From NCBI GenBank assembly GCA_039822905.1, contig JBCBMF010000001.1, forward strand, positions 1 to 62,883: DNA of 62,883 nt, written 5' to 3'. This DNA comes from Planctomycetota bacterium. Lineage in GTDB: Bacteria > Planctomycetota > Phycisphaerae > Phycisphaerales > UBA1924. The notes under the pieces are model-generated. The model was not told the DNA's origin. It saw nothing but the letters and a program-made list of their open reading frames with translations, and searched no databases. The position numbers and the translations under genes are program-made. Positions 1 through 62,883 of the stretch are shown here, in pieces. How positions within the stretch are numbered: the stretch's first letter is position 1; each line of letters starts with the position of its first letter.

Positions 1-101
1 ACACATCCCCACGTTCGAAACCAAGGTTGTGCTAGTCCTGACGCCCGTGGATCAGGAGCGTTTAGACCGAACGGACCCGTAGCGGTTCGTTTTTCGGCAG
101 C

Positions 102-1532
102 TCAATCAAGCCGAAGGGTCAGCGTCTGCCGATCCCCGTCACGCTCGATGCCAATGCGAACCCTCTTGCCGCGCAGAGCCTCTGCCCGCCCCATCGCCGC
201 GTAGAACGAGAGCTCGTCGGTCACCTCTTCGCCGTTGACGCTGAGGATGAGATCGCCGCGGCGGAACCCCGCGCGGGCGGCATCTCCCCGCTCGAACACG
301 CCCTCGACCTGCACCATCGGCTGCAGGTTCGCCGACCGCAACTCACGGACCTGGATCCCCGCGCGCCACAACGCCGGCCGGAGCGCCGACCGCTGGAGCG
401 TACTATCCGGGAACTCCGCGAGATGCACCTCAGTGCTCACGGATTCGCCGTCGCGCCACAATTCCACATCGATCCGTGCACCGGGTCTCGCCGTCGAGAT
501 CACCGAACTCAAATGATGCCATTCGCGGATCTCGTTCTCGCCGATCCGTGTGATGATGTCGCCCGGCTCGATGCCCGCGCGATCCGCGGCCAGCCCGTCT
601 TCAACCGAAGCAACCAGAATGCCTCGGCCGACAAATTCGCCCTCGCGATCGAGCACATCCGTCGACTGGCCGCGACCGCGGGCCGAGGTGATGCCGAGGA
701 ACCCCCGCCGGACCTCGCCCTGGTCGACGATCTGACCAACGACAGACTCCACGACACCCAGCGGGATCGCGAAGCTGATGCCCGCCGACTGCCCCTGGTT
801 GTTCGAGCTCTGCCGCGAACCCGTCGCGATCGCAACGTTCATACCAACAAGCTCGCCGTACACGTTCACCAGCGGCCCGCCCGAGTTGCCCGGATTCACA
901 GCCGCGTCTGTCTGGATGTAATTCGTGAACGCGTTGCCGGTCGAACCCGTCCGCGGGTTCCGCCCAAGTCCTGAAACGATGCCCTCGCTCATGCTGAACT
1001 TGAAGTTAAACGGCGAACCGAACGCGTACACACGATCACCGAGCGCGACACGCCGCGACGAGTCACGCTTGACCGGAATCACACCAATCCCGGGATCGAC
1101 CTTCAGCACAGCGATATCGGTAAACGCGTCGGCCTCAACAAGTCGCGCCGTTGCCGTGCGCCCGTTCGCAAACTCGATCTGCGCCGACTCCGCCGCACCG
1201 ATGACGTGCGCATTCGTAACAATGTGCCCCTCGGTGTCGTACACCCATCCCGAACCCGAGGCACCGGGCCCAAAGATCGCCTCACCGTCCCCGGCGCGGA
1301 GCGTCACCTCGATGTGCACAACGGACGGCTTCACGGCCTCGGCCACCCGACGCGTCGCGCGGTCGATCCGCTCAAGAATGTCGTCGTCCTGCAACACCTG
1401 GCGAGCAAGAACGACCTCGGCCTGTGTGCGGGTGAACACCAACCGCTGCACTATCACCGGCCCGAGGAACGTCACTGCGGCAAGCACCGCGAGCACAACA
1501 AAGGCCGGTCCAAACGCCACAATCCGTCGCAT
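102..1532 (-). CDS. htrA: HtrA/DegP-family periplasmic serine endoprotease with two PDZ domains
   Basis: 476-aa ORF. N-terminal membrane anchor/signal (FGPAFVVLAVLAAVTFLG). S1C catalytic motifs TNAHV, DIAVLKV and GNSGGPL. Two PDZ-like segments follow (GDIITRIG, GDLILSVNG). ATG at 1532 checked. Confidence 0.92.
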   Translation of the reverse strand: MRRIVAFGPAFVVLAVLAAVTFLGPVIVQRLVFTRTQAEVVLARQVLQDDDILERIDRATRRVAEAVKPSVVHIEVTLRAGDGEAIFGPGASGSGWVYDTEGHIVTNAHVIGAAESAQIEFANGRTATARLVEADAFTDIAVLKVDPGIGVIPVKRDSSRRVALGDRVYAFGSPFNFKFSMSEGIVSGLGRNPRTGSTGNAFTNYIQTDAAVNPGNSGGPLVNVYGELVGMNVAIATGSRQSSNNQGQSAGISFAIPLGVVESVVGQIVDQGEVRRGFLGITSARGRGQSTDVLDREGEFVGRGILVASVEDGLAADRAGIEPGDIITRIGENEIREWHHLSSVISTARPGARIDVELWRDGESVSTEVHLAEFPDSTLQRSALRPALWRAGIQVRELRSANLQPMVQVEGVFERGDAARAGFRRGDLILSVNGEEVTDELSFYAAMGRAEALRGKRVRIGIERDGDRQTLTLRLD

Positions 1533-1718
1533 CAGCGGCTCCTGCTCGGCGTGATCCCCACGCCGCTCCGTTCATCGTCCGTAGACGCTTTCGCTCTCGA
1601 TCTCTCTCGGTTGCACCAGACATCTGGCACGCAAACCGCCCGGCTCACCGGTTCGGCCCGCACAAGCCAACGGCCACAGCACCACATTACCGGACAGCAC
1701 CCGATCGCACAACCGCTG

Positions 1719-2603
1719 CTAGGCCCGACCCCGGGCCTCGAACCGCTCGAGCTCTCCCTCGCGCATCGCGTAGCCCTTCCCGCCGATCGACCGAGCACGC
1801 ACGCGCCGAGCCCAGTCAACACCGGCTTCCTGCAACGCGGGCCCAAGCGACGCCGACCGCTCGGCAAACCGCGGCGGCGCGTCCGTCATTCCGACCAGGT
1901 CCTGCAACACAAGGATCTGCCCATCGCACGCCGCGCCCGCGCCGATGCCAATCACCGGCACACGCGTCCGCTCAAGAACCCGGTCCGCAACAACGTCGGG
2001 TACGGCCTCAATCAGCAGCATCACCGCGCCGGCCTGCTCGAGCGCCACGGCATCGTCGACGATCCGCTGCGCTTCGGCCGCGGTCCGACCCGCCGATCCA
2101 TAACCGCCGTCGAGCGCCGCCGTCTGAGGCCGCGACCCAACATGCCCACACACCGCGATGCCTGCACCAGCCATTCTCGCAACAAGGGGCGCGAACCCCG
2201 CGTCCGCTTCGAGCTTCACGATGTCCGCCGTCCCCTCGGTCATGAACCGACCCGCGTTGCGGACCGCTTCGTCGTCGCCGCAGTGATAGCTCAGAAACGG
2301 CATGTCGCCCATGACCATCGCACGATCAGCGCCCCTCCGCACGGCCGCGGTTAGCGCGATCGCGATGTCTAGCGGCATGTCGATCGTCCGCTCGTAGCCC
2401 AGGATCAACTCCGCCGCCGTGTCGCCGATCAGCAACACATCGACGCCCGCGCGATCGAGCCACCGAGCGCTCGTCGCGTCGTAGCACGTCAGGCACGCGA
2501 ACGCATTACCCCGAGCCTTCATAGCCCGCAGCGTCCGCATCGTCACCCGCTCACGCGACGAACCCGCTACCGTCGTCTCAGCCACACCATTTCCCTGCGC
2601 CAT
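1719..2603 (-). CDS. panB: 3-methyl-2-oxobutanoate hydroxymethyltransferase (ketopantoate hydroxymethyltransferase)
   Basis: Collinear with PanB: FACLTCYDA...LLIGDTAAELILGYERT...MGDMPFLSYH...VKLE...VCGHVG. The longest ORF reaches 2633. I prefer the ATG at 2603 because it does not overlap the divergent GTG at 2619. Confidence 0.9.
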   Translation of the reverse strand: MAQGNGVAETTVAGSSRERVTMRTLRAMKARGNAFACLTCYDATSARWLDRAGVDVLLIGDTAAELILGYERTIDMPLDIAIALTAAVRRGADRAMVMGDMPFLSYHCGDDEAVRNAGRFMTEGTADIVKLEADAGFAPLVARMAGAGIAVCGHVGSRPQTAALDGGYGSAGRTAAEAQRIVDDAVALEQAGAVMLLIEAVPDVVADRVLERTRVPVIGIGAGAACDGQILVLQDLVGMTDAPPRFAERSASLGPALQEAGVDWARRVRARSIGGKGYAMREGELERFEARGRA

Positions 2604-2618
2604 ACATCGACAAGGATA

Positions 2619-3350
2619 GTGCCGATCAAGCACCGCCGCCTCACACCCGAGCTGATGGACGACCCCGCCGTCGATCGCGACGCGCTCGACGACGCTCTCG
2701 GCTACATCCGAGGCGTCAACAAACGCCTCGGCGGCGTGTCATCGCTCATCCGCCACCTCGAACGCTGGAGCACCCGCTGGCCGACCGACCAGCCGATCAC
2801 CCTACTCGACATCGCCACGGGCTCGGCTGACCTGCCGCTCGAAGCCGTCCGCTGGGCCAAAGCCCGCGGCTTCGACCTGCGCGTCACCGGCGTCGATGTC
2901 CACGAAACCACGCTCGAACTCGCCCGGGAGCACATCGCCCGAGAGCCCGACCTCGCCGGGTCGATCACACTCGATCTCGCCGACGCGCTAACGCTCGACG
3001 AGACCTTCGCCGACGACAGCTTCGACTACGTCCACGCCGGCCTGTTCCTCCACCACCTGACCGACATCCAGATCAAGCTCGTGCTCCGCATGATGGACCG
3101 CATCGCCAGACGCGGCATCGTCTGGAACGATCTCGTGCGATCCACCGTCGGCCGAGCGTTCATCCACGTCGCAACGATCGGCAAGCCCGCGATCATCCGC
3201 CACGACGCCCGCGTCTCCGTCGAAGCCGGCTTCACCAAAAACGAGGTCCTCGACTACGCCAAGCGGCTCGACCTGACCTATTGCAACTACGAGTGGAATC
3301 TGTTTACGCACCGCTTCACACTCGCCGGGGAGCGCCGCAATGCGTGGTAG
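2619..3350 (+). CDS. class I SAM-dependent methyltransferase
   Basis: 243-aa ORF with a GTG start. SAM motif I LLDIATGSADLP, and later FDYVHAGLFLHHL and GIVWNDL, which are typical of Methyltransf_12/25-type enzymes. Confidence 0.8.
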   Translation: MPIKHRRLTPELMDDPAVDRDALDDALGYIRGVNKRLGGVSSLIRHLERWSTRWPTDQPITLLDIATGSADLPLEAVRWAKARGFDLRVTGVDVHETTLELAREHIAREPDLAGSITLDLADALTLDETFADDSFDYVHAGLFLHHLTDIQIKLVLRMMDRIARRGIVWNDLVRSTVGRAFIHVATIGKPAIIRHDARVSVEAGFTKNEVLDYAKRLDLTYCNYEWNLFTHRFTLAGERRNAW

Positions 3351-4413
3351 CCTCGTCGCGATCATCGGCGCGGGCGCAGGCGGCGCTTCGCTCGCGCTCA
3401 GGCTGGCACGCGCCGGCTTCGATGTCACCATCATCGAGTCGCAAGCCTTCCCACGAGCCAAGGTCTGCGGCGAGTTCATCTCGCCCGCGGCAACGCCAGA
3501 TCTTGAATCGGTCCTGACGCCCGACGAGCTGCGCGAAGCGGGAGCCACCCGCGTGCGCACGCTCGCGCTCGAACTCGGCGACAGGCAACGCACGTGGAAC
3601 ATGCCCGAGCCTGCATGGGCGCTGAGCCGACGCTCGCTCGATGCGCTGCTGATCGAGAAGGCATCAGCCGCAGGCGCGCACGTCCTCCAGCCCGTCCGTG
3701 TCGCCAGCGTCGAGTACAACGATAACTCAGCGACGATCCACTTCGCCTCGCGCGACAGCATCGACGCCGACCTTGTCATCCACGCCGACGGCTCGGGCCG
3801 ATTCGACCCGGCCGGCCCGACACCCAAAGCCAAATCACTCGTTGGCCTCAAGTGCCACGCCAGACCGAACAGGCCCATCCGCGGCATCCGAATGCGATCG
3901 GCAGCCGGCGTCTACTGCGGAGCCATCGGCATCGAAGACGGCCTCGCCACCTTCGCCATGTGCGCAACCCCCCAGGCCCTAACTGCACACAAGGGCGACC
4001 GCGACGCCCTGCTCGCGGCCGTCTGGCCCGGCTTCACACCCAACCAACGCGAAGGCCCCTGGATGACCTCCGCCGTCGCACGATCGCGGTACACCCGCCC
4101 CGGCCACCCGCGATCTTTCCGCATCGGCAACGCCGCCGCCGCCGTTGATCCGGTCGGCGGCGAAGGCATCGGCCTCGCGCTCTGGTCCGCCGCCAGACTC
4201 GCCGAGCTGCTGGAAACAGAGACCGACCTGCGCGCAATCCACGATCGGTTCGCCACGCTTTACAAGCGCCGCCTACGCACACGCTTGCCTGCCTGCCGCT
4301 CCGCCGCCGAGGTGCTGCTCAGACCCAGACTCGTGCGAGCACTCTGGCCGCTGCTCAGCGTGCCGTCGCTCACCGTCAGACCCTGGTACGCCCTCACCGG
4401 CAAGCCCGCCTGA
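3340..4413 (+). CDS. NAD(P)/FAD-dependent oxidoreductase (geranylgeranyl-reductase-like flavoprotein)
   Basis: N-terminal dinucleotide fold VAIIGAGAGGASLALRLARAGFDVTIIE, then CGEFISP, and a C-terminal GNAAAAVDPVGGEGI motif. Overlaps the upstream methyltransferase by 11 nt, so they probably form an operon. Confidence 0.8.
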   Translation: MRGSLVAIIGAGAGGASLALRLARAGFDVTIIESQAFPRAKVCGEFISPAATPDLESVLTPDELREAGATRVRTLALELGDRQRTWNMPEPAWALSRRSLDALLIEKASAAGAHVLQPVRVASVEYNDNSATIHFASRDSIDADLVIHADGSGRFDPAGPTPKAKSLVGLKCHARPNRPIRGIRMRSAAGVYCGAIGIEDGLATFAMCATPQALTAHKGDRDALLAAVWPGFTPNQREGPWMTSAVARSRYTRPGHPRSFRIGNAAAAVDPVGGEGIGLALWSAARLAELLETETDLRAIHDRFATLYKRRLRTRLPACRSAAEVLLRPRLVRALWPLLSVPSLTVRPWYALTGKPA

Positions 4414-4451
4414 CCGCGTCGGCCACGCCCACCCGGGCTACGCTGCCCGCC

Positions 4452-5006
4452 ATGGAGTGGTACATCCCCTTTCTCATCTTCCTCGCACGCATCGGCGACG
4501 TGTCCATCGGCACCGTCCGCACCATGCTCATGCTGCAGGGCTACCGACTCACCGCCGCATCGCTCGGCGTCATCGAGGTCACCATCTGGGTGCTCGCCGT
4601 CGCGGGAGTCGTGACCAACCTCACCGAACCGACGGCCATCGCCGGCTACGCCCTCGGCTTCGGCACCGGCGTCTACGTCGGCGTCTGGATCGAGGACAAG
4701 CTTGCGCTCGGCTACCGCATGGTCCGCATCGTGTGCACCGAAGAAAGCGTGCACCTGCCCGACCACCTGCGCGAGAAGGGTTTCCGCGTCACGCAGGTCA
4801 ACGGCAAGGGCCGCGAGGCCCACGTGCACATCGCCTTCACCGTGATCAAACGCAAAGAGCTCGCGCAGCTCCGGCACGCCGTCGCCGAGGTCGCGCCCAA
4901 GGCGTTTGTCACCGTCGAACGCGTCGACCGCCACGAGGGTGCCAGCTTCGGCGATGTCCGCGCGATCCGCCGCCGCCGGCTACTCCGCCAGCACGTTCGA
5001 AAGTAA
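4452..5006 (+). CDS. UPF0316/DUF2179-family membrane protein
   Basis: 184 aa. Three N-terminal TM helices (YIPFLIFLARIGDVSIGTVRTM..., GVIEVTIWVLAVAGV, AIAGYALGFGTGVYVGVWI), then a soluble ferredoxin-like tail. This architecture matches the UPF0316 family. Confidence 0.7.
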   Translation: MEWYIPFLIFLARIGDVSIGTVRTMLMLQGYRLTAASLGVIEVTIWVLAVAGVVTNLTEPTAIAGYALGFGTGVYVGVWIEDKLALGYRMVRIVCTEESVHLPDHLREKGFRVTQVNGKGREAHVHIAFTVIKRKELAQLRHAVAEVAPKAFVTVERVDRHEGASFGDVRAIRRRRLLRQHVRK

Positions 5007-5020
5007 TCTGCGAACTCCGG

Positions 5021-6055
5021 TTACTGGCCGAAGAACGCCCGGTGATGCTCCAGAATCTCCTCGGCCATCGCCTCGGTCGATTCATCATCCTCCTGGTTCG
5101 GCTCGAACGAACCGCCCAGAATCAGCGCATCCTCACGCGGGAACATGTATTTGTAGCTGTCGTGCACGATGTACCCGAGCTCCTGCGGCTCAAGGTGCAC
5201 GAGCACGCCCCGCGCGCCGTACATCTTCTGGTCGTTGAACACAGTCTTGCTGCCCATCGCCAGGCAGTTCACGACCACATCGCCCTCGACGGCTTTCGCA
5301 TCCGCGAGCGACTCGACCCGCTGCTCGATGAAGCCGACCTTCTTCTTCTGGCAGGCCTCGTGAAGCGTCCGCATGAACCGCGGCGTGTGCATGAAGTTCG
5401 CGCGAAACAGCCGGCCCTCCTTGATCGAGCCCGGCTTCGGCTCGGCCTTAGTCAGCTCCCGCGGCGCACCCATCACGCCCGACTCGAAGTACTCCGGGTG
5501 CTCCTCGGAATCCGCCGGCTCGTAGACCGGCAGCTCCTCCACGCCCCAGAGCCCGCGGTCGAGCATGCCAAAGCGCTTGGCCGACCGACGCAGGATGTCG
5601 TTAAACCGCGCCCGATCCGCCTTCTTCTTCGGGAAGTCGATGCCCGTCGGCAGCCAGAGCGCACCGGCAACGACACTCGTCGTCTCCTCGCCGAAGCTCT
5701 CGGCGACCACCGTCACGCTGTGGCCCTGCTCTGCAAGAACAAGCGCACTCGTCAGGCCGGTCACGCCGCCACCGAGCACTGCGACGTCGGCTTTCTCACC
5801 GGCGGCCTCCTTGACCATCTCGGCAACGAGCTCGGCGCACCCCCAGCTCAGCGTCACGCCGCAGCCGCCCTGGCCGTAGTTGTGGATCACCGTTCGGCTG
5901 CCCAGCTTGCCGGGCTGCAGCTTCAGCCCGCCCTCCCGGCAGGGGCGGATACCCGCGACCACGCGCATCACCATGTCATCCGAAAGGTCCGGCACGGGCA
6001 GCTTGCCGCCCATCGACCGGCTCGAGCCACGCGGCTTGCTCATCATCCGACTCAT
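5021..6055 (-). CDS. D-amino-acid-oxidase-family FAD flavoprotein with circularly permuted segment order
   Basis: 344 aa. The DAO signature VIHNYGQGGCGVTLSWGCA lies at aa 56-74, upstream of the Rossmann motif VAVLGGGVTGLTSAL at aa 91-105. The remainder is collinear with DAAO (TSVVAGALWLP, VESL..GDVVVNCLAMGS, GARGVLVHL, LILGGSFEPN). The ATG at 6055 overlaps the upstream stop as ATGA. Confidence 0.85.
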   Translation of the reverse strand: MSRMMSKPRGSSRSMGGKLPVPDLSDDMVMRVVAGIRPCREGGLKLQPGKLGSRTVIHNYGQGGCGVTLSWGCAELVAEMVKEAAGEKADVAVLGGGVTGLTSALVLAEQGHSVTVVAESFGEETTSVVAGALWLPTGIDFPKKKADRARFNDILRRSAKRFGMLDRGLWGVEELPVYEPADSEEHPEYFESGVMGAPRELTKAEPKPGSIKEGRLFRANFMHTPRFMRTLHEACQKKKVGFIEQRVESLADAKAVEGDVVVNCLAMGSKTVFNDQKMYGARGVLVHLEPQELGYIVHDSYKYMFPREDALILGGSFEPNQEDDESTEAMAEEILEHHRAFFGQ

Positions 6056-7083
6056 GGTTTCGTTAGCTCCACATCAAGGCGCTCGCCGTCCGGCAGCGTC
6101 AACTCGAACTGCATCCCACCGCCATCAAGACGCCGGAACACCATCCCTCCAAGGTCATCGGTCCCCTTGGATCGTAGGACCAAACCCGTCTCGCGAACCC
6201 GGCCGACCACCTCCCACACCAGCGACCGCAGCGGCTCGTTCAGCCCGACCTCGCGGATCTGCCACGACGCCGTGCGCGCATCCCAAGCCGCGACAAGCAC
6301 CGCCGACACCCGAACATCCCCGCGGTCAACCTCAGCCGACACAAGAAACCCGAGCCCACGCAGCACGCTCGACACCCGAACATCCACGCCCTCGGCCGAC
6401 CACTCCCCAACCATCCAGTCCGTCAGCCGTGCCTGCTCGGCATCCACTGCGGGAGTCGCGGGCACTGCATCGATGCGCATCGGGCCGGGCTGGCTCTCCG
6501 ACTCCCGCACATAGTCCATCGCCCACGTCGCCGTCCACACCTGCCCGTTCACCGGCCGCTGCAGCTGCACGCGGAACGCATTGCCCGAGACATCCCCGAC
6601 CACCGACCGCGTCGAAAGGTACTGGTCGACGTCGAAGTTCCCCAGGTACACCCGCGGCGGGTGCAGCACGATTCGGCCGTCCTCGAACGAGCCCTCGGTC
6701 CGCGTGAACTGGGCCGTCAGCGGTTCGCCCGCGGGCCAGTTCTTCAGCGTCGCCCACCGCCCCCGGACCGGGTCGAAGTACCGCAGTGTCAGCCCACAGA
6801 ACGCCTCGATCGCCCCATCTTCGCCCGCCCACCGTTCGAGAAGCAGCCGGCCGTCGAGCAGCAGCTCCGCCGACGAGCGAGCCACCCCCGCGTTGACGAA
6901 GACCTCGTTCTCAAGGTCCTGCCGTGTGTTCTCGATCAGCCAAGTGCCTGACCAAAAACCGAAATCATCGACAACCCGCCCGGATTCAACCGGCGGAGGC
7001 TCAGCCACCGTCTGCCCGAAGCCGTTGCCACCGCTCAAACTAGCGAGAATGCACAAGATGGGCAGGGCAAAAGGGTTCCGCAT
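6052..7083 (-). CDS. secreted hypothetical protein with two internal W-x-G-x-W beta-rich repeats
   Basis: The track ORF runs to 7587, but the upstream part is Arg/Asp-rich junk. A signal peptide MRNPFALPILCILASLSGGNGFGQT starts at the ATG at 7083 (checked). Two halves begin FGFWSGTWLIEN and LTDWMVGEWSAEG. Confidence 0.7.
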   Translation of the reverse strand: MRNPFALPILCILASLSGGNGFGQTVAEPPPVESGRVVDDFGFWSGTWLIENTRQDLENEVFVNAGVARSSAELLLDGRLLLERWAGEDGAIEAFCGLTLRYFDPVRGRWATLKNWPAGEPLTAQFTRTEGSFEDGRIVLHPPRVYLGNFDVDQYLSTRSVVGDVSGNAFRVQLQRPVNGQVWTATWAMDYVRESESQPGPMRIDAVPATPAVDAEQARLTDWMVGEWSAEGVDVRVSSVLRGLGFLVSAEVDRGDVRVSAVLVAAWDARTASWQIREVGLNEPLRSLVWEVVGRVRETGLVLRSKGTDDLGGMVFRRLDGGGMQFELTLPDGERLDVELTKP

Positions 7084-7122
7084 CCGGAAATCGTAGGACG
7101 GCAGGAGGTAGGCTGTGAAGCG

Positions 7123-7899
7123 ATGGCGGCCAGGCGCGTGCACAAGCCGATCTGGGGCTTCGGGTGGCTCGGCTGGAGCGGGATTGCCCTGCTGCTCGCG
7201 ATCATCACCGCCGTTGGCGTTGGTTTCGATATCCAGCACGCACTGATTCGAGCGATCCACGGAACACTCGGGTTCGACGCAACAGTGACGTACGTCGCGC
7301 GTGTTCAGACCTTCACGTGGTTCGGCATCCTCGGCTGCACCGCCAACGTCATCGTTCTGGCATCGATCGCCATCGGCTGGCGGCTCGCGTCGCGCCCGAT
7401 CCCGTGGTGGGCATGGGCCGCGGTCTCCATCGTGTGCGTCTCGTCGGCGATGCTCGCGCTCGAGCTTTCCAGTTCGCCCATGCTGCTGCCGCTCCGCACC
7501 CAGATGCAACTCTCGAGCTACGAGGCCAACCTGCTGGTCCATCTCAGCATGCTGGGGTTGCTCGCGATCTTCGTGCTCGCGTTGCAACGGACGCGCACCG
7601 GCGCAGCGCTGTGGCTAGCCGCGATTCTCGTCGCGGGAACAGACACGATCCTCGCGATCAACGACGTGGTCCCGCCGGCGTGGCACCTGTCACGCAGGCC
7701 ACCCAGCGGCCTCGTGTACATCGAGATCGGCCTGCTGCCCGTCGCGATGCAACTCCTCATTCTCGCGGCGATGCTGCACATCGGCATCTCATCGCGCCGC
7801 GCACCGGTAGAAGGGTGCTGCCAGTCATGCGGCTACGACCGCGTCGGACTTGCCCAAGACGCACCTTGCCCCGAATGCGCAGCAGCCCCGGAGGCCTAA
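7123..7899 (+). CDS. polytopic membrane protein with C-terminal zinc-ribbon motif (paralogue A)
   Basis: 258 aa with about 6-7 hydrophobic helices. The C-terminus is CCQSCGYDRVGLAQDAPCPEC (nt 7816-7878). Confidence 0.7.
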   Translation: MAARRVHKPIWGFGWLGWSGIALLLAIITAVGVGFDIQHALIRAIHGTLGFDATVTYVARVQTFTWFGILGCTANVIVLASIAIGWRLASRPIPWWAWAAVSIVCVSSAMLALELSSSPMLLPLRTQMQLSSYEANLLVHLSMLGLLAIFVLALQRTRTGAALWLAAILVAGTDTILAINDVVPPAWHLSRRPPSGLVYIEIGLLPVAMQLLILAAMLHIGISSRRAPVEGCCQSCGYDRVGLAQDAPCPECAAAPEA

Positions 7900-7903
7900 A
7901 CAC

Positions 7904-8740
7904 ATGGCGACACACAGCATTCGACGTCAGTTCACCGGCTTCGGCCCGATCGGCTGGCTCGCGGTGGGCCTGGGGCTGGTCGTCGCCGTCCCGCTCGCAC
8001 TCGACTCGGTGAATCACCGGATCACCGAGATGCTGTTTGTCTCGCTCGGTGCCGATCCGTCGATCCGCGCGATCGACCAGTGGACGCGGCTTGTCCGCCT
8101 CATCGCGTTCAACACCTCGAGCGGCCTGCTGCTGTTCCTCATCGTCGTTGCGGGCTGGTGGGCGGCGCGGCGACCTCTCGCCGGCAATCGTCTGGCCTTT
8201 GCGGTTGCGCTCTGCTTCGTCTGGCCGCTCGCGATCATCTACGTGTTCGCCGATCGCCCGACGGGGCCGCTCAACATGGCGTGGAACCTGTCCAGGGCCC
8301 ACGCACTCCGCGAGCTCGCACTGCTCAGCATGCTCCCTGTCCTCGGCGTCGTGGCGCTATCACAACGCAGAACAACAACCGCGATCACGCTCTGGATTGC
8401 AGGTACGCTCTTCGCCGCGTGGCCGCTGATCCTCGGCTGGCTCGATAGCAGCCACTCCAACCACCGCTACATCATGACCGGGTGGCGCTTCGCCCAGGGT
8501 GCATGGACGTACTGGTCAGAGGCCGGCACGCTCGCTCCCTTTGCGTGCTTCGCCGGGGCGATGGCGCACGCCGCTCACCGCAGCCGGCAGCTCGCACGAA
8601 CCTCGGAGTGCGAGCACTGCGAGTACAGCCGAGTGGGCCTCGCCGCGGACGCACCCTGCCCGGAGTGCGGCTACGTGCCCGCCGTCAACCCATCTCCTTC
8701 ACCGCCGCCAGCACCTCCTCCGCGTGGCCCGGCACCTTGA
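7904..8740 (+). CDS. polytopic membrane protein with C-terminal zinc-ribbon motif (paralogue B)
   Basis: ATG at 7904, 5 nt after the stop of paralogue A. Multiple TM helices. CEHCEYSRVGLAADAPCPEC at nt 8609-8668, followed by a Pro-rich tail. The 3' end overlaps convergent bcp by 56 nt. Confidence 0.65.
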   Translation: MATHSIRRQFTGFGPIGWLAVGLGLVVAVPLALDSVNHRITEMLFVSLGADPSIRAIDQWTRLVRLIAFNTSSGLLLFLIVVAGWWAARRPLAGNRLAFAVALCFVWPLAIIYVFADRPTGPLNMAWNLSRAHALRELALLSMLPVLGVVALSQRRTTTAITLWIAGTLFAAWPLILGWLDSSHSNHRYIMTGWRFAQGAWTYWSEAGTLAPFACFAGAMAHAAHRSRQLARTSECEHCEYSRVGLAADAPCPECGYVPAVNPSPSPPPAPPPRGPAP

Positions 8741-9179
8741 CCTTGTCCCACCGCCGAACGACCTTCCCGTCGCCGTCGATCAGGTACGTCGTCCGCTGGA
8801 TGCCCATGTAGGTCTTGCCGTACATCGATTTCTCGACCCACACGCCGTACTTCTGCGCGATCGCCGGGTCCGGCTTGCCGTCGCCATCCTCCCGGTCGTC
8901 GGCGAGCAGCGGGTAGGTCAGGGACTCTTTCTCAGCGAACTTCTTCTTGCTCTTGGTGCCCATGATGCTGATGCCGAAGACCTGGGCCTCCATCTTGCCG
9001 AACTTCGGGAGCAGATCCCGGAACTGGCAGGCCTCGCTCGTGCAGCCGCTGGTCAGGTCCTTGGGGTAGAAGAACAGCACCACGGGTCGGCCGGCGTAGT
9101 CGCTGAGCTTGTGCTTCGTGCCGTCCTGGTCGGCGAGCGTGAACGCGGGGGCCTTCTTTCCGGGCTCGATCAGCGGCAT
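8685..9179 (-). CDS. bcp: thioredoxin-dependent thiol peroxidase (peroxiredoxin Bcp/PrxQ)
   Basis: GKKAPAFTLADQDG...VVLFFYPKDLTSGCTSEACQFRD is the classic Bcp active-site context. Confidence 0.92.
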   Translation of the reverse strand: MPLIEPGKKAPAFTLADQDGTKHKLSDYAGRPVVLFFYPKDLTSGCTSEACQFRDLLPKFGKMEAQVFGISIMGTKSKKKFAEKESLTYPLLADDREDGDGKPDPAIAQKYGVWVEKSMYGKTYMGIQRTTYLIDGDGKVVRRWDKVKVPGHAEEVLAAVKEMG

Positions 9180-9232
9180 GGCGGTCTCCTGGTGGATAGG
9201 TCGCGGCTTCGGGCCGATACACTCGACACCCT

Positions 9233-9862
9233 ATGTCCGAGAACCAGCCCCAACCCGATTCACAGACCGATGCGCCCGCCGCAGCACCAGCCGAAGCGCA
9301 GACGCCGGCCTCGCCCGCGCAGATCAAGGCGATGCTCGAAGACCTGCCCGAGGTCAAGACGCCCCACGACGCCGCCGAGTGCGTGAAGCGCGCCCGCCGC
9401 CTCAGCACCCGCGGCAAGCTGCCGGGCTTCGTCGACAACTCCAAAGCCGGCCCAGGCCTGTTCACCTGCGCCGCCTTCGGTGCACCGTTCGACTACCGCC
9501 TGGTCATCGACCACTGGAACATCGGCGAGTTCAACGCCATCACCTTCCGGGCCGAGCGGCTCAAGAAGCTGCCCACGATCTTCGCGATCGTCCTCGCGAT
9601 CACCGTCTGGCCGGGCGTCGTGTTCACCGACTCGCTGCTCAACACCTGGTTCGGCTGGTACCCAAACCCCTGGTGGTTCACATGGGCGTGGTACATCCCG
9701 CTGACACTGATCCCGATCCCGTGGATCTGGCGCTCGGTTACAAGCAAGAGCCGCGCCTCGGCCCTGCTGCACGGCCACGAGCAGATCGACAAGATCATCG
9801 CCGCCATCGACGGCGAGATCATGGAGAAGGACGAACCCGCGGTCGACGCGACACCCTCTTGA
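9233..9862 (+). CDS. hypothetical membrane protein
   Basis: 209 aa. Low-complexity Ala/Pro N-terminus. Two Trp-rich TM helices (LPTIFAIVLAITVWPGVVF, WWFTWAWYIPLTLIPIPWIW). No family recognised. Confidence 0.6.
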   Translation: MSENQPQPDSQTDAPAAAPAEAQTPASPAQIKAMLEDLPEVKTPHDAAECVKRARRLSTRGKLPGFVDNSKAGPGLFTCAAFGAPFDYRLVIDHWNIGEFNAITFRAERLKKLPTIFAIVLAITVWPGVVFTDSLLNTWFGWYPNPWWFTWAWYIPLTLIPIPWIWRSVTSKSRASALLHGHEQIDKIIAAIDGEIMEKDEPAVDATPS

Positions 9863-9940
9863 TGAGGCCGAAGCGCAAGCGAGGCATGCTTTGTCACGAT
9901 GCTGGCGACCGAAATGCCTCGCTTGCGCTTCGGCCTCATC
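9861..9940. repeat. perfect 27-bp inverted repeat with a 26-nt loop between convergent genes (putative bidirectional terminator or REP-like element)
   Basis: GATGAGGCCGAAGCGCAAGCGAGGCAT (9861-9887) is the exact reverse complement of 9914-9940. The left arm starts inside the stop codon of the 9233 gene. No flanking T-tract. Confidence 0.6.
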
Positions 9941-9974
9941 AAAGACAAGCGACCGTGTTCCCGAGGGCTACGGC

Positions 9975-12107
9975 CTACTCGACGTCCTTGCCCTCGACCA
10001 CATCGGTGATCGGCGGCGCCTCGTGCGCGTCATCGCCGCCGTCCTTGATCTTGCGGAAGTAGCCGTGGTACGCGCCCATGGCCTTCGCGCCGAAGATCCA
10101 CATGATCGGGATGTTGGCCACGAGCATGACGCCGAGACCGAGCGTCGTCCACATGTCGAGCTCGGAGTCGGTGCCGATGATCGCCCGATCGCCGTCGGGC
10201 CCGAACATCGGCATCGCCAGGATGCACGTCAGCAGGATCAGAAGCGAGTAGATGACCTTGTACAGGAACACCGCAGGCTTCGCGGACTTCTCGCCGTGCG
10301 TGCCGAAGAAGTAATACACGCCCTGCTCGCCGTAGTAGCTCCACGAGATCATCGTTGACAGAGCAAACAGCCACGCGGCGACCGTCACGAGATACATGCC
10401 GAGACCGGGCGTGACCCGGTCGAACGCGTACGCGGTCATCGAAGCGCCCGCGTAGTCGCCGAAGAGCCCGACATCGAGGGTGCCGTCGTCACGCTGGCGG
10501 AAGCGTGGCTCCAAAGAAGACTCGAAGCTGCTCCAATTGGCAATCCACTGACCCGCCTCGTTTCGGCTCACGGTGCCGGTGACCTTTCGGAGTTCACGAC
10601 CCGTATTTTCGTCAGTATCGGCTGCCACGATCATGAAGATCGTCTCGCCGTCGCGCCATCCCGCGGCGAGTTCCTCCGACCGCCGGATCTCGCGAGCCTC
10701 GGCGGACATCGGCGGCAGCGGTGAGGACTCCATGGCCCATGCCGCAGTATCGCCTGGGAACAACGCGGAACGCACCCGGAGCACAGTCACGCCCTCATCC
10801 ACCTCCACAGCTTCGAACGAGACACTGGCAGCGCTGCCATCAACAGCGACGTTGCCCCCGACGCTCTTCTCAAGGCCGTTCGAAAGCGAAACCATGACAT
10901 GCACACTCTCGACGTCACTCAATGGCTGGCCCTCGCCCGCGGCGAGACCAGAAAGTGGTCCAACAACGAGGTCGCCTGAATCGTTAACGCTGGCGACCGG
11001 TGCACTCTCAAGAGCAACGATCGCGGTCTTCGCATAGCTCAGCTGAACCATCCCAGGCTCGCCAAAGCTCGCCTCCGCGTCGCGGTTGTACGCGCCACTC
11101 GACATGATCACGAGCGCCGTCAGCGTGCAGACCACGATCGTATCGATGAAGGGCTCAAGCCCCGCGACAACACCCTCGCGCACAGGCTCGTCGGTCTTCG
11201 CGGCCGAGTGAGCGATCGGCGACGATCCCTGACCTGCCTCGCTCGAGAACAGTGCCCGCTTCACGCCCCACATTGCGGCGTACGCGAACGTGCCGCCGAG
11301 GAACGCACCCGTGGGCTCGGCCGACTCGCCGCCGAGGAACGGCGGCAGGCCGCTCTTGACGATCAGCCCCAGCATCGCCGGGATCTCACCAAAGTTCACG
11401 ATCAGCACATAGCCGGCGGCCAGCACATAGATCACGCACATGAAAGGCACGATCCGGCCGGCGACAGCACCGATCCGCTTGATGCCACCGATGATCACAA
11501 GACCCACAACAACGGTCAGCACGATGCCGGTCGCAACCTGCGGGATGCCGAAGTACGTGTTCGTCACATCGGCCACGTTCCACGCCTGGAACATGTTGCC
11601 ACCCGTGATCGCCGAGATAATCAGCGTGACAACGAAGACGCCGCCGATGAGCGAGCCCAGCGGCCCGAGCCCCCACTCCTTGAAGCCCTTCTTGACAACG
11701 AACATCGGGCCGCCGTGCGGGTTCTCCGGGTCGTCGGTGTTGCGGTAGAGCATCGACTGCGTGACCTCGGTCATCTTGATGGCCATGCCGAGGAAGCCGA
11801 TGACCCACATCCAGAAGATCGCGCCCGGGCCGCCAAGCGCAACGGCGATCGCGACACCCGCGATGTTGCCAAGCCCAACCGTCGCCGAGAGCGCCGCGGA
11901 GAGCGCCTGGAAGTGATTGATCGCACCCGGGTCGTGCGAGTCGTCGTACTTGCCCCGCACGACCGACACACCGTGGGTCAGCGCCCGGAACTGGCCGAAG
12001 CCGGTCCAGAGCGTGAACGCGAGCCCCGTGAACAGCAGCGCGTACACGGTGTAGTCTGAGAACAGGAACCCGTTGATGGTCCCGATGATGTCGTTGACAG
12101 AGTCCAT
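9975..12107 (-). CDS. alanine/glycine:cation (sodium) symporter, AGCS family, with a large internal insertion
   Basis: N-terminus FRALTHGVSVVRGKYDD...GAINHFQALSAALSATVGLGNIAGVAIAVALGGPGAIFWMW is the AGCS signature. The C-terminal core is STMISWSYYGEQ. About 215 non-hydrophobic residues (aa 341-555) are inserted between them. Confidence 0.9.
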   Translation of the reverse strand: MDSVNDIIGTINGFLFSDYTVYALLFTGLAFTLWTGFGQFRALTHGVSVVRGKYDDSHDPGAINHFQALSAALSATVGLGNIAGVAIAVALGGPGAIFWMWVIGFLGMAIKMTEVTQSMLYRNTDDPENPHGGPMFVVKKGFKEWGLGPLGSLIGGVFVVTLIISAITGGNMFQAWNVADVTNTYFGIPQVATGIVLTVVVGLVIIGGIKRIGAVAGRIVPFMCVIYVLAAGYVLIVNFGEIPAMLGLIVKSGLPPFLGGESAEPTGAFLGGTFAYAAMWGVKRALFSSEAGQGSSPIAHSAAKTDEPVREGVVAGLEPFIDTIVVCTLTALVIMSSGAYNRDAEASFGEPGMVQLSYAKTAIVALESAPVASVNDSGDLVVGPLSGLAAGEGQPLSDVESVHVMVSLSNGLEKSVGGNVAVDGSAASVSFEAVEVDEGVTVLRVRSALFPGDTAAWAMESSPLPPMSAEAREIRRSEELAAGWRDGETIFMIVAADTDENTGRELRKVTGTVSRNEAGQWIANWSSFESSLEPRFRQRDDGTLDVGLFGDYAGASMTAYAFDRVTPGLGMYLVTVAAWLFALSTMISWSYYGEQGVYYFFGTHGEKSAKPAVFLYKVIYSLLILLTCILAMPMFGPDGDRAIIGTDSELDMWTTLGLGVMLVANIPIMWIFGAKAMGAYHGYFRKIKDGGDDAHEAPPITDVVEGKDVE

Positions 12108-12241
12108 AGCGCAGCGGTCCCCGTGATCTGCTCATTCGATGCGGCACGGGCCACGCCCGCCGCGGTGCTGGAATCGGTCATCATGACCGATCTATCCCAA
12201 TCCTGCAACGCTGCACAGTACCGATCCCGTAGGCTGCACGC

Positions 12242-12946
12242 GTGTGGTCCCTCGATGAACTCGCCGATACCGCCGCCGCCGGCATCGCCGACGCCAACCT
12301 CGCGCTGCGCGACGAGGACGCGGTGCGGGGACTCGACCACCTCGACGAGGTCGACATCCACACGGTGCTCGAAGCCGCCTTCCTCCATGCCGACCTCGAC
12401 GTCCTCCGTGAGCACCCGTTCCCGACGCCACCCAAACGAAGACCAAAGGCCAGCGAGCGCGAGCGCTGCGATCTTGTTCTGCTGCCAGAGCCCGACCTGA
12501 CACTCGCCGACCCCGAGACGGAACTCGCCGAGCGCGAAGACGCGGAGGCCACACTCTTTGCCCCGGCAGCCGATCAGCTCGTCACCCCCGCCGACCTCGA
12601 CCCGGCCGACGCCTTCTGGCTTGAGATCAAAGCCACGGGCCAGTTCGTCGCCCGCGATGACGTCCCCCAGTCCAACCGCCGCTACACCACCGAACTCATC
12701 CGCGCGCCGGCCGCCGATATCCGCAAGCTTGCAAGAGAGCCGCTCGCCGAGCAGGCTGCGGTCGCCATCGTTCTCTTCGCCGCCGACGAACCCACGGCCA
12801 GGCACGACCTGGGCGTCGCCGTCCACCGCTGGCTCGACGATGACCTGCCAGTCCGATCGCCGGCGATCCGCGTCACACCCATCGATGAGCGCATCGGCAA
12901 CACAGTCGCCGCCGTGTGCCTGGTCCCGATCAGGCCGACGCTCTAG
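12242..12946 (+). CDS. hypothetical protein, possible PD-(D/E)xK nuclease fold
   Basis: GTG start, 234 aa. Spacing of ...ERCDLVLLPEP... then ...FWLEIKATG resembles a D-x(n)-E-x-K nuclease core. No other recognisable domain. Confidence 0.55.
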   Translation: MWSLDELADTAAAGIADANLALRDEDAVRGLDHLDEVDIHTVLEAAFLHADLDVLREHPFPTPPKRRPKASERERCDLVLLPEPDLTLADPETELAEREDAEATLFAPAADQLVTPADLDPADAFWLEIKATGQFVARDDVPQSNRRYTTELIRAPAADIRKLAREPLAEQAAVAIVLFAADEPTARHDLGVAVHRWLDDDLPVRSPAIRVTPIDERIGNTVAAVCLVPIRPTL

Positions 12947-14169
12947 CGCTCAGCCGCGATCCGGCTCGGCAGCAGCCCCGCGAGCTGCATCACCGCCTCA
13001 GCAGCAGACTCCGCCGCGTGCTTGCCCTCGAACGCGCCCGCGACCTTCCGCAGCTCCGACCGCTGCCGATCCAGCAGCGACTCGTCCTCGATCAGCCGGC
13101 TCGCCATCTGCACGATCGGCTCGGCATCACCGAAGTGCGGCACAAACTCCGGCACGATCTCACGCCCCGCGATCAGGTTCGGAAGCGTGAAGAACGGCGT
13201 CGACACAATCCACCGCCCGACGAGGTGATAAAACGCCGGGCTGCTCTTGTACACGATCACCATGGGCTTGTTCTGCCGAGCGATCTGCAGCGTTACCGTG
13301 CCGCTCACAACCAGCGCAAGGTCGCACCACGCGATGACCGCGTCCGTCTCGCCCGAAACAATCTCAAGCCCATCCGGCCAGCCGCCCAGCCGCGCCGCAT
13401 CCGCGCGAAGCCGATCAGCAACTTCCGGCGTGGTCGCCGCCACAACGCCCGACGCCCCCCGGTAGTCGTTCTTCAACCGGCGGAAGCTCTCAAGCAGAAT
13501 CGGAAAGTTCTTCGTCAGCTCCGCCGGCCTCGAACCAGGCAGGAGCGCAAGCCGCGGCGCACCCTGCGGCAGCTCAGACGCCCGCCGCTCGATTACCCCC
13601 ATCTCTAGCGCATCATCAAACAGCGGGTGCCCGATGAACCGCGCCCGCACACGCCGCCCCTCGAACCACGCCTGCTCGAACGGCAGCACGCACAACACAA
13701 GATCGCTCAGCCTCCGGAGCTTCTTCACCCGCCAGCTGCCCCACGCCCAGACCTGCGGCGCGACCATGTGCATCACCCGCGCCCGATGCTTCTTCGCGAT
13801 CTTGCAGATCGGGAAGTTCGCCGCCGGCGAGTCCACCGGCACGTGCACACCCACCTCAGGGTGTTCGCCGAGCCACGCATCGATCCGCTTGTTGATCTGC
13901 TGATGTTCACGGATCTTCGACCAGCCCGGCAGGCCCATCACCGCGTTCTGCCCGGTGCGTTCGACCACCTCAGCCCCGGCGGCCTCCATCCTCGGGCCGC
14001 CCCACGCGTAGATCTTTGCAGAAGGCCGACGCCGCTTGATCCGCTCAATAACAGCCGCCGCGTGATCATCGCCGCTGGGCTCAAACGACGTAAACAAAAC
14101 CGCCTTCGCCCCAGAACCATCGACGGACTCGGGTTGCGGTTGGCTCGGTTGCACGGGGAGTGCGGTCAT
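12943..14169 (-). CDS. lpxB: lipid-A-disaccharide synthase
   Basis: VLFTSFEPSGDDHAAAVI...IYAWGGPRMEAAGAEVV...MGLPGWSKI...PVDSPAANFPICKIAKKH...YMVAPQVWAWGSWR is collinear with LpxB. The longest ORF starts at TTG 14205. The first ATG is at 14169. Confidence 0.9.
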   Translation of the reverse strand: MTALPVQPSQPQPESVDGSGAKAVLFTSFEPSGDDHAAAVIERIKRRRPSAKIYAWGGPRMEAAGAEVVERTGQNAVMGLPGWSKIREHQQINKRIDAWLGEHPEVGVHVPVDSPAANFPICKIAKKHRARVMHMVAPQVWAWGSWRVKKLRRLSDLVLCVLPFEQAWFEGRRVRARFIGHPLFDDALEMGVIERRASELPQGAPRLALLPGSRPAELTKNFPILLESFRRLKNDYRGASGVVAATTPEVADRLRADAARLGGWPDGLEIVSGETDAVIAWCDLALVVSGTVTLQIARQNKPMVIVYKSSPAFYHLVGRWIVSTPFFTLPNLIAGREIVPEFVPHFGDAEPIVQMASRLIEDESLLDRQRSELRKVAGAFEGKHAAESAAEAVMQLAGLLPSRIAAER

Positions 14170-14257
14170 GCCGGGGACGAAAGCCGAAGCCCGCGGGCAA
14201 GTCAACTTCCCGCGTGAAGTTGGGCGGCCAAGACCACGCCAACCAACAGCCCGCCCG

Positions 14258-14884
14258 TCAGAAGCCCGCCGAGCGCAGCCACTCGCTGGGCGTGGTCCGC
14301 AGCGCCGTCGCGATCGAAACCAAGGACTCGAGGCTCGGAAGGTGCGTTCCCCGCTCGATCGAGCTCAGCTGGCTCACACTCACACTCGAAGCCTCGCTGA
14401 GGTCCTTCAGCGTCCAGCCGAGATCGGTTCGCGCCAGCCGGATCCGACGCCCGAGCTCCGCCCGCAGCCGGTCCTGGGGCCGACGCCCGAGACCGAACTC
14501 CGCCGAAGCCTGCGCAAGCACCCGCTCCAAGTCCGCCGCCGAGAACGGCTTCGCCAGGTAATCGAACGCGTCCTGCTTGAACGTCTCCCGCATCGTGTCC
14601 ATCGACGGGTGGCCCGTGATCACGACCACGCAGAGCCTGGGCCACCGCTCGCGCAGCACCGCGAGCACCTCCGAGCCGGAGACGCGCCCCATGTTCATGT
14701 CGAGCAGAACCACGTCCGGCAGCTCGGCCTGACACGTGGTGATGAGCTCGTCCGATGTCAGGCACGGCGCCGCGGAATGCCCCTGGCTGGTCAGCACACC
14801 GCCGATGAACTCGACAAAGTCGGCGTCATCGTCGAGCACCGCCACTCGCAGCGGGCCCGGACCGGCATCAGTCACCTCGACCAT
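14258..14884 (-). CDS. response regulator: receiver domain fused to an XRE-type helix-turn-helix
   Basis: REC motifs VAVLDDD, VVLLDMNMG and YLAKPF. The C-terminus LGRRIRLARTDLGWTLKDLSEASSVSVSQLSSIERG is a Cro/C1 (HTH_XRE) motif. The ATG at 14884 overlaps the kinase stop by 17 nt. Confidence 0.85.
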   Translation of the reverse strand: MVEVTDAGPGPLRVAVLDDDADFVEFIGGVLTSQGHSAAPCLTSDELITTCQAELPDVVLLDMNMGRVSGSEVLAVLRERWPRLCVVVITGHPSMDTMRETFKQDAFDYLAKPFSAADLERVLAQASAEFGLGRRPQDRLRAELGRRIRLARTDLGWTLKDLSEASSVSVSQLSSIERGTHLPSLESLVSIATALRTTPSEWLRSAGF

Positions 14885-16343
14885 CAGTCGTCTCCACGTC
14901 TGGCACCTCGCCTGAGAGCCTACCAGATGCCTCCGCGGGAAGCACGACCTCAAACACAGCCCCCCGCTGGTCGCCCCGGTTCCGAGCCAGGATCACACCG
15001 CCGTGCTCCTCCACGATCCCCTGAGCCACCGCGAGACCAAGCCCCGTGCCCTTCGCGTCAAGCCTCGACGAGACAAACGGCTCGAACATGGTCTCCAGCA
15101 CCGACTGATCGATCCCGGGCCCGTCATCTGTGATCGTGACCGATAACCACTCCCGCCCCTCGCGAACAAGCCGCTCCGCATCGATCACCACGCGCCCGCC
15201 AACACCGGATGCCCGCTGCGCATCAACCGAGTTCCGTAGCAGGTTGACAAGCACCTGCACGATCCGATCGCCGTCGCAGTCCACCGAAAGCTCGGCATCA
15301 ACGCGGCTCACGATCTGCGACGCGCGCGTCTCGCGGTCGAGCCGCACCAGAGTCTCCGCTTCGCGCACGAGCGACGCCACACGAACCGACCGCTGCACCG
15401 GCGGCCGAACGCGCGCAAAGTCCAGCAGGCTCTCACCAAGCTGCTCTAGCCGCACTACTACCCGCTTGAGCAGCCTCGCCTCTTCAGCCGCGAGCGCGTG
15501 GCCCGGATCCGCTTCAAGCTTCTCGGCGAGCCCCTTCACCACCGTCAGCGGCGTGTTGAGCTCGTGCGCGATCCCCGCCGACATCATGCCCAGACTCGCC
15601 AGCCGGTCCGCGTCGGCAAGGTTCCGCCGCGCCGCCTCAAGCAAGTGGTTCTTGCGCTTCAGATCCGTCGCCACCCCCTCGAACCGCTGAAGCGCCTCCG
15701 CGAGATCGATCTCCTGCCGACGCAGCGTCCGCACAGACTCGTTCCGCGAACGCATGATCTCGCCGAGTTCGTCCGCCGGGATGTACCGCTCGTCGATGAT
15801 CTCTCGGCGGCTGTCGCCCGTCTGCAACGCGTGCTCGGCATCGAGAATCCGGCGGATCGGACCGTACACATTCTGGGGCAGCACGAACACCTCGAGCGCG
15901 ATCGCGATCAACGCGTATACCCCAAGCACCGCGAGCACCACGAACACGTACAGCTCCACCACCGCCCGCCGCGCATCGGTAATGCGAACCGACGACACCT
16001 CGAACACCGCTGGCTCGCCCTCGGCAATCGGCGCGGCAAGACGGACCGCCCGTGACACGGTGTCGCGGACGCCTCCCTTCACGGGCCGGCCCGCGGCTTC
16101 GACCGCCCGATCCACGGCATCTGCGGCAAGCCCAAGTTCGTCGGCCGTCCCGCGCGACAGCTGCACCCCCGGGTCCCGGGGCAGCGTGCCCGGCTCGGTC
16201 AGCCGCAGCGCCATCATCGCCTCATCCATCTCCGCGCTCGTCACGACCTGCAGCACCGCCGGGCGCAGCGCGATGACGAGAATCACCGCAAGCGCCCCTG
16301 AGAACAGCGTGTGCAGCACCAGCAGCTTCTTGCGGATGCGCAT
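14868..16343 (-). CDS. sensor histidine kinase (two TM helices, HisKA + HATPase_c)
   Basis: The true start is MRIRKKLLVLHTLFSGALAVILVIAL at the ATG at 16343 (checked). The upstream 282 codons of the track ORF are Gly/Ala/Arg junk. H-box SAGIAHELNTPL, G-box GTGLGLAVAQGIVEEHGG. Confidence 0.88.
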   Translation of the reverse strand: MRIRKKLLVLHTLFSGALAVILVIALRPAVLQVVTSAEMDEAMMALRLTEPGTLPRDPGVQLSRGTADELGLAADAVDRAVEAAGRPVKGGVRDTVSRAVRLAAPIAEGEPAVFEVSSVRITDARRAVVELYVFVVLAVLGVYALIAIALEVFVLPQNVYGPIRRILDAEHALQTGDSRREIIDERYIPADELGEIMRSRNESVRTLRRQEIDLAEALQRFEGVATDLKRKNHLLEAARRNLADADRLASLGMMSAGIAHELNTPLTVVKGLAEKLEADPGHALAAEEARLLKRVVVRLEQLGESLLDFARVRPPVQRSVRVASLVREAETLVRLDRETRASQIVSRVDAELSVDCDGDRIVQVLVNLLRNSVDAQRASGVGGRVVIDAERLVREGREWLSVTITDDGPGIDQSVLETMFEPFVSSRLDAKGTGLGLAVAQGIVEEHGGVILARNRGDQRGAVFEVVLPAEASGRLSGEVPDVETTDGRGD

Positions 16344-16421
16344 CGTGCCCAGCACGCCGCCGGGCCTTCGCTCTCGGTTCACCGTCTCGGGCACCCGTCG
16401 CTCCCGCCCTACAGTCGCCGC

Positions 16422-17765
16422 GTGCCCGCGACGAGCAGACACCAGACCGACGATACACCGGCGACCTCCGCGCGCGATCTCGCCGCCCGCGTTCTCACTG
16501 CACAAGCCGCCAGGTTCCCCGAAATCGAAGCCGTCGAGCTCGATACATCGAAGCTCGATCCCCGCGAGGCCTCGCTCGCCCACGCCCTCTACGACGCGGC
16601 CGTCCGCCGCTGGCTCACCCTTGAATGGCTGCTCACCCGCCACCTCAGCCGACCGTTCCGGGAGCTCGAGCCAGCCATGCGCGCCGTCCTGCTCGTCGGC
16701 GCCGCGCAGCTCACCCTCTTCGACCGCATCCCCGCACACGCCGCGATCGACGAGGCCGTCGAGTGGGCCAAACGCCGCATCAGGCCCGGTGCCGCCGGCA
16801 TGGTCAACGCCGTGCTCCGCAAGGTCGCGGCCGAAGTCGCCGACCGCACCGAGAGCCCGGGCGACACGGACATCCCGCTCGATGAAAGCTCCGGCCGCGT
16901 CTTTCGCGGCGCGTGGCCGACGGACCAGCTCGAAGCCGTCGCCGCCCGCTACAGCATGCCGCCCCAGCTCATCCGCCGCTGGCGCAAACGCCTCTCGCGC
17001 AGAGAGGTCATCGACATCTGCCAGCACGGCCTCGTCCGCCCCCCCACCATTCTCAACACCCGGCACGCCACCACCCCGGTCCCCGCCGACGCAACCGCAC
17101 CCCACCGCTACGAGCACCACGCGCTCTGGACCGGCCCGCACGAGTCCCTCGCCGCCATACTCCGCAGCCGCACCGACGTCTGGGTCCAAGACCCGGCTTC
17201 ATCCGGCGCGGTCGAGAGCATCGCATCACGCCGGCCCGCCGTCATCGCCGACCTGTGCGCGGGCCAAGGAACCAAAACCCGGCAGCTCGCGGCGACGTTT
17301 CCCAATGCAAAGATCATCGCAACGGACGTCGACCGCGCACGCTTCGCTGTTCTGCGGGACACATTCAACGAGCACGACCGCGTCTCCGTCGTCCCGCCAC
17401 GGCAAGCACTCGCCGACCTCACGGGCCAAACCGATCTCGTCCTGCTCGACGTGCCATGCTCCAACACCGGCGTTCTGGGCCGACGCGTCGAGGCCCGCTA
17501 CCGCTGCACACGGGCCGCGCTCGAACGCCTCACCGACATCCAGCGCCAGCTCATCGCCGACTCGGTCCCGCTGCTGACACCAAAGGGCGCGATCCTGTAT
17601 GCAACGTGCAGCGTCGAAACGAGAGAGAACGAAGAGATCACCGCGTGGGCCGGCCAGTGGCACCGCTTCCGCCCGGACTTTGTTCGCCGAACGCTCCCCG
17701 CCGCGCCCTCGGGCCAGGCCTCTTCCGTCGACGGCTCGTTCAGCACGCTCCTCACCCGCGCCTGA
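16422..17765 (+). CDS. rsmB: 16S rRNA (cytosine-C5)-methyltransferase RsmB/Sun family
   Basis: NusB-like N-terminus (REASLAHALYDAAVRRW). AdoMet site DLCAGQGTKT. Catalytic DVPCSNTGVLGRR and ILYATCSVE. The start is uncertain. GTG 16422 avoids overlap with the divergent kinase start. Confidence 0.85.
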   Translation: MPATSRHQTDDTPATSARDLAARVLTAQAARFPEIEAVELDTSKLDPREASLAHALYDAAVRRWLTLEWLLTRHLSRPFRELEPAMRAVLLVGAAQLTLFDRIPAHAAIDEAVEWAKRRIRPGAAGMVNAVLRKVAAEVADRTESPGDTDIPLDESSGRVFRGAWPTDQLEAVAARYSMPPQLIRRWRKRLSRREVIDICQHGLVRPPTILNTRHATTPVPADATAPHRYEHHALWTGPHESLAAILRSRTDVWVQDPASSGAVESIASRRPAVIADLCAGQGTKTRQLAATFPNAKIIATDVDRARFAVLRDTFNEHDRVSVVPPRQALADLTGQTDLVLLDVPCSNTGVLGRRVEARYRCTRAALERLTDIQRQLIADSVPLLTPKGAILYATCSVETRENEEITAWAGQWHRFRPDFVRRTLPAAPSGQASSVDGSFSTLLTRA

Positions 17766-17861
17766 ACCCGCGCTTGAACCCTCGGCGCAGCCCCAGACCA
17801 GACGCCGCCCGCCACGGGTACACTCGCACAACCCGTGAAGTGAAGTGCAGTAAGGACCCAG

Positions 17862-18326
17862 ATGAAGCTGACCGACCTCATCACCCCAGAATGCGTCGTC
17901 GCCCCGACGCAGGCCGCCGACAAGCACGGCGTCATCGACGAACTTGTCGATGTCCTCGCCGAGCAAGGCAAGGTCACCGACGCGGCCGCCCTCAAAGAAG
18001 CCGTCTGGACCCGCGAGCAGACGCGAACCACCGGCATCGGCCACGGGCTCGCAATCCCCCACGGCAAGTCCGACTCGCTCGGCGACATGGTCATGGCGAT
18101 CGGCAAGCCCGCCGAGCCCATCGACTTCGAGGCCATCGACGGCAAGCCCGTCCGACTCGTCGTCCTGCTCGCCAGCCGGCCCGACCAGACCAGCGACCAC
18201 ATCCAGGCCCTCGCCCATGTCAGCCGTCTGCACATGCAGTCAGAGTTCCGCGAGAAGATCTACGCCGCCGAGTCCGCCGCCGAGATCTACGCGCTCTTGG
18301 TCGAGGCCGAGGCCGGCGCGGGCTGA
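17862..18326 (+). CDS. ptsN: PTS EIIA(Ntr)-type nitrogen regulatory protein
   Basis: 154 aa. The PTS_EIIA_2 fold has the phosphorylatable His context TGIGHGLAIPHGK. Confidence 0.85.
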   Translation: MKLTDLITPECVVAPTQAADKHGVIDELVDVLAEQGKVTDAAALKEAVWTREQTRTTGIGHGLAIPHGKSDSLGDMVMAIGKPAEPIDFEAIDGKPVRLVVLLASRPDQTSDHIQALAHVSRLHMQSEFREKIYAAESAAEIYALLVEAEAGAG

Positions 18327-18964
18327 TCGGCCCCGCCGTTGCGACCGACCTGAGCAGCCGATCCCTCGATCGCCGCCGCCCCGACCGTTTCGAGCGTCGC
18401 GAGCGCACTGTCCGCCGCCGCACGGAACGCATTGTATGGGAACAGCACGACCAGCGCGATCACCAGCCCAAACGCCGTGGTGTACAACGCCTCGCTGATG
18501 CCCGCCGCCATCGCCGTCGTGTCCCGAGCCACCTCGGCGGACCCCAGCAAGCCGAAGCTCTGGATGATGCCAGTGACAGTCCCCAGGATGCCCAGCATCG
18601 GCGCGGCCGTGATAATCGTCGACAGCGTCGGCAGCCAACGCTCCAGCCTCGCACGAACGACGGATCCCGCCGCAAGCACCGCCGCATCCCCGACGGGACC
18701 TTTCCCCGAAGCGGCGAACAACGCATCGACAAAGTCGCCAACAAACCCATCAGGCTTCGACCGTGTTCCAGCGAGCCCGTCCTCGGCGAGCCCGCGGACG
18801 ACCGCCGCGACCTGCTCGGGCCTCGTCCGACGACGCAGCAGCGCGAAATACGCCGCGCGTTCGATGCACAGCGCCACCGCAGCAACACTCATCACGAGCA
18901 AAGGCCAGCCCACCCAGCCGGCACCCGCGAAGATCTCTGCAAGTCGTGAAATCCAACCGCTCAT
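18287..18964 (-). CDS. MotA/TolQ/ExbB proton-channel family protein
   Basis: Three TM helices and the family signature GISEALYTTAFGLVIALVVLFPYNAF. Convergent 40-nt overlap with ptsN. No ExbD/TolR partner nearby. Confidence 0.85.
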   Translation of the reverse strand: MSGWISRLAEIFAGAGWVGWPLLVMSVAAVALCIERAAYFALLRRRTRPEQVAAVVRGLAEDGLAGTRSKPDGFVGDFVDALFAASGKGPVGDAAVLAAGSVVRARLERWLPTLSTIITAAPMLGILGTVTGIIQSFGLLGSAEVARDTTAMAAGISEALYTTAFGLVIALVVLFPYNAFRAAADSALATLETVGAAAIEGSAAQVGRNGGADQPAPASASTKSA

Positions 18965-18973
18965 CGGCGGCGG

Positions 18974-19933
18974 ATGCTACACCACCGATACCATGCCCGC
19001 GTGACAATCACGCCGCACCCGCCGCCAAACGATCACCAAGCCCGATCCGTGCAACTCGATCAACACATCGCTGCTCCCCTCGATGCCGTCGAACGCGAGC
19101 TCGCGCGATGGATCGATGACGCCGGCGCAGGAGGCGACCTCGCCGGCTCACTCCGGGACGCCATGCGATACGCAACACTCGGCGGCGGCAAGCGCCTCCG
19201 CCCGCTGCTGGTCTGGCACGTCTGCGCAACCGCCGGCGGCGACCCGCTCGTCGCCCTGCCAGCGGCCGCCGCAGTCGAGCTGGTGCATGCCTTCAGCCTC
19301 GTCCACGACGACCTGCCCGCCATGGACGACGACGATCTCCGCCGGGGCCGCCCCACCCTCCACGTTCACGCGGGCGAAGCCATGGCCATCCTCGCCGGCG
19401 ATGCCCTCTTCAGCCTCGCCTACGACGCCCTTGCACGGGGCTACGACGATCCGAGTCTCAGCCGAGCCCTCATCGTCGAACTCGCCGGCGGGTCGGCCGG
19501 CATGATCACAGGCCAGGTCTTCGACTCCCTGCCGAAGGCAGACCCGCAGCCCCAAGGCATCGAGGCACTCGAACGGATTCATCGCAACAAGACCGGCACC
19601 CTCATCCGCGCCGCCTGCAAAATGGGCGCGCTGTGTGCAGGCAACGACGCCGCAGTCGAACCGGCCGACCGATTCGGCGCCGCCATCGGCCTCATGTTCC
19701 AAGCCGTCGACGACCTCATCGACGTCGAGCAGCCCGCCGAGCTGACCGGCAAACGCACGGGCAAAGACGCGGAAGCCGGCAAGCTGACCTATCCGGGCCT
19801 GCTCGGCATCGAAGAGACCCGCGCCAGCATCGACAGGCTCAGACGCGTCGCCTCCGAGGCAGCCGGCGAAATCGGACCTGATGCATCCACTTTGATCGCC
19901 ATCACGGACTACCTCGCACGCCGCGACCGATAA
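18974..19933 (+). CDS. ispA: polyprenyl (farnesyl/geranylgeranyl) diphosphate synthase
   Basis: FARM LVHDDLPAMDDDDLRRGRPT and SARM FQAVDDLID. The ATG at 18974 is only 9 nt from the divergent exbB ATG, so the real start may be GTG 19049. Confidence 0.9.
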   Translation: MLHHRYHARVTITPHPPPNDHQARSVQLDQHIAAPLDAVERELARWIDDAGAGGDLAGSLRDAMRYATLGGGKRLRPLLVWHVCATAGGDPLVALPAAAAVELVHAFSLVHDDLPAMDDDDLRRGRPTLHVHAGEAMAILAGDALFSLAYDALARGYDDPSLSRALIVELAGGSAGMITGQVFDSLPKADPQPQGIEALERIHRNKTGTLIRAACKMGALCAGNDAAVEPADRFGAAIGLMFQAVDDLIDVEQPAELTGKRTGKDAEAGKLTYPGLLGIEETRASIDRLRRVASEAAGEIGPDASTLIAITDYLARRDR

Positions 19934-20095
19934 AGTGGCTCTGAGGCCGCCAGAGAGCACGGCACGCGGCGAGTTAGTACAGTCGCTTCAGAAGAAGCTG
20001 AAAATATCACGCCAGTTCGGACACGTTTCTCTTTCATCGACGAACACGCCACAGGCCAGGCCCGAACAACGCGTCAACGCCTCAAGAGATCACGG

Positions 20096-22084
20096 ATGAA
20101 CCACCTGCCCAACCTCACTTCGCCATCCGACCTCAAAGCCATGCCGGTCGACAGGCTCCCCGAGGTCGCGGCAGAGATCCGATCCGCGATCATCGATCAG
20201 GTGCAAACCACGGGCGGCCACCTCGCGCCCAACCTCGGCGTCGTCGAGCTCACCCTCGCGATGCACTACGTCTTCGACTTCGGCCACGACCGCCTGCTCT
20301 TCGACGTGGGCCACCAGTGCTACCCCCACAAGCTCGTCACCGGCCGCTACGACAAGCTCGCCAAGCTCCGCACCCGCGAGGGCATGGCGGGCTTCCCCGA
20401 GCCCCGCGAGAGCAAGTACGACCTCTTCTCGGTCGGCCACGCCGGCACCGGCATCTCCACCGCCGTTGGCATGGCGCGGGGCGACACCCTCGCAGGCCAG
20501 GCCTTCGACCCCAAAGCCAACCCAACGGGCCGCCGCGTCGCCACCATCATCGGCGACGCCTCCATCGTCAACGGCGTCGCCATGGAGGGCCTTAACAACG
20601 CAGGCACGCTCAAGCGCCAGTTTCTCGTTGTCCTCAACGACAACGGCATGTCCATCGCCAAGCCCCAGGGCGCGATGGCCCAATACTTCGACCGCGTACG
20701 GCTCAGCCACACCTACACGGGGTTCAAAAAGTCGGCCAAGACCGTCCTCGACAACATGCCCGGCGGCGGCGCACTCAAGGACGCCTACCACCGCATGGGC
20801 GAAGCCACCAAGGCCATGCTCGCCGAGAACGCCTGGTTCGAGCACTTCGGTCTTGTCACCGTGGGCCCGATCGACGGCCACAACATCCCCGAGCTCATCG
20901 AGTTCATGACCGAAGCCCGCGAGTTCGACCGCCCCATGGTCCTGCATGTCAAGACCGTCAAGGGCAAGGGCCTCGACGTCGCCGAGGGCGACGCGACCAC
21001 GTTCCACTCGCCCAAGCCCTTCAAGATCGACCGCGACGACGACGCCAAAGACTGCCGCATCGAGATCGCTACCGGAGGCCGCTCCTTCACCAGCGCGTTC
21101 GGCGACGCCATGGTCGACCTGATGGGCCGCGACGAGAAGGTCGTCGCCTGCACCGCCGCCATGCCCGGAGGCACCGGCATCGACAAGGTGCTCCCCGAGT
21201 TTCCGGACCGCACCTGGGACGTCGGCATCTGCGAGTCGCACGCCATGGACATGATGGCGGGCCTTGCCAAGACCGGCTTCAAGCCATTCTTCGCCGTGTA
21301 CTCCACGTTTCTCCAGCGAGCGTTCGACCAGGCGTTTCAGGAAGTCTCGCTCCAGGGCCTGCCGGTCCGGCTTTGCCTTGACCGCGCCGGTCTCGTCGGC
21401 GGCGACGGCGCCGTCCACCACGGCTTCTGCGATGTCTCCATCCTCCGCACGCTGCCCGACGCCGCCCTGACCGCCGCCATTGACGAGCCGAGCCTCATCG
21501 CCGCCCTCGAGTTCATGCGCGACTACGACGACGGCCTCTCAGCCGTCCGCTACCCGCGCGACGACGTATCCGACCGCTTCGGCGACGCACCGCCGTTCGA
21601 ACTCGGCAAGGCCCGCTGCCTCACGCCCGATCTCGACGTGCTCGCCGGCAACACGCCCGACGTCGCCGTCCTCGCCTTCGGCACGCCGGCGGTGGCAGCC
21701 ACGCAAGCGGCCGACGACCTCGCCGGCGAATACCGCGTCGCCGTCTATGACGCCCGCTTCGCCAAGCCTGTCGACGCCCAGCTCATCCGCGCGTTGCTCA
21801 CCGCCGGCGTCCCGGTCGTCACCGCGGAAGACCACTCCATCGTCGGCGGCTTCGGCGCCGCCGTACTCGAGTCGGCCCAGGAGCAAGGCCTCGACGCCTC
21901 CCGCGTCCACCGCTCGGGCCTGCCCGACAGTTGGGTCTACCAGGACAGCCGATCGAATCAGCTCGCCGAGGTCGGCCTCGACGGCGCGGGCCTCGCCCGC
22001 GCGATCCGAGCCGCCGCGGACAGCGACTCGACCTTGTCGACCGCCGAGGCCAAGCCCGAGACCCGCGAGCCGGCGAGCCGCTGA
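20096..22084 (+). CDS. dxs: 1-deoxy-D-xylulose-5-phosphate synthase
   Basis: 662 aa. HLAPNLGVVELTLAMHYVF, DVGHQCYPHKLVTGR, GDASIVNGVAMEGLNNAG, CESHAMDMMAGLA. The ispA-dxs order is as in many bacteria. Confidence 0.95.
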   Translation: MNHLPNLTSPSDLKAMPVDRLPEVAAEIRSAIIDQVQTTGGHLAPNLGVVELTLAMHYVFDFGHDRLLFDVGHQCYPHKLVTGRYDKLAKLRTREGMAGFPEPRESKYDLFSVGHAGTGISTAVGMARGDTLAGQAFDPKANPTGRRVATIIGDASIVNGVAMEGLNNAGTLKRQFLVVLNDNGMSIAKPQGAMAQYFDRVRLSHTYTGFKKSAKTVLDNMPGGGALKDAYHRMGEATKAMLAENAWFEHFGLVTVGPIDGHNIPELIEFMTEAREFDRPMVLHVKTVKGKGLDVAEGDATTFHSPKPFKIDRDDDAKDCRIEIATGGRSFTSAFGDAMVDLMGRDEKVVACTAAMPGGTGIDKVLPEFPDRTWDVGICESHAMDMMAGLAKTGFKPFFAVYSTFLQRAFDQAFQEVSLQGLPVRLCLDRAGLVGGDGAVHHGFCDVSILRTLPDAALTAAIDEPSLIAALEFMRDYDDGLSAVRYPRDDVSDRFGDAPPFELGKARCLTPDLDVLAGNTPDVAVLAFGTPAVAATQAADDLAGEYRVAVYDARFAKPVDAQLIRALLTAGVPVVTAEDHSIVGGFGAAVLESAQEQGLDASRVHRSGLPDSWVYQDSRSNQLAEVGLDGAGLARAIRAAADSDSTLSTAEAKPETREPASR

Positions 22085-22126
22085 GATCCGACGTACGCTG
22101 CCGGCGAGAAACTCCGGAGCCGCCCG

Positions 22127-23002
22127 ATCGCAGACCGCCGACGCATCCTGCTCGTTGTCAACCCCGCCAAGGCGGCCTCGCCAGATGACATCGCCGCGCT
22201 CGAAGCCCTCATCGCCGAGCATGCCACGCTCATACGCTCCATCCACACCAACGGCGACGACGAGGCACCTAACAAGGAAGCAGCCGACGCCGACCTGATC
22301 GTCGTCCTCGGCGGCGACGGCACCCTGCTCGCCCAGTCCCGCCGGTTCGCGCACCTCGGCAAGCCGATCCTTGGCATCAACGCCGGCAAGCTGGGCTTCC
22401 TCGCCGAGTTCACGCTCGACGACGTCCGCGATCAGGCCCCCCACCTCTTCGGCAACCCGAACCTCAGCACCCGCAGCGTCCCGATGCTCCGCGTCGAACT
22501 CGTCGGCTCGAGCGACCCCGTCGTCGGCCACGCCCTCAACGAAGCCGTCGTCACCGCCGGCCCGCCCTACCGCGTCATCGAGCTCGGCATCACCATCGAA
22601 GGCGAACCCGGCCCCGCCGTCCGCGGCGACGGCATCATCGTCTCCACCAGCCTCGGCTCCACCGCCTACAACGTTTCCGCGGGCGGCCCGATCGTCCACC
22701 CCGGCGTCGACGCCACGCTCATCACGCCCATCGCCGCCCACTCGCTCGCCTTCCGACCCATCGCCGTGCCGGGCGCTTCAGCGATCGAGCTCGCGCCCAC
22801 CCAGCTCAACGACGACGGCGACGACGGCACCACACTCGTGCTCGACGGCCAGATCCAACGCCGCATCCACTCGGGCGAACGCGTCAGCATCACCCGCAGC
22901 GATCAAGCCGTCCAGCTCGTGACCAACACCGCCGGCAGCTACTGGCGCACGCTCATCGACAAGCTGCATTGGGCCAAGCCGCCTGCCATCCGCAACCGCT
23001 AA
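22127..23002 (+). CDS. nadK: NAD(+) kinase (start codon non-canonical or unresolved)
   Basis: ILLVVNP..., DLIVVLGGDGTLL, INAGKLGFLAEF, NEAVV, DGIIVSTSLGSTAYNVSAGGPIV. The homology begins near 22142, but the first ATG/GTG/TTG in this frame is at 22484. The coordinate 22127 is an ATC with a GGAG 7 nt upstream. CTG 22148 is an alternative. Confidence 0.8.
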   Translation: MADRRRILLVVNPAKAASPDDIAALEALIAEHATLIRSIHTNGDDEAPNKEAADADLIVVLGGDGTLLAQSRRFAHLGKPILGINAGKLGFLAEFTLDDVRDQAPHLFGNPNLSTRSVPMLRVELVGSSDPVVGHALNEAVVTAGPPYRVIELGITIEGEPGPAVRGDGIIVSTSLGSTAYNVSAGGPIVHPGVDATLITPIAAHSLAFRPIAVPGASAIELAPTQLNDDGDDGTTLVLDGQIQRRIHSGERVSITRSDQAVQLVTNTAGSYWRTLIDKLHWAKPPAIRNR

Positions 23003-23006
23003 GGCC

Positions 23007-26000
23007 TCACGCCGCGGCCGCAGGCCGAGGTGTCGAAAGCACCGGATCAGGCTGCCGGCCCAAGAGCTGCCGCAACCCCCGGCTCATGTCGATCATCAGC
23101 CCGAGCATCAGCGGCACAAGCACCAGCGTAAACACGGTCGACACCAGCAACCCGCCCACAACAACCGACCCGAGCCCGCGATACATCTCGCTGCCCGCGC
23201 CCGGCACCAGCACCAACGGCAGCATGCCGCCCACCGACGTCATCGTGCTCATAAAGATCGGCCGCACCCGCGTCCGCACCGCCTGCGAGATCGCCTCGAC
23301 CGGCGTGAGGGCGTCAGCCTTGTCATCCGCCGACTCGCCGACCCCCTTCATGAAGTTCAGCGACTGATGCACAATCAAGATCGCGTTGTTCACCACGATG
23401 CCGACCAGGATCACGAAGCCCAGCATCGTTAGCACATCGAGCTGCTGCGTCGCGATCGTCGGGTCCGCGGCCGTCGTCGCATGCACGATCGCAAGCCCGC
23501 CGAACCCGCCGACCACCGCCAGCGGCACGGTCAGCATGATCACGAACGGGTACATGAAGCTCTCAAACAGCGCCGCCATCAGCAGGTACGTCACCATCAG
23601 CGCCCACACAAACCGTGCCGTCGACAGCTGCGGCTGATCCGCCGCCAGGAACAGCACGCCGCCGATGATCGAGAGCAGCAGCAGCGCGCCGACGCCGCCG
23701 TAGCCGAACGCAAGCCTGCCCCCGCCGATTGCACGGGCAAAACCGAAAACCGCGAACCCGATGCCGACCAACGCGATGCCCACGCCGATGATTTTCACCG
23801 GCCCGGCGAGCGACGACTCGGTCTCCTCGCCCGGCACAGCCTTGCCGAACAGCGCCGCCTGCACCTCGTCGAGCTTCGCCGCCGTTCCTTCGAGCCGCAC
23901 ACGCATCGTGCGATCGATCAGTCCCTGGTCCCGCGCGGGCTGGATAAACTTCGCATCCACATCCGCGATCACGTCCTGCACCGCCATCCCAGGCGGCGGA
24001 GAGATCAGCAGCTTCACCGCCGGCAGCTCCTCGATCCGCTGGATCGACTGCGGCGCCGTCGTCCGCGTCACCGTCACCAGCGTGTCGAGCGGCACAACAG
24101 GCCCCGCCGGCGTCGCCACCGGGATCTCCGCCATGCTCTCGATGTAGTCCAGCTCGCCGCCGTCGGGCACGACGACCATGTCCACCGCCTCACCGCCGAG
24201 CCGGAAGTCATCGACAAACGCGCCGTCGAACAAGCCTCGCACGACCGTACCCACCGCGGCTGTGCTCAGCCCCATCTCACGCGCCGGCGACGTCAGCTCC
24301 GCCTGAATCTCGGGTTGACCAAGGTTGAAGTTGCCCGGGTCGGGCCGAACGCGCCCGGGCCCGTACGCCTCATCGCCGAAAGCCGCCATCATGATCGACT
24401 CGGCCGCCGCGACCACGCGATCGAGCTCGGGCCCCATGATCTCGATGTTCACCGTGTTGCCGCCGCCGACACCCCGGCCGAACAGCGACGACTGCTGTGC
24501 ACCGCCGAACGTATCGGGCAGCGTGTTCATCGCGTTGGTCAGCAGCTGACCGACCGGGATGACCACCTGGTCGTCGCCGCTCACCGCGCCGGCGAACATG
24601 CCGCCGCCAAAGGCACCAATGAAAAAGTTCTGCACCGGCACCGGCTCATAGCTCGGCCCGCCCGGCCCACCAAACCCGATCGGGATCTCAGGCAATTCCG
24701 CGATGTCGCGGTCCTCCGCCTCGAGCACGTGCTCCATGTACGGCAGAACCTGATCCTCAATTCGATTCGCAAATTCCGTCATCTCATCCACGCTCATCCC
24801 CGGAGGAATGAGCATGCCGCCGAACACAAGGTTCCGGTTGCCCGCCGGCAGGTAATCAAGAGGCGGCGCAAGCGTGAGCGCACCGAAGATGCTCAGCCCC
24901 GCCATCACCACGATCACCAGAGGCCGAAGCGTCCACCCCAGCACGCCTCGCTGGATCACACCCAGCAGCGAGCCGAACCCTGCAACCACTTTGCCGAGCA
25001 GCGTGCCGAGACCAAACAGGTCCTGCCACGCCGCCCGCAGCGGGCCGACGCGCTCACGCTTGGGCTTCAGCCACCGCGAGCACGCCGCAGGGATCACCGT
25101 AATCGAGACCACGAGCGACAGCACGACCGACGCCACGATCGCGATCGCGATGTCGCGGAACAGCTGCCCCGCTTCTTCCTCGATCGTCAGCACCGGGATG
25201 AACACCGCCACGGTCGTCAGCGTCGACGCGAGGATCGCGCCCCAGACTTCCCTGCCACCCCGGTACGCCGCCTGCATGGGCGGGTCGCCCTCCTGCACGC
25301 GCCGGTAGATGTTCTCGAGCACAACGATCGCGTTATCGACAACCATCCCAACCGCGAACGCCAGCCCCGCGAGCGACACCACGTTCAGCGTCCGCCCGAG
25401 CCCCAGCATCACCAGGAACGTCCCCACGACCGAGATCGGGATCGCGAGCGCGACAACGCCGGTCGTGACCAGCGACCGCAGGAACAGCAGCAGCACGAAC
25501 GCCGCGATCGCGCCGCCGATGTACAAGTTCTGCGTCACCAGCTCGATCGAGCTATCGATGTAGATCGTCTCGTCGTACACCTGCCGCATCCGCAGGTCCG
25601 GGCCGGCCGTCGGGTGCAGCGTGGGCAGGATTTCCGCGCGCACCTCGTCGAGCCGCAGCTTCAGCTCGTCCATCACCTCGACAACGTTCGCGCCCGACTG
25701 CCGGATGCAGTTCATCGCAATCGAGGGATTGCCAAACGCCCGCACAAACCCCCGCTTCTTCTGATGCCCGAACTCGACCTCGGCAACATCCCGCACATAC
25801 ACGGGCCGACCCTCGCGGTACGCGACCACCGTCGAGAGCACGTCCTCTTCCGTCTCGAACTGGCCCACGACGCGCACGCGGTAGTCCCGCTTGCCCTCGG
25901 CCAGCGACCCCGCGCTCACGTTGGTGTTCTCACCGCGCAGCGCCGCGATCACATCGCCGATGTTCAGCTGCCGCAGTGCGAGCGCCTCGTTGTCCGCCAT

Positions 26001-26582
26001 CACGCGGACCTCGCGCTCCCGACCGCCGAAGATGTTGATCTCCGCCACGCCATCGATCCGCTCCAAGAACGGCTTGACCTCCTTGTCGAGCCGATCAAAC
26101 AGCGTCGTGATGTCAAAGTCCGGGTGCCGGGATGCGACCTCGGGATCGAGGTCGATGATGATCCACGCGATCGCGTTCTCGCTCGCGCCGTCCGCCGCCT
26201 TGATCGTCGGCTCATCGACCTCGTCCGGGTAGTCCGGCACCTGCCGCAGCGCGTCGCTCGTCTCCTGCAGCGCCCGACTCACATCCGTGCCGATGTAAAA
26301 CTCGAGCGAGATCGTGCTCTGCCCCTCGCTCGACACCGAGGTCATCGTCTTGAGGTTTGCGACGTTCTTGAGCCGCTCCTCCTGCTCCTTCGTGATCTCG
26401 TCGACGATCTCCTGCGGGCTCCGGCCGGGCCACTCGGTCTCGACCGTGATCTCGGGGCGGTCAACCGTGGGCGTCAGCTGCACGGGGATCGCCGTCAGCC
26501 CGATCAGGCCGAACATCACGAGCAGCAGCACACCGACCGTCACCCCGACCGGCTTCGAGATCGCCAGCTTGACAATATCCAT
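23007..26582 (-). CDS. RND-family efflux transporter permease (AcrB/HAE-type)
   Basis: 1191 aa. 12-TM RND layout with conserved blocks LAGLAFAVGMVVDNAIVVLENIYRR and GFVILVGIVVNNAILIVH. Confidence 0.93.
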   Translation of the reverse strand: MDIVKLAISKPVGVTVGVLLLVMFGLIGLTAIPVQLTPTVDRPEITVETEWPGRSPQEIVDEITKEQEERLKNVANLKTMTSVSSEGQSTISLEFYIGTDVSRALQETSDALRQVPDYPDEVDEPTIKAADGASENAIAWIIIDLDPEVASRHPDFDITTLFDRLDKEVKPFLERIDGVAEINIFGGREREVRVMADNEALALRQLNIGDVIAALRGENTNVSAGSLAEGKRDYRVRVVGQFETEEDVLSTVVAYREGRPVYVRDVAEVEFGHQKKRGFVRAFGNPSIAMNCIRQSGANVVEVMDELKLRLDEVRAEILPTLHPTAGPDLRMRQVYDETIYIDSSIELVTQNLYIGGAIAAFVLLLFLRSLVTTGVVALAIPISVVGTFLVMLGLGRTLNVVSLAGLAFAVGMVVDNAIVVLENIYRRVQEGDPPMQAAYRGGREVWGAILASTLTTVAVFIPVLTIEEEAGQLFRDIAIAIVASVVLSLVVSITVIPAACSRWLKPKRERVGPLRAAWQDLFGLGTLLGKVVAGFGSLLGVIQRGVLGWTLRPLVIVVMAGLSIFGALTLAPPLDYLPAGNRNLVFGGMLIPPGMSVDEMTEFANRIEDQVLPYMEHVLEAEDRDIAELPEIPIGFGGPGGPSYEPVPVQNFFIGAFGGGMFAGAVSGDDQVVIPVGQLLTNAMNTLPDTFGGAQQSSLFGRGVGGGNTVNIEIMGPELDRVVAAAESIMMAAFGDEAYGPGRVRPDPGNFNLGQPEIQAELTSPAREMGLSTAAVGTVVRGLFDGAFVDDFRLGGEAVDMVVVPDGGELDYIESMAEIPVATPAGPVVPLDTLVTVTRTTAPQSIQRIEELPAVKLLISPPPGMAVQDVIADVDAKFIQPARDQGLIDRTMRVRLEGTAAKLDEVQAALFGKAVPGEETESSLAGPVKIIGVGIALVGIGFAVFGFARAIGGGRLAFGYGGVGALLLLSIIGGVLFLAADQPQLSTARFVWALMVTYLLMAALFESFMYPFVIMLTVPLAVVGGFGGLAIVHATTAADPTIATQQLDVLTMLGFVILVGIVVNNAILIVHQSLNFMKGVGESADDKADALTPVEAISQAVRTRVRPIFMSTMTSVGGMLPLVLVPGAGSEMYRGLGSVVVGGLLVSTVFTLVLVPLMLGLMIDMSRGLRQLLGRQPDPVLSTPRPAAAA

Positions 26583-26585
26583 GGC

Positions 26586-27764
26586 TCAGCCCTCTCCCCG
26601 CTCGCCGCTCGCGTCCGCCCGCGGGGCCGCCGCCTCATCCGCGGGACCATCCAGCACGATCAATGGCTGCATCGGGAACATCCGCTCGTTGCCCTCGATC
26701 ACCACCCGAGCGCCCTCGCTCAGCCCGCCCGGCCGAATGGCAACTCTGTCCCCGACCGCAAACAACCGGCTGATCTGCATCGGCATACCGACCTGCCCTT
26801 CACCGAACGGGTTCGGCCCCGCGGTGTACACGAACTCCCCAGCGTCATTTCTCAGGATCGCGTCCTTGTGCACCGTCAGCGTCGCCTCCGCCGCGCCCGT
26901 CGGCACCTCAGCCACAACGCTCATGCCGGGCTGGAGCAGCGCACCGTCACCCACCCGGATTCGCACCGGGAACAGCCGGCTCAGCGGGTCGGCGCTCGGC
27001 ACCACCTGAATGATCTCGCCGCTGATCGACGCGTCCGCCGCCGCAACGATCACCCGCACCGGCGGCGTCTCACCCGACCCCGCCGTCATCACCCGTCCGA
27101 TCAGCCGCTCCGGAACATCGATCCACGCCTCGATCGAGCCGGCGTCGTACATCTCAAGCACCACGCCGCCCTCGCCCACCCACTGACCGACCTCCGTCGC
27201 AAGCTCAACAACACGCCCATCGAACGGCGCGACAACCTCCATATCCCGAAGCCGCTTCTTCAGCACATCCACGGCCCGCGCAGCCGTCTCCACATCCGCC
27301 TGCGCCCGCTGCAACCGCGCGCGGGCCGCGGCATCCTCAAGCATCGCGTCATCCAGCTCCTGCGCACTCGCCGACGCCTCATCCCGAAGCCTTTGCACAC
27401 GCCCGAGCTCCTTGCCCGCCCGCTGCGCCAGCGCCTCTCGCTCCTCGACCGTCGCCTCGAGCGCCGTCAGCTCCGCCTCCTGCCGCGCAAGCTCGAGCTC
27501 GACGATCTCCGAGTCCAGCTGCGCGATCACCGTCCCGGCCTCGACCGCGTCGCCCTCCTGCACATCCAGCACCAAGACGAGCCCCTCGGCCTGCGTCGCC
27601 AGCCGCGACCGCCGCTGCGCCCGCAGCTCGCCCGTGACCCGCCGCATCTGCTCGACCGTCTCCAGCCGCACCGCGTCCAGCCGCACCTTCGCCGGCGGCG
27701 GCCCGTCCTGCGCAGCCGCCCCAACACCCAACGCCGCGATCAGCACCGCAATTAGCCTTCGCAC
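26586..27764 (-). CDS. RND efflux periplasmic adaptor (membrane fusion protein)
   Basis: GTG start and a signal peptide. Biotinyl-lipoyl-like hairpin (GDAVEAGTVIAQLD), a long coiled-coil and beta-barrel segments. Lies 3 nt upstream of the RND gene. Confidence 0.88.
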   Translation of the reverse strand: MRRLIAVLIAALGVGAAAQDGPPPAKVRLDAVRLETVEQMRRVTGELRAQRRSRLATQAEGLVLVLDVQEGDAVEAGTVIAQLDSEIVELELARQEAELTALEATVEEREALAQRAGKELGRVQRLRDEASASAQELDDAMLEDAAARARLQRAQADVETAARAVDVLKKRLRDMEVVAPFDGRVVELATEVGQWVGEGGVVLEMYDAGSIEAWIDVPERLIGRVMTAGSGETPPVRVIVAAADASISGEIIQVVPSADPLSRLFPVRIRVGDGALLQPGMSVVAEVPTGAAEATLTVHKDAILRNDAGEFVYTAGPNPFGEGQVGMPMQISRLFAVGDRVAIRPGGLSEGARVVIEGNERMFPMQPLIVLDGPADEAAAPRADASGERGEG

Positions 27765-28267
27765 CGGTTCATCTCCCGCTCGAATCCGTTCACGTTGTCG
27801 ATCAGCCGCGCGAGATCGCCCTCGATCCGCGACACCTCGCCCCCGCTCATGCCCCGCAGCATCCCTGCCTCGAACCGCTCGGCCAGCTCTTCCGTCGCCT
27901 CCAGCGCCGCCCGACCCACCCCCGTAAGCGAGACGAACACCGCGCGGCCGTGCCCAGGCCGAGTCGACCGCGTCAGCAGCCCCTCGCCTTCCATCGCCGC
28001 CAGCATCCGGCTCACCGCCTGCGCACTCAGCAGCGCCGACTCGCTCAGCGCCGAAACCGTGGGCGACTCCCCCGCTGCCTCGGCCTCACCGATCGCACAC
28101 AAGAGCAGCCACCGGCTCGACGTCAGCCCGATCTCTGCCGACAGCCGATCGCCCACGCGCATGATCATGTTGTGGAGCACGAACACATTTCGAACAAGAC
28201 ACGCCTCCCGGCCCTCGGGCTCGGGCGGCTGTGCATCACCACTCAGGCTGTGCGTCTCGCGCGACAT
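27752..28267 (-). CDS. MarR-family transcriptional regulator
   Basis: 171 aa. Winged-helix core LTSSRWLLLCAI...TVSALSESALLSAQAVSRMLAAMEGEGLLTR. Overlaps the MFP start by 13 nt. Confidence 0.85.
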   Translation of the reverse strand: MSRETHSLSGDAQPPEPEGREACLVRNVFVLHNMIMRVGDRLSAEIGLTSSRWLLLCAIGEAEAAGESPTVSALSESALLSAQAVSRMLAAMEGEGLLTRSTRPGHGRAVFVSLTGVGRAALEATEELAERFEAGMLRGMSGGEVSRIEGDLARLIDNVNGFEREMNRCEG

Positions 28268-28297
28268 AGGACGAGGCTAGCCGGCCTGATCTACAAA

Positions 28298-28332
28298 TCA
28301 ACATGTTGAATAACTATCTCAACGTGTTGAAT
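28298..28332. promoter_or_regulatory. two tandem palindromic operator-like sites in the marR / TPPII-homologue divergent intergenic region
   Basis: TCAACATGTTGAAT (28298-28311, with a perfect 12-bp palindrome TCAACATGTTGA) and TCAACGTGTTGAAT (28319-28332). They are 21 bp apart, AT-rich in a GC-rich genome, and 31-65 nt upstream of the marR ATG. Confidence 0.6.
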
Positions 28333-28430
28333 CGAGTCTTCGAACGTGCCCTCGGTCTCGGTTGCAGCAATCCACTGAGAAACCGGTACCATTCGCACCG
28401 TCATTCTGACGCCATTCTGGAGTTCGCAAC

Positions 28431-31400
28431 ATGACCGCACGCCTCGCCGCCCCGCTGCTGCCGTTCATCCTCGCCGCCGGCTGTGCCTCGGCACCAACCA
28501 CAGAATCGACCGCCGAACCGACAGCGCAGAGCACACAACCGAACCAAGCCGCCGCGGTCGCCAACCAACCCAACGCGACGCTCGCGGCACTCCCCGCCTC
28601 GATCGAAGCCCAGCCCGACAACGCCTTCGCCGACGCCCTCCAGCCCAAGACCGAGACCGGCGTCGACCGCTTCCTCCAGCAGTTCCCCGAGGCCGACGGC
28701 CGAGGCGTAGTGGTCGCCATCTTCGACACCGGTGTCGACCCCGCGGCACCCGGCATGCAGGTCACGACCGACGGCAAGCCCAAGATCATCGACCTCGTCG
28801 ACGCCTCGGGCTCAGGAGACGTCGACACCTCCACCGTCGCAGAGCTCAACGACGACGGCACCGTCACGGGCCTCTCGGGACGCACTCTCACACTCAACCC
28901 CGACTGGGCCAACCCGACGGGTGAAGTCCGCATCGGTCTCAAGCCCGCCACCGAGCTGTTCCCCCGGGGCCTCGTCGGCCGCGTTATGGGCGAGCGCTCC
29001 AAGGACCGCATGGAAGAACATCGCGCGCTCGTCGCGCAGGCCAAGCGTGCGCTCGCCGACTTCGACGCCGAGCACCCCGAGCCCACCGAAGACGAACTCG
29101 AAATCCGCGACGATCTCCAGAAGCGCCTCGACCTGCTTGCCGACATACCCGACACCATTGAAGACGCCGGCCCGATGTACGACTGCGTCGTCTGGCACGA
29201 CGGCGAGCACTGGCGCGCCGCCGTCGACACCGACGAAGACGGCGACCTGGCCGAAGAACTCGCCATGACCAACTTCCGCACCGAACGCGAGTTCGGCACC
29301 TTCGGCGACGAGGACCTGCTCAACTTCGCCGTCAACATCTACAACGAGGGTGACATCCTCTCGATCTTCACCGAAGCCGGCGCCCACGGCACACACGTCG
29401 CCGGCACCGTCGCCGCCCACTTCCCCGACCAGCCCGAACTCAACGGCATGGCCCCCGGCGCACAGATCGTCGGCGTCAAGATCGGCGACACCCGACTTGG
29501 CTCGTCCTCGGTCAACACCGGACTCGTCCGAGGCATCATCGCCGTCATCGAGAACGACGCCGACATGATCAACATGTCCTACGGCGGCCCCGGCGCGTTC
29601 CCCGACACCCGCTTCCGCGTCGACCAGCTCGCCGCCGAGGTCGTCAACGAGCACAACGTCGTCTTCGTTTCGTCAGCAGGCAACTCGGGCCCGGCGCTCA
29701 GCACCGTCGGCTCGCCCGGTGGCAGCACCGGCGCGATCATCGGTGTGGGCGCAGCCATCTCCGCCCAGATGATGGAAGCCCAATACGCCGTCCGTGAGGG
29801 CTGGGGCGACCTGCAGTACCCCTGGTCCAGCCGAGGCCCCACGCTCGACGGCGATCTGGGCGTCGACATCTCCGCACCCGGCGGCGCCATCAGCCCCGTC
29901 CCCAGCTGGACACTCAACAAGCACCAGCTCATGAACGGCACCAGCATGTCGTCGCCCAACGCCTGCGGCGGCATCGCGCTCATCCTCAGCAAGCTCAAGC
30001 AGGAAGACATCGCCACTCACCCCGCCGCCATCAAGCGCGCCGTCACCGAGACCGCCGTCCCCCTGCCGGGCCAGTCCCCCTGGGCCAACGGCGCGGGCAT
30101 GCTGCAGGTCGACGCCGCCTACGAGCACCTCGTCAACTACCACGACGACCGCTACACCGACGTCACCTTCCACGCCCGCGGCCCGGGCAACACCCGCGGC
30201 ATCTACCTCCGCGAGCCCTACGAGACCGACGAGCCCAGCGAGATCAGCGTCAGCTTCCGCCCCGAATGGCTCGACGACGCCGACAACCGCCGCAAGACCG
30301 ACTTCGACATGCGCCTCGCAATCGAGGCCACCGAGCCGTGGATCGAAACCGCAAGCAGCCACACCCTCAACGCCGCGGGGCGAAACACAACCGTCCGCGT
30401 CGACCCGACCGACCTCGAGCCCGGTGCGCACTTCGCCAAGATCCTCGCCTTCGACGACGCCCACCCCGAACGCGGGCCGATGTTCACCTTCCCCGTCACA
30501 GTCATCAAGGGCATCGAGCTCTCCGAAGACGACGGCTACACCTACCGCGAGACCATCACCACAAGCAACGGCGACCTCTTCAAGCGCTTCTTTCACGCCC
30601 CCGAGGGCGCGACCTGGATGGACGTCATCATCGAGCGCCTCGATTCAGACACCAGCCGCACGCTTGTGTGCCACATGACCCAGCTCCGCGAAGAAGAAGC
30701 CTTCACCGCGCACAACAGCCGGAGCTGGCTCACCTTCGACGACGACGACTTCCAGACGCGCTCGATGCGCGTCGACGGCGGCCGAACCGTCGAGCTCGCG
30801 CTCGCGCAGAACTGGTCCAGCCTCGGCGAGGGCGAGTTCGATGTCACCGTCCGCTTCCGCGGCGTCCGCCCCGAGCCCTCGATGGTCATGATCGACGGGG
30901 CTGACTACGTCACCCCCATGAACATCAGCAGCCCGCTCCGCGACGCCAACGTCCGCCCCAGCGGCTCGTTCACCGGACTCCGCCGGAGCATCCGACCGAC
31001 CGACTGGACCATCTCCGCCCTCGACTCCAAGCGTGACATGCTCCCCGAAGGCCGGCAGACCTACGAGATCGTCCTCGAGTACGACCTCTCCATGAGCGAA
31101 GACGGCACCGTCCGCATCGACCCCGCCGCCAGCGCCGTCCCCCACTTCTGGGACGAGTTCGAGTCCAGCCTCTGGCGCATCTACGACACGTACAACAAGG
31201 CCGTCGTCACCAGCGCCGGCGGGAGCGAAGACGTCGAGCTCGACGAGGGCGACTACACCGTCGAGTTCCACGTCCGCCACCACGACCCCGACATGCTCAT
31301 CAAGCTGGAGAACTCCTCGCTCATCCTGACGCACGAGATCAAGAGCGTCGGCATCAAGGTCGCCCGCTCGCCCGACGCCGCCCTCAACGGCTCGGGCAAT

Positions 31401-32432
31401 TTCGGCACCCGCGAGCTCGACCGAGGCCAGACCGTCCGCGCCTACATCGCCACGCCCACCGACCTGCCCGATCTCGCCGAGACGGGCGACGTCCTGCTCG
31501 GCTCAATGTCCTTCGGTGCAGCCACCGATATGGGCGGCGCGTCCTCCCGCCCCGGCGGCTGGCCCGTCGCCATGCGCGTTGCTGCCAAAGCCAACGACAA
31601 GCCCGAGATCGAAGCCAAGGACGACGATGCCGACGACAACGGCGACGAGCCGACCCGCACCGAGGAGCTCGCCGACGAGATCACCGACCTCAAGATCGCC
31701 GCGCTCAACGACCTCATGGCCGCCGACGAAGCCGACGAGTTCGAAGCCCTCGCCGCCGAGCTCATGGCCGACGCCGACAACGAGCTCGACGTCCTGCTCG
31801 CCCGCATGCACCGTGCCGATGCGCTCGCCGAATCAGCGAGTGACGACGCCGAGGCTGAGGCCGAAGAGGCCAACGAAGAAGGCGAAGCCGTCGACGCCGA
31901 GCCCGCCGGGGAAGCGGAGCCGGCACCTGAGCCCGTCACGGCTGACGATGTCATCGCCGCCGCGCAGGCCGTCATCGCCGCGATCGATACCGACGCCCTC
32001 GCCGCCTACAACGGCGTCAAGCACGACGAGGACGCCGACGACTTCAACGAGGACCTCGCCGACGAGATGGCCAAGCAGAAGAACGCCCTTACCGAGGCCC
32101 TCACGCTCATCGTCATGACCAGGACCGACATGCTCGAAAACGAATCGGGCGAGGTCGGCGTTGAAGCCGTCGAAGACGCCATCGCCGACCTCGAACGCTG
32201 GGGCTCGCTCGATGACGACGACCAGGGCACGGTCGACATGGCACTCGCCAAGGCCGAGGGTCGGCTCGGTGACGCACTCGCCATGATCAACGCCAAGATC
32301 GACGACGAGCCCACCCGCGATCTGCGCGAGCAGCGCATCGAGCTGCTCGAAGAGCTCGGCTGGACCGTCTGGGCCAACCTCGAACGCGACCGCCTCATCG
32401 GCGACATGCCCAAGTTCGACCCGGTCTTCTAA
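28431..32432 (+). CDS. tripeptidyl-peptidase II-like S8 subtilase with lipoprotein signal peptide
   Basis: 1333 aa. Lipobox LAAGC at aa 14-18. [59 protein letters not shown] and [20 protein letters not shown]. The Asp99-His319-Ser505 spacing matches that of eukaryotic TPPII. Similarity continues to the C-terminal ...LLEELGWT...DPVF. Confidence 0.9.
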   Translation: [1333 protein letters not shown]

Positions 32433-32458
32433 GCCGAACAGCACATGGTGAAAACGCA

Positions 32459-32497
32459 AGCGGGGCCCGGCATCGACCGGGCCCCGCTTTCATTTCA
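32459..32497. terminator. bidirectional intrinsic terminator between convergent genes
   Basis: 12-bp GC stem AGCGGGGCCCGG / CCGGGCCCCGCT (32459-32470 / 32477-32488) with loop CATCGA. Followed by TTCATTTCAT on the plus strand and preceded by GAAAACGCA. Confidence 0.7.
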
Positions 32498-32517
32498 TGC
32501 TGTCAAGCCGTCCCGGC

Positions 32518-33315
32518 TCAGTAGTTCCACGTCAGCAGGATGAAGTAGTCCGTGTCGCTCCGCTGCACGCCGTTCGGATCGGTGTCGTACTGGTTCTCGA
32601 CGCCGATCTTCAGCGTCAGCGCGATCTCTGGATCGACCAGCATCTCCCACGTCGCCCGCGACTGGACACGCCAGTTGCGGATGTCGCCGAGATCAGGGAA
32701 TGCCTCCGCGCTCGCGTTGAACAACTGGTTCTCTGTGAGCTGGCGGCGGTACTCTGCGGCCAGCACACCCTCGGCCCGCCAGGCGTTGTCGCTGCCGCCG
32801 ATCTCACGCGTCGCACCCGCACCCGCGCGGGTCATGAACCGCTGCTTCTCGGTGTCGGTCCACACATAGCCCGGGCCGGCAAAGATCGACACCCGCGTGT
32901 CCCAGTCCTGGAACTCGTCGTAATCGAACTGACCGCTCGCGAACGCGAACCACTTCGAGCCCTCGAACTTCCAGTCGTTCCGCCCGATGACGCGGGCCTC
33001 GTTCTCGCTGATGCCGTCGTTGTCGGTCGCGTACGAGTACGTGCCAAGGAACGACGATCGCGTTTCTTTCGTGTCGCGCTCGCCGTTGATCTCGGCGCGG
33101 AAGTCGAACTGATCGGTGTTGCCCTCACTGCCGAACAGGCCCAGCGACACACCGCCGCTCCAGCCGTCGAGCAGGCTGTCCCACTGCGGCAGCTCCTCAC
33201 CCTCGGCCACGTCGGATTCCGGCGCCGGCGCAAGATGCTCGTCGACCTGCGCACCGCCCAAGCCGGCCGCGCCGACGAGCACCGAGGCCATACCAATCCG
33301 AACCAGGTCGTTCAT
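32518..33315 (-). CDS. DUF481-family outer-membrane beta-barrel protein (YdiY-like)
   Basis: The real start MNDLVRIGMASVLVGAAGLGGAQ is at the ATG at 33315. GGVSLGLFGSEGNTDQ..., alternating beta-strand pattern, and a C-terminal aromatic ...LLTWNY. Confidence 0.75.
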   Translation of the reverse strand: MNDLVRIGMASVLVGAAGLGGAQVDEHLAPAPESDVAEGEELPQWDSLLDGWSGGVSLGLFGSEGNTDQFDFRAEINGERDTKETRSSFLGTYSYATDNDGISENEARVIGRNDWKFEGSKWFAFASGQFDYDEFQDWDTRVSIFAGPGYVWTDTEKQRFMTRAGAGATREIGGSDNAWRAEGVLAAEYRRQLTENQLFNASAEAFPDLGDIRNWRVQSRATWEMLVDPEIALTLKIGVENQYDTDPNGVQRSDTDYFILLTWNY

Positions 33316-33355
33316 CGTGTCTTCCCCTTCGCGGGGAAGCACGAAAGCCGCCCCT

Positions 33356-34375
33356 TCAGAATCTCCAGAACAAATCAATCGACATGTCAAAGTCGTTGCG
33401 CTCGGGCCGACGACTCGGACGGGCATCATACCTGTTCTGCGCCGAAAGCCGCAAACCAAGCCCGGCCTCAGGTGCGATGTCGATGTCCCAATTCGCGCGC
33501 GAATCGAGCCGAAAACTCGACGGCTGCTCGATCTCGGGCCTGTAGTCGATGCGGAAGCCAACCTTCTGCGTATCCGTGAACCGGTGCTCGCCGATCAAGA
33601 AGATCGCGCCCTCCGGCACGAAGTCCTCATCGCCCCCACCAAATTCACGCCGCACACTCGCAGCGAGATTGAACCGTATGTTCGTCTTGTCGTTCTTGAC
33701 CCACTGATAGTTCGGCCCAGTCGACACCGCGATCCGGTAGTCGTAATCCTGGAACCGATCCGCATCCCCATCAACCTGCACGAACACGCTGTTCCACTTC
33801 GTCCCGCCCGTCGACCAGTTCTGCCGAAACCGCGACACGAGCCGGTTCTCCGATTCGCCCGCGTTGTTGTTCGCGACGATGTACTCGGTAAACAGCCGCG
33901 TCTCGTGGCCCCAGTACTTCTTGTTGATGTTGAACCCACCCCGGAACCGCGTGCGGTCGTTGTTCCCGCTCGCGAGCTCGAAGCCGAACCGCAGCTCACC
34001 CTTCCAGTCCGCGATGATCGACCGCACGATGCTCGGCTTGGGCGGCGCCTCAGGCCCCGCCTGCTCCGCGGCCGCCGCGTTCTCATTCGGGTTCGGGCCC
34101 TCGGGCTGCTCAGCCGCCGCCCCCGCAACAGCAACCGCCGCCCCCTCAACACCCGCCGCGGGCGGCGCAGCCGCTACCACGGTGTCCGGTCGAAATTCGG
34201 GGTCGAACCACCGGTTGCTCGATTCGAACGACCCGCCGCCGCCGACGTCGGCACCCGTTCCCGAGACGTCCAGCAGCCGTTCACGCACCGAAAGCCCAGC
34301 GTCCGCCGACGCCATCGCCACACCCGCGCCGAGCCAAACGCCCGTCGCCGCTGCTCCAGCACATATCCGAAACAC
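33356..34375 (-). CDS. DUF481-family outer-membrane beta-barrel protein, tandem paralogue with a long low-complexity N-terminus
   Basis: WKGELRFGFELASGNNDR..., FRQNWSTGGTKW, and C-terminal ...SIDLFWRF. Signal-like N-terminus followed by an Ala/Pro/Glu linker. Confidence 0.72.
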   Translation of the reverse strand: MFRICAGAAATGVWLGAGVAMASADAGLSVRERLLDVSGTGADVGGGGSFESSNRWFDPEFRPDTVVAAAPPAAGVEGAAVAVAGAAAEQPEGPNPNENAAAAEQAGPEAPPKPSIVRSIIADWKGELRFGFELASGNNDRTRFRGGFNINKKYWGHETRLFTEYIVANNNAGESENRLVSRFRQNWSTGGTKWNSVFVQVDGDADRFQDYDYRIAVSTGPNYQWVKNDKTNIRFNLAASVRREFGGGDEDFVPEGAIFLIGEHRFTDTQKVGFRIDYRPEIEQPSSFRLDSRANWDIDIAPEAGLGLRLSAQNRYDARPSRRPERNDFDMSIDLFWRF

Positions 34376-34543
34376 AACTTCTCCGTCGGACTCCAGATAC
34401 CATACAGCGAGCCCGCCCCCACTCCATCGGTTCTCGGAAGGGTCGGCAGAGAAACATGTTGCGGTTTACGCCCGGAAACTCGGGCTCTCCCGACACACAA
34501 GCGCTGGACCGGCGGAGCCGTCCAGTCCGATGACAGGCAAGAC

Positions 34544-35275
34544 ATGGACGCGAACCAACACCACCGAAGCCTGACCCGACGATCAATCCTCCTTTCGGGC
34601 CTCGGCTCCGCCGCCGCCATCGCCGCGGGCTGCTCGACCAGCTCCGCACCCCGGCGGGCCTCAAACCTGCCAGGCCCCGTCTGGCCCCACGAGCGCACGC
34701 CCGCACCAAGCACCAGCGATCGGCCTCAGGCCGCCCGCGCCCAGCTCGGCCGCGTCCGCGTTGTCGCCAGGTCCAACTGGACCTCGGCCGAGCCCAAAGC
34801 CTGGGAAGCCAAGCCCCTCAACGGCGTCGCACGCATCACCGTCCACCACGACGGCATGGACCCCGTCCGCCTCAACTCACCCGCCGAGGTCGCCGACCGG
34901 CTCGAGCTCATCCGCCAAGTCCACGTCGAGAACAACGGCTGGGCCGACATCGGCTACCACTTCGCCGTCGACCCCCAGGGTCGCGTCTGGGCCACACGCC
35001 CCCTTAACCTCCAGGGCGCCCACGTCAAGAACGAGAACGAGCACAACATGGGCATCCTCGTGCTCGGCAACTTCGAGATGCAATCGCCCACGCCCGCCGC
35101 GATGACCGCGCTCGACTCGCTGCTGGTCGAAGCCGCCATGGTCAACCGCGTGCCGCTGGCCAACATCCGCACCCACCGCGAGTGGAACCCCACCGCGTGC
35201 CCGGGCGCATCGCTCCAGCAGCACATGAACGTCGCACGCTCGCCGCGAGGCCGTGTCGCCGCCCGCGTCGCCTGA
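34544..35275 (+). CDS. N-acetylmuramoyl-L-alanine amidase (Amidase_2/PGRP fold) with Tat-type lipoprotein signal
   Basis: The start MDANQHHRSLTRRSILLSGLGSAAAIAAGC carries a twin-arginine motif and a lipobox. ITVHHDGM..., WADIGYHFAVDPQGRVW, GAHV...NMGILVLGNF, HREWNPTACPG. Confidence 0.85.
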   Translation: MDANQHHRSLTRRSILLSGLGSAAAIAAGCSTSSAPRRASNLPGPVWPHERTPAPSTSDRPQAARAQLGRVRVVARSNWTSAEPKAWEAKPLNGVARITVHHDGMDPVRLNSPAEVADRLELIRQVHVENNGWADIGYHFAVDPQGRVWATRPLNLQGAHVKNENEHNMGILVLGNFEMQSPTPAAMTALDSLLVEAAMVNRVPLANIRTHREWNPTACPGASLQQHMNVARSPRGRVAARVA

Positions 35276-35282
35276 CCGGCAA

Positions 35283-36071
35283 TCAGTCCTCGTAGGTCTT
35301 CCGCTCGCCGAAGATCGCTGAGCCGACGCGAACCAGGTTCGCTCCCTCTTCGATGCCGACCTCGAAGTCGCCCGACATCCCCATGCTCAGCAGGTTGAAC
35401 GCGCCATCGCCGAAGCCCTGCTTCGCCATGTCCTCATAGACATGACGGAGCCTCGCAAAGTGAGGCCGCGCGTCCTCCGGATCATCCGAGTACGGCGCCA
35501 TCGTCATCAACCCGCGCACACGCAGATACGCCATCGATTCCATCGCCGCAGCCAAGGGCTCAGCCGCCGGCACCGGGCAGCCGAACTTCGACTCCTCACC
35601 CGACACGTTCACTTGGATCAACACATCGACCCGCTGCTCACGCTTCAGGCCAACCGCCTGCAGCTCCTCCGCGAGCCGCATCGAATCGACCGAATGGATC
35701 AGCCGCGTGCACTCCACAACCTGCTTGGCCTTGTTCCGCTGCAGCGTGCCGATCATGTGCCAGCGCGGCATCTCGATCGACGCCGCCGCCCCATCGCCCA
35801 TCATGCCCGGCAGCGTCTGCCGGCGCTTGAGCGACTCCTCGATCATCGCCGCCCGCTGCGTCAGCTGTTGCACGCGGTTCTCGCCAAAGTCCCGGTGCCC
35901 GAGCTCGACCAGCTTCTGGATGTCCTCCATCTCGGCGTACTTGGTCACCGCGATCAGGTGGATCCGCGACGCGTCCCTGCCCGCCTTCGCCGCAGCCGCC
36001 TTCACGCGCGATTTCACCGACTCATACCGCTCGATCAACGACATCGTCGGCTCCGCCTGTGTCTCAGTCAT
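35283..36071 (-). CDS. yggS: YggS-family pyridoxal-phosphate homeostasis protein
   Basis: IHLIAVTKYAE...LGHRDFGENRVQQL...WHMIGTLQRNK...SMGMSGDFEVGIEEGANLVRVGSAIFG. ATG at 36071 checked. The track ORF is longer. Confidence 0.9.
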   Translation of the reverse strand: MTETQAEPTMSLIERYESVKSRVKAAAAKAGRDASRIHLIAVTKYAEMEDIQKLVELGHRDFGENRVQQLTQRAAMIEESLKRRQTLPGMMGDGAAASIEMPRWHMIGTLQRNKAKQVVECTRLIHSVDSMRLAEELQAVGLKREQRVDVLIQVNVSGEESKFGCPVPAAEPLAAAMESMAYLRVRGLMTMAPYSDDPEDARPHFARLRHVYEDMAKQGFGDGAFNLLSMGMSGDFEVGIEEGANLVRVGSAIFGERKTYED

Positions 36072-36190
36072 CCGCGGTGCTCCGCACGCGTTCCGATCCA
36101 CGCGCCGCCTCCATGCGACGACGCATGTCGTACAGTACGCCAATCCGCCGAAGCCCGGCGATATCCACAACACACGCAGGAGCGACCACG

Positions 36191-36688
36191 ATGGCAGCCG
36201 ACACACCAACACCCCGCACCGACCCCACCAGCCCCATCGCCGTCGGCGAAGCCGCCCCGAACTTCACGCTCAAAGCACAGGACAAAGAGGACTGGACCCT
36301 CGCCGACGCGGTCAAGAAGGGTGACGTCGCGCTCTGTTTCTACCCTATGGACTTCAGCCCCGTCTGCTCAACCGAGATGAAGTGCATCACCGACGAGATG
36401 GACAAGCTAGCCGGCTCCGGCGCCCAGGTCGTCGGCGTCAGCTGCGACAGCTTCTTCGTCCACGAGGCCTGGGCACAGAGCCTCGGCCTCAAGCAGACCC
36501 TGCTCGCCGACATGCACCGCGACGTCTGCAAGGCCTACGGCTTCTACTGGCCCGACCTCAACATCGCCGGCCGAGGCACCGTCCTCATCGGCCAGTCCGA
36601 CGACGGCCAAGGCACCGTCAAGTGGGTCGAAAAACGCGACATCCCCGAAGCGATGACGGTCGACAACCTGCTGACGCACCTAAGCTGA
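36191..36688 (+). CDS. peroxiredoxin (AhpC/TSA family, AhpE/PrxQ-like)
   Basis: GEAAPNFTLKAQD...VALCFYPMDFSPVCSTE...GVSCDSFFVHEAW. ATG at 36191. Confidence 0.88.
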   Translation: MAADTPTPRTDPTSPIAVGEAAPNFTLKAQDKEDWTLADAVKKGDVALCFYPMDFSPVCSTEMKCITDEMDKLAGSGAQVVGVSCDSFFVHEAWAQSLGLKQTLLADMHRDVCKAYGFYWPDLNIAGRGTVLIGQSDDGQGTVKWVEKRDIPEAMTVDNLLTHLS

Positions 36689-36701
36689 TCACCCGCCTCA
36701 G

Positions 36702-36727
36702 CTGATCACCCGATTCCGGGTGATCAG
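36702..36727. terminator. 11-bp hairpin between convergent genes, with an extra upstream copy of the left arm
   Basis: CTGATCACCCG (36702-36712), loop ATTC, CGGGTGATCAG (36717-36727). AGCTGATCACCCG also occurs at 36683-36695, overlapping the peroxiredoxin stop. No T-tract. Confidence 0.45.
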
Positions 36728-36924
36728 TACCGGCACGAGCTCCCAATGGCATAGAACAGCGCTGCGGTCCCCACAACCACTGCCGCCGCCGGGCTCGGCC
36801 CGCAGTAGCCACCGCCGTGATACCCATATCCGCCGTACCCACCAGCGTGGTACGCACAGCCGCCCGCCGCGAGGCCAAGGCCGCAGAACGCCAAAACCGC
36901 CGTCATCCGAAGCTTCCGTCGCAT
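36724..36924 (-). CDS. small Gly/Tyr-rich putative lipoprotein (paralogue 1)
   Basis: MRRKLRMTAVLAFCGLGLAAGGC lipobox, then YHAGGYGGYGYHGGGY, then a hydrophobic tail VVVGTAALFYAIGSSC. ATG at 36924 (alternative 36906). Confidence 0.55.
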   Translation of the reverse strand: MRRKLRMTAVLAFCGLGLAAGGCAYHAGGYGGYGYHGGGYCGPSPAAAVVVGTAALFYAIGSSCRY

Positions 36925-36986
36925 CCCATGTCCCTTTCGAACAAGCCGCCCCACCCCCAAGCGGGATCGGCACTCAAGTCTCGAAG

Positions 36987-37005
36987 AGTTAGTGCTAACA
37001 TACTA
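36987..37005. promoter_or_regulatory. conserved 19-nt AT-rich motif, copy 1, upstream of small lipoprotein paralogue 1
   Basis: AGTTAGTGCTAACATACTA is identical to 37392-37410. It contains the dyad GTTAG-TG-CTAAC and lies 63-81 nt upstream of the ATG at 36924 on the minus strand. Confidence 0.5.
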
Positions 37006-37071
37006 AATCGATGACAGATGTCAACCCCTGACACCCGCGCCCGCGATCGATGACGCAAATCGCCGCCTGGA

Positions 37072-37314
37072 TCAGCCGCACGCGTCCGCGATGATATAGA
37101 ACAACGCCAGAACACCGAGCACGATCCCGCCCTCGGCACCGCCGGAGTAGCTCCGAACCGCGCCGGAGTAGGACGAGCCGTACGACGAGTTCGAGTGGTA
37201 CCGCCCGCCGTAGCACGTGCACCCGATCGACCCAGCCGCCGCCAGCCCAACGACCGCCGCCGCCACTCCCACGTGCACCCGCCGCCCTGCCTTTCGCTTC
37301 GCTGCTCGGCTCAT
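37072..37314 (-). CDS. small Gly/Tyr/Ser-rich putative lipoprotein (paralogue 2)
   Basis: MSRAAKRKAGRRVHVGVAAAVVGLAAAGSIGC lipobox, YGGRYHSNSSYGSSYSG, and a hydrophobic tail GIVLGVLALFYIIADAC. ATG at 37314. Confidence 0.55.
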   Translation of the reverse strand: MSRAAKRKAGRRVHVGVAAAVVGLAAAGSIGCTCYGGRYHSNSSYGSSYSGAVRSYSGGAEGGIVLGVLALFYIIADACG

Positions 37315-37391
37315 CCTCAACCCCCCTGCTGCTCCTGAGCTTCCGCTCGACACCCCGGCTCGCAACCAGCCGATCACCGGCCATCACATAT

Positions 37392-37410
37392 AGTTAGTGC
37401 TAACATACTA
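37392..37410. promoter_or_regulatory. conserved 19-nt AT-rich motif, copy 2, between small lipoprotein paralogue 2 and divergent gpmI
   Basis: AGTTAGTGCTAACATACTA lies 78-96 nt upstream of the ATG at 37314. On the minus strand it is preceded by TTGACA (37415-37420). Confidence 0.5.
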
Positions 37411-37492
37411 TCACCCTCCTGCCGTGTCAACTGAAGAAACCAGCACCCCCCGTCGACCCAAAGTCGCCCAACATCGCCCGCTACAGTCGCCC

Positions 37493-39132
<1,640 letters not shown>

Positions 39133-39136
<4 letters not shown>

Positions 39137-39375
39137 CGACCCCCCGGCAGCTTCCCCGAGTGCGGAGGCCGCTCGTCCACGATGTCGCGAGGCTCGTCCT
39201 CGCCGTCGTCGCCAGAAGTCTCAAGCGCATTCATCCGGCTCTCCAGCCGCTCGAGCCGACCAACGAGCTTCGCCAACCGATCCGCCACATCACGAATCGC
39301 CGAATCGAGATCATCCGATCGCTGCTCGGCGAACGACACCGCTTCTTCAACTTTCTGCACACGTTCCGGATCCAT
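39133..39375 (-). CDS. SlyX-like small coiled-coil protein
   Basis: 80 aa. The coiled-coil LAKLVGRLERLESRMNALE and the acidic/Pro tail ending ...ERPPHSG resemble SlyX. Weak call. Confidence 0.45.
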
Positions 39376-39420
39376 CGCACCCTCCCGGCAGCCCGCCGCC
39401 CAGCGGTGTACGGTAGAGCC

Positions 39421-40029
39421 ATGCGAGCCCCCGCCGCCATCGCCCTCCTTTTCTCTTCAACGGTCGCCGGGGCATCGCTCGCCGACAACGGCCATCGCGC
39501 CTCGCTGCTGACACGCCTCGCACCGATTGCCGACGATGCCGAACCGCGCCCCCCAACCTTTGGCGTGGCCGGCACCACGCGCTTCATCGCCGGCATCCGT
39601 GGCGCTCAGGACTTCGAGGAGAACACCGACGTCAGCCTCTTCGCGCAGCAGACCTGGTTCGTCGTCGACGACGTCGAGATCGGCGCCGAGCTCGCCGGCT
39701 GGTGGATCTTCCAGGACGACGACACCTGGGGCGTCGCCTCAAGCCTCGTCGTCCGCTACCACTTCTATCAGCAGCCGACGTGGAGCCTCTTCGCCGAGGG
39801 CGGCATCGGACTGTTCATCGCCGCCGACAACGTTCCCGACGACGGCACATCGTTCGGCCTCATGCCACGCATCGGCGTCGGCACCTCCATGCGCATCGAC
39901 GACCGAGACACCCGGCTCATGCTTGGCATCCACTGGCACCACATCTCGAACGCACGACTCAACGGCGAAGCGCGAAACCCGGCGCGCGACGCCGTCGGCC
40001 TCTACGCCGCCATCGCCGTACCGATCTGA
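39421..40029 (+). CDS. acyloxyacyl hydrolase / lipid A deacylase PagL-like outer-membrane beta-barrel
   Basis: Signal peptide MRAPAAIALLFSSTVAGASLA. Small barrel with the His/Ser motif IHWHHISNARLNG...NPARDAVGLYAAIAVPI, typical of the PagL-like family. Confidence 0.6.
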   Translation: MRAPAAIALLFSSTVAGASLADNGHRASLLTRLAPIADDAEPRPPTFGVAGTTRFIAGIRGAQDFEENTDVSLFAQQTWFVVDDVEIGAELAGWWIFQDDDTWGVASSLVVRYHFYQQPTWSLFAEGGIGLFIAADNVPDDGTSFGLMPRIGVGTSMRIDDRDTRLMLGIHWHHISNARLNGEARNPARDAVGLYAAIAVPI

Positions 40030-40049
40030 TTCGAGTTGAAGTGAGACGC

Positions 40050-41006
40050 TCAGCTCGCCGAGCGGAGCTTCTGATCGGCCTTGTCCGCACGCGATGTCAT
40101 CACGCGGTTCCGGCCGCCGTTCTTCGCGGCGTACAGCATCTCGTCCGTCGCCTGGATCCAGTCCGCCGGCGAGATCGTCGCTGGGCTCGTCGCGCCGAGC
40201 ACGCCGACCGAGACCGTCACCGCACGCTCCGGGTGCGCAGGCCACTCGATCTTTGCGAGCTCTTCGCGGATGCGGTTGCAGACGTTCGCCGCATCATCGG
40301 GCCCCGTCTCGGGCATGATCATGACGAACTCTTCGCCGCCGAACCGGCAGGGCACGTCCGACTGTCGGCACTCGCGCTGGAGCAGACGCCCGAACGTCCG
40401 CAACGCCTCATCGCCCGCCGGATGGCCGTACGTGTCGTTGATCGATTTGAAGTGGTCGAGGTCAAAGATCGCCAGAGACAACGGCTTCCCGTGCCGCTGG
40501 TTCTCCGCCGTCGACTGCCCCCACCGCTCCTCGAACGCGACGCGGTTGTAAAGCCCCGTCAGCCCATCGATGTGCGCACGCTGCGCGAGCATGGCAACCA
40601 GGTCTGCCATCCGCAAAGCCGAACGCACACGAACGCGAAGCTCCATGAGATCGAACGGCTTGGTGACGTAGTCCACAGCACCGAGATCAAACGCGGTCAC
40701 CTTGTCTGCCGGGCTCTGCAGACCGCTGAGAACGATCACGGGGATGTCGTGCGTCTCATCCGTCGCCTTCAGGTGCCTGAGCACCTCAAAGCCATCCATG
40801 CCGGGCATGTCGAGATCGAGCAGCACAAGGCTCGGCTGCTCCGCCCGGGCGAGTTCGAGAGCCGCCTCGCCGTCGAGCGCATTCAAGAACTCAAGCCGCT
40901 CCTGCTTGAGCCTCGCGCCCAGCAAGCGGTGCACGTCCTGCGCATCGTCGGTGATGAGGACCCGGTGCCGGGCCGAGTCGACTGCGTTGTTGCCGGTCTC
41001 ATCCAT
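40050..41006 (-). CDS. response regulator-diguanylate cyclase (REC + GGDEF)
   Basis: REC motifs VLITDDAQD, LVLLDLDMPGMDG and YVTKPF. GGDEF domain DGLTGLYNR...RFGGEEFVMIM. Confidence 0.9.
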   Translation of the reverse strand: MDETGNNAVDSARHRVLITDDAQDVHRLLGARLKQERLEFLNALDGEAALELARAEQPSLVLLDLDMPGMDGFEVLRHLKATDETHDIPVIVLSGLQSPADKVTAFDLGAVDYVTKPFDLMELRVRVRSALRMADLVAMLAQRAHIDGLTGLYNRVAFEERWGQSTAENQRHGKPLSLAIFDLDHFKSINDTYGHPAGDEALRTFGRLLQRECRQSDVPCRFGGEEFVMIMPETGPDDAANVCNRIREELAKIEWPAHPERAVTVSVGVLGATSPATISPADWIQATDEMLYAAKNGGRNRVMTSRADKADQKLRSAS

Positions 41007-41036
41007 CCCACAGCATTCCTTGCAGGGAGCCTCGCC

Positions 41037-41366
41037 TTACACCACGACGCGACCACACAGTGCCACAAGCTCATCGACCTGCTCGCGGACCTCCGCGAGC
41101 GTGCCGCTCAAATCCGATTCGTTTAACTCACGCTCGAGCCGACGGGCGTGGTCGCCAATTGACGCGAACCCATAACCGCCGCACGATCCGCTGAGCTGAT
41201 GCGCGAGCCGGATCAGCCCGTCCCGGTCGCCCGCCTCCAGAGAAGCGGTAAGCTGCGCAGCACGGACCGGCAGCTCGTCCACGAACGTCTGCACGAGCTC
41301 CAGCATGTCAGGATCGCCCGCAAACTCGCTTCGGATCGGACCCGTGTCCCCAGATGCGTTCGCCAT
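41037..41366 (-). CDS. Hpt (histidine phosphotransfer) domain protein
   Basis: 109 aa. A four-helix-bundle-like sequence with the phospho-His context LAHQLSGSCGGYGF. Confidence 0.8.
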   Translation of the reverse strand: MANASGDTGPIRSEFAGDPDMLELVQTFVDELPVRAAQLTASLEAGDRDGLIRLAHQLSGSCGGYGFASIGDHARRLERELNESDLSGTLAEVREQVDELVALCGRVVV

Positions 41367-41526
41367 GACAACCCCCGACCCGAGACTCCTTTGTCTCAGA
41401 TCGGACTATCGACGTTCGGCAGACGCGTCTTCAGCCGCCGCCCACATTTCGTTTCGGGACCTCGGGTGAGCAACGGCCACGCGAGAGGCCGAACGGGGGT
41501 CCTCAACCGCACTTGAGACCCGAGCA

Positions 41527-43023
41527 TCAGTCGGAGAAGCAGTCGCCCTGCGTCCCCATGTAATTCAAAAAGAACGCGTTGAAGTCCGCCGGTGTGACAA
41601 CGCCGTCCCGGTTTTGGTCAGCCCGCGGATCGCCGGTCGGATACATCGAAACCCAAACCGAGAAGTCGGTGGGCCGGATAACCCCGCTGCCGTCGACGTC
41701 CGCGTAACACCACTGAATGCCGAGGATCTCCTGCAGCGCCCGCTGGGCGTTCACACGACCGAAGCCGTACAAGTCGTCACGCCCGAGATCGCCGAGGTCC
41801 CTCGCCGTCGCGGCAAGAATCCTGCGGACCTCCTCGAGGCTCACATCCGGATCCGCCGAACGCAGCAGAGCCGCGACACCGGCAACGATCGGTGTCGAAA
41901 CCGAGGTCCCCGACGAGAACCCGTAGGTATCCGGGTCAAAGACAGTGTGCGTCGTCGAGAAGATGTCAACTCCTGGCGCAACAAACTCAACCTCAGGACC
42001 GGCCGTTGAAAAGGGAGCCCACATGTCGTTGTTGTCCGTCGCACCAACCGCGATCACCTCGGGGTAGGCGGCCGGGTACAGAACACCAAGCGCGCCGGTG
42101 TTACCTGAGGAAGCCACCACGATCACACCCCGATCGTGCGCATACCGCACAGCGTCGGCGAGCACGTCGCTGTAGTTCGACAGCCCGAACGACATCACCG
42201 CGACATCGACGCCGTTGTCCGCCGCCCAGAGCAGGCCCTCCGCGAGCCAGACGTCGGACGTGAACCCGAGCGGGTTTGCCGCCTTGATCGGCACAAGCCG
42301 CGATCCCCAGCTCACCCCGACCACGCCCTCTGAGTTATTCGTCGACGCCGCGACGATTCCCGCGATGTGCGTGCCGTGGGTGTTGTACGGCGCATCGGTG
42401 TCATCCGTCGCGCCGCCTGTGATGTTGACGCCGTCATCAAGCTTCGATACCAGATCAGGATGCGTCGCCGACACACCCGAGTCGATGACAGCGACCCGTA
42501 CCTGTGCCGACCCTCGCTGGAGCTCCCACGCCGCAGCAGCACGCACGTCCGCCCCCGAGACCCCTGCCACCCCGGCGACGACCTGGCCCCGGTTCAGAAT
42601 CGCATACTGCTCGGCAACAAACGGGTCGTTCGGCAGCCCGAGGTCATCGCTTGTTGTCGCCTCACCGGCAACGACCGGCATCATGGACAGCCCGCTGTGC
42701 GACGCGATTGCTGCTTCGAGATGGCCGAGATCATCGTGATCATCAACCCGGACCACGTGGTATTCGGCACCGTCCATCATCAAGCCGCCCGCGACCGGCC
42801 GAGATTGGGAAACCGACGGGAGACCAGCCACCAAGCCCTGACCGTCGCCATCTGCAACCGCCGCAGACGCAGCCACGCGGATCACAAACGCGCCAGGAAC
42901 AGCTCCGGCCGCGACAGCATCCTCATCGATTGCCAGAGCAGTCCACGACTGGGACACGGCAGAACCGACAGACATACTCACAGAGGCCACAAAGACAGCC
43001 GAGCGTGCTGCGGAAGTGCTCAT
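41527..43023 (-). CDS. secreted S8 subtilisin-family peptidase with C-terminal dockerin/EF-hand-like repeats
   Basis: Catalytic VAVIDSGV, HGTHIAGIV and GTSVSTPIVAG. The C-terminus DVDGSGVIRPTDFSVW ... DQNRDGVVTPADFNAFF forms two Ca-binding dockerin-type repeats. ATG at 43023 or 43041. Confidence 0.88.
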   Translation of the reverse strand: MSTSAARSAVFVASVSMSVGSAVSQSWTALAIDEDAVAAGAVPGAFVIRVAASAAVADGDGQGLVAGLPSVSQSRPVAGGLMMDGAEYHVVRVDDHDDLGHLEAAIASHSGLSMMPVVAGEATTSDDLGLPNDPFVAEQYAILNRGQVVAGVAGVSGADVRAAAAWELQRGSAQVRVAVIDSGVSATHPDLVSKLDDGVNITGGATDDTDAPYNTHGTHIAGIVAASTNNSEGVVGVSWGSRLVPIKAANPLGFTSDVWLAEGLLWAADNGVDVAVMSFGLSNYSDVLADAVRYAHDRGVIVVASSGNTGALGVLYPAAYPEVIAVGATDNNDMWAPFSTAGPEVEFVAPGVDIFSTTHTVFDPDTYGFSSGTSVSTPIVAGVAALLRSADPDVSLEEVRRILAATARDLGDLGRDDLYGFGRVNAQRALQEILGIQWCYADVDGSGVIRPTDFSVWVSMYPTGDPRADQNRDGVVTPADFNAFFLNYMGTQGDCFSD

Positions 43024-43370
43024 AGATCTCTCTCCTCCCAAGTGATGCAGGGCACCACCTGTCGAGACAGCTTAATTCATCGGGCCACGCAACGCCAGTG
43101 ATCGGACCGAAAGACCATCTGTTCGGGTTCTTTCGCAAGCTTTGAACTCAGGTCCGAAGTAGCCGCAATCGGAACCCGGAAACTCCCGCAGCATCCAAAG
43201 CGGGTGGATCACAAACCCCACCTTTCGGGGACAGAAGTTATCCGCACCCATTGACACGGCCGGTCCGCCCCGTCACACTCGGGTGGGCCGCCTTCGCGGG
43301 CGGTGCAGAGAGACACCCCGCTCCGATGTTCTTCGCAGGTGCACCGCGAGCGCTCAGGGAGAGACGAGAC

Positions 43371-44111
43371 ATGCTTCGTACAGCAGCAGCGGCCAGTATT
43401 GTCGCGTTCGCGGGCTCCGCGACCGCAGACGTCGTCGATCTGATCATCTTTGAGGTCGTCGCCACCAACGACGTCACCGGTGCGAGCCAGACCCGGACAT
43501 ACACGGTCGATGCAAGCGCCGGTGCCGGCGACACGATCGAGTGGACTCTGCCGGATCAGCTTGACTTCGCAGGCATCGGCGGCGTTGCCTCCGCAAGCGT
43601 GCTGGTGACCACCAACGGGGAAAGTCGTGGTGCAATCGGCGGCCAGTCCGTCGTAGCGGACTTCAGCGTGTTCGCCTCAACACAGAACGCGAGCTTCCAG
43701 ATTAACTCGGCCGCCGTGAGCTTTAGCACCATCCAGGCCGCAGACGCTCTCGGGTTCGCTAGCGCAGCCGTGACCCTCGTCGACGTCTTGAACGACGGCG
43801 CCGCACTCACACCTGCCGCCGGCGGCGGCTACCAGGCCCTCGTAAACGGCGGCTCGGTCTTCTCGAGCCTCTTCCCCGCCGGCTCGCCGCTCTCCGTGCC
43901 ATCGGGCACCGGAACACTCGATTTCAACGCCGACACCGGTGCGTTCCTCCCGGCAGGCGTCGACGTCTCCTCGATCAGCGCGAGCTGGAATTTCTCGCTG
44001 TCCGGGTTCGATTCCGCGACCGGCACCAGCACATTCACCGTCATCCCAGCCCCCGCATCGGCGGCAATCCTCGGCTTGGGCGGACTCGCCGCGGCCCGGC
44101 GCCGCCGCTGA
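43371..44111 (+). CDS. secreted protein with PEP-CTERM-like sorting signal
   Basis: Signal peptide MLRTAAAASIVAFAGSATA. Ser/Thr/Ala/Gly-rich beta-type body. C-terminus VIPAPASAAILGLGGLAAARRRR. Confidence 0.75.
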   Translation: MLRTAAAASIVAFAGSATADVVDLIIFEVVATNDVTGASQTRTYTVDASAGAGDTIEWTLPDQLDFAGIGGVASASVLVTTNGESRGAIGGQSVVADFSVFASTQNASFQINSAAVSFSTIQAADALGFASAAVTLVDVLNDGAALTPAAGGGYQALVNGGSVFSSLFPAGSPLSVPSGTGTLDFNADTGAFLPAGVDVSSISASWNFSLSGFDSATGTSTFTVIPAPASAAILGLGGLAAARRRR

Positions 44112-44192
44112 ACGGGCCGTACCAACCGCGGACGGCGACATTCAACAGACCTTGCCGGGAGGCGGCAACCGAGCCGCCCCCAGGAGGCACGT

Positions 44193-44954
44193 ATGAAGAC
44201 CCAGATTTCTTCCATCGCGGCCTGTGTTCTCGCGGCGGGTGCCGGTGCGCAGTTCAGCGATCCCATCGTCACAATCAACGTCAGCAACGCGCTCGGCACC
44301 GGCACCTTCACCGCCGATCTCGCGCAGGCCTTCCCGTTGCCAAACGGCGGTCTCACCTACAGCTCCGCCGCCTTCGGCCCGCTGTTCCCGCAGGACATCA
44401 CCGACGGCGGCGGCAACGTCATCGCGACCATCAACGCCGTCAACGTCGTCGCTGTCGACGACGACATCACAACATCCAACGGCGACGGGCTCGCCGTCGT
44501 CAACTTCGTGATGAGCGCCGGAGAGCTCGACACAACCGTCGAGGTGCTCTCGACGTTCGTCACGCTCCCCTCGGCCTTCGGACCGACCCCAACCGTTCTC
44601 GCAAACGCGGCCTACACCGCGTCGGATGACAACGGCGACGGCGTCACCGTCTCGGGCGGGCCAACGCTCACCGATTTCTTCGTCAACGGCGATACCAGCA
44701 CCGGCACACTCTTCGACAGCCTCGCGACAGGCTTTACCGGCGGAAGCTTCGCCTCGCCGAGCACGTCGGAGAGCTCGGGGGCGGTCATCCTCGGCCAAGC
44801 GGTCGATAGCTTCCAGTTCACCTCAAACTTCAGCATCTCCGCCACCGACGAAGTCAGCGGCAACTTCAGCATCTCGGTCAACTCGATCCCATCACCAGCA
44901 ACCGCGGTCGTGCTCGCGTTCGGCGGATTCGCCGCCGCAGGCCGTCGCCGCTAA
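44193..44954 (+). CDS. secreted protein with PEP-CTERM-like sorting signal
   Basis: AGGAGG lies 8 nt upstream of the ATG. Signal peptide MKTQISSIAACVLAAGAGAQ. C-terminus SIPSPATAVVLAFGGFAAAGRRR. Confidence 0.78.
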   Translation: MKTQISSIAACVLAAGAGAQFSDPIVTINVSNALGTGTFTADLAQAFPLPNGGLTYSSAAFGPLFPQDITDGGGNVIATINAVNVVAVDDDITTSNGDGLAVVNFVMSAGELDTTVEVLSTFVTLPSAFGPTPTVLANAAYTASDDNGDGVTVSGGPTLTDFFVNGDTSTGTLFDSLATGFTGGSFASPSTSESSGAVILGQAVDSFQFTSNFSISATDEVSGNFSISVNSIPSPATAVVLAFGGFAAAGRRR

Positions 44955-45006
44955 ACAAGTCGCATCGACCAACTAGGGTCGGAGCAGCACCCCCTCGCCT
45001 CTCACA

Positions 45007-45031
45007 GACCCCCGTGCCGCGCGCGGGGGTC
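45007..45031. terminator. GC-rich hairpin between convergent genes (probable terminator)
   Basis: GACCCCCG (45007-45014) pairs with CGGGGGTC (45024-45031) across a 9-nt loop. Followed by TTTCAATCTTTC on the plus strand. Confidence 0.6.
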
Positions 45032-45033
45032 TT

Positions 45034-45522
45034 TCAATCTTTCGCGTTCAGCCGCAGCACACCATCGAGCGTGCCAGCGCCCGGCTCAATCGAGCCGCTA
45101 TGCGAGCACACCGCCGCCTCACCCGTGCGCAGCGAAACCGCACAAGGCCCAACACCAGCCGTGAACACCGACGCCGCCAGCGAGATTGTCGGGTTGTGTC
45201 CAACCACGATCAGCCTCGGGCTCTCAACCCGCTCGACAACCGCCTCAAACAGCTCCTCGACGCCGCAATGAGTAAAGAGCCGATCTTCGCGAACCGCCTG
45301 GCTGCCCAGCACGCCAGCGACGATGCCCGCCGTCGTCCACGTCCGCTCGGCCGGGCTCGAAATGACAACGGCCTCGCCGAAACCATCCGCTAGCAGCGTC
45401 TCCCCCATCCACGCCGCCTGCCGGTGCCCCCGGTCCGCGAGCGGCCGATCCGCGTCGAACCCCGAAGGAGACTCCGCCATCGCCTTGCCATGACGCAAAA
45501 AAGCAACCCGCTGACCAGCCAT
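45034..45522 (-). CDS. sixA: phosphohistidine phosphatase SixA (histidine phosphatase superfamily)
   Basis: The RHG motif VAFLRHGKA, about 160 aa in length, and VVGHNP near the C-terminal third. ATG at 45522 (GTG at 45525). Confidence 0.8.
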   Translation of the reverse strand: MAGQRVAFLRHGKAMAESPSGFDADRPLADRGHRQAAWMGETLLADGFGEAVVISSPAERTWTTAGIVAGVLGSQAVREDRLFTHCGVEELFEAVVERVESPRLIVVGHNPTISLAASVFTAGVGPCAVSLRTGEAAVCSHSGSIEPGAGTLDGVLRLNAKD

Positions 45523-45631
45523 CACGCCAGCCTACCCCCATCCGACCGCGCACGGGAACCAATGATCCGCAAAGACGTCTAATACGCTGTGACGGACCGG
45601 GTCGCTCGGAACCCGGCCGAGGAGGCCACCC

Positions 45632-46549
45632 ATGCCACGCATCCAAACACGCCGCATGCCCGCGATCGCGCTCAGCACCGCGATCGGCGTCGCCACGCTC
45701 GCGGCGCCCGCCGCGCTCCTTGCAACCCCCGCAACCGCGCAGCAGGACGACGCCGACACCATCCGCCTCAAGCGAGAGAACCTCGCCAAGATGCTCCGGC
45801 CAATTTCGCTCAGCGTCGACGAGCAGCCGCTGCAAGACGTCATGCGATTCCTCGAAGACTTCACCGGCGCGCAGCTCGATATCCGCTACATCGACGACCG
45901 CACCGGCGCGGGCCTCGACCCAGAGTCGCCCATCTCGCTCGATGTCCAGAACATCTCGGCCCTCCGCCTCCTTGAGCTCGTGCTGGACCAGGCCGGCCGA
46001 GACAGCTTCGAGGGCGCAACCTGGCAGCTCACCAGCTGGGGCGCGATCGAAGCGGGCCTTAAGAGCACGCTCAACCGCCGCCAGAGAGTCCAGGTCTACG
46101 ACATCGCCGACCTTCTGCTCGTCCTGCCCGACTACCAGGACGCACCCGAGATCGATCTCCAGTCCGTCCTCCAAAGCCAGCAGGGCGGCGGCGGCGGCCA
46201 GAGCCCCTTCGGCGGCGACACCCAGGGCCAAGACGACGAAGAACGCGACCTCGAAGAACGCAAGGACGCCATCATCGATCTCATCACCGCGATCGTCGAG
46301 ACCGAGCAGTGGCAGCGCAATGGCGGCGATGGCGGCACCATCAGCGTCTATCAGAACACGCTTATCATCCGGGCCGCCGACTACATGCACCGCCAGATCG
46401 ACGGCTACCGCTTCTGGCCCAGCCGCAACCAGGCCGCCTCAGGCTTCGGAGCATCACGCTACGTCAGCTTCACACTCGACACAGGCATCGGCACCGTCGA
46501 TGGAGTCGCTCAGCAACCCGTCACCGCGACAACAGGCGGAGGGGGCTGA
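45632..46549 (+). CDS. secreted hypothetical protein
   Basis: GAGGAGG upstream of the ATG. Signal peptide ...ATLAAPAALLATPATAQQ. Central Gly/Gln/acidic linker QSQQGGGGGQSPFGGD. No family named with confidence. Confidence 0.65.
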   Translation: MPRIQTRRMPAIALSTAIGVATLAAPAALLATPATAQQDDADTIRLKRENLAKMLRPISLSVDEQPLQDVMRFLEDFTGAQLDIRYIDDRTGAGLDPESPISLDVQNISALRLLELVLDQAGRDSFEGATWQLTSWGAIEAGLKSTLNRRQRVQVYDIADLLLVLPDYQDAPEIDLQSVLQSQQGGGGGQSPFGGDTQGQDDEERDLEERKDAIIDLITAIVETEQWQRNGGDGGTISVYQNTLIIRAADYMHRQIDGYRFWPSRNQAASGFGASRYVSFTLDTGIGTVDGVAQQPVTATTGGGG

Positions 46550-46627
46550 AAGAAGGCGTCGAGCTGATGCTGCGGATGAGCCCATTGCACAGATGGGCAA
46601 ATCCAGCGGATCACCGCGACCGCAAAC

Positions 46628-49570
46628 TCAAGCCTCCGCCAGCTCCGACACAGCCGGGCAAGAGCACTGCAGGTTCCGATCGCCGTACGGGTTGTCGACC
46701 CGGCCAACACTCGACCAGAACTTGCCATCGCGAAGCCAGGGCGACGGATATGCCGCCCGCTCCCGGCTGTACGGCTTCTCCCACGACTCGGCGGTCACCG
46801 CGGCGATCGTGTGCGGCGCGCCCTTGAGCACGTTGTCATCCCGGTCCGCCTCGCCACGCTCGATCTCGGCGATCTCCTCGCGGATCGCGATCATCGCGTC
46901 GCAGAACCGATCGAGCTCACCGAGGCTCTCGCTCTCGGTCGGCTCGATCATCAGCGTCCCGGCCACGGGCCACGACATCGTCGGCGCGTGGAACCCGTAG
47001 TCGATCAGCCGCTTGGCAACGTCATCAATCTTCACGCCCGCCGTCTTGTCGAACGGCCGGCAATCGATGATGAACTCGTGCGCCACGCGCCCCGACTCGC
47101 CGGTGAACAGCACGTCGTAGTGACCCTTCAACCGCTCCGCCATGTAGTTCGCGTTCAGGATCGCAACCTGCGTCGCCTTGCGCAGTCCCGCCGCGCCCAT
47201 CAGTGCGATGTACACCCAGCTGATCGGCAGGATACTCGCCGAGCCATACGGCGCCGCGCTGATCGCACCGATCGACTGCTCCGTCGCGTTCGCCGGCGCG
47301 AGCACGCCGTGCGTCATCAGGAACGGCGTCAAATGCGCCGCCACCCCGATCGGCCCCATGCCGGGCCCGCCGCCCCCGTGCGGGATGCAGAAGGTCTTGT
47401 GCAGATTCAGGTGGCACACGTCCGCGCCCATGTCGCCGGGCCTGCACAGCCCAACCTGGGCGTTCATGTTCGCGCCGTCCATGTACACCTGCCCGCCGTG
47501 CTCGTGCACAATCTCGCAGACCTCGCGGATGCCTGTCTCGAACACCCCGTGCGTCGACGGGTACGTGACCATGAGCGCAGCGAGGCTGTCCTTGTTGGCC
47601 TCGGCCTGCTGCCGCAGATGCTCGATGTCGATATCGCCCGTCTCGGTCGACCGCACCGACACCACCCGCATCCCCGCGATCACCGCGCTCGCCGGGTTCG
47701 TCCCGTGCGCGTTCTCGGGGATCAGGCACACATCGCGGTGCGTCTCGCCCCGCGACGCGTGGTACGCCTTGATGACCAAGAGCCCCGCGTACTCACCCTG
47801 CGCACCGGCGTTTGGCTGCAAGCTCACAGCATCAAACCCCGTGATCTCGGACAGCCAGTTCTCAAGGTCATCGAACAGCCTGGCATACCCGTTCCACTGC
47901 GCCCTCGGCGCGAACGGGTGCAGCGAGCCAAAGGACGGCCACGTCACCGGCAGCATCTCGCTCGTCGAATTCAGCTTCATCGTGCACGACCCCAACGCGA
48001 TCATGCTGTGCGCCAGGCTCAGGTCACGATTCTCAAGCTGCTTCATGTACCGCAGCAGCTCGGTCTCCGAGTGGTGCGTGTTGAACACCGGGTGCGTCAT
48101 AAAGTCGCTCGTCCGCACAAATGCGGAAGGCACGTCTCGCATCGGCGACGCCGCGAGCAGCGCGTCCAGATCAGCACCCGGCGCACCACCAAAGATCTCG
48201 ATCAGGTCGCGCACATCGTCGGCCGACACCGATTCGTCGAGCGTCACGCCCACCGAGCCATCGCCGAAGTCACGCAGGTTCACACTAAGCCGGCTCGCCT
48301 CGTTGAGCACGCTCTCGACGCCGCTTGAGGGCCGCACCCGCAGCGTGTCGAAGAACGCGAGCTCCGGATCGCCCTGACCAAGATCATGCCCGAGCTCAAC
48401 GAGCGACTGCGCGAGCGCCACCGTCAGCCCACGCACCCGCGTCGCGATCCGCCGCAGCCCGTCGGGGCCGTGATACACGCCGTACATCCCCGCCATGACC
48501 GCGAGCAGCGCCTGCGCCGTGCAGATGTTACTGGTCGCCCGATCCCGCTTGATGTGCTGCTCGCGCGTCTGGATCGTCAGCCGGTACGCCGGGTTCCCGT
48601 GCGCATCCTTCGACACACCAACCAGCCGGCCCGGCATCTTCCGAACATGCTTCTCACCCGTCGCAAGAAACGCCGCGTGAGGCCCGCCGAAGCCCATCGG
48701 CACACCAAACCGCTGCGCGCTGCCAACGACGATGTCCGCGCCCATTTCACCCGGCGGCGTCACCAACGTCAACGCCAGCAGGTCCGTCGCAACAACAACC
48801 ATCGCCCCCGCGTCGTGCGCACGCTCCGCGAGCGGGCGGAAGCACTGCAGCCGCCCGCTCGTGTCGGGAGTCTGCACGAGCACGCCGCACACATCATCGC
48901 CGATCTCGGCGTTCCGCACATCCTCAACACGCAGCTCGACACCCATCGACCACGCACGTGTCCCGACAACCTCCAGCGTCTGTGGGTGGCACGACACATC
49001 CGCGACGAACACGTTCTTCTTCCCACGCGCGACCGACACGCACATCGCCATCGCTTCCGCCGCCGCCGTCGCCTCATCAAGCAGCGACGCGTTGCTCAGC
49101 TCCATTCCCGTGAGGTCCGCGACCATCGTCTGGAAGTTGAGCAGCGCCTCGAGCCGACCCTGCGAGATCTCCGCCTGATACGGCGTGTACTGCGTGTACC
49201 ACCCCGGGTTCTCAAGGATGTTCCGCTGAATGACCGGCGGCGTGATCGTGCCGTGATACCCGCACCCGATGTAGCTCTTGTACACCTGGTTGTGCGAAGC
49301 CATCTCGGCTAGGTGCTGCAGCAGCTCGTGCTCGCCGCGCGGCCGATCCAGATCAGACCCAAGATCTAGCGCCCGATCCAGCTTGATCGACGCCGGCACG
49401 ACCTGGTCCGTCAGCTCATCGAGCGTCGCAACGCCGAGCCGCTTGAGCATCGCCGCCACTTCGTCATCGCTCGGCCCGATGTGCCGGTTCCAGAACGTAT
49501 CCGTCGGCTCCAGAACCGAACCCCGCTCCGTCCGAACCGTCTCACCCATGCCGGTGTCCATCGTGGTCAT
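46628..49570 (-). CDS. gcvP: glycine dehydrogenase (decarboxylating), single-chain P-protein
   Basis: 980 aa. [27 protein letters not shown], the PLP site [16 protein letters not shown], and a C-terminal ...CSCP motif. Confidence 0.95.
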
Positions 49571-49637
49571 CGCACGCGTTCCTTGCTCTCAAAGCGGACG
49601 CCCGCCCGCTGTATACACAAAATCGTAGCTCCCGCGA

Positions 49638-50216
49638 TCAGCCGACCGAGCGGTCCTCCGAGTAGAACCACAGCAAACGCTGATTGCCCCTCTCCATGAT
49701 CATGTCGAAGCCCTGCCACCGCAGGTCACGCCCCACGCCCCGGAGCAGCCGCACACGCAGAACGCCGGGCTGCAACGGCTCGATCCGAGCGTTCGGCGTG
49801 TACTCCCCCATCGGCATCCGCGCGAACAGCTTCTCGATGTCCGGTAACGACTCCCGAAGCATCGCGTACGCATCGTCAGCCGTCTGCCCGTGGGCAGCAA
49901 ACTCCGCCTTCGTCGCGTCACTCAATACCTGGCTCACGAACACGTCAGACTCTTCGTCGCGGAGCGTCTCGAAGATGTGCCGCATCAGATGCTGACCCGT
50001 CAGCGCCCGCAGCGTCACCGTCCCATCATCCGCGACGCTGCGCAGCTCGACCTGCTTCGCGTCCACCTGCTCGAAGCCCGAAGGCGAACTGTCCTCAAGC
50101 TCCGGCACCACCGCACCATCGAGCCCGCTAAAGAACGTCCGTCCGCCGACATCCTTCTGGTACGTCTCGCACCCCGCCGCCATCACAGCGAGCGACGCCA
50201 CCGCCACCGGCCGCAT
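49638..50216 (-). CDS. hypothetical lipoprotein
   Basis: MRPVAVASLAVMAAGC lipobox. The ATG at 50216 abuts the nadB stop (TGATG). No family recognised. Confidence 0.6.
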   Translation of the reverse strand: MRPVAVASLAVMAAGCETYQKDVGGRTFFSGLDGAVVPELEDSSPSGFEQVDAKQVELRSVADDGTVTLRALTGQHLMRHIFETLRDEESDVFVSQVLSDATKAEFAAHGQTADDAYAMLRESLPDIEKLFARMPMGEYTPNARIEPLQPGVLRVRLLRGVGRDLRWQGFDMIMERGNQRLLWFYSEDRSVG

Positions 50217-51874
50217 CAAGCCGGCACCTCGGCAACCACAGGCTCAAACTCGCACTCGCCCTCACCCCGTCGCCAGCAGTCGTGCCCGTGAAACGCCTCG
50301 GCCGGCTTCGGCGCGTCGTCCCGCGCGTGGCAGCCCCGGCTCTCTTCACGCCACAGCGCCGAACGCGCCGTCAGCCTCGCGACGAGCAGCAGGTTCTGCA
50401 CCTCCCAGCCCTCGGGATCGTCGAAGATCTTGTCCAGCGTGTACCGCCCCCAGAAGTCGAGCATCTCGCTCGCATCCCGCAGCTTCGACCCCGTCCGCCG
50501 GATGCCAACGTTCCGCCACATCGCCGCCCGCAGGCTCGACCGCACATCGCTCAGGTCCAGCTCGCCGTGGTCGCTCGGCCGAATATCACTCACGATGCTC
50601 GCCGGCGGCTGCACACCCATCGCCACCGCCGTCTGGCCCGCTTCATCGCCCGCCGCCGCGCCGATCACAAGGCCCTCAAGCAGCGAGTTGCTCGCCAGCC
50701 GATTCGCCCCGTGCAGTCCCGAGCACGCCGCCTCGCCGACCGCCCAGAGCCCCGGCACGCCCGTCCGCCCAAGCTCGTCCGTCCGCACGCCGCCCACCGT
50801 GTAGTGCGCCGCCGGGCTCACCGGGATCGGCTGCTTCGTCGCATCGATGCCGTACTGCTCAAGCGTCGCCGAGATCCCCGGGAACCGTTGCGCAAAGCCG
50901 TCCACGCCCGTCGCATCAAGAAACACGTTCGACCCGCCCGTCCGCGCAACGCGATCCACGATCGCCCGGCTCACGATGTCCCGCGGCGCCAGGTCCGCAA
51001 GCTCGTGCACGCCCGACATGAACGCGGCACCCGACCCGTCACGCAGCACCGCCCCCTCGCCCCGCACCGCCTCGCTGATCAGGCTCCGCGGCGCACCCGG
51101 CACATACAGCACCGTCGGGTGAAACTGCACGAAGCACATGTCCGCGATCGACGCCCCGACCCGATACGCCATCGCGATACCGTCGGCCGTCGCCACTCTT
51201 GGGTTCGTCGTCTCGCGGTACACCCGCCCAGCGCCGCCAGAGGCCAGCACAACCGACCGCGCCCAGATCATCTGAAGCCCAAACCTCGGGTGCCACGTCA
51301 CCGCGCCCAGCACGCTCGCGCCCGGCTCATCGCTCGCCGTCAGCAGATCCAGCGCAAAGCAGCCGTCAAACAGGCGGATGCGCTCGCTCGCCGAAGCGCG
51401 CTCGATCATCACCCGCTGAAGCTCGGCCCCGGTCCCATCGCCGTCCGCATGCAAGATCCGCGACGCCCGGTGCCCGCCCTCGCGTCCGAGCGAGACATCA
51501 CCCGAAGCATCACGGTCGAACCGCATGCCCCACTCGACCAGCCGGTCCATCTCACCCGGCCCGCCGCGCACGACCGCTTCGACCGCGAGCGGATCGCACA
51601 GATCCGCCCCCGCCTCGTGCGTGTCGGCGACGTGACTCTCGAACGTGTCCCCGTCGTCCATCACCGCGGCCACGCCGCCCTGCGCCCACGCCGTGTTCGA
51701 CTGGTCCAGCTTGCCCTTGCTGAGCACGATCACCTCGCCGTGCTCGGCCGCCGCAATCGCCGCCCGCAGCCCCGCGACACCCGCGCCGATCACCAGCGTC
51801 CCCGTAAAGATCTGCGGCAGCAGCCCGCTCCGGAACGGGATGAGGTACCGGCGATCGTCAAACAGCGGGTGCAT
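50216..51874 (-). CDS. nadB: L-aspartate oxidase
   Basis: LVIGAGVAGLRAAI, NTAWAQGGVAA, FVQFHPT, LYVPGAPRSLISEAVRGEGA, GLWAVGEAACSGLHGANRLASNSLLE. Confidence 0.95.
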   Translation of the reverse strand: MHPLFDDRRYLIPFRSGLLPQIFTGTLVIGAGVAGLRAAIAAAEHGEVIVLSKGKLDQSNTAWAQGGVAAVMDDGDTFESHVADTHEAGADLCDPLAVEAVVRGGPGEMDRLVEWGMRFDRDASGDVSLGREGGHRASRILHADGDGTGAELQRVMIERASASERIRLFDGCFALDLLTASDEPGASVLGAVTWHPRFGLQMIWARSVVLASGGAGRVYRETTNPRVATADGIAMAYRVGASIADMCFVQFHPTVLYVPGAPRSLISEAVRGEGAVLRDGSGAAFMSGVHELADLAPRDIVSRAIVDRVARTGGSNVFLDATGVDGFAQRFPGISATLEQYGIDATKQPIPVSPAAHYTVGGVRTDELGRTGVPGLWAVGEAACSGLHGANRLASNSLLEGLVIGAAAGDEAGQTAVAMGVQPPASIVSDIRPSDHGELDLSDVRSSLRAAMWRNVGIRRTGSKLRDASEMLDFWGRYTLDKIFDDPEGWEVQNLLLVARLTARSALWREESRGCHARDDAPKPAEAFHGHDCWRRGEGECEFEPVVAEVPA

Positions 51875-51909
51875 ACCAAACGATACGCAGATGTGCTGTC
51901 AGCCGATGC

Positions 51910-52491
51910 TCAGCCGCCCGCGAGAAGCCGAGCAACCTTCAGGTTGCAGAACCAGGCGTGCCGCTCCAAGTGCCACGTCGTGTAGGCCAGCAGATCTTGC
52001 AGCGACATCGGCCCACGCTCGGGATGCAGCCCCCCCCGCGACCACGCCGCCTCCGGAATCGTCCGCAGCCAGGGCCCCGTCCAGCGCCGAAGCGTGTGGA
52101 TCACCGCCACATCGCCGCCGATCGCGGGAGACGACGGCGAACCACCCTCCGCCATCGCCACCACCCCGTAGTGCCCGGCATCGATGAACGCCTGATCGTC
52201 CCACACCCCAAGCTCACAGCCCGGCTCCGCAACCACCCGGCGCATCCTGTGCGTCAAACTGATCTCGGCATCGGCCAGATGCCCCAGCAGCACCCGGATC
52301 GGCCACCGCCCCACCCCTGCGTCCGAAAGCCACGCCCGATCCAGATCTTCCGACGGCACCTCGAACACCCGAAGGTCGAGCCGATCCACACCGATCTCAA
52401 ATCGATCGATCAGCACCTCCGCAGCCATCGCGCGGAAGTCCTCCACGCTGCCCGGATCAGCCAGAGCAATCTGCGATGCGTCATCGACCAT
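51910..52491 (-). CDS. DinB-family (four-helix bundle) protein
   Basis: 193 aa. The pattern HLADAEI...H...ERH of spaced His residues is typical of DinB_2/YfiT-like proteins. Confidence 0.6.
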   Translation of the reverse strand: MVDDASQIALADPGSVEDFRAMAAEVLIDRFEIGVDRLDLRVFEVPSEDLDRAWLSDAGVGRWPIRVLLGHLADAEISLTHRMRRVVAEPGCELGVWDDQAFIDAGHYGVVAMAEGGSPSSPAIGGDVAVIHTLRRWTGPWLRTIPEAAWSRGGLHPERGPMSLQDLLAYTTWHLERHAWFCNLKVARLLAGG

Positions 52492-52570
52492 CCTTCACCC
52501 CGCTTCCAAGGCCGCTCCCAGACACACGAAGTCCGCGCCCGCCGCCAGACTCGCTCCGCTACCCTCGGTC

Positions 52571-52993
52571 ATGACGCCAGAACCGCTCGCCGATGACCAG
52601 CACCGCCTCGCCCTCCGCGTCGTCGCGATGCCCAAAGACACCAACCAGTATGGCACCATCTTCGGCGGCGTGATTCTCAGCTACATCGACCAGGCCGGCT
52701 TCGTCGAGGCCCGACGCCACGGCTGCCACCGCTGGGTCACCGCATCCATGGACAAGGTCGACTTCAAAGCACCCATCAACGTCGGCGACACCGTCTCCTT
52801 CTACACCAGCACCACACGCCTCGGCACCAAGAGCGTCGGCGTCGCCATCGACGTCATCGCCGAGCGATTCGCCAACGGCGAGTCCGTCCACGTCACCCAC
52901 GCGACCATGGCCCTCGTCTCGGTCAACGAGGCAGGCACCCCCATCCCGTTCGCCAGCCCCCCCACCGTGCACGAGCCCGGCATCCCCGACTGA
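52571..52993 (+). CDS. acyl-CoA thioesterase (hotdog fold, YciA-like)
   Basis: MPKDTNQYGTIFGGVILSYIDQAG and ...VDFKAPINVGD... . Confidence 0.82.
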   Translation: MTPEPLADDQHRLALRVVAMPKDTNQYGTIFGGVILSYIDQAGFVEARRHGCHRWVTASMDKVDFKAPINVGDTVSFYTSTTRLGTKSVGVAIDVIAERFANGESVHVTHATMALVSVNEAGTPIPFASPPTVHEPGIPD

Positions 52994-53021
52994 CCCCCCG
53001 CCGCGGTACACTGCTCCTGAT

Positions 53022-53372
53022 ATGGCAGAATCCAGCTTCGTCAAAGCAGAAGCCGCCGGCAAGGCGGTCAACCTCACCATCCTCTCGCCCCAGATCGGCG
53101 ACCGAGAGGCCCAGATCATCACGGGCGAGATCGAAGAAGCGGCCGCCCCGGCCAACTGGCGCGTCGCGATCGACATGAGCCAGGTGACCTTTCTCGCCTC
53201 CGCTGGCCTGGGCGTCCTCGTCAGCGCCCACAACACCGCCAAAGAGTCCAAGGGCAAGCTCGCCGTCTACAACATCGCCCCAAGCCTCATGGACATGCTC
53301 AAGCTCACCCACCTCGACAAGCTCTTCACCATCAAGCCCGACCAAGCCTCGGCCCTCAAAGCAGTCAACTAG
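53022..53372 (+). CDS. STAS-domain protein (anti-sigma-factor antagonist-like)
   Basis: 116 aa. IDMSQVTFLASAGLGVLVSA and LAVYNIAPSLMDMLKLTHLDKLF. Confidence 0.8.
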   Translation: MAESSFVKAEAAGKAVNLTILSPQIGDREAQIITGEIEEAAAPANWRVAIDMSQVTFLASAGLGVLVSAHNTAKESKGKLAVYNIAPSLMDMLKLTHLDKLFTIKPDQASALKAVN

Positions 53373-53426
53373 TCCCTCACCCGCATCCTCTCGACGAGCC
53401 CCTCGCGTGAGCGAGGGGGCAAGCCG

Positions 53427-54014
53427 ATGCCAACCCCCACCGCTCGCCTCGTCTGCATGATCTCGGGCGGAGGCCGAACCGTCCTCAACCTCCAAGACAG
53501 TGTCGACCGGGGCGATCTCGACGCCGTCATCCCCCTCGTCATCGCCAGCCGCGACTGCCCAGGCGTCGAACGCTGCCAGGCCCGAGGCATCAACGTCAAA
53601 GTCCTCCCCGGCAACCTCGCACCCGACCGACTCGCAGCCGTCCTCACCGAGCACAACGCCGACCTCGCCTGCCTCGCCGGCTACCTCCGCCTCATCCCCG
53701 TGCCCGCTGGCTGGCAGGGCCGCATCCTTAACATCCACCCCGCCCTGCTCCCCAAGTTCGGGGGCCCCGGCATGTTCGGCGAACGTGTCCACCAGGCCGT
53801 CCTCGACGCCGGCGAAACCGAATCAGGCTGCACCGTCCACCTCTGCGACGACAAATACGACACCGGCCCCATCATCACGCAACGCCGCTGCCCCGTGAAA
53901 CCCGATGACACAGCCGAAACCCTCGCCGCCCGGGTGTTCGAACAGGAGTGCATCGCCTACCCCGATGCGATCCGTTCCGTGATCGATCGGCTGCGATCGG
54001 AGACCGACGCATGA
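53427..54014 (+). CDS. purN: phosphoribosylglycinamide formyltransferase
   Basis: VCMISGGGRT, LAGYLRLIP, ILNIHPALLPKFGG, GCTVHLCDDKYDTGPII. Confidence 0.92.
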   Translation: MPTPTARLVCMISGGGRTVLNLQDSVDRGDLDAVIPLVIASRDCPGVERCQARGINVKVLPGNLAPDRLAAVLTEHNADLACLAGYLRLIPVPAGWQGRILNIHPALLPKFGGPGMFGERVHQAVLDAGETESGCTVHLCDDKYDTGPIITQRRCPVKPDDTAETLAARVFEQECIAYPDAIRSVIDRLRSETDA

Positions 54015-55447
54015 GGCTCCCCGTCCTGCTTCTCGTCAGCCTGCTCGTCTTCGCAACCCACGCCCAGCATCCCCTCAGCGCCCGCGCCCTCGCGGCCTGG
54101 AACAACGGCGATCACGACGAAGCCGAGCGCCTCTGGACACAGTGGACCCAGCAGGACGACTCCGCCTTCATCCCCTGGTACAACCTCGCCTGCGCCCGCT
54201 CGATGCGCGGCGACACCGCCGGCGCTGCTGACCACCTCCTCACCGCCATCGAACGAGGCTTCAGCAACTTCCACACCATCGAGACCGACGACAACCTCCG
54301 GGCCTACCGCCGTACCGACGACTTCAAGCGACTCCGCGAAGCCTGGCCTAGCTTCCTCGACCGCCGCATCGACACCCAGATCGCCGACGCCCGCCGGACC
54401 TACGGCCCACGCTACAACTACACCAAAGACGAGAAGCTCCGCCTCGCCTACGCCTCCGCCTTCGACACCATCACAAGCCGCCAGGCCCGCGAAGACATCC
54501 GCGACGTCGCCGACTGGGCCCAGCGCAACGTCTTCCGCAGCCGCAACACCTCCAGCGCCACCCCCGACCCCTGGGCCCTCGTCGTCCTGCCCACGCAGCA
54601 GCACTTCCAGCGCTGGGCCGTGCAGCACTACGGCGACATCCCTCGCTCCGCCACCAGCCAGCTCGGCGGCGCCTACGACCACGACCGCAAGGAACTCGTC
54701 GCCATCGACCTCGGCTCAACGCTCCGCCACGAGTACTTCCACGTCCTCCACTGGCGCTCCGCCGACCGTTTGGGCCAGCGCCACCCCATCTGGATCCAAG
54801 AGGGCCTCGCCTCGCTCGTCGAGGACATGGACCAGACCCGCCAAGGCCGATACGAGCCCGTCCCAAGCTGGCGAACCAATTCCATCAAGCGGCTCGCGAC
54901 GCAAAACAAGCTCCCCGGCATCCGCGACTTCGCGACCATGACCCGCGACCGCTTCACGCGCAACCGCCCGCTCCGCAACTACGCCTACGCCCGCTGCGTC
55001 TTTATGTTCCTGCACGAGCGCGGCCAGCTCGACGACTGGTATGCCGCCTACACCGAGTCCTACACCGCCGACCCAACCGGGCTCGAAGCCATCGAGTCCG
55101 TCACAAAGCTCCGCCTCGACGAGTTCGACCGCGAGATGCGAACCTGGGCCCTCGCCCTCCCCGAGGTCTACGAGCAGAACCGCCCACCGCTCCTCGGCAT
55201 CGGCGTCCAGCTCGATCTCGCCCAAGGCGACGGCCCCGTCGTCCGCAAGATTATCCACAACAACGCCCGCCGAGCAGGCCTGCGAGCCGGCGACATCATC
55301 ACAGGGCTCAACGGCCGATCCGTCCGAGACCTCAACGACTTCTACCGCGTCCTCACCGGACTCCAGCCCGGCCAGCGCGTCGAGCTGACCTACCGCCGAC
55401 GCATCAACCACAACTCGACCACCATCGAGCTGGTCGAAACCCGCTGA
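54011..55447 (+). CDS. secreted protein with TPR-like N-terminus, HExxH metallopeptidase-like motif and C-terminal PDZ domain
   Basis: The ATG at 54011 overlaps the purN stop (ATGA). Signal peptide MRLPVLLLVSLLVFATHA. LRHEYFHVLHW (H-E-x-x-H). PDZ GDIITGLNGRSV. Confidence 0.65.
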   Translation: MRLPVLLLVSLLVFATHAQHPLSARALAAWNNGDHDEAERLWTQWTQQDDSAFIPWYNLACARSMRGDTAGAADHLLTAIERGFSNFHTIETDDNLRAYRRTDDFKRLREAWPSFLDRRIDTQIADARRTYGPRYNYTKDEKLRLAYASAFDTITSRQAREDIRDVADWAQRNVFRSRNTSSATPDPWALVVLPTQQHFQRWAVQHYGDIPRSATSQLGGAYDHDRKELVAIDLGSTLRHEYFHVLHWRSADRLGQRHPIWIQEGLASLVEDMDQTRQGRYEPVPSWRTNSIKRLATQNKLPGIRDFATMTRDRFTRNRPLRNYAYARCVFMFLHERGQLDDWYAAYTESYTADPTGLEAIESVTKLRLDEFDREMRTWALALPEVYEQNRPPLLGIGVQLDLAQGDGPVVRKIIHNNARRAGLRAGDIITGLNGRSVRDLNDFYRVLTGLQPGQRVELTYRRRINHNSTTIELVETR

Positions 55448-55515
55448 AAAATCCGGAAGTCCCGCCCAGACGGCTCTTGCAGACTTCAATTTATTTGTTT
55501 ACTATATATTGCATA

Positions 55516-55532
55516 GTATGTGACACACATAC
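55516..55532. promoter_or_regulatory. perfect 17-bp palindrome immediately upstream of padR (candidate PadR operator)
   Basis: GTATGTG-ACA-CACATAC ends 16 nt before the padR ATG, inside an AT-rich island. A possible sigma-70-like TTGCAG (55477-55482)-N17-TACTAT (55500-55505) lies just upstream. Confidence 0.55.
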
Positions 55533-55547
55533 ACCCGGAGCACGACC

Positions 55548-55898
55548 ATGAAGCTCGAACGCGAACTGATGCGCGGCGCCGGCCCCACCGCAGTCCTCAA
55601 GCTGCTCGAACGGGGCGAGATGTACGGCTACCAGCTCGTCGACGCCCTCGACACACGCTCCGGCGGCATCCTCGCCATGGGCCAGTCCACCCTCTACCCC
55701 ATGCTCTACAACCTCGAGGCCAAGGGCCTCATCGAGTCCAAGCGCAAGACCGCCGAGTCCGGCCGCGAACGCAAGTACTACCACCTCACCGGCAAGGGCA
55801 AGAAGAAGCTCCAGTCCGACACCGAGCAGTGGAACAACCTCGCGGGCGCGCTCACCGCCCTCGGCGTCCTCGGGCCCAGCAAGGTCAGCTTCGCATGA
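55548..55898 (+). CDS. PadR-family transcriptional regulator
   Basis: LKLLERGEMYGYQLVDAL...GQSTLYPMLYNLEAKGLIESK...RKYYHLTGKG. Confidence 0.92.
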   Translation: MKLERELMRGAGPTAVLKLLERGEMYGYQLVDALDTRSGGILAMGQSTLYPMLYNLEAKGLIESKRKTAESGRERKYYHLTGKGKKKLQSDTEQWNNLAGALTALGVLGPSKVSFA

Positions 55899-57835
55899 GC
55901 TCGATCAAGCACCGCTCACCCGTCGTCCGATCGTTCCGGCTCGTGCTCCGCATGCCCTGCGAGGCCGACGAACGCATCACTGCGGCCGATCTCCCCGAAC
56001 CCTGCGCCGCCCTGCTCCGCACCGTCGTCAAACGCACCCGCCTCTGGCCCCGCGAGAAGGCCGACGTCGCCCGCGAGCTGATCGACCACGTCCACGACGC
56101 CCTCGCCGCCGAGCGATCGCCCGAGCAGATCGTCGCCGACTTCGGCAACCCGACCGCCGCAGCCAAGCTCATCCGTCGCGCCCGTAGACGCCAGCGCCAC
56201 CCGCTCCTCCGGGCCTGGACCGCCGCTGTCAAGATCACCGTCGTCAGCCCGGTCGTCCTGCTCGGGCTCTACGGCCTGCTCTGGATCTGCTTCCATATCG
56301 GTGACCCGACCATCACGACCAACTACGCCGCCATGATCGAAGAGCGCTGGCCCGACGCCGGCCCGGGCCGACCGCCCTATGAGGTCTACGAGCTCTCTCG
56401 GATCAAATGGAACGACGTCTCGCTCCCGCTCGACGAGCTGGCGCGCGAGAAACTGCAAGATCAGAGATGGTCGCCATCCCCCGCGGCGGATGTCCCGCAC
56501 CTCGACCCATCGCACCCGATGTTCGACGACGTCGCCCGCGCGTTCCGCGAGTTCGCGCCGCACCTCGACGCCGTCGCTTCCGCCGCCGAACGCCCGGGCC
56601 ATGGCACGCCCATCGCGAGCGACCTTCGCTCACCCGAAACCTACCTCGATGCAACGGTCGACCCCGAAGACCGGCTCACCGAGATCGTGCCATTCCCAGA
56701 GAACATCGCCAATCAGCCGCCGCTCTGGAGCGTGCTGCTGCCCCACCTCGGCTGGATGCGCACGAACGCGCGGCTGCTCGCGTTTGACGGGAGACTCGCA
56801 CTCGCCGAGGGCGACGCCGACCGCTTCGTCGCCCGCACGAAATCACAACTCGATCTCGCTCGGCAGGCGTCGAAGGACGGCATCATCATCTGCGACCTCG
56901 TAGCCGTCGCGATACACAGCCTCGCCTGCGCTGAGGTCTCCCGAGCCATCCGAGACCGCCCCGAAGTGCTCTCGCCCGAGCACCTCAGCAGCCTCGCGAA
57001 CACCATCACCGCCTCGCACCACCGCGTGCTCACCGTCCGGTTCGAAATCGAACGATTCATCACCCGCGACGTGCTCCAGCGATCCTTTACCGACAACGGC
57101 CGCGGCAACGGGCGGCTCACCAACGAGTCCTACGACATCATCATCGCCGACCTGGGGTTCAACGACTTCGGCTACGTCCCCGATACCTATCAGCCCGGTA
57201 CGGGCACCAAGCTGCTTGCACCCCTCGTCGCGACGATCGTCGCCGACAGACAGGCCCAGCTCGACGTCATCGATGATCAGATCAGCCAAGCCGAGGCCGC
57301 GCTCGCTCGGGGCCCCAGCGCCATGCCAGATGTGATCGCCGCAAACCAGCGCCTCGCACAACGGTTCGGCAGCAATTTCGCAAGGACCCGCTACTTCGTC
57401 GCCGCGATCCACTCCCCCTCGACCGACCGGATCCTCGAGACCGTATTCAAATCGAGGGCAATGTCCGATGCGACCCGTGCCGCCCTCGCCGCCGAAACCC
57501 ATCGACGCCAGCACGGAAACTTCCCAGAGTCCTTGGACAACCTCGTACCGGCTTACCTTCTCGCCGTGCCCGAGGACCCGTTCGCACCCGGCACCCCCCT
57601 CCGCATGCTCACGCTCGGCGAAACCCTGATCATTTACAGCGTGGGCCAGGACGCCGACGACGACCAGGGTGCCCCACTCCTCGACGGCACCGGCGGCCGG
57701 GCCAACCACTCCTTCAGCGTGCGCTACGCCGCCACCGGATCAGAACGGCAGCGTCGACGACCGTTCTTCGTCCCGATCACACCAAGCTCCGACCCGGGCG
57801 ACGGCGACTGGGTGCTCTACCCGCCCGCCGACTAG
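55895..57835 (+). CDS. membrane protein with PadR-associated N-terminal (HAAS/DUF1700-like) domain and a large extracytoplasmic region
   Basis: The ATG at 55895 overlaps the padR stop (ATGA). [42 protein letters not shown], then a TM helix [18 protein letters not shown]. About 500 aa of uncharacterised sequence ends in [14 protein letters not shown]. Confidence 0.7.
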
Positions 57836-57890
57836 CCATCAACCGACAGCCATCCCCGCCATAAACTCCCCTGATCCACGGAGGGAGCCC

Positions 57891-58703
57891 ATGCACCAAT
57901 ACCACGACCTGCTCCAACACATCCTCGACCAGGGCGTCACCAAAGCCGACCGCACCGGCACCGGCACGCTCTCCGTCTTCGGCCACCAGTCCCGCTACAA
58001 CCTCGCCAACGGCTTCCCCCTCGTCACCACGAAGAAGCTCCACACGCGCTCGATCATCCACGAACTGCTCTGGTTCTTGTCTGGCTCCACCAACGTCAAG
58101 CCCCTCCAAGACAACGGCGTCAGCATCTGGGACGAGTGGGCCGACCCCGACACCGGCGAGCTCGGGCCCGTCTACGGCTACCAGTGGCGCTCCTGGCCAA
58201 CCCCGACCGGCGAGTCGATCGACCAGATCGCGAACCTTCTCCGCCAGCTGAAGGAAACCCCCGACAGCCGACGCCTCATCGTCTCCGCCTGGAATCCCGC
58301 CCAGATCGAAGACATGGCCCTTCCCCCCTGCCACTGCCTCTTCCAGTTCTACGTCGAGCCCACCACCGCAGGCCCCGACCGCCTGAGCTGCCAGCTCTAC
58401 CAGCGCTCCGCCGACGTGTTCCTGGGCGTCCCCTTCAACATCGCCAGCTACGCCCTGCTCACCCACATGATCGCACAGACCGTCGGCATGACCCCCGGCG
58501 ACTTCATCCACACCCTGGGCGACGCCCACCTTTACGGCAACCACCTCGACCAAGCCCGAGAGCAGCTCAGCCGCGAACCCCGCGACCTGCCCACCCTCAC
58601 GCTCAACCCCAGCGTCGCCGACCTCTTCGCCTTCGCCTACGACGACATCACCATACAGAACTACGACCCCCACCCGCACATCAAGGCCCCAGTCGCCGTC
58701 TAA
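57891..58703 (+). CDS. thyA: thymidylate synthase (ThyA type)
   Basis: [74 protein letters not shown] lies upstream of the ATG. Confidence 0.96.
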
Positions 58704-58792
58704 ATCCGCACCCTCGCTCCAGCGGGGAGAGGGTGGACGAGCGCAGCGAGGCCGGGAGAGGGAAGGCAGGCGTCTTGACCCTACCGTGAGTG

Positions 58793-59314
58793 ATGCCCCT
58801 CGCCATCATCAGCGCACTCACACTCAATCGCGTCATCGGCCGCGCCGGCGGCATGCCGTGGAAGCTCCCCGCCGACATGAAGCACTTCAAAGCGACAACC
58901 ATGGGTTGCCCCATCATCGTCGGGCGAAGTACCTTCGAGACCGACGCCGGCGTCCTGCCCGGTCGCCTCAACATCGTCGTCACCCGCCAGCCCAACTGGT
59001 CCGCCGAGGGCGTGGAAGTCGCGGCATCTATCGACGAAGCGCGATCGATCGCCGCGGAACGCGAGCCCGACAAGGACGCCTTTATCATCGGCGGCGGCGC
59101 GATCTACACCGCCGCCCTTCCCATCGCCGACCGCCTCGAGCTCACCACCATCCACGCCGTCCTCGAAGGCGACACCCACTTCCCGGACCTGCCCGCCGAC
59201 ACCTTCGACCTCGCCCGATCGCAGCACCACGCCGCCGACGAACGCCACGCGTTCGCCATGACGTTCCAGACGCTCACGCGGCGCTCGACCGCACCGACAC
59301 AGAATCGCCCCTGA
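58793..59314 (+). CDS. folA: dihydrofolate reductase
   Basis: IISALTLNRVIGRAGGMPWKLPADMKHFKATTMGCPIIVGRSTFE and FIIGGGAIY. ATG at 58793 (GTG at 58790). Confidence 0.92.
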   Translation: MPLAIISALTLNRVIGRAGGMPWKLPADMKHFKATTMGCPIIVGRSTFETDAGVLPGRLNIVVTRQPNWSAEGVEVAASIDEARSIAAEREPDKDAFIIGGGAIYTAALPIADRLELTTIHAVLEGDTHFPDLPADTFDLARSQHHAADERHAFAMTFQTLTRRSTAPTQNRP

Positions 59315-59332
59315 AACGCGACCAACGCGTTT
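59314..59332 (+). terminator. possible intrinsic terminator after folA
   Basis: AAACGCG-ACCAA-CGCGTTT forms a 7-bp stem ending in TTT. A further TTTTTT run lies at 59352-59357. Confidence 0.4.
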
Positions 59333-59560
59333 GGTTCGGTGATTCACGCACTTTTTTGTGACATTGCTGGCACCTTTCCCGATCGGGTGTAGCTTCTCGT
59401 CGTCCCGGCGGTTACCGGGGCCCGTCCGGAAAGCCGGATGGCTCTCCGTGGGGGCTCGCCAGCCGGCACCACACGGGTCGCACATTGGTGTCGGGTGGTC
59501 GGCAAGAAGCCAAAGCCCAGAAGAAACGTCCGTTCCGCAAATCTGCAGGAGATACATGAG

Positions 59561-60181
59561 ATGAAGACCGTTGCACTTCTCGCTTTCGCTGGCGTCGCCT
59601 CGACCGCCGCCGCCCAGGACCTGACCATCAACGTCGTCGAGCGTGTCGGCGGCGGCACATGGGACGTCACCGCCGTCCTCAACAACCCGGATCAGCTGAG
59701 CACGAACCCGATCGTGCAGGTCTGGGCCGATGCGGAGTTTCAGGTGACCGCCGCTTCGGGCATCACCATCGACATCGACGACAGCTCAGTGAACGCGGCC
59801 TACACCACCACGCTTGGCCCATTCGTCATCACCGATGATGGCACCAACAGCGTCGGGTTCGTCGGCAACGCCAACTCGTTCTTTGGAACGCCCGACGCCA
59901 GCAACCCGCTCAGCGTGCTCACGTTCACCACAAGCTCGGGCAGCACCCCCGACACCCCTGCCGTTGCAGACTTCCAGCTCGTCGGCCAGAACTCGGCCCT
60001 TTTCGATCAGCCGCCGTTCGGTGAGGTCATCCTTTACCAGGACGCCCTCGGCAACCTGACCGATCCGCTCACCGGCGAGCCGTACGCTCCGTTCAACATC
60101 AACATCGTCCCGATCCCCGCACCGGCCTCGGCCGCGCTGCTCGGCCTCGGTGGTCTCGCCGCCGCCCGCCGCCGTCGCTAA
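59561..60181 (+). CDS. secreted PEP-CTERM-like protein, paralogue family member 1
   Basis: AGGAGA RBS. Signal MKTVALLAFAGVASTAAAQ. Conserved blocks IVQVWADAEF, AYTTTLGPFVITDDGTNSVGFVGNANSFFGTPDASNPL and LVGQNSALFDQPPFGEVILYQDALGNL. C-terminus VPIPAPASAALLGLGGLAAARRRR. Confidence 0.8.
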   Translation: MKTVALLAFAGVASTAAAQDLTINVVERVGGGTWDVTAVLNNPDQLSTNPIVQVWADAEFQVTAASGITIDIDDSSVNAAYTTTLGPFVITDDGTNSVGFVGNANSFFGTPDASNPLSVLTFTTSSGSTPDTPAVADFQLVGQNSALFDQPPFGEVILYQDALGNLTDPLTGEPYAPFNINIVPIPAPASAALLGLGGLAAARRRR

Positions 60182-60206
60182 TCGACGAAAGTACGGCAAC
60201 AGGTTT

Positions 60207-60247
60207 CACAGCCGCCCAGCCGCCGCGTTGGGCGGCTGTGCTTTTTG
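60207..60247 (+). terminator. intrinsic terminator
   Basis: 12-bp stem CACAGCCGCCCA / TGGGCGGCTGTG (60207-60218 / 60229-60240), followed by CTTTTTG. Confidence 0.8.
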
Positions 60248-60596
60248 CGTTCTATCACCCGCGACGGTCCGAGCTGCGGTCGCATAATTGGAGTTATCGG
60301 ACGCTACGGTCCCCGCAGAACCAGCGCTGAGCAGCGAAGTTGATTTCTTAATGCACGGTCTTCGGCGCGGCCCGACGTACCCTGTTGCACGCCCCCAATC
60401 GCACTCAAGCACGGCAAAGATACCTATCAAATATCTATCAAACTGTGTCAAGATGGAGCATCCTGACGCAATTCTTTTTTCGAGCCGGGTTGCAGACCTC
60501 TTGTTTGTCATTTCGGGTTGCTGTACACTCCGCCACGATCGTGTTTCTTCGCGGGACGCAATCGTGGAAATGTTCATCCTTGAGGAGAGAAAGACA

Positions 60597-61184
60597 ATGA
60601 AGACTCTTGCTTTGATTGCCGCAGCTGGCGTCGCTTCGACGGCGACCGCTCAGGACCTGACCATCACCGTCGACACGCCGGACAACTCGTTCACCAACTG
60701 GGTTGTTACCGCTGAGATCACTGATCCGGCCAGCGTCAGCGCCAACGCCATCGTTCAGGTGTGGGCCGACGCGTCGTTCGTCATCAACGGCTCCAACATC
60801 AACATCGACCCCGCCAGCGTGAACCCGGCGTACACGACCACGCTCGGTCCGTTTGTCATTAGCGACAACGGCACCGACTCGGTCGGCTTCGTCGGCAACG
60901 CCAACTCGTTCTTCGGCACGCCCGACAGCAGCAACCCGCTCACGGTCCTCGAGTTCACTGCTGACGGCATCCCGACCTCGCTCGACCTCGTCGGCCAGAA
61001 CTCGGCGATCTTCGATCAGCCGCCGTTCGGTGAGGTCATCCTGTTCCAGGACGCTCTGGGTAATCTGGTCGACCCGAACACCGGCGAGCCCTACGCCAGC
61101 TTCGAGGTTATCATTGTTCCGGCACCGGCCTCTGCCGCACTGCTCGGCCTCGGTGGCCTCGCCGCCGTCCGCCGCCGCCGCTAA
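60597..61184 (+). CDS. secreted PEP-CTERM-like protein, paralogue family member 2
   Basis: GAGGAGA RBS. MKTLALIAAAGVASTATAQ. The same blocks as member 1, with long stretches of near-identical nucleotides. C-terminus VPAPASAALLGLGGLAAVRRRR. Confidence 0.8.
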   Translation: MKTLALIAAAGVASTATAQDLTITVDTPDNSFTNWVVTAEITDPASVSANAIVQVWADASFVINGSNINIDPASVNPAYTTTLGPFVISDNGTDSVGFVGNANSFFGTPDSSNPLTVLEFTADGIPTSLDLVGQNSAIFDQPPFGEVILFQDALGNLVDPNTGEPYASFEVIIVPAPASAALLGLGGLAAVRRRR

Positions 61185-61225
61185 TTCGGCGACTGTCGCC
61201 TGCGGGTGACATCAATTCGACTTTC

Positions 61226-61255
61226 ACAGCCGCCCGGTTTACGCCGGGCGGTTGT
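61226..61255 (+). terminator. terminator-like hairpin related to the one at 60207
   Basis: ACAGCCGCCCGG-TTTACG-CCGGGCGGTTGT (one G-T pair). It shares the preceding TTTCACAGCCGCCC with 60204-60217. The T-tract is weak. Confidence 0.5.
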
Positions 61256-61665
61256 CGTTACGGGCCGCCGACCCATCCGTCATCGATCCCAAACGCAAGA
61301 CCACCCAAACCGGCGAATACAACTCTGTTTCGCCTTGATGATATGAATGACAAATGGAAAACGGCGGCTTTCTCCTGCTGCTCAGATCGGTTAGCCTCGA
61401 CAGGAAGCACCGCGTGCACATAAAGCACGCAGTGGAAAGAGCAACCGGATTGGGTTCGGATTCTGCAATGAGATCTGGTGCGGCACCCGCCGCATGGATC
61501 GTCGCCACACGAGCCATACGGAATCGTGTGCGTTCCGCTGGCTCGTCACAGGTGTGAAGCATCACTCTTGTTATTCGAAGTTGACCTGGCCCCGGACCCG
61601 CCGCGTTTGACGTAGCTCAAAGCGTGATTGTTGCGGCTCGACGCCGCAGAAAGTGAGACAAGACT

Positions 61666-62274
61666 ATGACACGCACAGCCCTCGTACTCGCGCTTGCCGG
61701 GTCCGCCGCCGGTCAGGACCTGATCGTCGACATCTACACGACACCCATCCCAAACACGTTCGTCGTCGGAGCCGAATTCTTCAGCTCGCTTCCCAGCGGT
61801 ACGACATCGATCACCTCCATCTGGGCCGACGTCGGCGTCGAGATCGAAGGAGCCGGCCCAGACGTCGAGTTCTTCTCGTTCAACCCGGCCTACGCCACAT
61901 CGCTCGGAGCGCCCGTTCTCACAAACGGGCCAACCGCAACCTTCGTCGGCAACACGAACCGGTTCTTCGGAACGCCCGACGCGTCCAACCCGCTCTTCGT
62001 CACTGCGTTCACCTACGACGGCCCCGCGTCCGAGCTGTCCCTCAGCATCGTCGGGCAGAACTCGGCACTCTTCGAAGGCCCAGGAAGCCCCTTCGGGATC
62101 GTCGAGCTCTACCAGGACATCGCTGGGAATCCTGGAACACTCTCGATCGGAACCAGCTTCTTCGGCTTCCCCTCGGTCAGCCTCGAGCAGGTCCCCTGGA
62201 TCCCAACGCCCGCGTCGGGTGCCGTCTTCGCTCTCGCCACTGTGATGCTCGGCAACAGCCGCCGCAGAAAGTGA
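61666..62274 (+). CDS. secreted PEP-CTERM-like protein, paralogue family member 3 (more divergent)
   Basis: MTRTALVLALAGSAAGQ. SIWADVGVEI, FVGNTNRFFGTPDASNPL, IVGQNSALFEGP. C-terminus IPTPASGAVFALATVMLGNSRRRK. Confidence 0.75.
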   Translation: MTRTALVLALAGSAAGQDLIVDIYTTPIPNTFVVGAEFFSSLPSGTTSITSIWADVGVEIEGAGPDVEFFSFNPAYATSLGAPVLTNGPTATFVGNTNRFFGTPDASNPLFVTAFTYDGPASELSLSIVGQNSALFEGPGSPFGIVELYQDIAGNPGTLSIGTSFFGFPSVSLEQVPWIPTPASGAVFALATVMLGNSRRRK

Positions 62275-62283
62275 CGCGACGCC

Positions 62284-62382
62284 ATGACACGCACAGCAGC
62301 CGTCATCCTCGTCGCCGGCTCGACCACAGCCCAGCCCGACATGCTCGTGACCGTAGAAGACTTCAACGGCGACGACAGCTGA
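62284..62382 (+). pseudogene. 32-codon 5' remnant of a further paralogue of the same family
   Basis: ATGACACGCACAGC is identical to the start of the 61666 gene. It encodes MTRTAAVILVAGSTTAQPDMLVTVEDFNGDDS and then TGA, i.e. a signal peptide and no mature domain or anchor. Confidence 0.5.
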
Positions 62383-62418
62383 ATCATCACAGCAGAGTTC
62401 ACGAGCACGCCGCCGCTG

Positions 62419-62883
62419 CTAGAGCCTCAGCACCGCGTGCAACTCGCCGAACCGATCGAGTCCCTCGCGCCCGCCAAGCGCTTCAAGCTCGATCAGCACC
62501 GTGATACCAAGGATCTGCGCGCCCACCTTGTCGCGAAGCAGCCCGCCGCACGCGCGGAGCGTCCCGCCCGTTGCGAGCAGGTCATCGACCAGCAGCACCC
62601 GCGTCCCCGGCTCGATCGCATCGGTATGAATCTCGAGCCGGTCCTCGCCGTACTCGAGCGCGTAGTCCGCGCCGTGCACCGACCCCGGCAGCTTGCCCGG
62701 CTTGCGGATCGGCACGAACCCCGCCGACAGCGACTGCGCGATCGCCGTCCCGAAGATAAACCCCCGGCTCTCGGCCCCAACCACCACCTGCACACCCTTG
62801 CCTCGATACGGGTTCGCCATCATCTCCACCGCGAGCGCCAGCCCGCCCGGGTCCGCAAGCAGCGGCATGAAATCCTTGAACAC
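62419..62883 (-). CDS. apt: adenine phosphoribosyltransferase (5' end beyond the window edge)
   Basis: FKDFMPLLADPG, VVGAESRGFIFG, the PRPP motif VLLVDDLLATGGT, and C-terminal LIELEALGGRE. The ORF runs off the right edge. Confidence 0.92.
   Translation of the reverse strand: MFKDFMPLLADPGGLALAVEMMANPYRGKGVQVVVGAESRGFIFGTAIAQSLSAGFVPIRKPGKLPGSVHGADYALEYGEDRLEIHTDAIEPGTRVLLVDDLLATGGTLRACGGLLRDKVGAQILGITVLIELEALGGREGLDRFGELHAVLRL

Follow-up and report, generated by a model that had tools for sequence, protein, structure and literature searches.

A D-amino-acid oxidase homologue with a circularly permuted chain, conserved across a large bacterial family

D-amino-acid oxidase (DAAO) serves as a model of flavin catalysis, as a drug target in schizophrenia and as an industrial enzyme in cephalosporin processing and biosensors. 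One gene in the planctomycete DNA analysed here (the window, 62,883 nucleotides in all) raises the question of whether a natural homologue of this enzyme can carry its segments in another order, with the part that is normally C-terminal at the start of the chain. The first-pass annotation had proposed this, reading the product as E-ABCD instead of the canonical ABCD-E with each part present once, and it had located the gene and its motifs at positions that proved exact: the minus-strand ORF at 5021-6055 encodes 344 aa from an ATG that is part of an ATGA overlap shared with the stop codon of ORF 6052-7113, 5834-5890 encodes VIHNYGQGGCGVTLSWGCA (residues 56-74) and 5756-5773 encodes GGGVTG (residues 95-100). 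The features of the locus are as follows.

5021..6055, minus strand: whole gene, circularly permuted DAAO-family flavoprotein (344 aa, ATG start; from the ORF list and the sequence, with Pfam DAO in two stretches)
5021-5023, minus strand: stop codon of the permuted DAAO gene
6052..7113, minus strand: upstream gene with a 353-aa product, in ATGA overlap with the start of the permuted DAAO gene
6002..6055, minus strand: leader, residues 1-18, MSRMMSKPRGSSRSMGGK; clade-specific and predicted to be disordered (pLDDT 49-68)
5795..6001, minus strand: segment E, residues 19-87; three strands and a long helix, C-terminal in canonical DAAO
5945..5947, minus strand: R37, equivalent by residue alignment to the substrate-carboxylate-binding R283 of pig and human DAAO
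5834..5890, minus strand: DAO signature VIHNYGQGGCGVTLSWGCA, residues 56-74; aligns to DAAO 305-323 and includes G64 (G313) and T68 (T317)
5789..5806, minus strand: junction or linker AAGEKA, residues 84-89, from the old C-terminal helix to the old N-terminal beta-strand (pLDDT about 98)
5699..5788, minus strand: Rossmann beta-alpha-beta unit, residues 90-119, with GxGxxG at 5756-5773; internal, not N-terminal
5024..5794, minus strand: segment ABCD, residues 88-344; collinear with canonical DAAO 1 to about 267
5147..5149, minus strand: Y303, aligned with Y228 in the active site of pig DAAO; conservation in the family alignment A1 is 90% or more
5030..5074, minus strand: new C-terminal helix, residues 328-342, EAMAEEILEHHRAFF; model helix H328-342, with I334, H338 and R339 invariant

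The dinucleotide-binding motif expected of the DAAO family is present in the protein (GxGxxG as G95-G-G-V-T-G100, together with the acidic E119), and VIHNYGQGGCGVTLSWGCA fits all positions of [LIVM](2)-H-[NHA]-Y-G-x-[GSA](2)-x-G-x(5)-G-x-A, which we take, as the earlier annotation did, to be the PROSITE-type DAO signature. The collinear domain order by which the family is also recognised, with the Rossmann motif first and the HNYG segment last, is absent. The Pfam DAO profile (PF01266) matches the 344-aa protein with 125.2 bits (cut-off 27.9) in two partial stretches whose order is swapped, as had been anticipated, and this profile gave no contiguous collinear alignment. Searches of PDB sequences with phmmer likewise split the match to each DAAO chain into two significant parts that are swapped: residues 22-83 correspond to pig DAAO 268-332 (the HNYGxGG segment; stretch E-value 3e-6) and residues 91-320 to pig DAAO 3-245 (from the Rossmann start onward; stretch E-value 3e-9). 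The same swapped two-piece match is found for human D-aspartate oxidase (DASPO) and holds for every DAAO or DASPO chain in the PDB; with the profile, positions 78-318 match DAAO 2-256. Judged by these alignment scores, the swapped match is far above chance.

The formal sequence test of circular permutation asks whether the protein aligns collinearly, over its full length, with a homologue that has been doubled in tandem, and whether the score then equals the sum of the two separate pieces. On single canonical sequences the family HMM (A1) finds two domains in swapped order, and on tandem-doubled canonical DAAOs it finds one end-to-end domain (HMM 7-326) that crosses the junction between the first and the second copy. 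This domain was recovered by hmmsearch in 12 of the 14 doubled targets, including human DAAO; in doubled P0239 and P0226 the junction-crossing domain ends at about HMM position 125-130. For doubled P0224, the single domain scores 233.7 bits versus 153.5 and 74.5 bits for the separate pieces. Both the E-ABCD order, with every segment occurring once, and the suggested fusion of an old C-terminus to an old N-terminus are borne out by this result, and we regard it as almost certain that the chain of the 344-aa protein is circularly permuted relative to DAAO.

Modelling with AlphaFold2 gave a single fold for the whole chain (pLDDT 93.6, pTM 0.91). The top 33 PDB matches of this model in Foldseek are all DAAO or DASPO (best E-value 7.5e-13), with a TM-score of about 0.62 over about 270 of the 344 residues, a value to be expected of a sequential aligner, for which the 70 relocated residues are out of reach. 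By prediction the protein shares its three-dimensional fold and its active site with DAAO, and the permuted order is absent from the solved structures of the PDB. Segment E, which holds R37 and the HNYGxGG flavin-binding motif, is modelled as strands at residues 29-40, 45-51 and 54-60 and a helix at 63-85, and the Rossmann unit as a strand at 90-94, a helix at 98-109 and a second strand at 113-118 that ends with E119. The last 70 or so canonical residues (a strand of the substrate domain, a two-strand meander and the HNYGxGG helix that points at the flavin) would thus have become the first, with the short AAGEKA linker at the surface tying them to the Rossmann beta-alpha-beta unit. At the other end, the chain would finish after the helix that precedes the moved segment in canonical enzymes; by the continuity seen in the doubled-sequence test, it stops where those enzymes run on into ...PTLKD...GFRP.

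A swapped order could also be read from a truncated gene or pseudogene in which translation begins after residue 88, the HNYG piece stays untranslated and the enzyme made is a DAAO that lacks its C-terminal part. Internal Met codons lie at residues 4, 5, 15, 28 and 30, but there are none from residue 31 to the Rossmann motif. However, residues 19-87 form the densest invariant run of the family (R37, P38, C39, R40, H58, Y60, G61, G63, G64, G66, T68 and G72) in proteins that are 43-56% identical overall, segment E is modelled within the fold at a pLDDT of 93-98, and an enzyme deprived of it would lose the substrate-binding Arg and the flavin-binding helix. The leader, which has no hydrophobic signal-peptide core, is identical as a peptide across loci whose proteins are just 74-92% identical overall, its codons varying synonymously only, and a Shine-Dalgarno-like AGGAGG precedes M1 in two relatives (L004 and L005); most other family members begin just ahead of LPxPDLSD. 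These patterns of substitution indicate that the N-terminal piece is under protein-level selection and agree with its translation from the ATG at 6055, as first proposed, and we consider a truncated product to be extremely improbable.

An assembly artefact would mimic a permutation as well, whether by collapse of a tandem duplicate or by chimeric joining, and in principle a window cutting two tandem DAAO genes could look alike; nothing of this kind was found. The gene is instead a single 344-aa frame between two genes unrelated to DAAO (the upstream one for a secreted-type protein, the downstream one convergent and of the DUF5698/DUF2179 type). We found the E-ABCD order by HMM in 371 of the 387 fetched relatives. 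These come from independent assemblies, among them contigs of megabase size and a complete isolate genome, that of Woeseia oceani (CP016268.1). Because the order is conserved across hundreds of independent assemblies, misassembly is excluded for practical purposes, and we give it next to no weight.

The permuted family is in fact very large. More than 1000 full-length homologues were found, all 120 best homologues being collinear with the query over 90-100% of its length, and of the 387 proteins that permuted queries retrieved, just 14 have the canonical order. A broad permuted-family profile matches 7978 proteins at E <= 1e-10, and all 117 newly listed proteins among the best 120 of these 7978 matches are permuted. 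The family is carried by 187 species-level genomes, mostly Phycisphaerales, and has members in Polyangia, Woeseia oceani, Pseudomonadales and Hyphomonas as well. Breakpoint and junction positions are the same in all sampled permuted members, and the junction region (A1 columns about 121-148) is the main length-variable part of the conserved core. As read from these alignments, the order is conserved and heritable, hence a natural variant, and the gene in the window is an ordinary member of this family rather than a peculiarity of the window.

We compared the protein with the DAAO structures (EC 1.4.3.3) of pig (1KIF/1DAO), human (2DU8), Rhodotorula (1C0P) and Rasamsonia (7CT4). Shared with them are PF01266, the GxGxxG Rossmann start, the TTS, AGxLWxP and NCxGxG motifs (here TTS at 125-127, AGALWLP at 130-136 and NCLAMGS at 263-269), HNYGxGG, the equivalents of Arg283, Tyr228, Gly313 and Thr317, and a predicted two-domain fold (Foldseek E about 1e-12). 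Unlike DAAO, the permuted protein has the order E-ABCD with new termini at about DAAO position 267/268, its lid loop (pig 216-228, including Y224) is shortened, as it is in yeast DAAO, and identity in the structure-based alignment is just about 22%. Human DASPO (6RKF) is the best PDB sequence match (E = 2e-21 with the single sequence, 4.6e-38 with the profile); it has the canonical order and aligns in two swapped pieces. The closest non-permuted relatives are canonical bacterial DAAO-like proteins such as P0224, P0182 and P0233 (order ABCD-E, about 310-340 aa, 34-36% identical to the query), whose C- and N-termini, set head to tail, align gap-free to the junction of the permuted family. ThiO, sarcosine oxidase and other GR2-type flavoenzymes have the two-domain FAD fold and the Rossmann motif in common with the permuted protein but are far more distant (profile E about 5e-6, TM about 0.5), and all are canonical in order.

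Natural circular permutants are known from concanavalin A and favin, saposin and swaposin, some DNA methyltransferases and transaldolases, and the present case is like them in that the fold is kept, the termini are moved and the old termini are bridged by a short linker. A full-text literature search for permuted DAAO, permuted GR2-type or other permuted flavoenzymes found no report, and a permuted DAAO is apparently undescribed. Standard domain models break permuted proteins into partial hits, so such an architecture is overlooked in annotation. The natural cut at about 267/268 implies that enzymes of the DAAO class can fold and bind FAD without having the Rossmann unit at the N-terminus, and it offers new termini validated by nature for engineering by domain insertion, split enzymes or sensors.

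Most likely the permutation arose once, by joining of the old termini. This may have happened through a tandem duplicate whose ends were lost afterwards, a plausible route with which the result on doubled sequences is compatible. Other routes would be fission of the gene with its parts fused again the other way round, or permutation that occurred independently more than once, and in their favour is the lack of any E-ABCD-E or tandem-fused intermediate with two E segments in an HMM scan of the 387 proteins. One candidate for such an intermediate, P0264, was rejected: the regular expression HxxGxxG matched at both of its ends by chance, and the HMM scan shows no second E segment. Nor are the two orders divided cleanly when 176 de-permuted sequences are placed with 13 canonical ones in a neighbour-joining tree, with 12 of the 13 canonical sequences in a clan free of permuted ones, the long-branched canonical P0248 falling outside it, and a clean canonical/permuted split in only 9 of 100 bootstrap replicates. 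This tree has little power, however, because its distances are saturated (1.2-1.5 substitutions per site), and against these other routes stand the single breakpoint and junction common to all sampled permuted members and the direct joining of canonical C-terminus to canonical N-terminus at that junction. We therefore see fission and fusion, or repeated permutation, as unlikely, though deserving of some weight, and prefer a single origin by joining of the termini.

What the enzyme does is a less secure matter than how its chain is arranged. The FAD motifs and the substrate residues of DAAO are kept (R37 for R283, Y303 for Y228 and G64 for G313), R37 being invariant both in A1 and in A3, the broad alignment, which numbers it R55, and G64, the equivalent of the backbone Gly313 of pig DAAO, also being invariant. 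This conservation makes FAD-dependent D-amino-acid oxidation the most likely chemistry, by our estimate somewhat better than an even bet. FAD would be bound non-covalently, R37 and Y303 would hold the carboxylate of a D-alpha-amino acid, and a hydride would pass from C-alpha to flavin N5 to leave an imino acid, whose hydrolysis would yield a 2-oxo acid and ammonium; re-oxidation would be by O2, giving H2O2, or by another acceptor. For the combined proposition, a functional FAD-binding enzyme of the DAAO/DASPO clade with a circularly permuted chain that oxidises D-amino acids, we adopt the grade of probable, which is a compromise between our near-certainty about the topology and this narrower confidence in the chemistry.

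A real permuted flavoenzyme that is not a D-amino-acid oxidase is the main alternative, and we rate it as less likely but well worth entertaining. The protein might be a dehydrogenase that feeds a quinone or cytochrome, or might act on glycine, D-2-hydroxy acids, opines or another amine. No curated NCBIfam model is reached at its cut-off, the best being that of ThiO (TIGR02352, 58.1 bits versus 250.8) and the DadA models NF001933 and NF009074 scoring 30.9 bits versus 383 and 28.8 bits versus 494. The active-site lid of DAAO, Tyr224 included, is also missing in the alignment; nothing in DAAO corresponds to Cys39 and Cys65, two residues that the Phycisphaerales clade conserves; a c-type cytochrome-like gene follows one distant member; and many members look exported, when periplasmic H2O2 production would be unusual. 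Against this, the profile E-values are 1e-24 to 1e-38 for DAAO and DASPO versus about 5e-6 for glycine oxidase, the next family, the Arg/Tyr carboxylate clamp of DAAO is conserved along with the G313 equivalent, and in one member, P0251, the permuted DAO is joined to Peptidase_M15_4 (E = 2.3e-25), which is a D-Ala-D-Ala carboxypeptidase domain. A second protein, P0185 (1042 aa), was considered as another peptidase fusion and set aside, as the HxxGLAIDI motif is all that it has in common with the M15 domain of P0251 (one pairwise comparison gave E = 6e-4) and it has no Pfam hit.

The predicted cellular location of the enzyme differs between members. Because it has no signal peptide, the window's protein should act in the cytoplasm. 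Tat-like motifs (an RRxFL-like motif with a hydrophobic stretch) occur in about half of the members of the wider family (52 of 130 and 64 of 117), and the curated TIGR01409 cut-off is passed by one of ten tested proteins, with one further weak Pfam hit; members with such a signal would act in the periplasm. Together with the D-Ala-D-Ala carboxypeptidase fusion, the Tat-like signals hint at an unstudied periplasmic route of D-amino-acid turnover in bacteria. A joint reading, which we put forward tentatively and think rather doubtful in its entirety, is that this would be the first recognised natural permutation in the DAAO/GR2 group, an ancient clade of single origin comprising thousands of proteins annotated as 'D-amino-acid oxidase' or 'FAD-dependent oxidoreductase', most of them Tat-exported and oxidising peptidoglycan-derived D-amino acids in the periplasm, with the window's cytoplasmic Phycisphaerales form as a derived, core-genome version.

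Gene neighbourhoods were surveyed across the family; the genes near distant members and the symporter described below count in favour of the proposed enzyme. Near distant members lie genes for Asp/Glu racemase, Peptidase_S58, Peptidase_M74, D-aminoacyl-tRNA deacylase, beta-lactamase-family proteins and Amidohydro_3; these neighbourhoods are heterogeneous, and all-against-all BLAST of the neighbours of five distant loci found no shared partner gene. In the window, the upstream gene and the permuted DAAO gene are probably co-transcribed, their ATGA overlap representing translational coupling, and a promoter-like site, a consensus match only, lies at 7119-7090. The 353-aa upstream product has a signal-peptide-like N-terminus and no Pfam match, and adjacent homologues of it are confined to close relatives (L001-L003 and L006-L008; the copy in L020 is more distant). 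A supposed conserved neighbour, 'orf1206' (1206-2354, plus strand), proved to be an antisense shadow of PanB (1719-2633, minus strand). The Phycisphaerales neighbourhood itself, with HtrA, PanB and a symporter, is conserved and may reflect only shared ancestry; the HtrA-PanB-permuted-DAO arrangement is housekeeping synteny and uninformative on function. The symporter, of the Na+:alanine type, lies about 4 kb from the permuted DAAO gene in the window and is found inside the fetched 6-kb flanks in 59 of 80 related loci.

The gene studied here, which we call the permuted DAO, encodes a protein in which the HNYGxGG segment (E), C-terminal in canonical D-amino-acid oxidases (DAAOs; order ABCD-E), precedes the remainder of the fold (E-ABCD). 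The first-pass annotation, which proposed this circular permutation, had placed the gene and its motifs exactly. The gene's ATG and the stop codon of the preceding ORF share the sequence ATGA. Features of the gene are as follows.

5021-6055, minus strand: permuted DAO gene, 344 residues, ATG start
5756-5773, minus strand: GGGVTG (GxGxxG motif), by translation
5834-5890, minus strand: DAO signature VIHNYGQGGCGVTLSWGCA, by translation
6002-6055, minus strand: leader MSRMMSKPRGSSRSMGGK, residues 1-18, conserved in relatives and predicted to be disordered

When searched with the Pfam DAO model (PF01266), the protein scored 125 bits (cut-off 27.9) in two stretches, as the first-pass annotation had anticipated, the main one aligning residues 90-342 to profile positions 1-297 of 353. 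Among all PDB sequences, the only strong relatives were D-aspartate oxidase (DASPO) and D-amino-acid oxidases, each matching in two swapped pieces; in pig DAAO, residues 3-245 align to query residues 91-320 and residues 268-332 to query residues 22-83. A family profile built from 41 members likewise gave two swapped pieces on all 17 PDB DAAO/DASPO sequences, and no solved chain in the PDB sequence search was collinear with it. We also tested for circular permutation in the standard way at sequence level, by comparing the family HMM with single and head-to-tail doubled canonical sequences. Single sequences gave two domains in swapped order, while 12 of 14 doubled sequences gave one end-to-end domain (HMM 7-326) that begins towards the C-terminus of copy 1 and continues unbroken into copy 2, with a score close to the sum of the two pieces (233.7 bits versus 153.5 and 74.5 for P0224, a canonical-order bacterial DAAO-like protein). 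Setting the canonical C-terminus directly before the canonical N-terminus thus reproduces the junction ...MVKEAAGEK/ADVAVLGGG, and these results support the swapped-order reading. Apart from collinear order, every sequence-level feature that defines the DAAO/DASPO clade of PF01266 is found in the permuted DAO, which by sequence homology is a member of that clade.

An AlphaFold2 model made with the 41-sequence alignment (pLDDT 93.6, pTM 0.91) is uncertain only in residues 1-20 and runs from three strands and a long helix (29-85), which correspond in the sequence alignment to DAAO residues 268-332, through the Rossmann beta-alpha-beta unit (90-118) and the rest to an end helix (328-342). Foldseek against the PDB returned DAAO and DASPO structures in places 1-33 (E down to 7.5e-13, TM about 0.62, about 270 aligned columns), with glycine oxidase and further GR2 enzymes ranked below them, none better than E = 1e-6. 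Such column and TM values are to be expected of a sequential aligner to which residues 88-344, and not the moved 70 residues, are available. Together, the sequence alignment and the confident single-fold model suggest that the moved segment is structurally equivalent to its DAAO counterpart, and neither the PDB sequence search nor Foldseek found the permuted order in a solved structure.

The first homology search gave 1016 relatives, of which the best 120 were all 312-380 aa long and aligned collinearly over 90-100% of the query at identities down to 44%, with HxYGxGG before GxGxxG in 117. Scanning one genome per species, we detected the gene in 187. Almost all of these are Phycisphaerales, and Hyphomonas and Pirellulaceae MAGs contribute one hit each; the Planctomycetota MAG contig JBCBHW010000001.1 is 99% identical to the window at the protein level. 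When 1.8 billion cluster representatives were searched exhaustively, 4132 clusters passed E ≤ 0.001, and a broad profile made from 58 distant permuted members matched at least 7978 proteins at E ≤ 1e-10. These came from Polyangia, Pseudomonadales and Woeseiaceae, among others, and one source is the isolate Woeseia oceani, whose genome is complete. We classified order in 387 fetched proteins with one HMM per segment: 371 were E-ABCD, 14 were ABCD-E and two were fragments. The swapped order is therefore conserved in relatives, and the reading that it is an artefact is ruled out, since it recurs in so many proteins, including one from an isolate's complete genome.

DAAO, DASPO and the GR2 enzymes further off all have the canonical order, which makes the permuted order the derived state. 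In all permuted members sampled, the breakpoint and junction positions are identical, and within the conserved core, length varies in the family alignment mainly at the junction, as fused termini would lead one to expect. These observations are consistent with, and do not prove, the first-pass proposal of tandem duplication followed by trimming; none of the 387 proteins carries two E segments according to the segment HMMs, and no duplication intermediate was found among them. A distance tree separated canonical and permuted sequences only in part.

The N-terminal piece is evidently translated, given its invariant positions in residues 19-87 and the synonymous-only codon changes in residues 1-18. 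Residues 19-87 hold the family's densest invariant run (R37, P38, C39, R40, H58, Y60, G61, G63, G64, G66, T68 and G72). The leader is 100% identical in relatives whose whole proteins share only 74-92% identity, with codons that vary synonymously (e.g. TCG AGC versus TCT TCG), and two relatives without the upstream gene have AGGAGG just 5' of its ATG. In most other family members the start lies a few residues ahead of LPxPDLSD, so the leader is sub-clade-specific. It is not a signal peptide; it is basic and rich in Ser, with predicted disorder, and its conservation exceeds that of the enzyme proper.

All FAD fingerprints are present: GxGxxG, E119 ending strand 2, TTS, AGALWLP, NCLAMGS and HNYGQGGCGVT, the last opening the long helix. 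The substrate-holding residues of pig/human DAAO have conserved equivalents in the alignment (R283 as R37, G313 as G64 and T317 as T68, all invariant, and Y228 as Y303, at least 90% conserved). The lid loop with Y224 is shortened. By analogy with established DAAO chemistry, R37 and Y303 would bind the substrate carboxylate, hydride would pass from C-alpha to flavin N5, the imino acid would leave and hydrolyse to a 2-oxo acid and ammonium, and the flavin would be re-oxidised by O2 or another acceptor. We infer the function of the permuted DAO, whose substrate range and status as oxidase or dehydrogenase are not readable from sequence.

For the protein, every curated NCBIfam model scores far below its cut-off, leaving the permuted family without a specific name there; source annotations read 'FAD-dependent oxidoreductase', 'D-amino-acid oxidase' or 'glycine/D-amino acid oxidase-like'. 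Our full-text search of openly accessible papers turned up no account of a permuted DAAO or of any permuted GR2-type flavoenzyme. Overall, the initial observation is confirmed and its interpretation supported: the family is real and widespread, and has apparently gone unrecognised. Natural circular permutations are a known phenomenon, and the permuted DAO is a familiar enzyme in a variant topology, not a new kind of system. It should be a useful surprise for flavoenzyme and protein-evolution specialists, and it may be of value for engineering and be linked to periplasmic D-amino-acid metabolism.

The window's protein lacks a signal peptide. By motif count, about half of the wider family (52/130 and 64/117) carries an RR motif and a hydrophobic stretch in an extension at the N-terminus, and further members have Sec-like N-termini. 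We term the former signals Tat-like because only one of ten tested proteins passed the curated Tat model cut-off. Such extensions would imply periplasmic export of a folded flavoprotein; the characterised DAAOs are, to our knowledge, cytosolic or peroxisomal. Outside Phycisphaerales (P0121-P0387), about half of the permuted proteins have Tat-like extensions and several have a lipoprotein-like Cys. In the representative search, P0251 (587 aa) joins a Sec-like signal and permuted DAO to a C-terminal Peptidase_M15_4 domain (D-Ala-D-Ala carboxypeptidase; E = 2.3e-25). This fusion may be a Rosetta-stone link to the D-Ala that peptidoglycan releases. A similar peptidase domain may be present in P0185 (1042 aa), judging from the one motif that matches.

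The neighbouring genes in the window are the following.

1719-2633, minus strand: PanB (ketopantoate hydroxymethyltransferase), Pfam E = 5.6e-86
2619-3350, plus strand: methyltransferase gene
3340-4413, plus strand: FAD-binding monooxygenase-like gene
4452-5006: DUF5698/DUF2179 gene
6052-7113, minus strand: upstream gene, 353 aa, ATGA-coupled, signal-peptide-like start MRNPFALPILCILASLSGG..., no Pfam match
7123-7899 and 7850-8740, plus strand: two overlapping adjacent ORFs, no Pfam match, multi-pass membrane proteins by eye
9975-12107, minus strand: Na+:alanine symporter family gene, 710 aa, Pfam E = 1.8e-101 over two stretches of the 392-position profile

Homologues of the upstream gene were found only beside the permuted DAO of close relatives, and a sigma-70-like consensus match lies at 7119-7090. 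At least two of the three genes between PanB and the DAO gene recur there in the closest relatives (L001-L003), and PanB directly adjoins the DAO gene in L014, the one more distant locus inspected in detail, which suggests an insertion in the window's lineage. The symporter, about 4 kb from the permuted DAO, lies inside the fetched 6-kb flanks in 59 of 80 related loci; since HtrA and PanB are conserved beside the permuted DAO to the same degree, this proximity is probably inherited synteny. Neighbours in distant members include Asp/Glu racemase, a PLP enzyme, Peptidase_S58, Peptidase_M74, D-aminoacyl-tRNA deacylase, beta-lactamase-family proteins and an Amidohydro_3 protein, with no conserved partner gene among them. 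For example, in W. oceani (locus L081, CP016268.1; 5439-9143) a Tat-type permuted DAO adjoins Asp/Glu racemase family, PLP-dependent enzyme and Peptidase_S58 genes; a 165-aa gene there overlaps the DAO start by 4 nt. The export, fusion, neighbour and symporter hints fit D-amino-acid and peptidoglycan turnover anecdotally.

Antisense shadow ORFs are common in GC-rich DNA. A 382-aa ORF at 1206-2354 (plus strand), a 'conserved neighbour' in tblastn, was rejected as the antisense shadow of PanB, and a 789-aa ORF at 4145-6514 (plus strand), which spans the DAO gene, looks like another. The ORFs at 7123-7899 and 7850-8740 share the C-terminal Cys motif C-x2-C-x-Y-x-R-V-G-L-A-x-D-A-P-C-P-E-C and look like tandem paralogues with a zinc-ribbon-like tail.

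Follow-up and report, generated by a model that had tools for sequence, protein, structure and literature searches.

To our knowledge, no eukaryotic peptidase complex is larger than that of tripeptidyl-peptidase II (TPPII), which assembles into a giant two-stranded spindle and is activated on assembly. Descriptions usually treat TPPII as a eukaryotic enzyme, two planctomycete exceptions aside. What kind of enzyme is encoded by a planctomycete gene that resembles TPPII along its length and starts with a lipoprotein signal? The gene in question lies in a stretch of 62,883 nucleotides (the window in what follows; positions 1 to 62,883 of the forward strand of contig JBCBMF010000001.1, assembly GCA_039822905.1) from a Planctomycetota bacterium (Phycisphaerales; UBA1924).

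Gene, domain order and fold of the peptidase

The coding sequence (28431..32432 including the stop codon, + strand) specifies a TPPII-like S8 peptidase of 1333 aa, as indicated by the ORF listing and translation, a match to the Drosophila TPPII structure 3lxu and four Pfam domains, and the peptide strings quoted in the initial annotation are all found in this translation. Its GC by codon position (GC1/2/3 of 0.68/0.45/0.89) has the pattern of coding DNA in this 66% GC genome. A Shine-Dalgarno-like GGAG, read from the sequence, is located 8 nt 5' of the ATG (28419..28422, +), and the CTGGAG upstream of the start is retained in L001, L002 and L004, the loci closest to this one.

The S8 catalytic domain (aa 90-545; 28698..30065, +; Pfam PF00082 at 4.5e-47) carries the catalytic residues Asp99 (28725-28727), His319 (29385-29387) and Ser505 (29943-29945), at the positions named initially, along with the oxyanion Asn418 (29682-29684), all on the + strand and aligned with Drosophila D44, H272, S462 and N374, respectively. 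These columns are invariant across homologue clusters, barring column gaps and 5'-truncated gene calls. The offset of 55-56 residues to the human enzyme given in the initial annotation is correct, as the human triad has been placed at Asp44, His264 and Ser449 (PMC2933905). The TPPII-type insert of about 220 aa between Asp and His is present as well: the 220 residues between D99 and H319 are in continuous alignment with Drosophila 44-272 and are modelled at high confidence.

Similarity to TPPII is far stronger than chance would give and extends well beyond the S8 core. In a phmmer search of the PDB, query residues 68-971 match residues 13-943 of Drosophila TPPII (3lxu_X) with an E-value of 1.4e-173, whereas the runner-up, a subtilisin, matches residues 313-571 only (3.7e-16). 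Three further Pfam domains, each scoring above its gathering score, follow the catalytic domain on the + strand: TPPII_Ig-like-1 (aa 579-692; 30165..30506; PF21223 at 3.6e-27), the galactose-binding-like TPPII_GBD (aa 714-799; 30570..30827; PF21316 at 2e-11) and the TPPII domain (aa 835-1010; 30933..31460; PF12580 at 1e-33). Structure was predicted with AF2 as monomer models only, for aa 66-1010 and for the C-terminal 334 aa. The model of aa 66-1010 (pLDDT 92.5) has 3lxu as its best Foldseek match (E 5.3e-77, TMq 0.85, 979 columns), the runner-up reaching a TMq of 0.33.

The C-terminal all-helical, TPR-like domain (aa ~1041-1333; 31551..32429, +) aligns with all bacterial homologues, and its matches to the eukaryotic enzyme are weaker. 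By phmmer, the C-terminal 334 aa match 3lxu 1167-1318 weakly (E 0.011). The best PDB entry for their model (pLDDT 88.7) is again 3lxu (Foldseek probability 1.0, TMq 0.49, E 3.5e-3), with no PDB match to this model reaching the E 0.001 level in Foldseek. TPPII_C (PF12583) falls below threshold on the query and matches relatives at the aligned place. The helical domain is probably homologous to the C-terminal domain of TPPII, and the end-to-end collinearity with eukaryotic TPPII that had been proposed from the sequence is borne out by these searches and models, less strongly in this last domain than in the rest of the protein.

An acidic insertion had been described at aa 1010-1190. Only some 38 residues of it, rich in Asp, Glu and Ala and inserted in the helical domain (aa ~1133-1170; 31827..31940, +), are lineage-specific in the alignment, the remainder aligning with the linker and helical domain that all bacterial homologues conserve. 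Of the ten aligned sequences that were displayed, only the query and the representatives of clusters P0001 and P0003 have this insert. Asp and Glu make up 35% of aa 1125-1170, and in the model the insert prolongs a helix and then continues as coil.

Export signal and substrate-binding cleft

The peptidase begins, as initially described, with an extension made of a lipobox (LAAGC) and a Thr/Ala/Gln linker. Residues 1-17 form the lipoprotein signal peptide, followed by the lipobox Cys18 (L-A-A-G-C; 28431..28484, +); the call is rule-based, following the PROSITE-type pattern {DERK}(6)-[LIVMFWSTAG](2)-[LIVMFYSTAGCQ]-[AGS]-C, with Arg4 as the positive charge of the n-region, then a hydrophobic h-region and the Cys well inside the first ~35 residues. 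This signal must be translated because the ATG at 28431 is the only possible start: from the stop at 28407 as far as codon 94 the frame offers no other, which disposes of a true start downstream of the lipobox. The lipobox is retained in the close homologue clusters P0001-P0019 (at least 51% identical), the exception being P0016, whose called start cuts it. It is followed by a low-complexity tether (aa 19-66; 28485..28628, +; 73% Thr, Ala, Gln, Pro and Ser) that differs in length and sequence from homologue to homologue.

N-terminal signals are found in 115 of the 121 close homologues (37 with a lipobox, 78 of the signal-peptidase-I type), the other six being truncated or mis-started gene calls, and the named cluster representatives without a signal are eukaryotes (Peronospora, Dissophora and Protostelium). 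Virtually every bacterial member of the family bears an export signal that is absent from the eukaryotic ones. Judging from its sequence, the mature peptidase would be lipid-anchored, lipidation and cleavage both being predicted: the Sec pathway would export it, Lgt and LspA would process it at Gly17|Cys18, and a flexible linker of ~48 aa would tie it to a membrane, on the side of the periplasm or of the cell surface. The E. coli +2 lipoprotein sorting rule may not apply in Planctomycetes. For planctomycete biology, this suggests that the enlarged periplasm or the cell surface harbours a giant peptidase anchored by lipid.

In TPPII, two Glu residues on two substrate-binding strands hold the substrate by its free alpha-amino group and so confine the enzyme to removing tripeptides, a role reportedly documented in studies from 2008 and 2010. 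The initial claim that the compared stretches all match human TPPII overlooks this pair, where the main difference lies. In the MAFFT columns, Ser360 (29508..29510, +) takes the place of the first Glu (Drosophila Glu312, human Glu305) and Gly386 (29586..29588, +) that of the second (Drosophila Glu343, human Glu331), within a local motif, MSYGGP, that aligns with MSLGGP of subtilisin BPN'. The same residues are found at these columns in most of the 121 close homologues (Ser in 118, Gly in 112), and the double-Glu is invariant in all 36 bacterial cluster representatives of the E/E group and in all 63 eukaryotic ones. When 19 cluster representatives of the query's subfamily were compared with those 36 and 63, only three of 920 aligned positions proved to be fixed differently in the Ser/Gly subfamily, namely Drosophila 312, 343 and 311, the last being the residue just before the first Glu. 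Many relatives have a Glu four residues past the first double-Glu site ('GTGE'), which is absent from the query.

With both Glu replaced by Ser360 and Gly386, the cleft should be open at its S4 end. We predict that members of the Ser/Gly subfamily are endopeptidases, or cut in a different register, rather than strict tripeptide-releasing exopeptidases, while the substrate's N-terminus might be anchored by other residues. The substitution of both Glu has the appearance of a targeted functional change.

Family, gene neighbourhood and rival explanations

Among 8000 candidates scored, 2786 were TPPII family matches, and the family comprises 1042 clusters at 50% identity (E<=1e-30, bacterial and eukaryotic members counted together). 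The bacterial-type clusters examined are very numerous, and belong to Planctomycetota and Verrucomicrobiota where named. These counts do not fit the rarity of bacterial TPPII that was implied at the outset; some bacterial members have already been named 'tripeptidyl-peptidase-2' by JGI, and TPPII in Planctomycetes was reported by Rockel et al. in 2012, as cited in PMC6713707. TPPII in Planctomycetes being already known, a point added here is the Ser/Gly subfamily without the double-Glu. At the level of sequence, the comparisons bring out a bacterial family that is large, old and diverse, with two groups, one that keeps the double-Glu and one, including the query, that lacks it. As the bacterial E/E group also bears signal peptides, exported TPPII-type exopeptidases probably exist. 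Our literature search found no activity, localisation or oligomer data for bacterial TPPII members.

The reading that we consider probable is that of a giant subtilase that is exported and lipid-anchored, has the TPPII architecture in full and a Ser/Gly cleft, would not act as a strict tripeptide-releasing exopeptidase and would degrade proteins or oligopeptides, probably as a means of acquiring nutrients. It seems somewhat unlikely that the protein is instead a true TPPII moved to the periplasm, releasing tripeptides from free N-termini, possibly as large oligomers, and holding the substrate N-terminus by residues other than the double-Glu. The protein has every domain from which the eukaryotic complex is built and a fold that matches 3lxu at a TMq of 0.85, the query has in 'NEGDIL' the Gly matching human G252 (mutation of which reportedly disrupts TPPII assembly), and the related E/E group combines double-Glu and signal peptides; in the query, however, both Glu are replaced, the subfamily has no fixed changes of its own beyond these sites and the residue preceding the first, and the replacement recreates the endopeptidase motif of subtilisin. 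The family offers a natural experiment in the passage from an endopeptidase scaffold to a tripeptidyl exopeptidase, two point mutations apart for testing, and bacterial TPPII-like proteins provide tractable material for studying the assembly of giant complexes.

Running in the opposite direction from the peptidase gene is a marR-MFP-RND operon identified by Pfam (23007..28267, - strand), made up of marR (27752-28267), an MFP gene (26586-27764) and an RND pump gene (23007-26582). The 163-bp spacer between them contains two palindromic 14-mers, TCAACRTGTTGAAT, 21 bp apart (28298..28332), a putative MarR operator with 4 strand-matches vs 0.16 expected by chance. One or both copies are found in loci L001-L004 and L006, and a degenerate copy in L005. 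The divergent arrangement with an operator in the spacer, as initially described, holds at this locus, but the linkage is absent across the family: the arrangement and its palindromic operator occur only within a Phycisphaerales clade, the synteny being kept down to 50% peptidase identity and lost below.

MarR may co-regulate the peptidase gene from this shared spacer. That peptidase and efflux system act together under MarR through a common operator, for example against toxic peptides or envelope stress, is nevertheless distinctly unlikely. The divergent genes with their palindromes, the persistence of the arrangement even with different downstream genes and a similar operon 4.6 kb from the peptidase in L008 are consistent with such a partnership, but linkage is missing in L007, L009 and L010, the palindromes adjoin marR (31-65 bp) and lie 99-133 bp from the peptidase ATG, and a sigma-70-like promoter was looked for and not found. 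The linkage may be plain order-level synteny, since dxs and NAD kinase upstream are conserved too. That the peptidase gene was recently acquired from a eukaryote, or is eukaryotic DNA contaminating the assembly, is extremely improbable. Transfer of TPPII from eukaryotes to two Planctomycetes has been proposed (PMC6713707); the present gene, however, is like the rest of the window in GC content, GC3, skew and codon bias, carries a bacterial lipoprotein signal, has bacterial housekeeping genes (dxs, NAD kinase, iPGM and gcvP) and RND genes as neighbours, and has orthologues in the same context at six other loci. Moreover, the mean distance within bacterial members (~1.0) is similar to that within eukaryotic ones (1.06), and the two are set apart in the tree.

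The Ser/Gly form could also be ancestral, an exported open-cleft subtilase of the PVC group, with the double-Glu arising in bacteria and eukaryotic TPPII deriving from them by ancient transfer, a scenario that we regard as unlikely. If it were true, the signal peptide would have been lost on the way to the cytosolic eukaryotic enzyme, in a direction opposite to that of the published eukaryote-to-planctomycete proposal. The bacterial family allows the origin of eukaryotic TPPII to be reopened as a question.

Comparison with known TPPIIs and subtilisins

Eukaryotic TPPII (Drosophila 3LXU; human TPP2; MEROPS S08) resembles the query in its domain order, its Asp-His-Asn-Ser set, its ~200-aa Asp-His insert, its fold and, probably, its C-terminal helical domain, with ~35% identity over 940 aa. 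It is cytosolic, whereas the query starts with a lipoprotein signal and a tether, and it carries E312/E343 (fly) or E305/E331 (human) where the query has Ser360/Gly386. The query is further distinguished by the acidic insert of ~38 aa in its helical domain and by being very acidic overall (pI 4.27).

Two bacterial proteins were compared as well. The planctomycete 'tripeptidyl peptidase II' of Rubinisphaera brasiliensis (WP_013629220.1, 1272 aa), which is among the two TPPIIs from bacteria that the literature cites, has the architecture of the query and an N-terminal signal, but it keeps the double-Glu and branches outside the subfamily of the query in the tree; P0133, which represents its cluster, shares 43% identity with the query. 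The S8 peptidase of Blastopirellula sediminis (WP_230215761.1, P0131), named 'tripeptidyl-peptidase II' in UniRef and also 43% identical, belongs to the Ser/Gly subfamily and shares the architecture and a signal peptide with the query. Its signal is, however, of the signal-peptidase-I type, with no lipobox, and it is without the acidic insert. The classical S8A endopeptidases, subtilisins BPN' and Carlsberg, have the catalytic core of the query and its 'M-S-x-G-G-P' substrate-binding strand; unlike the query, they measure ~275 aa, are made with a propeptide and have neither the insert between Asp and His nor the ~800 residues at the C-terminus.

Architecture and export signal of the TPPII-like peptidase

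The open reading frame at 28431-32432 (+) encodes, by ORF listing and translation, a protein of 1333 aa, and its GC by codon position (0.68/0.45/0.89) is the coding signature of the other genes in this 66% GC window. Every peptide string cited by the initial annotation, which had described the product as collinear with TPPII over its full length, was found in this translation. When every PDB chain is searched with phmmer, the best match is Drosophila TPPII (3lxu_X, E 1.4e-173), query residues 68-971 aligning with 13-943 of the fly chain, and the next matches are ordinary subtilisins (E ~1e-16) limited to query aa 313-571. Pfam places four domains well over their gathering scores: Peptidase_S8 (aa 90-545), TPPII_Ig-like-1 (aa 579-692), TPPII_GBD (aa 714-799) and the TPPII domain (aa 835-1010). 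A MAFFT alignment that includes Drosophila TPPII and 120 homologues identifies D99, H319, N418 and S505 as the catalytic residues, so that the triad first proposed (D99/H319/S505) is correct; its human counterpart is Asp44/His264/Ser449 (PMC2933905). All of these residues are present, which rules out a pseudo-enzyme. The insert between the catalytic Asp and His, also claimed at the outset, comprises 220 query residues in unbroken alignment with that of the fly enzyme. The similarity therefore reaches well beyond the S8 core, as is shown by the phmmer span, the TPPII Pfam domains and the aligned insert. For aa 66-1010, the AlphaFold2 model (pLDDT 92.5, pTM 0.91) matches 3lxu with E 5.3e-77 and a TMq of 0.85 across 979 columns; the second-best entry has a TMq of 0.33.

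Pfam TPPII_C finds no match on the query C-terminus, even at E<=10. The last ~330 residues nonetheless align column for column with all bacterial homologues, some of which are matched by TPPII_C at the corresponding place, and 3lxu 1167-1318 is matched weakly in phmmer (E 0.011). The AlphaFold2 model of aa 1000-1333 is all-helical (pLDDT 88.7) and has 3lxu as its best PDB match (E 3.5e-3, probability 1.0, TMq 0.49, 316 columns). Although the TPPII_C threshold is missed, the C-terminus is thus probably homologous, given its alignment with relatives and its structural match, and collinearity with TPPII probably runs from end to end. One planctomycete homologue of 1404 aa (P0094) has extra TPR-repeat Pfam matches beside its TPPII domains, which hints that the C-terminal helical domain can be varied or extended.

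The "long acidic insertion" previously placed at aa 1010-1190 is acidic throughout (28% D+E), but it consists mostly of a conserved linker and the helical domain; the actual insert covers aa ~1133-1170 and is found in the query and the homologues P0001 and P0003 among the sequences displayed in the alignment. With a pI of 4.27 and a net charge of -144, the protein as a whole is very acidic. Most other window proteins among the genes sampled are acidic as well (pI 4.6-5.6), the peptidase being the extreme, and this acidity across the window suggests a marine or saline organism.

At the N-terminus, the ATG at 28431 is the first start codon past an in-frame stop at 28407, and a GGAG on the same (+) strand can be read 8 nt 5' of it. 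No other in-frame ATG, GTG or TTG occurs until codon 94, and the segment that aligns with fly TPPII from residue 13 onward begins at aa 68. A downstream start is ruled out, as this conserved segment needs to be translated and no start codon lies between codons 1 and 94; the lipobox, whose translation had been presumed, must therefore belong to the translated product. The first 18 aa satisfy a PROSITE-type lipoprotein rule (a rule-based call), and the 48-aa stretch after the lipobox is 73% T/A/Q/P/S. The lipobox is kept in the close homologue clusters (>=51% identity) with one exception, where the start of the gene call cuts it off. Signals in 121 close family members comprise 37 lipoboxes and 78 of the signal-peptidase-I type, the remaining 6 being truncated or mis-started gene calls.

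Genomic neighbourhood

The divergent MarR-RND arrangement noted initially is indeed present: upstream of the peptidase, the minus strand carries genes for MarR (27752-28267), a membrane-fusion protein (26586-27764) and an RND pump (23007-26582), and a spacer of 163 bp separates marR from the peptidase. This spacer carries two palindromic 14-mers, TCAACRTGTTGAAT, 21 bp apart (28298-28332, 31-65 bp upstream of marR), for which only 0.16 matches would be expected there by chance. Five homologous loci (L001-L004 and L006) retain one copy or both in the corresponding spacer and a sixth (L005) has a degenerate copy, and the palindromes are likely to be a MarR operator. A scan of the spacer for sigma-70 promoters found none, and a terminator scan returned nothing meaningful.

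The divergent arrangement is kept down to 50-53% peptidase identity (L005, L006), is shifted by 4.6 kb in L008 and is missing from the more distant loci L007, L009 and L010. Since the upstream genes for dxs and NAD kinase are likewise conserved, the simplest explanation is plain synteny inside the Phycisphaerales. That the gene is native to the chromosome is supported by its housekeeping neighbours (dxs, iPGM, gcvP) and by uniform composition. Among genome records, the nearest is a Planctomycetota MAG (JBCBHW010000001.1, 93% protein identity); the scan of genome contigs, made with a single protein query, gave four close loci of narrow taxonomic breadth.

Downstream and convergent lies a gene for a DUF481 outer-membrane-type protein (beta-barrel family; 32518-33561, minus strand, 6e-33). 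A 360-aa ORF at 32497-33579 (+) is the shadow of this gene, has no Pfam match and was rejected. The 719-aa ORF at 33116-35275 (+) is over-extended, Amidase_2 being confined to its last ~290 aa, which correspond to a gene of 243 aa in L005. At another locus (L009 1-5000, the context of homologue P0062), BMC, EutN/CcmL, aldehyde dehydrogenase and aldolase genes lie directly upstream of the TPPII-like gene; this microcompartment cluster is probably there by coincidence. GC skew is strongly negative in every 2-kb bin of the window (-0.08 to -0.26, mean ~-0.18) and AT skew is positive in most, a strand asymmetry unusually strong for a bacterial chromosome; both strands carry genes.

Family size and origin

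The query belongs to a large bacterial branch of the TPPII family. A word-indexed search in which 8000 candidates were scored yields at least 2786 proteins at E<=1e-10; the best 120 of these are nearly all full length, and those with names come from Planctomycetota, Phycisphaerales/Phycisphaerae and Verrucomicrobiota. They are called "S8 family serine peptidase" by NCBI and, for some, "tripeptidyl-peptidase-2" by JGI. When 1.84 billion cluster representatives were searched exhaustively with HMMER, aa 66-1010 matched 1042 clusters at E<=1e-30, bacterial and eukaryotic ones counted together. Citing Rockel, Kopec, Lupas and Baumeister (2012), PMC6713707 puts TPPII on record in a pair of Planctomycetes, Blastopirellula marina and Rubinisphaera brasiliensis, and proposes that it was transferred from eukaryotes. 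As these two cases are already published, a bacterial homologue of TPPII is not in itself new; the initial annotation was largely right in its interpretation and overstated the novelty, given the size of the family and the earlier report.

In a neighbour-joining tree of 145 cluster representatives (830 well-aligned columns), signal-bearing bacterial proteins fall opposite signal-less eukaryotic ones with a bootstrap value of only 54. The deep nodes are star-like with very short branches and show no direction of transfer. With two subtilisin sequences as outgroup (their key motifs agree with the PDB-search alignment), the root shifts among groups over 100 replicates, falling on the Ser/Gly type to which the query belongs (see below) in 43, on eukaryotes in 24 and on bacterial Glu/Glu proteins in 23. 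Mean distances inside the bacterial groups (0.86-1.05) are close to that inside eukaryotes (1.06); the bacterial family is accordingly old and diverse rather than recently imported.

The double-Glu sites and predicted specificity

In TPPII, the tripeptide register is set by a pair of glutamates, E312 and E343 in the fly and E305 and E331 in human. Located on two substrate-binding strands, they reportedly hold the free N-terminus of the substrate, in work attributed to Chuang et al. 2010 and Lindas et al. 2008. The corresponding columns of the query alignment hold Ser360 and Gly386, and the local motif MSYGGP is the counterpart of MSLGGP in subtilisin BPN'. Among 121 close homologues, the top matches of the family of at least 2786, 118 have Ser at the first site and 112 have Gly at the second. 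Eight homologues (P0029, P0031, P0045, P0057, P0059, P0069, P0079 and P0083) have a Ser/Glu intermediate with the distinctive motif NSCATGE, and P0098 alone among the 120 closest matches has both Glu.

Two types, Ser/Gly and Glu/Glu, are found among the 150 best cluster representatives (of 1042). Every full-length member of the former carries a signal peptide, and the latter is a mix of signal-bearing and signal-less proteins. Of the Glu/Glu proteins that have names, those with a signal come from bacteria (Rubinisphaera brasiliensis WP_013629220.1 and a soil metagenome protein labelled Verrucomicrobia) and those without one from eukaryotes (Peronospora, Dissophora, Protostelium and EukProt transcripts). 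The Ser/Gly type includes Blastopirellula sediminis WP_230215761.1. The main Ser/Gly clade (bootstrap 45) is placed among Glu/Glu bacterial lineages in the neighbour-joining tree, and a second Ser/Gly group, a small pair, lies apart from it. When 920 aligned positions were scanned for fixed differences between 19 subfamily, 36 bacterial and 63 eukaryotic representatives, only fly positions 311, 312 and 343 were fixed differently in the query's subfamily from both other groups; because nothing else emerged, the alignment marks the subfamily as set apart by the two Glu sites and the residue before the first, and by these alone.

With the start codon, architecture, intact catalytic set, lipobox-bearing signal and absence of the double-Glu established, we infer that the protein would be exported by Sec and then lipidated and cleaved at Cys18, its flexible linker tethering the enzyme on the periplasmic side or at the cell surface. 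There it could cleave proteins or oligopeptides as a serine protease, and since the S4 side of the cleft would be open, strict release of tripeptides would not be expected. The main rival, which we rate as less likely, is that the query does act as a true tripeptidyl exopeptidase and binds the substrate N-terminus by some means other than the two Glu that Ser360 and Gly386 replace. The protein differs from known TPPII at the two specificity-determining residues and, as its signal predicts, in its localisation.
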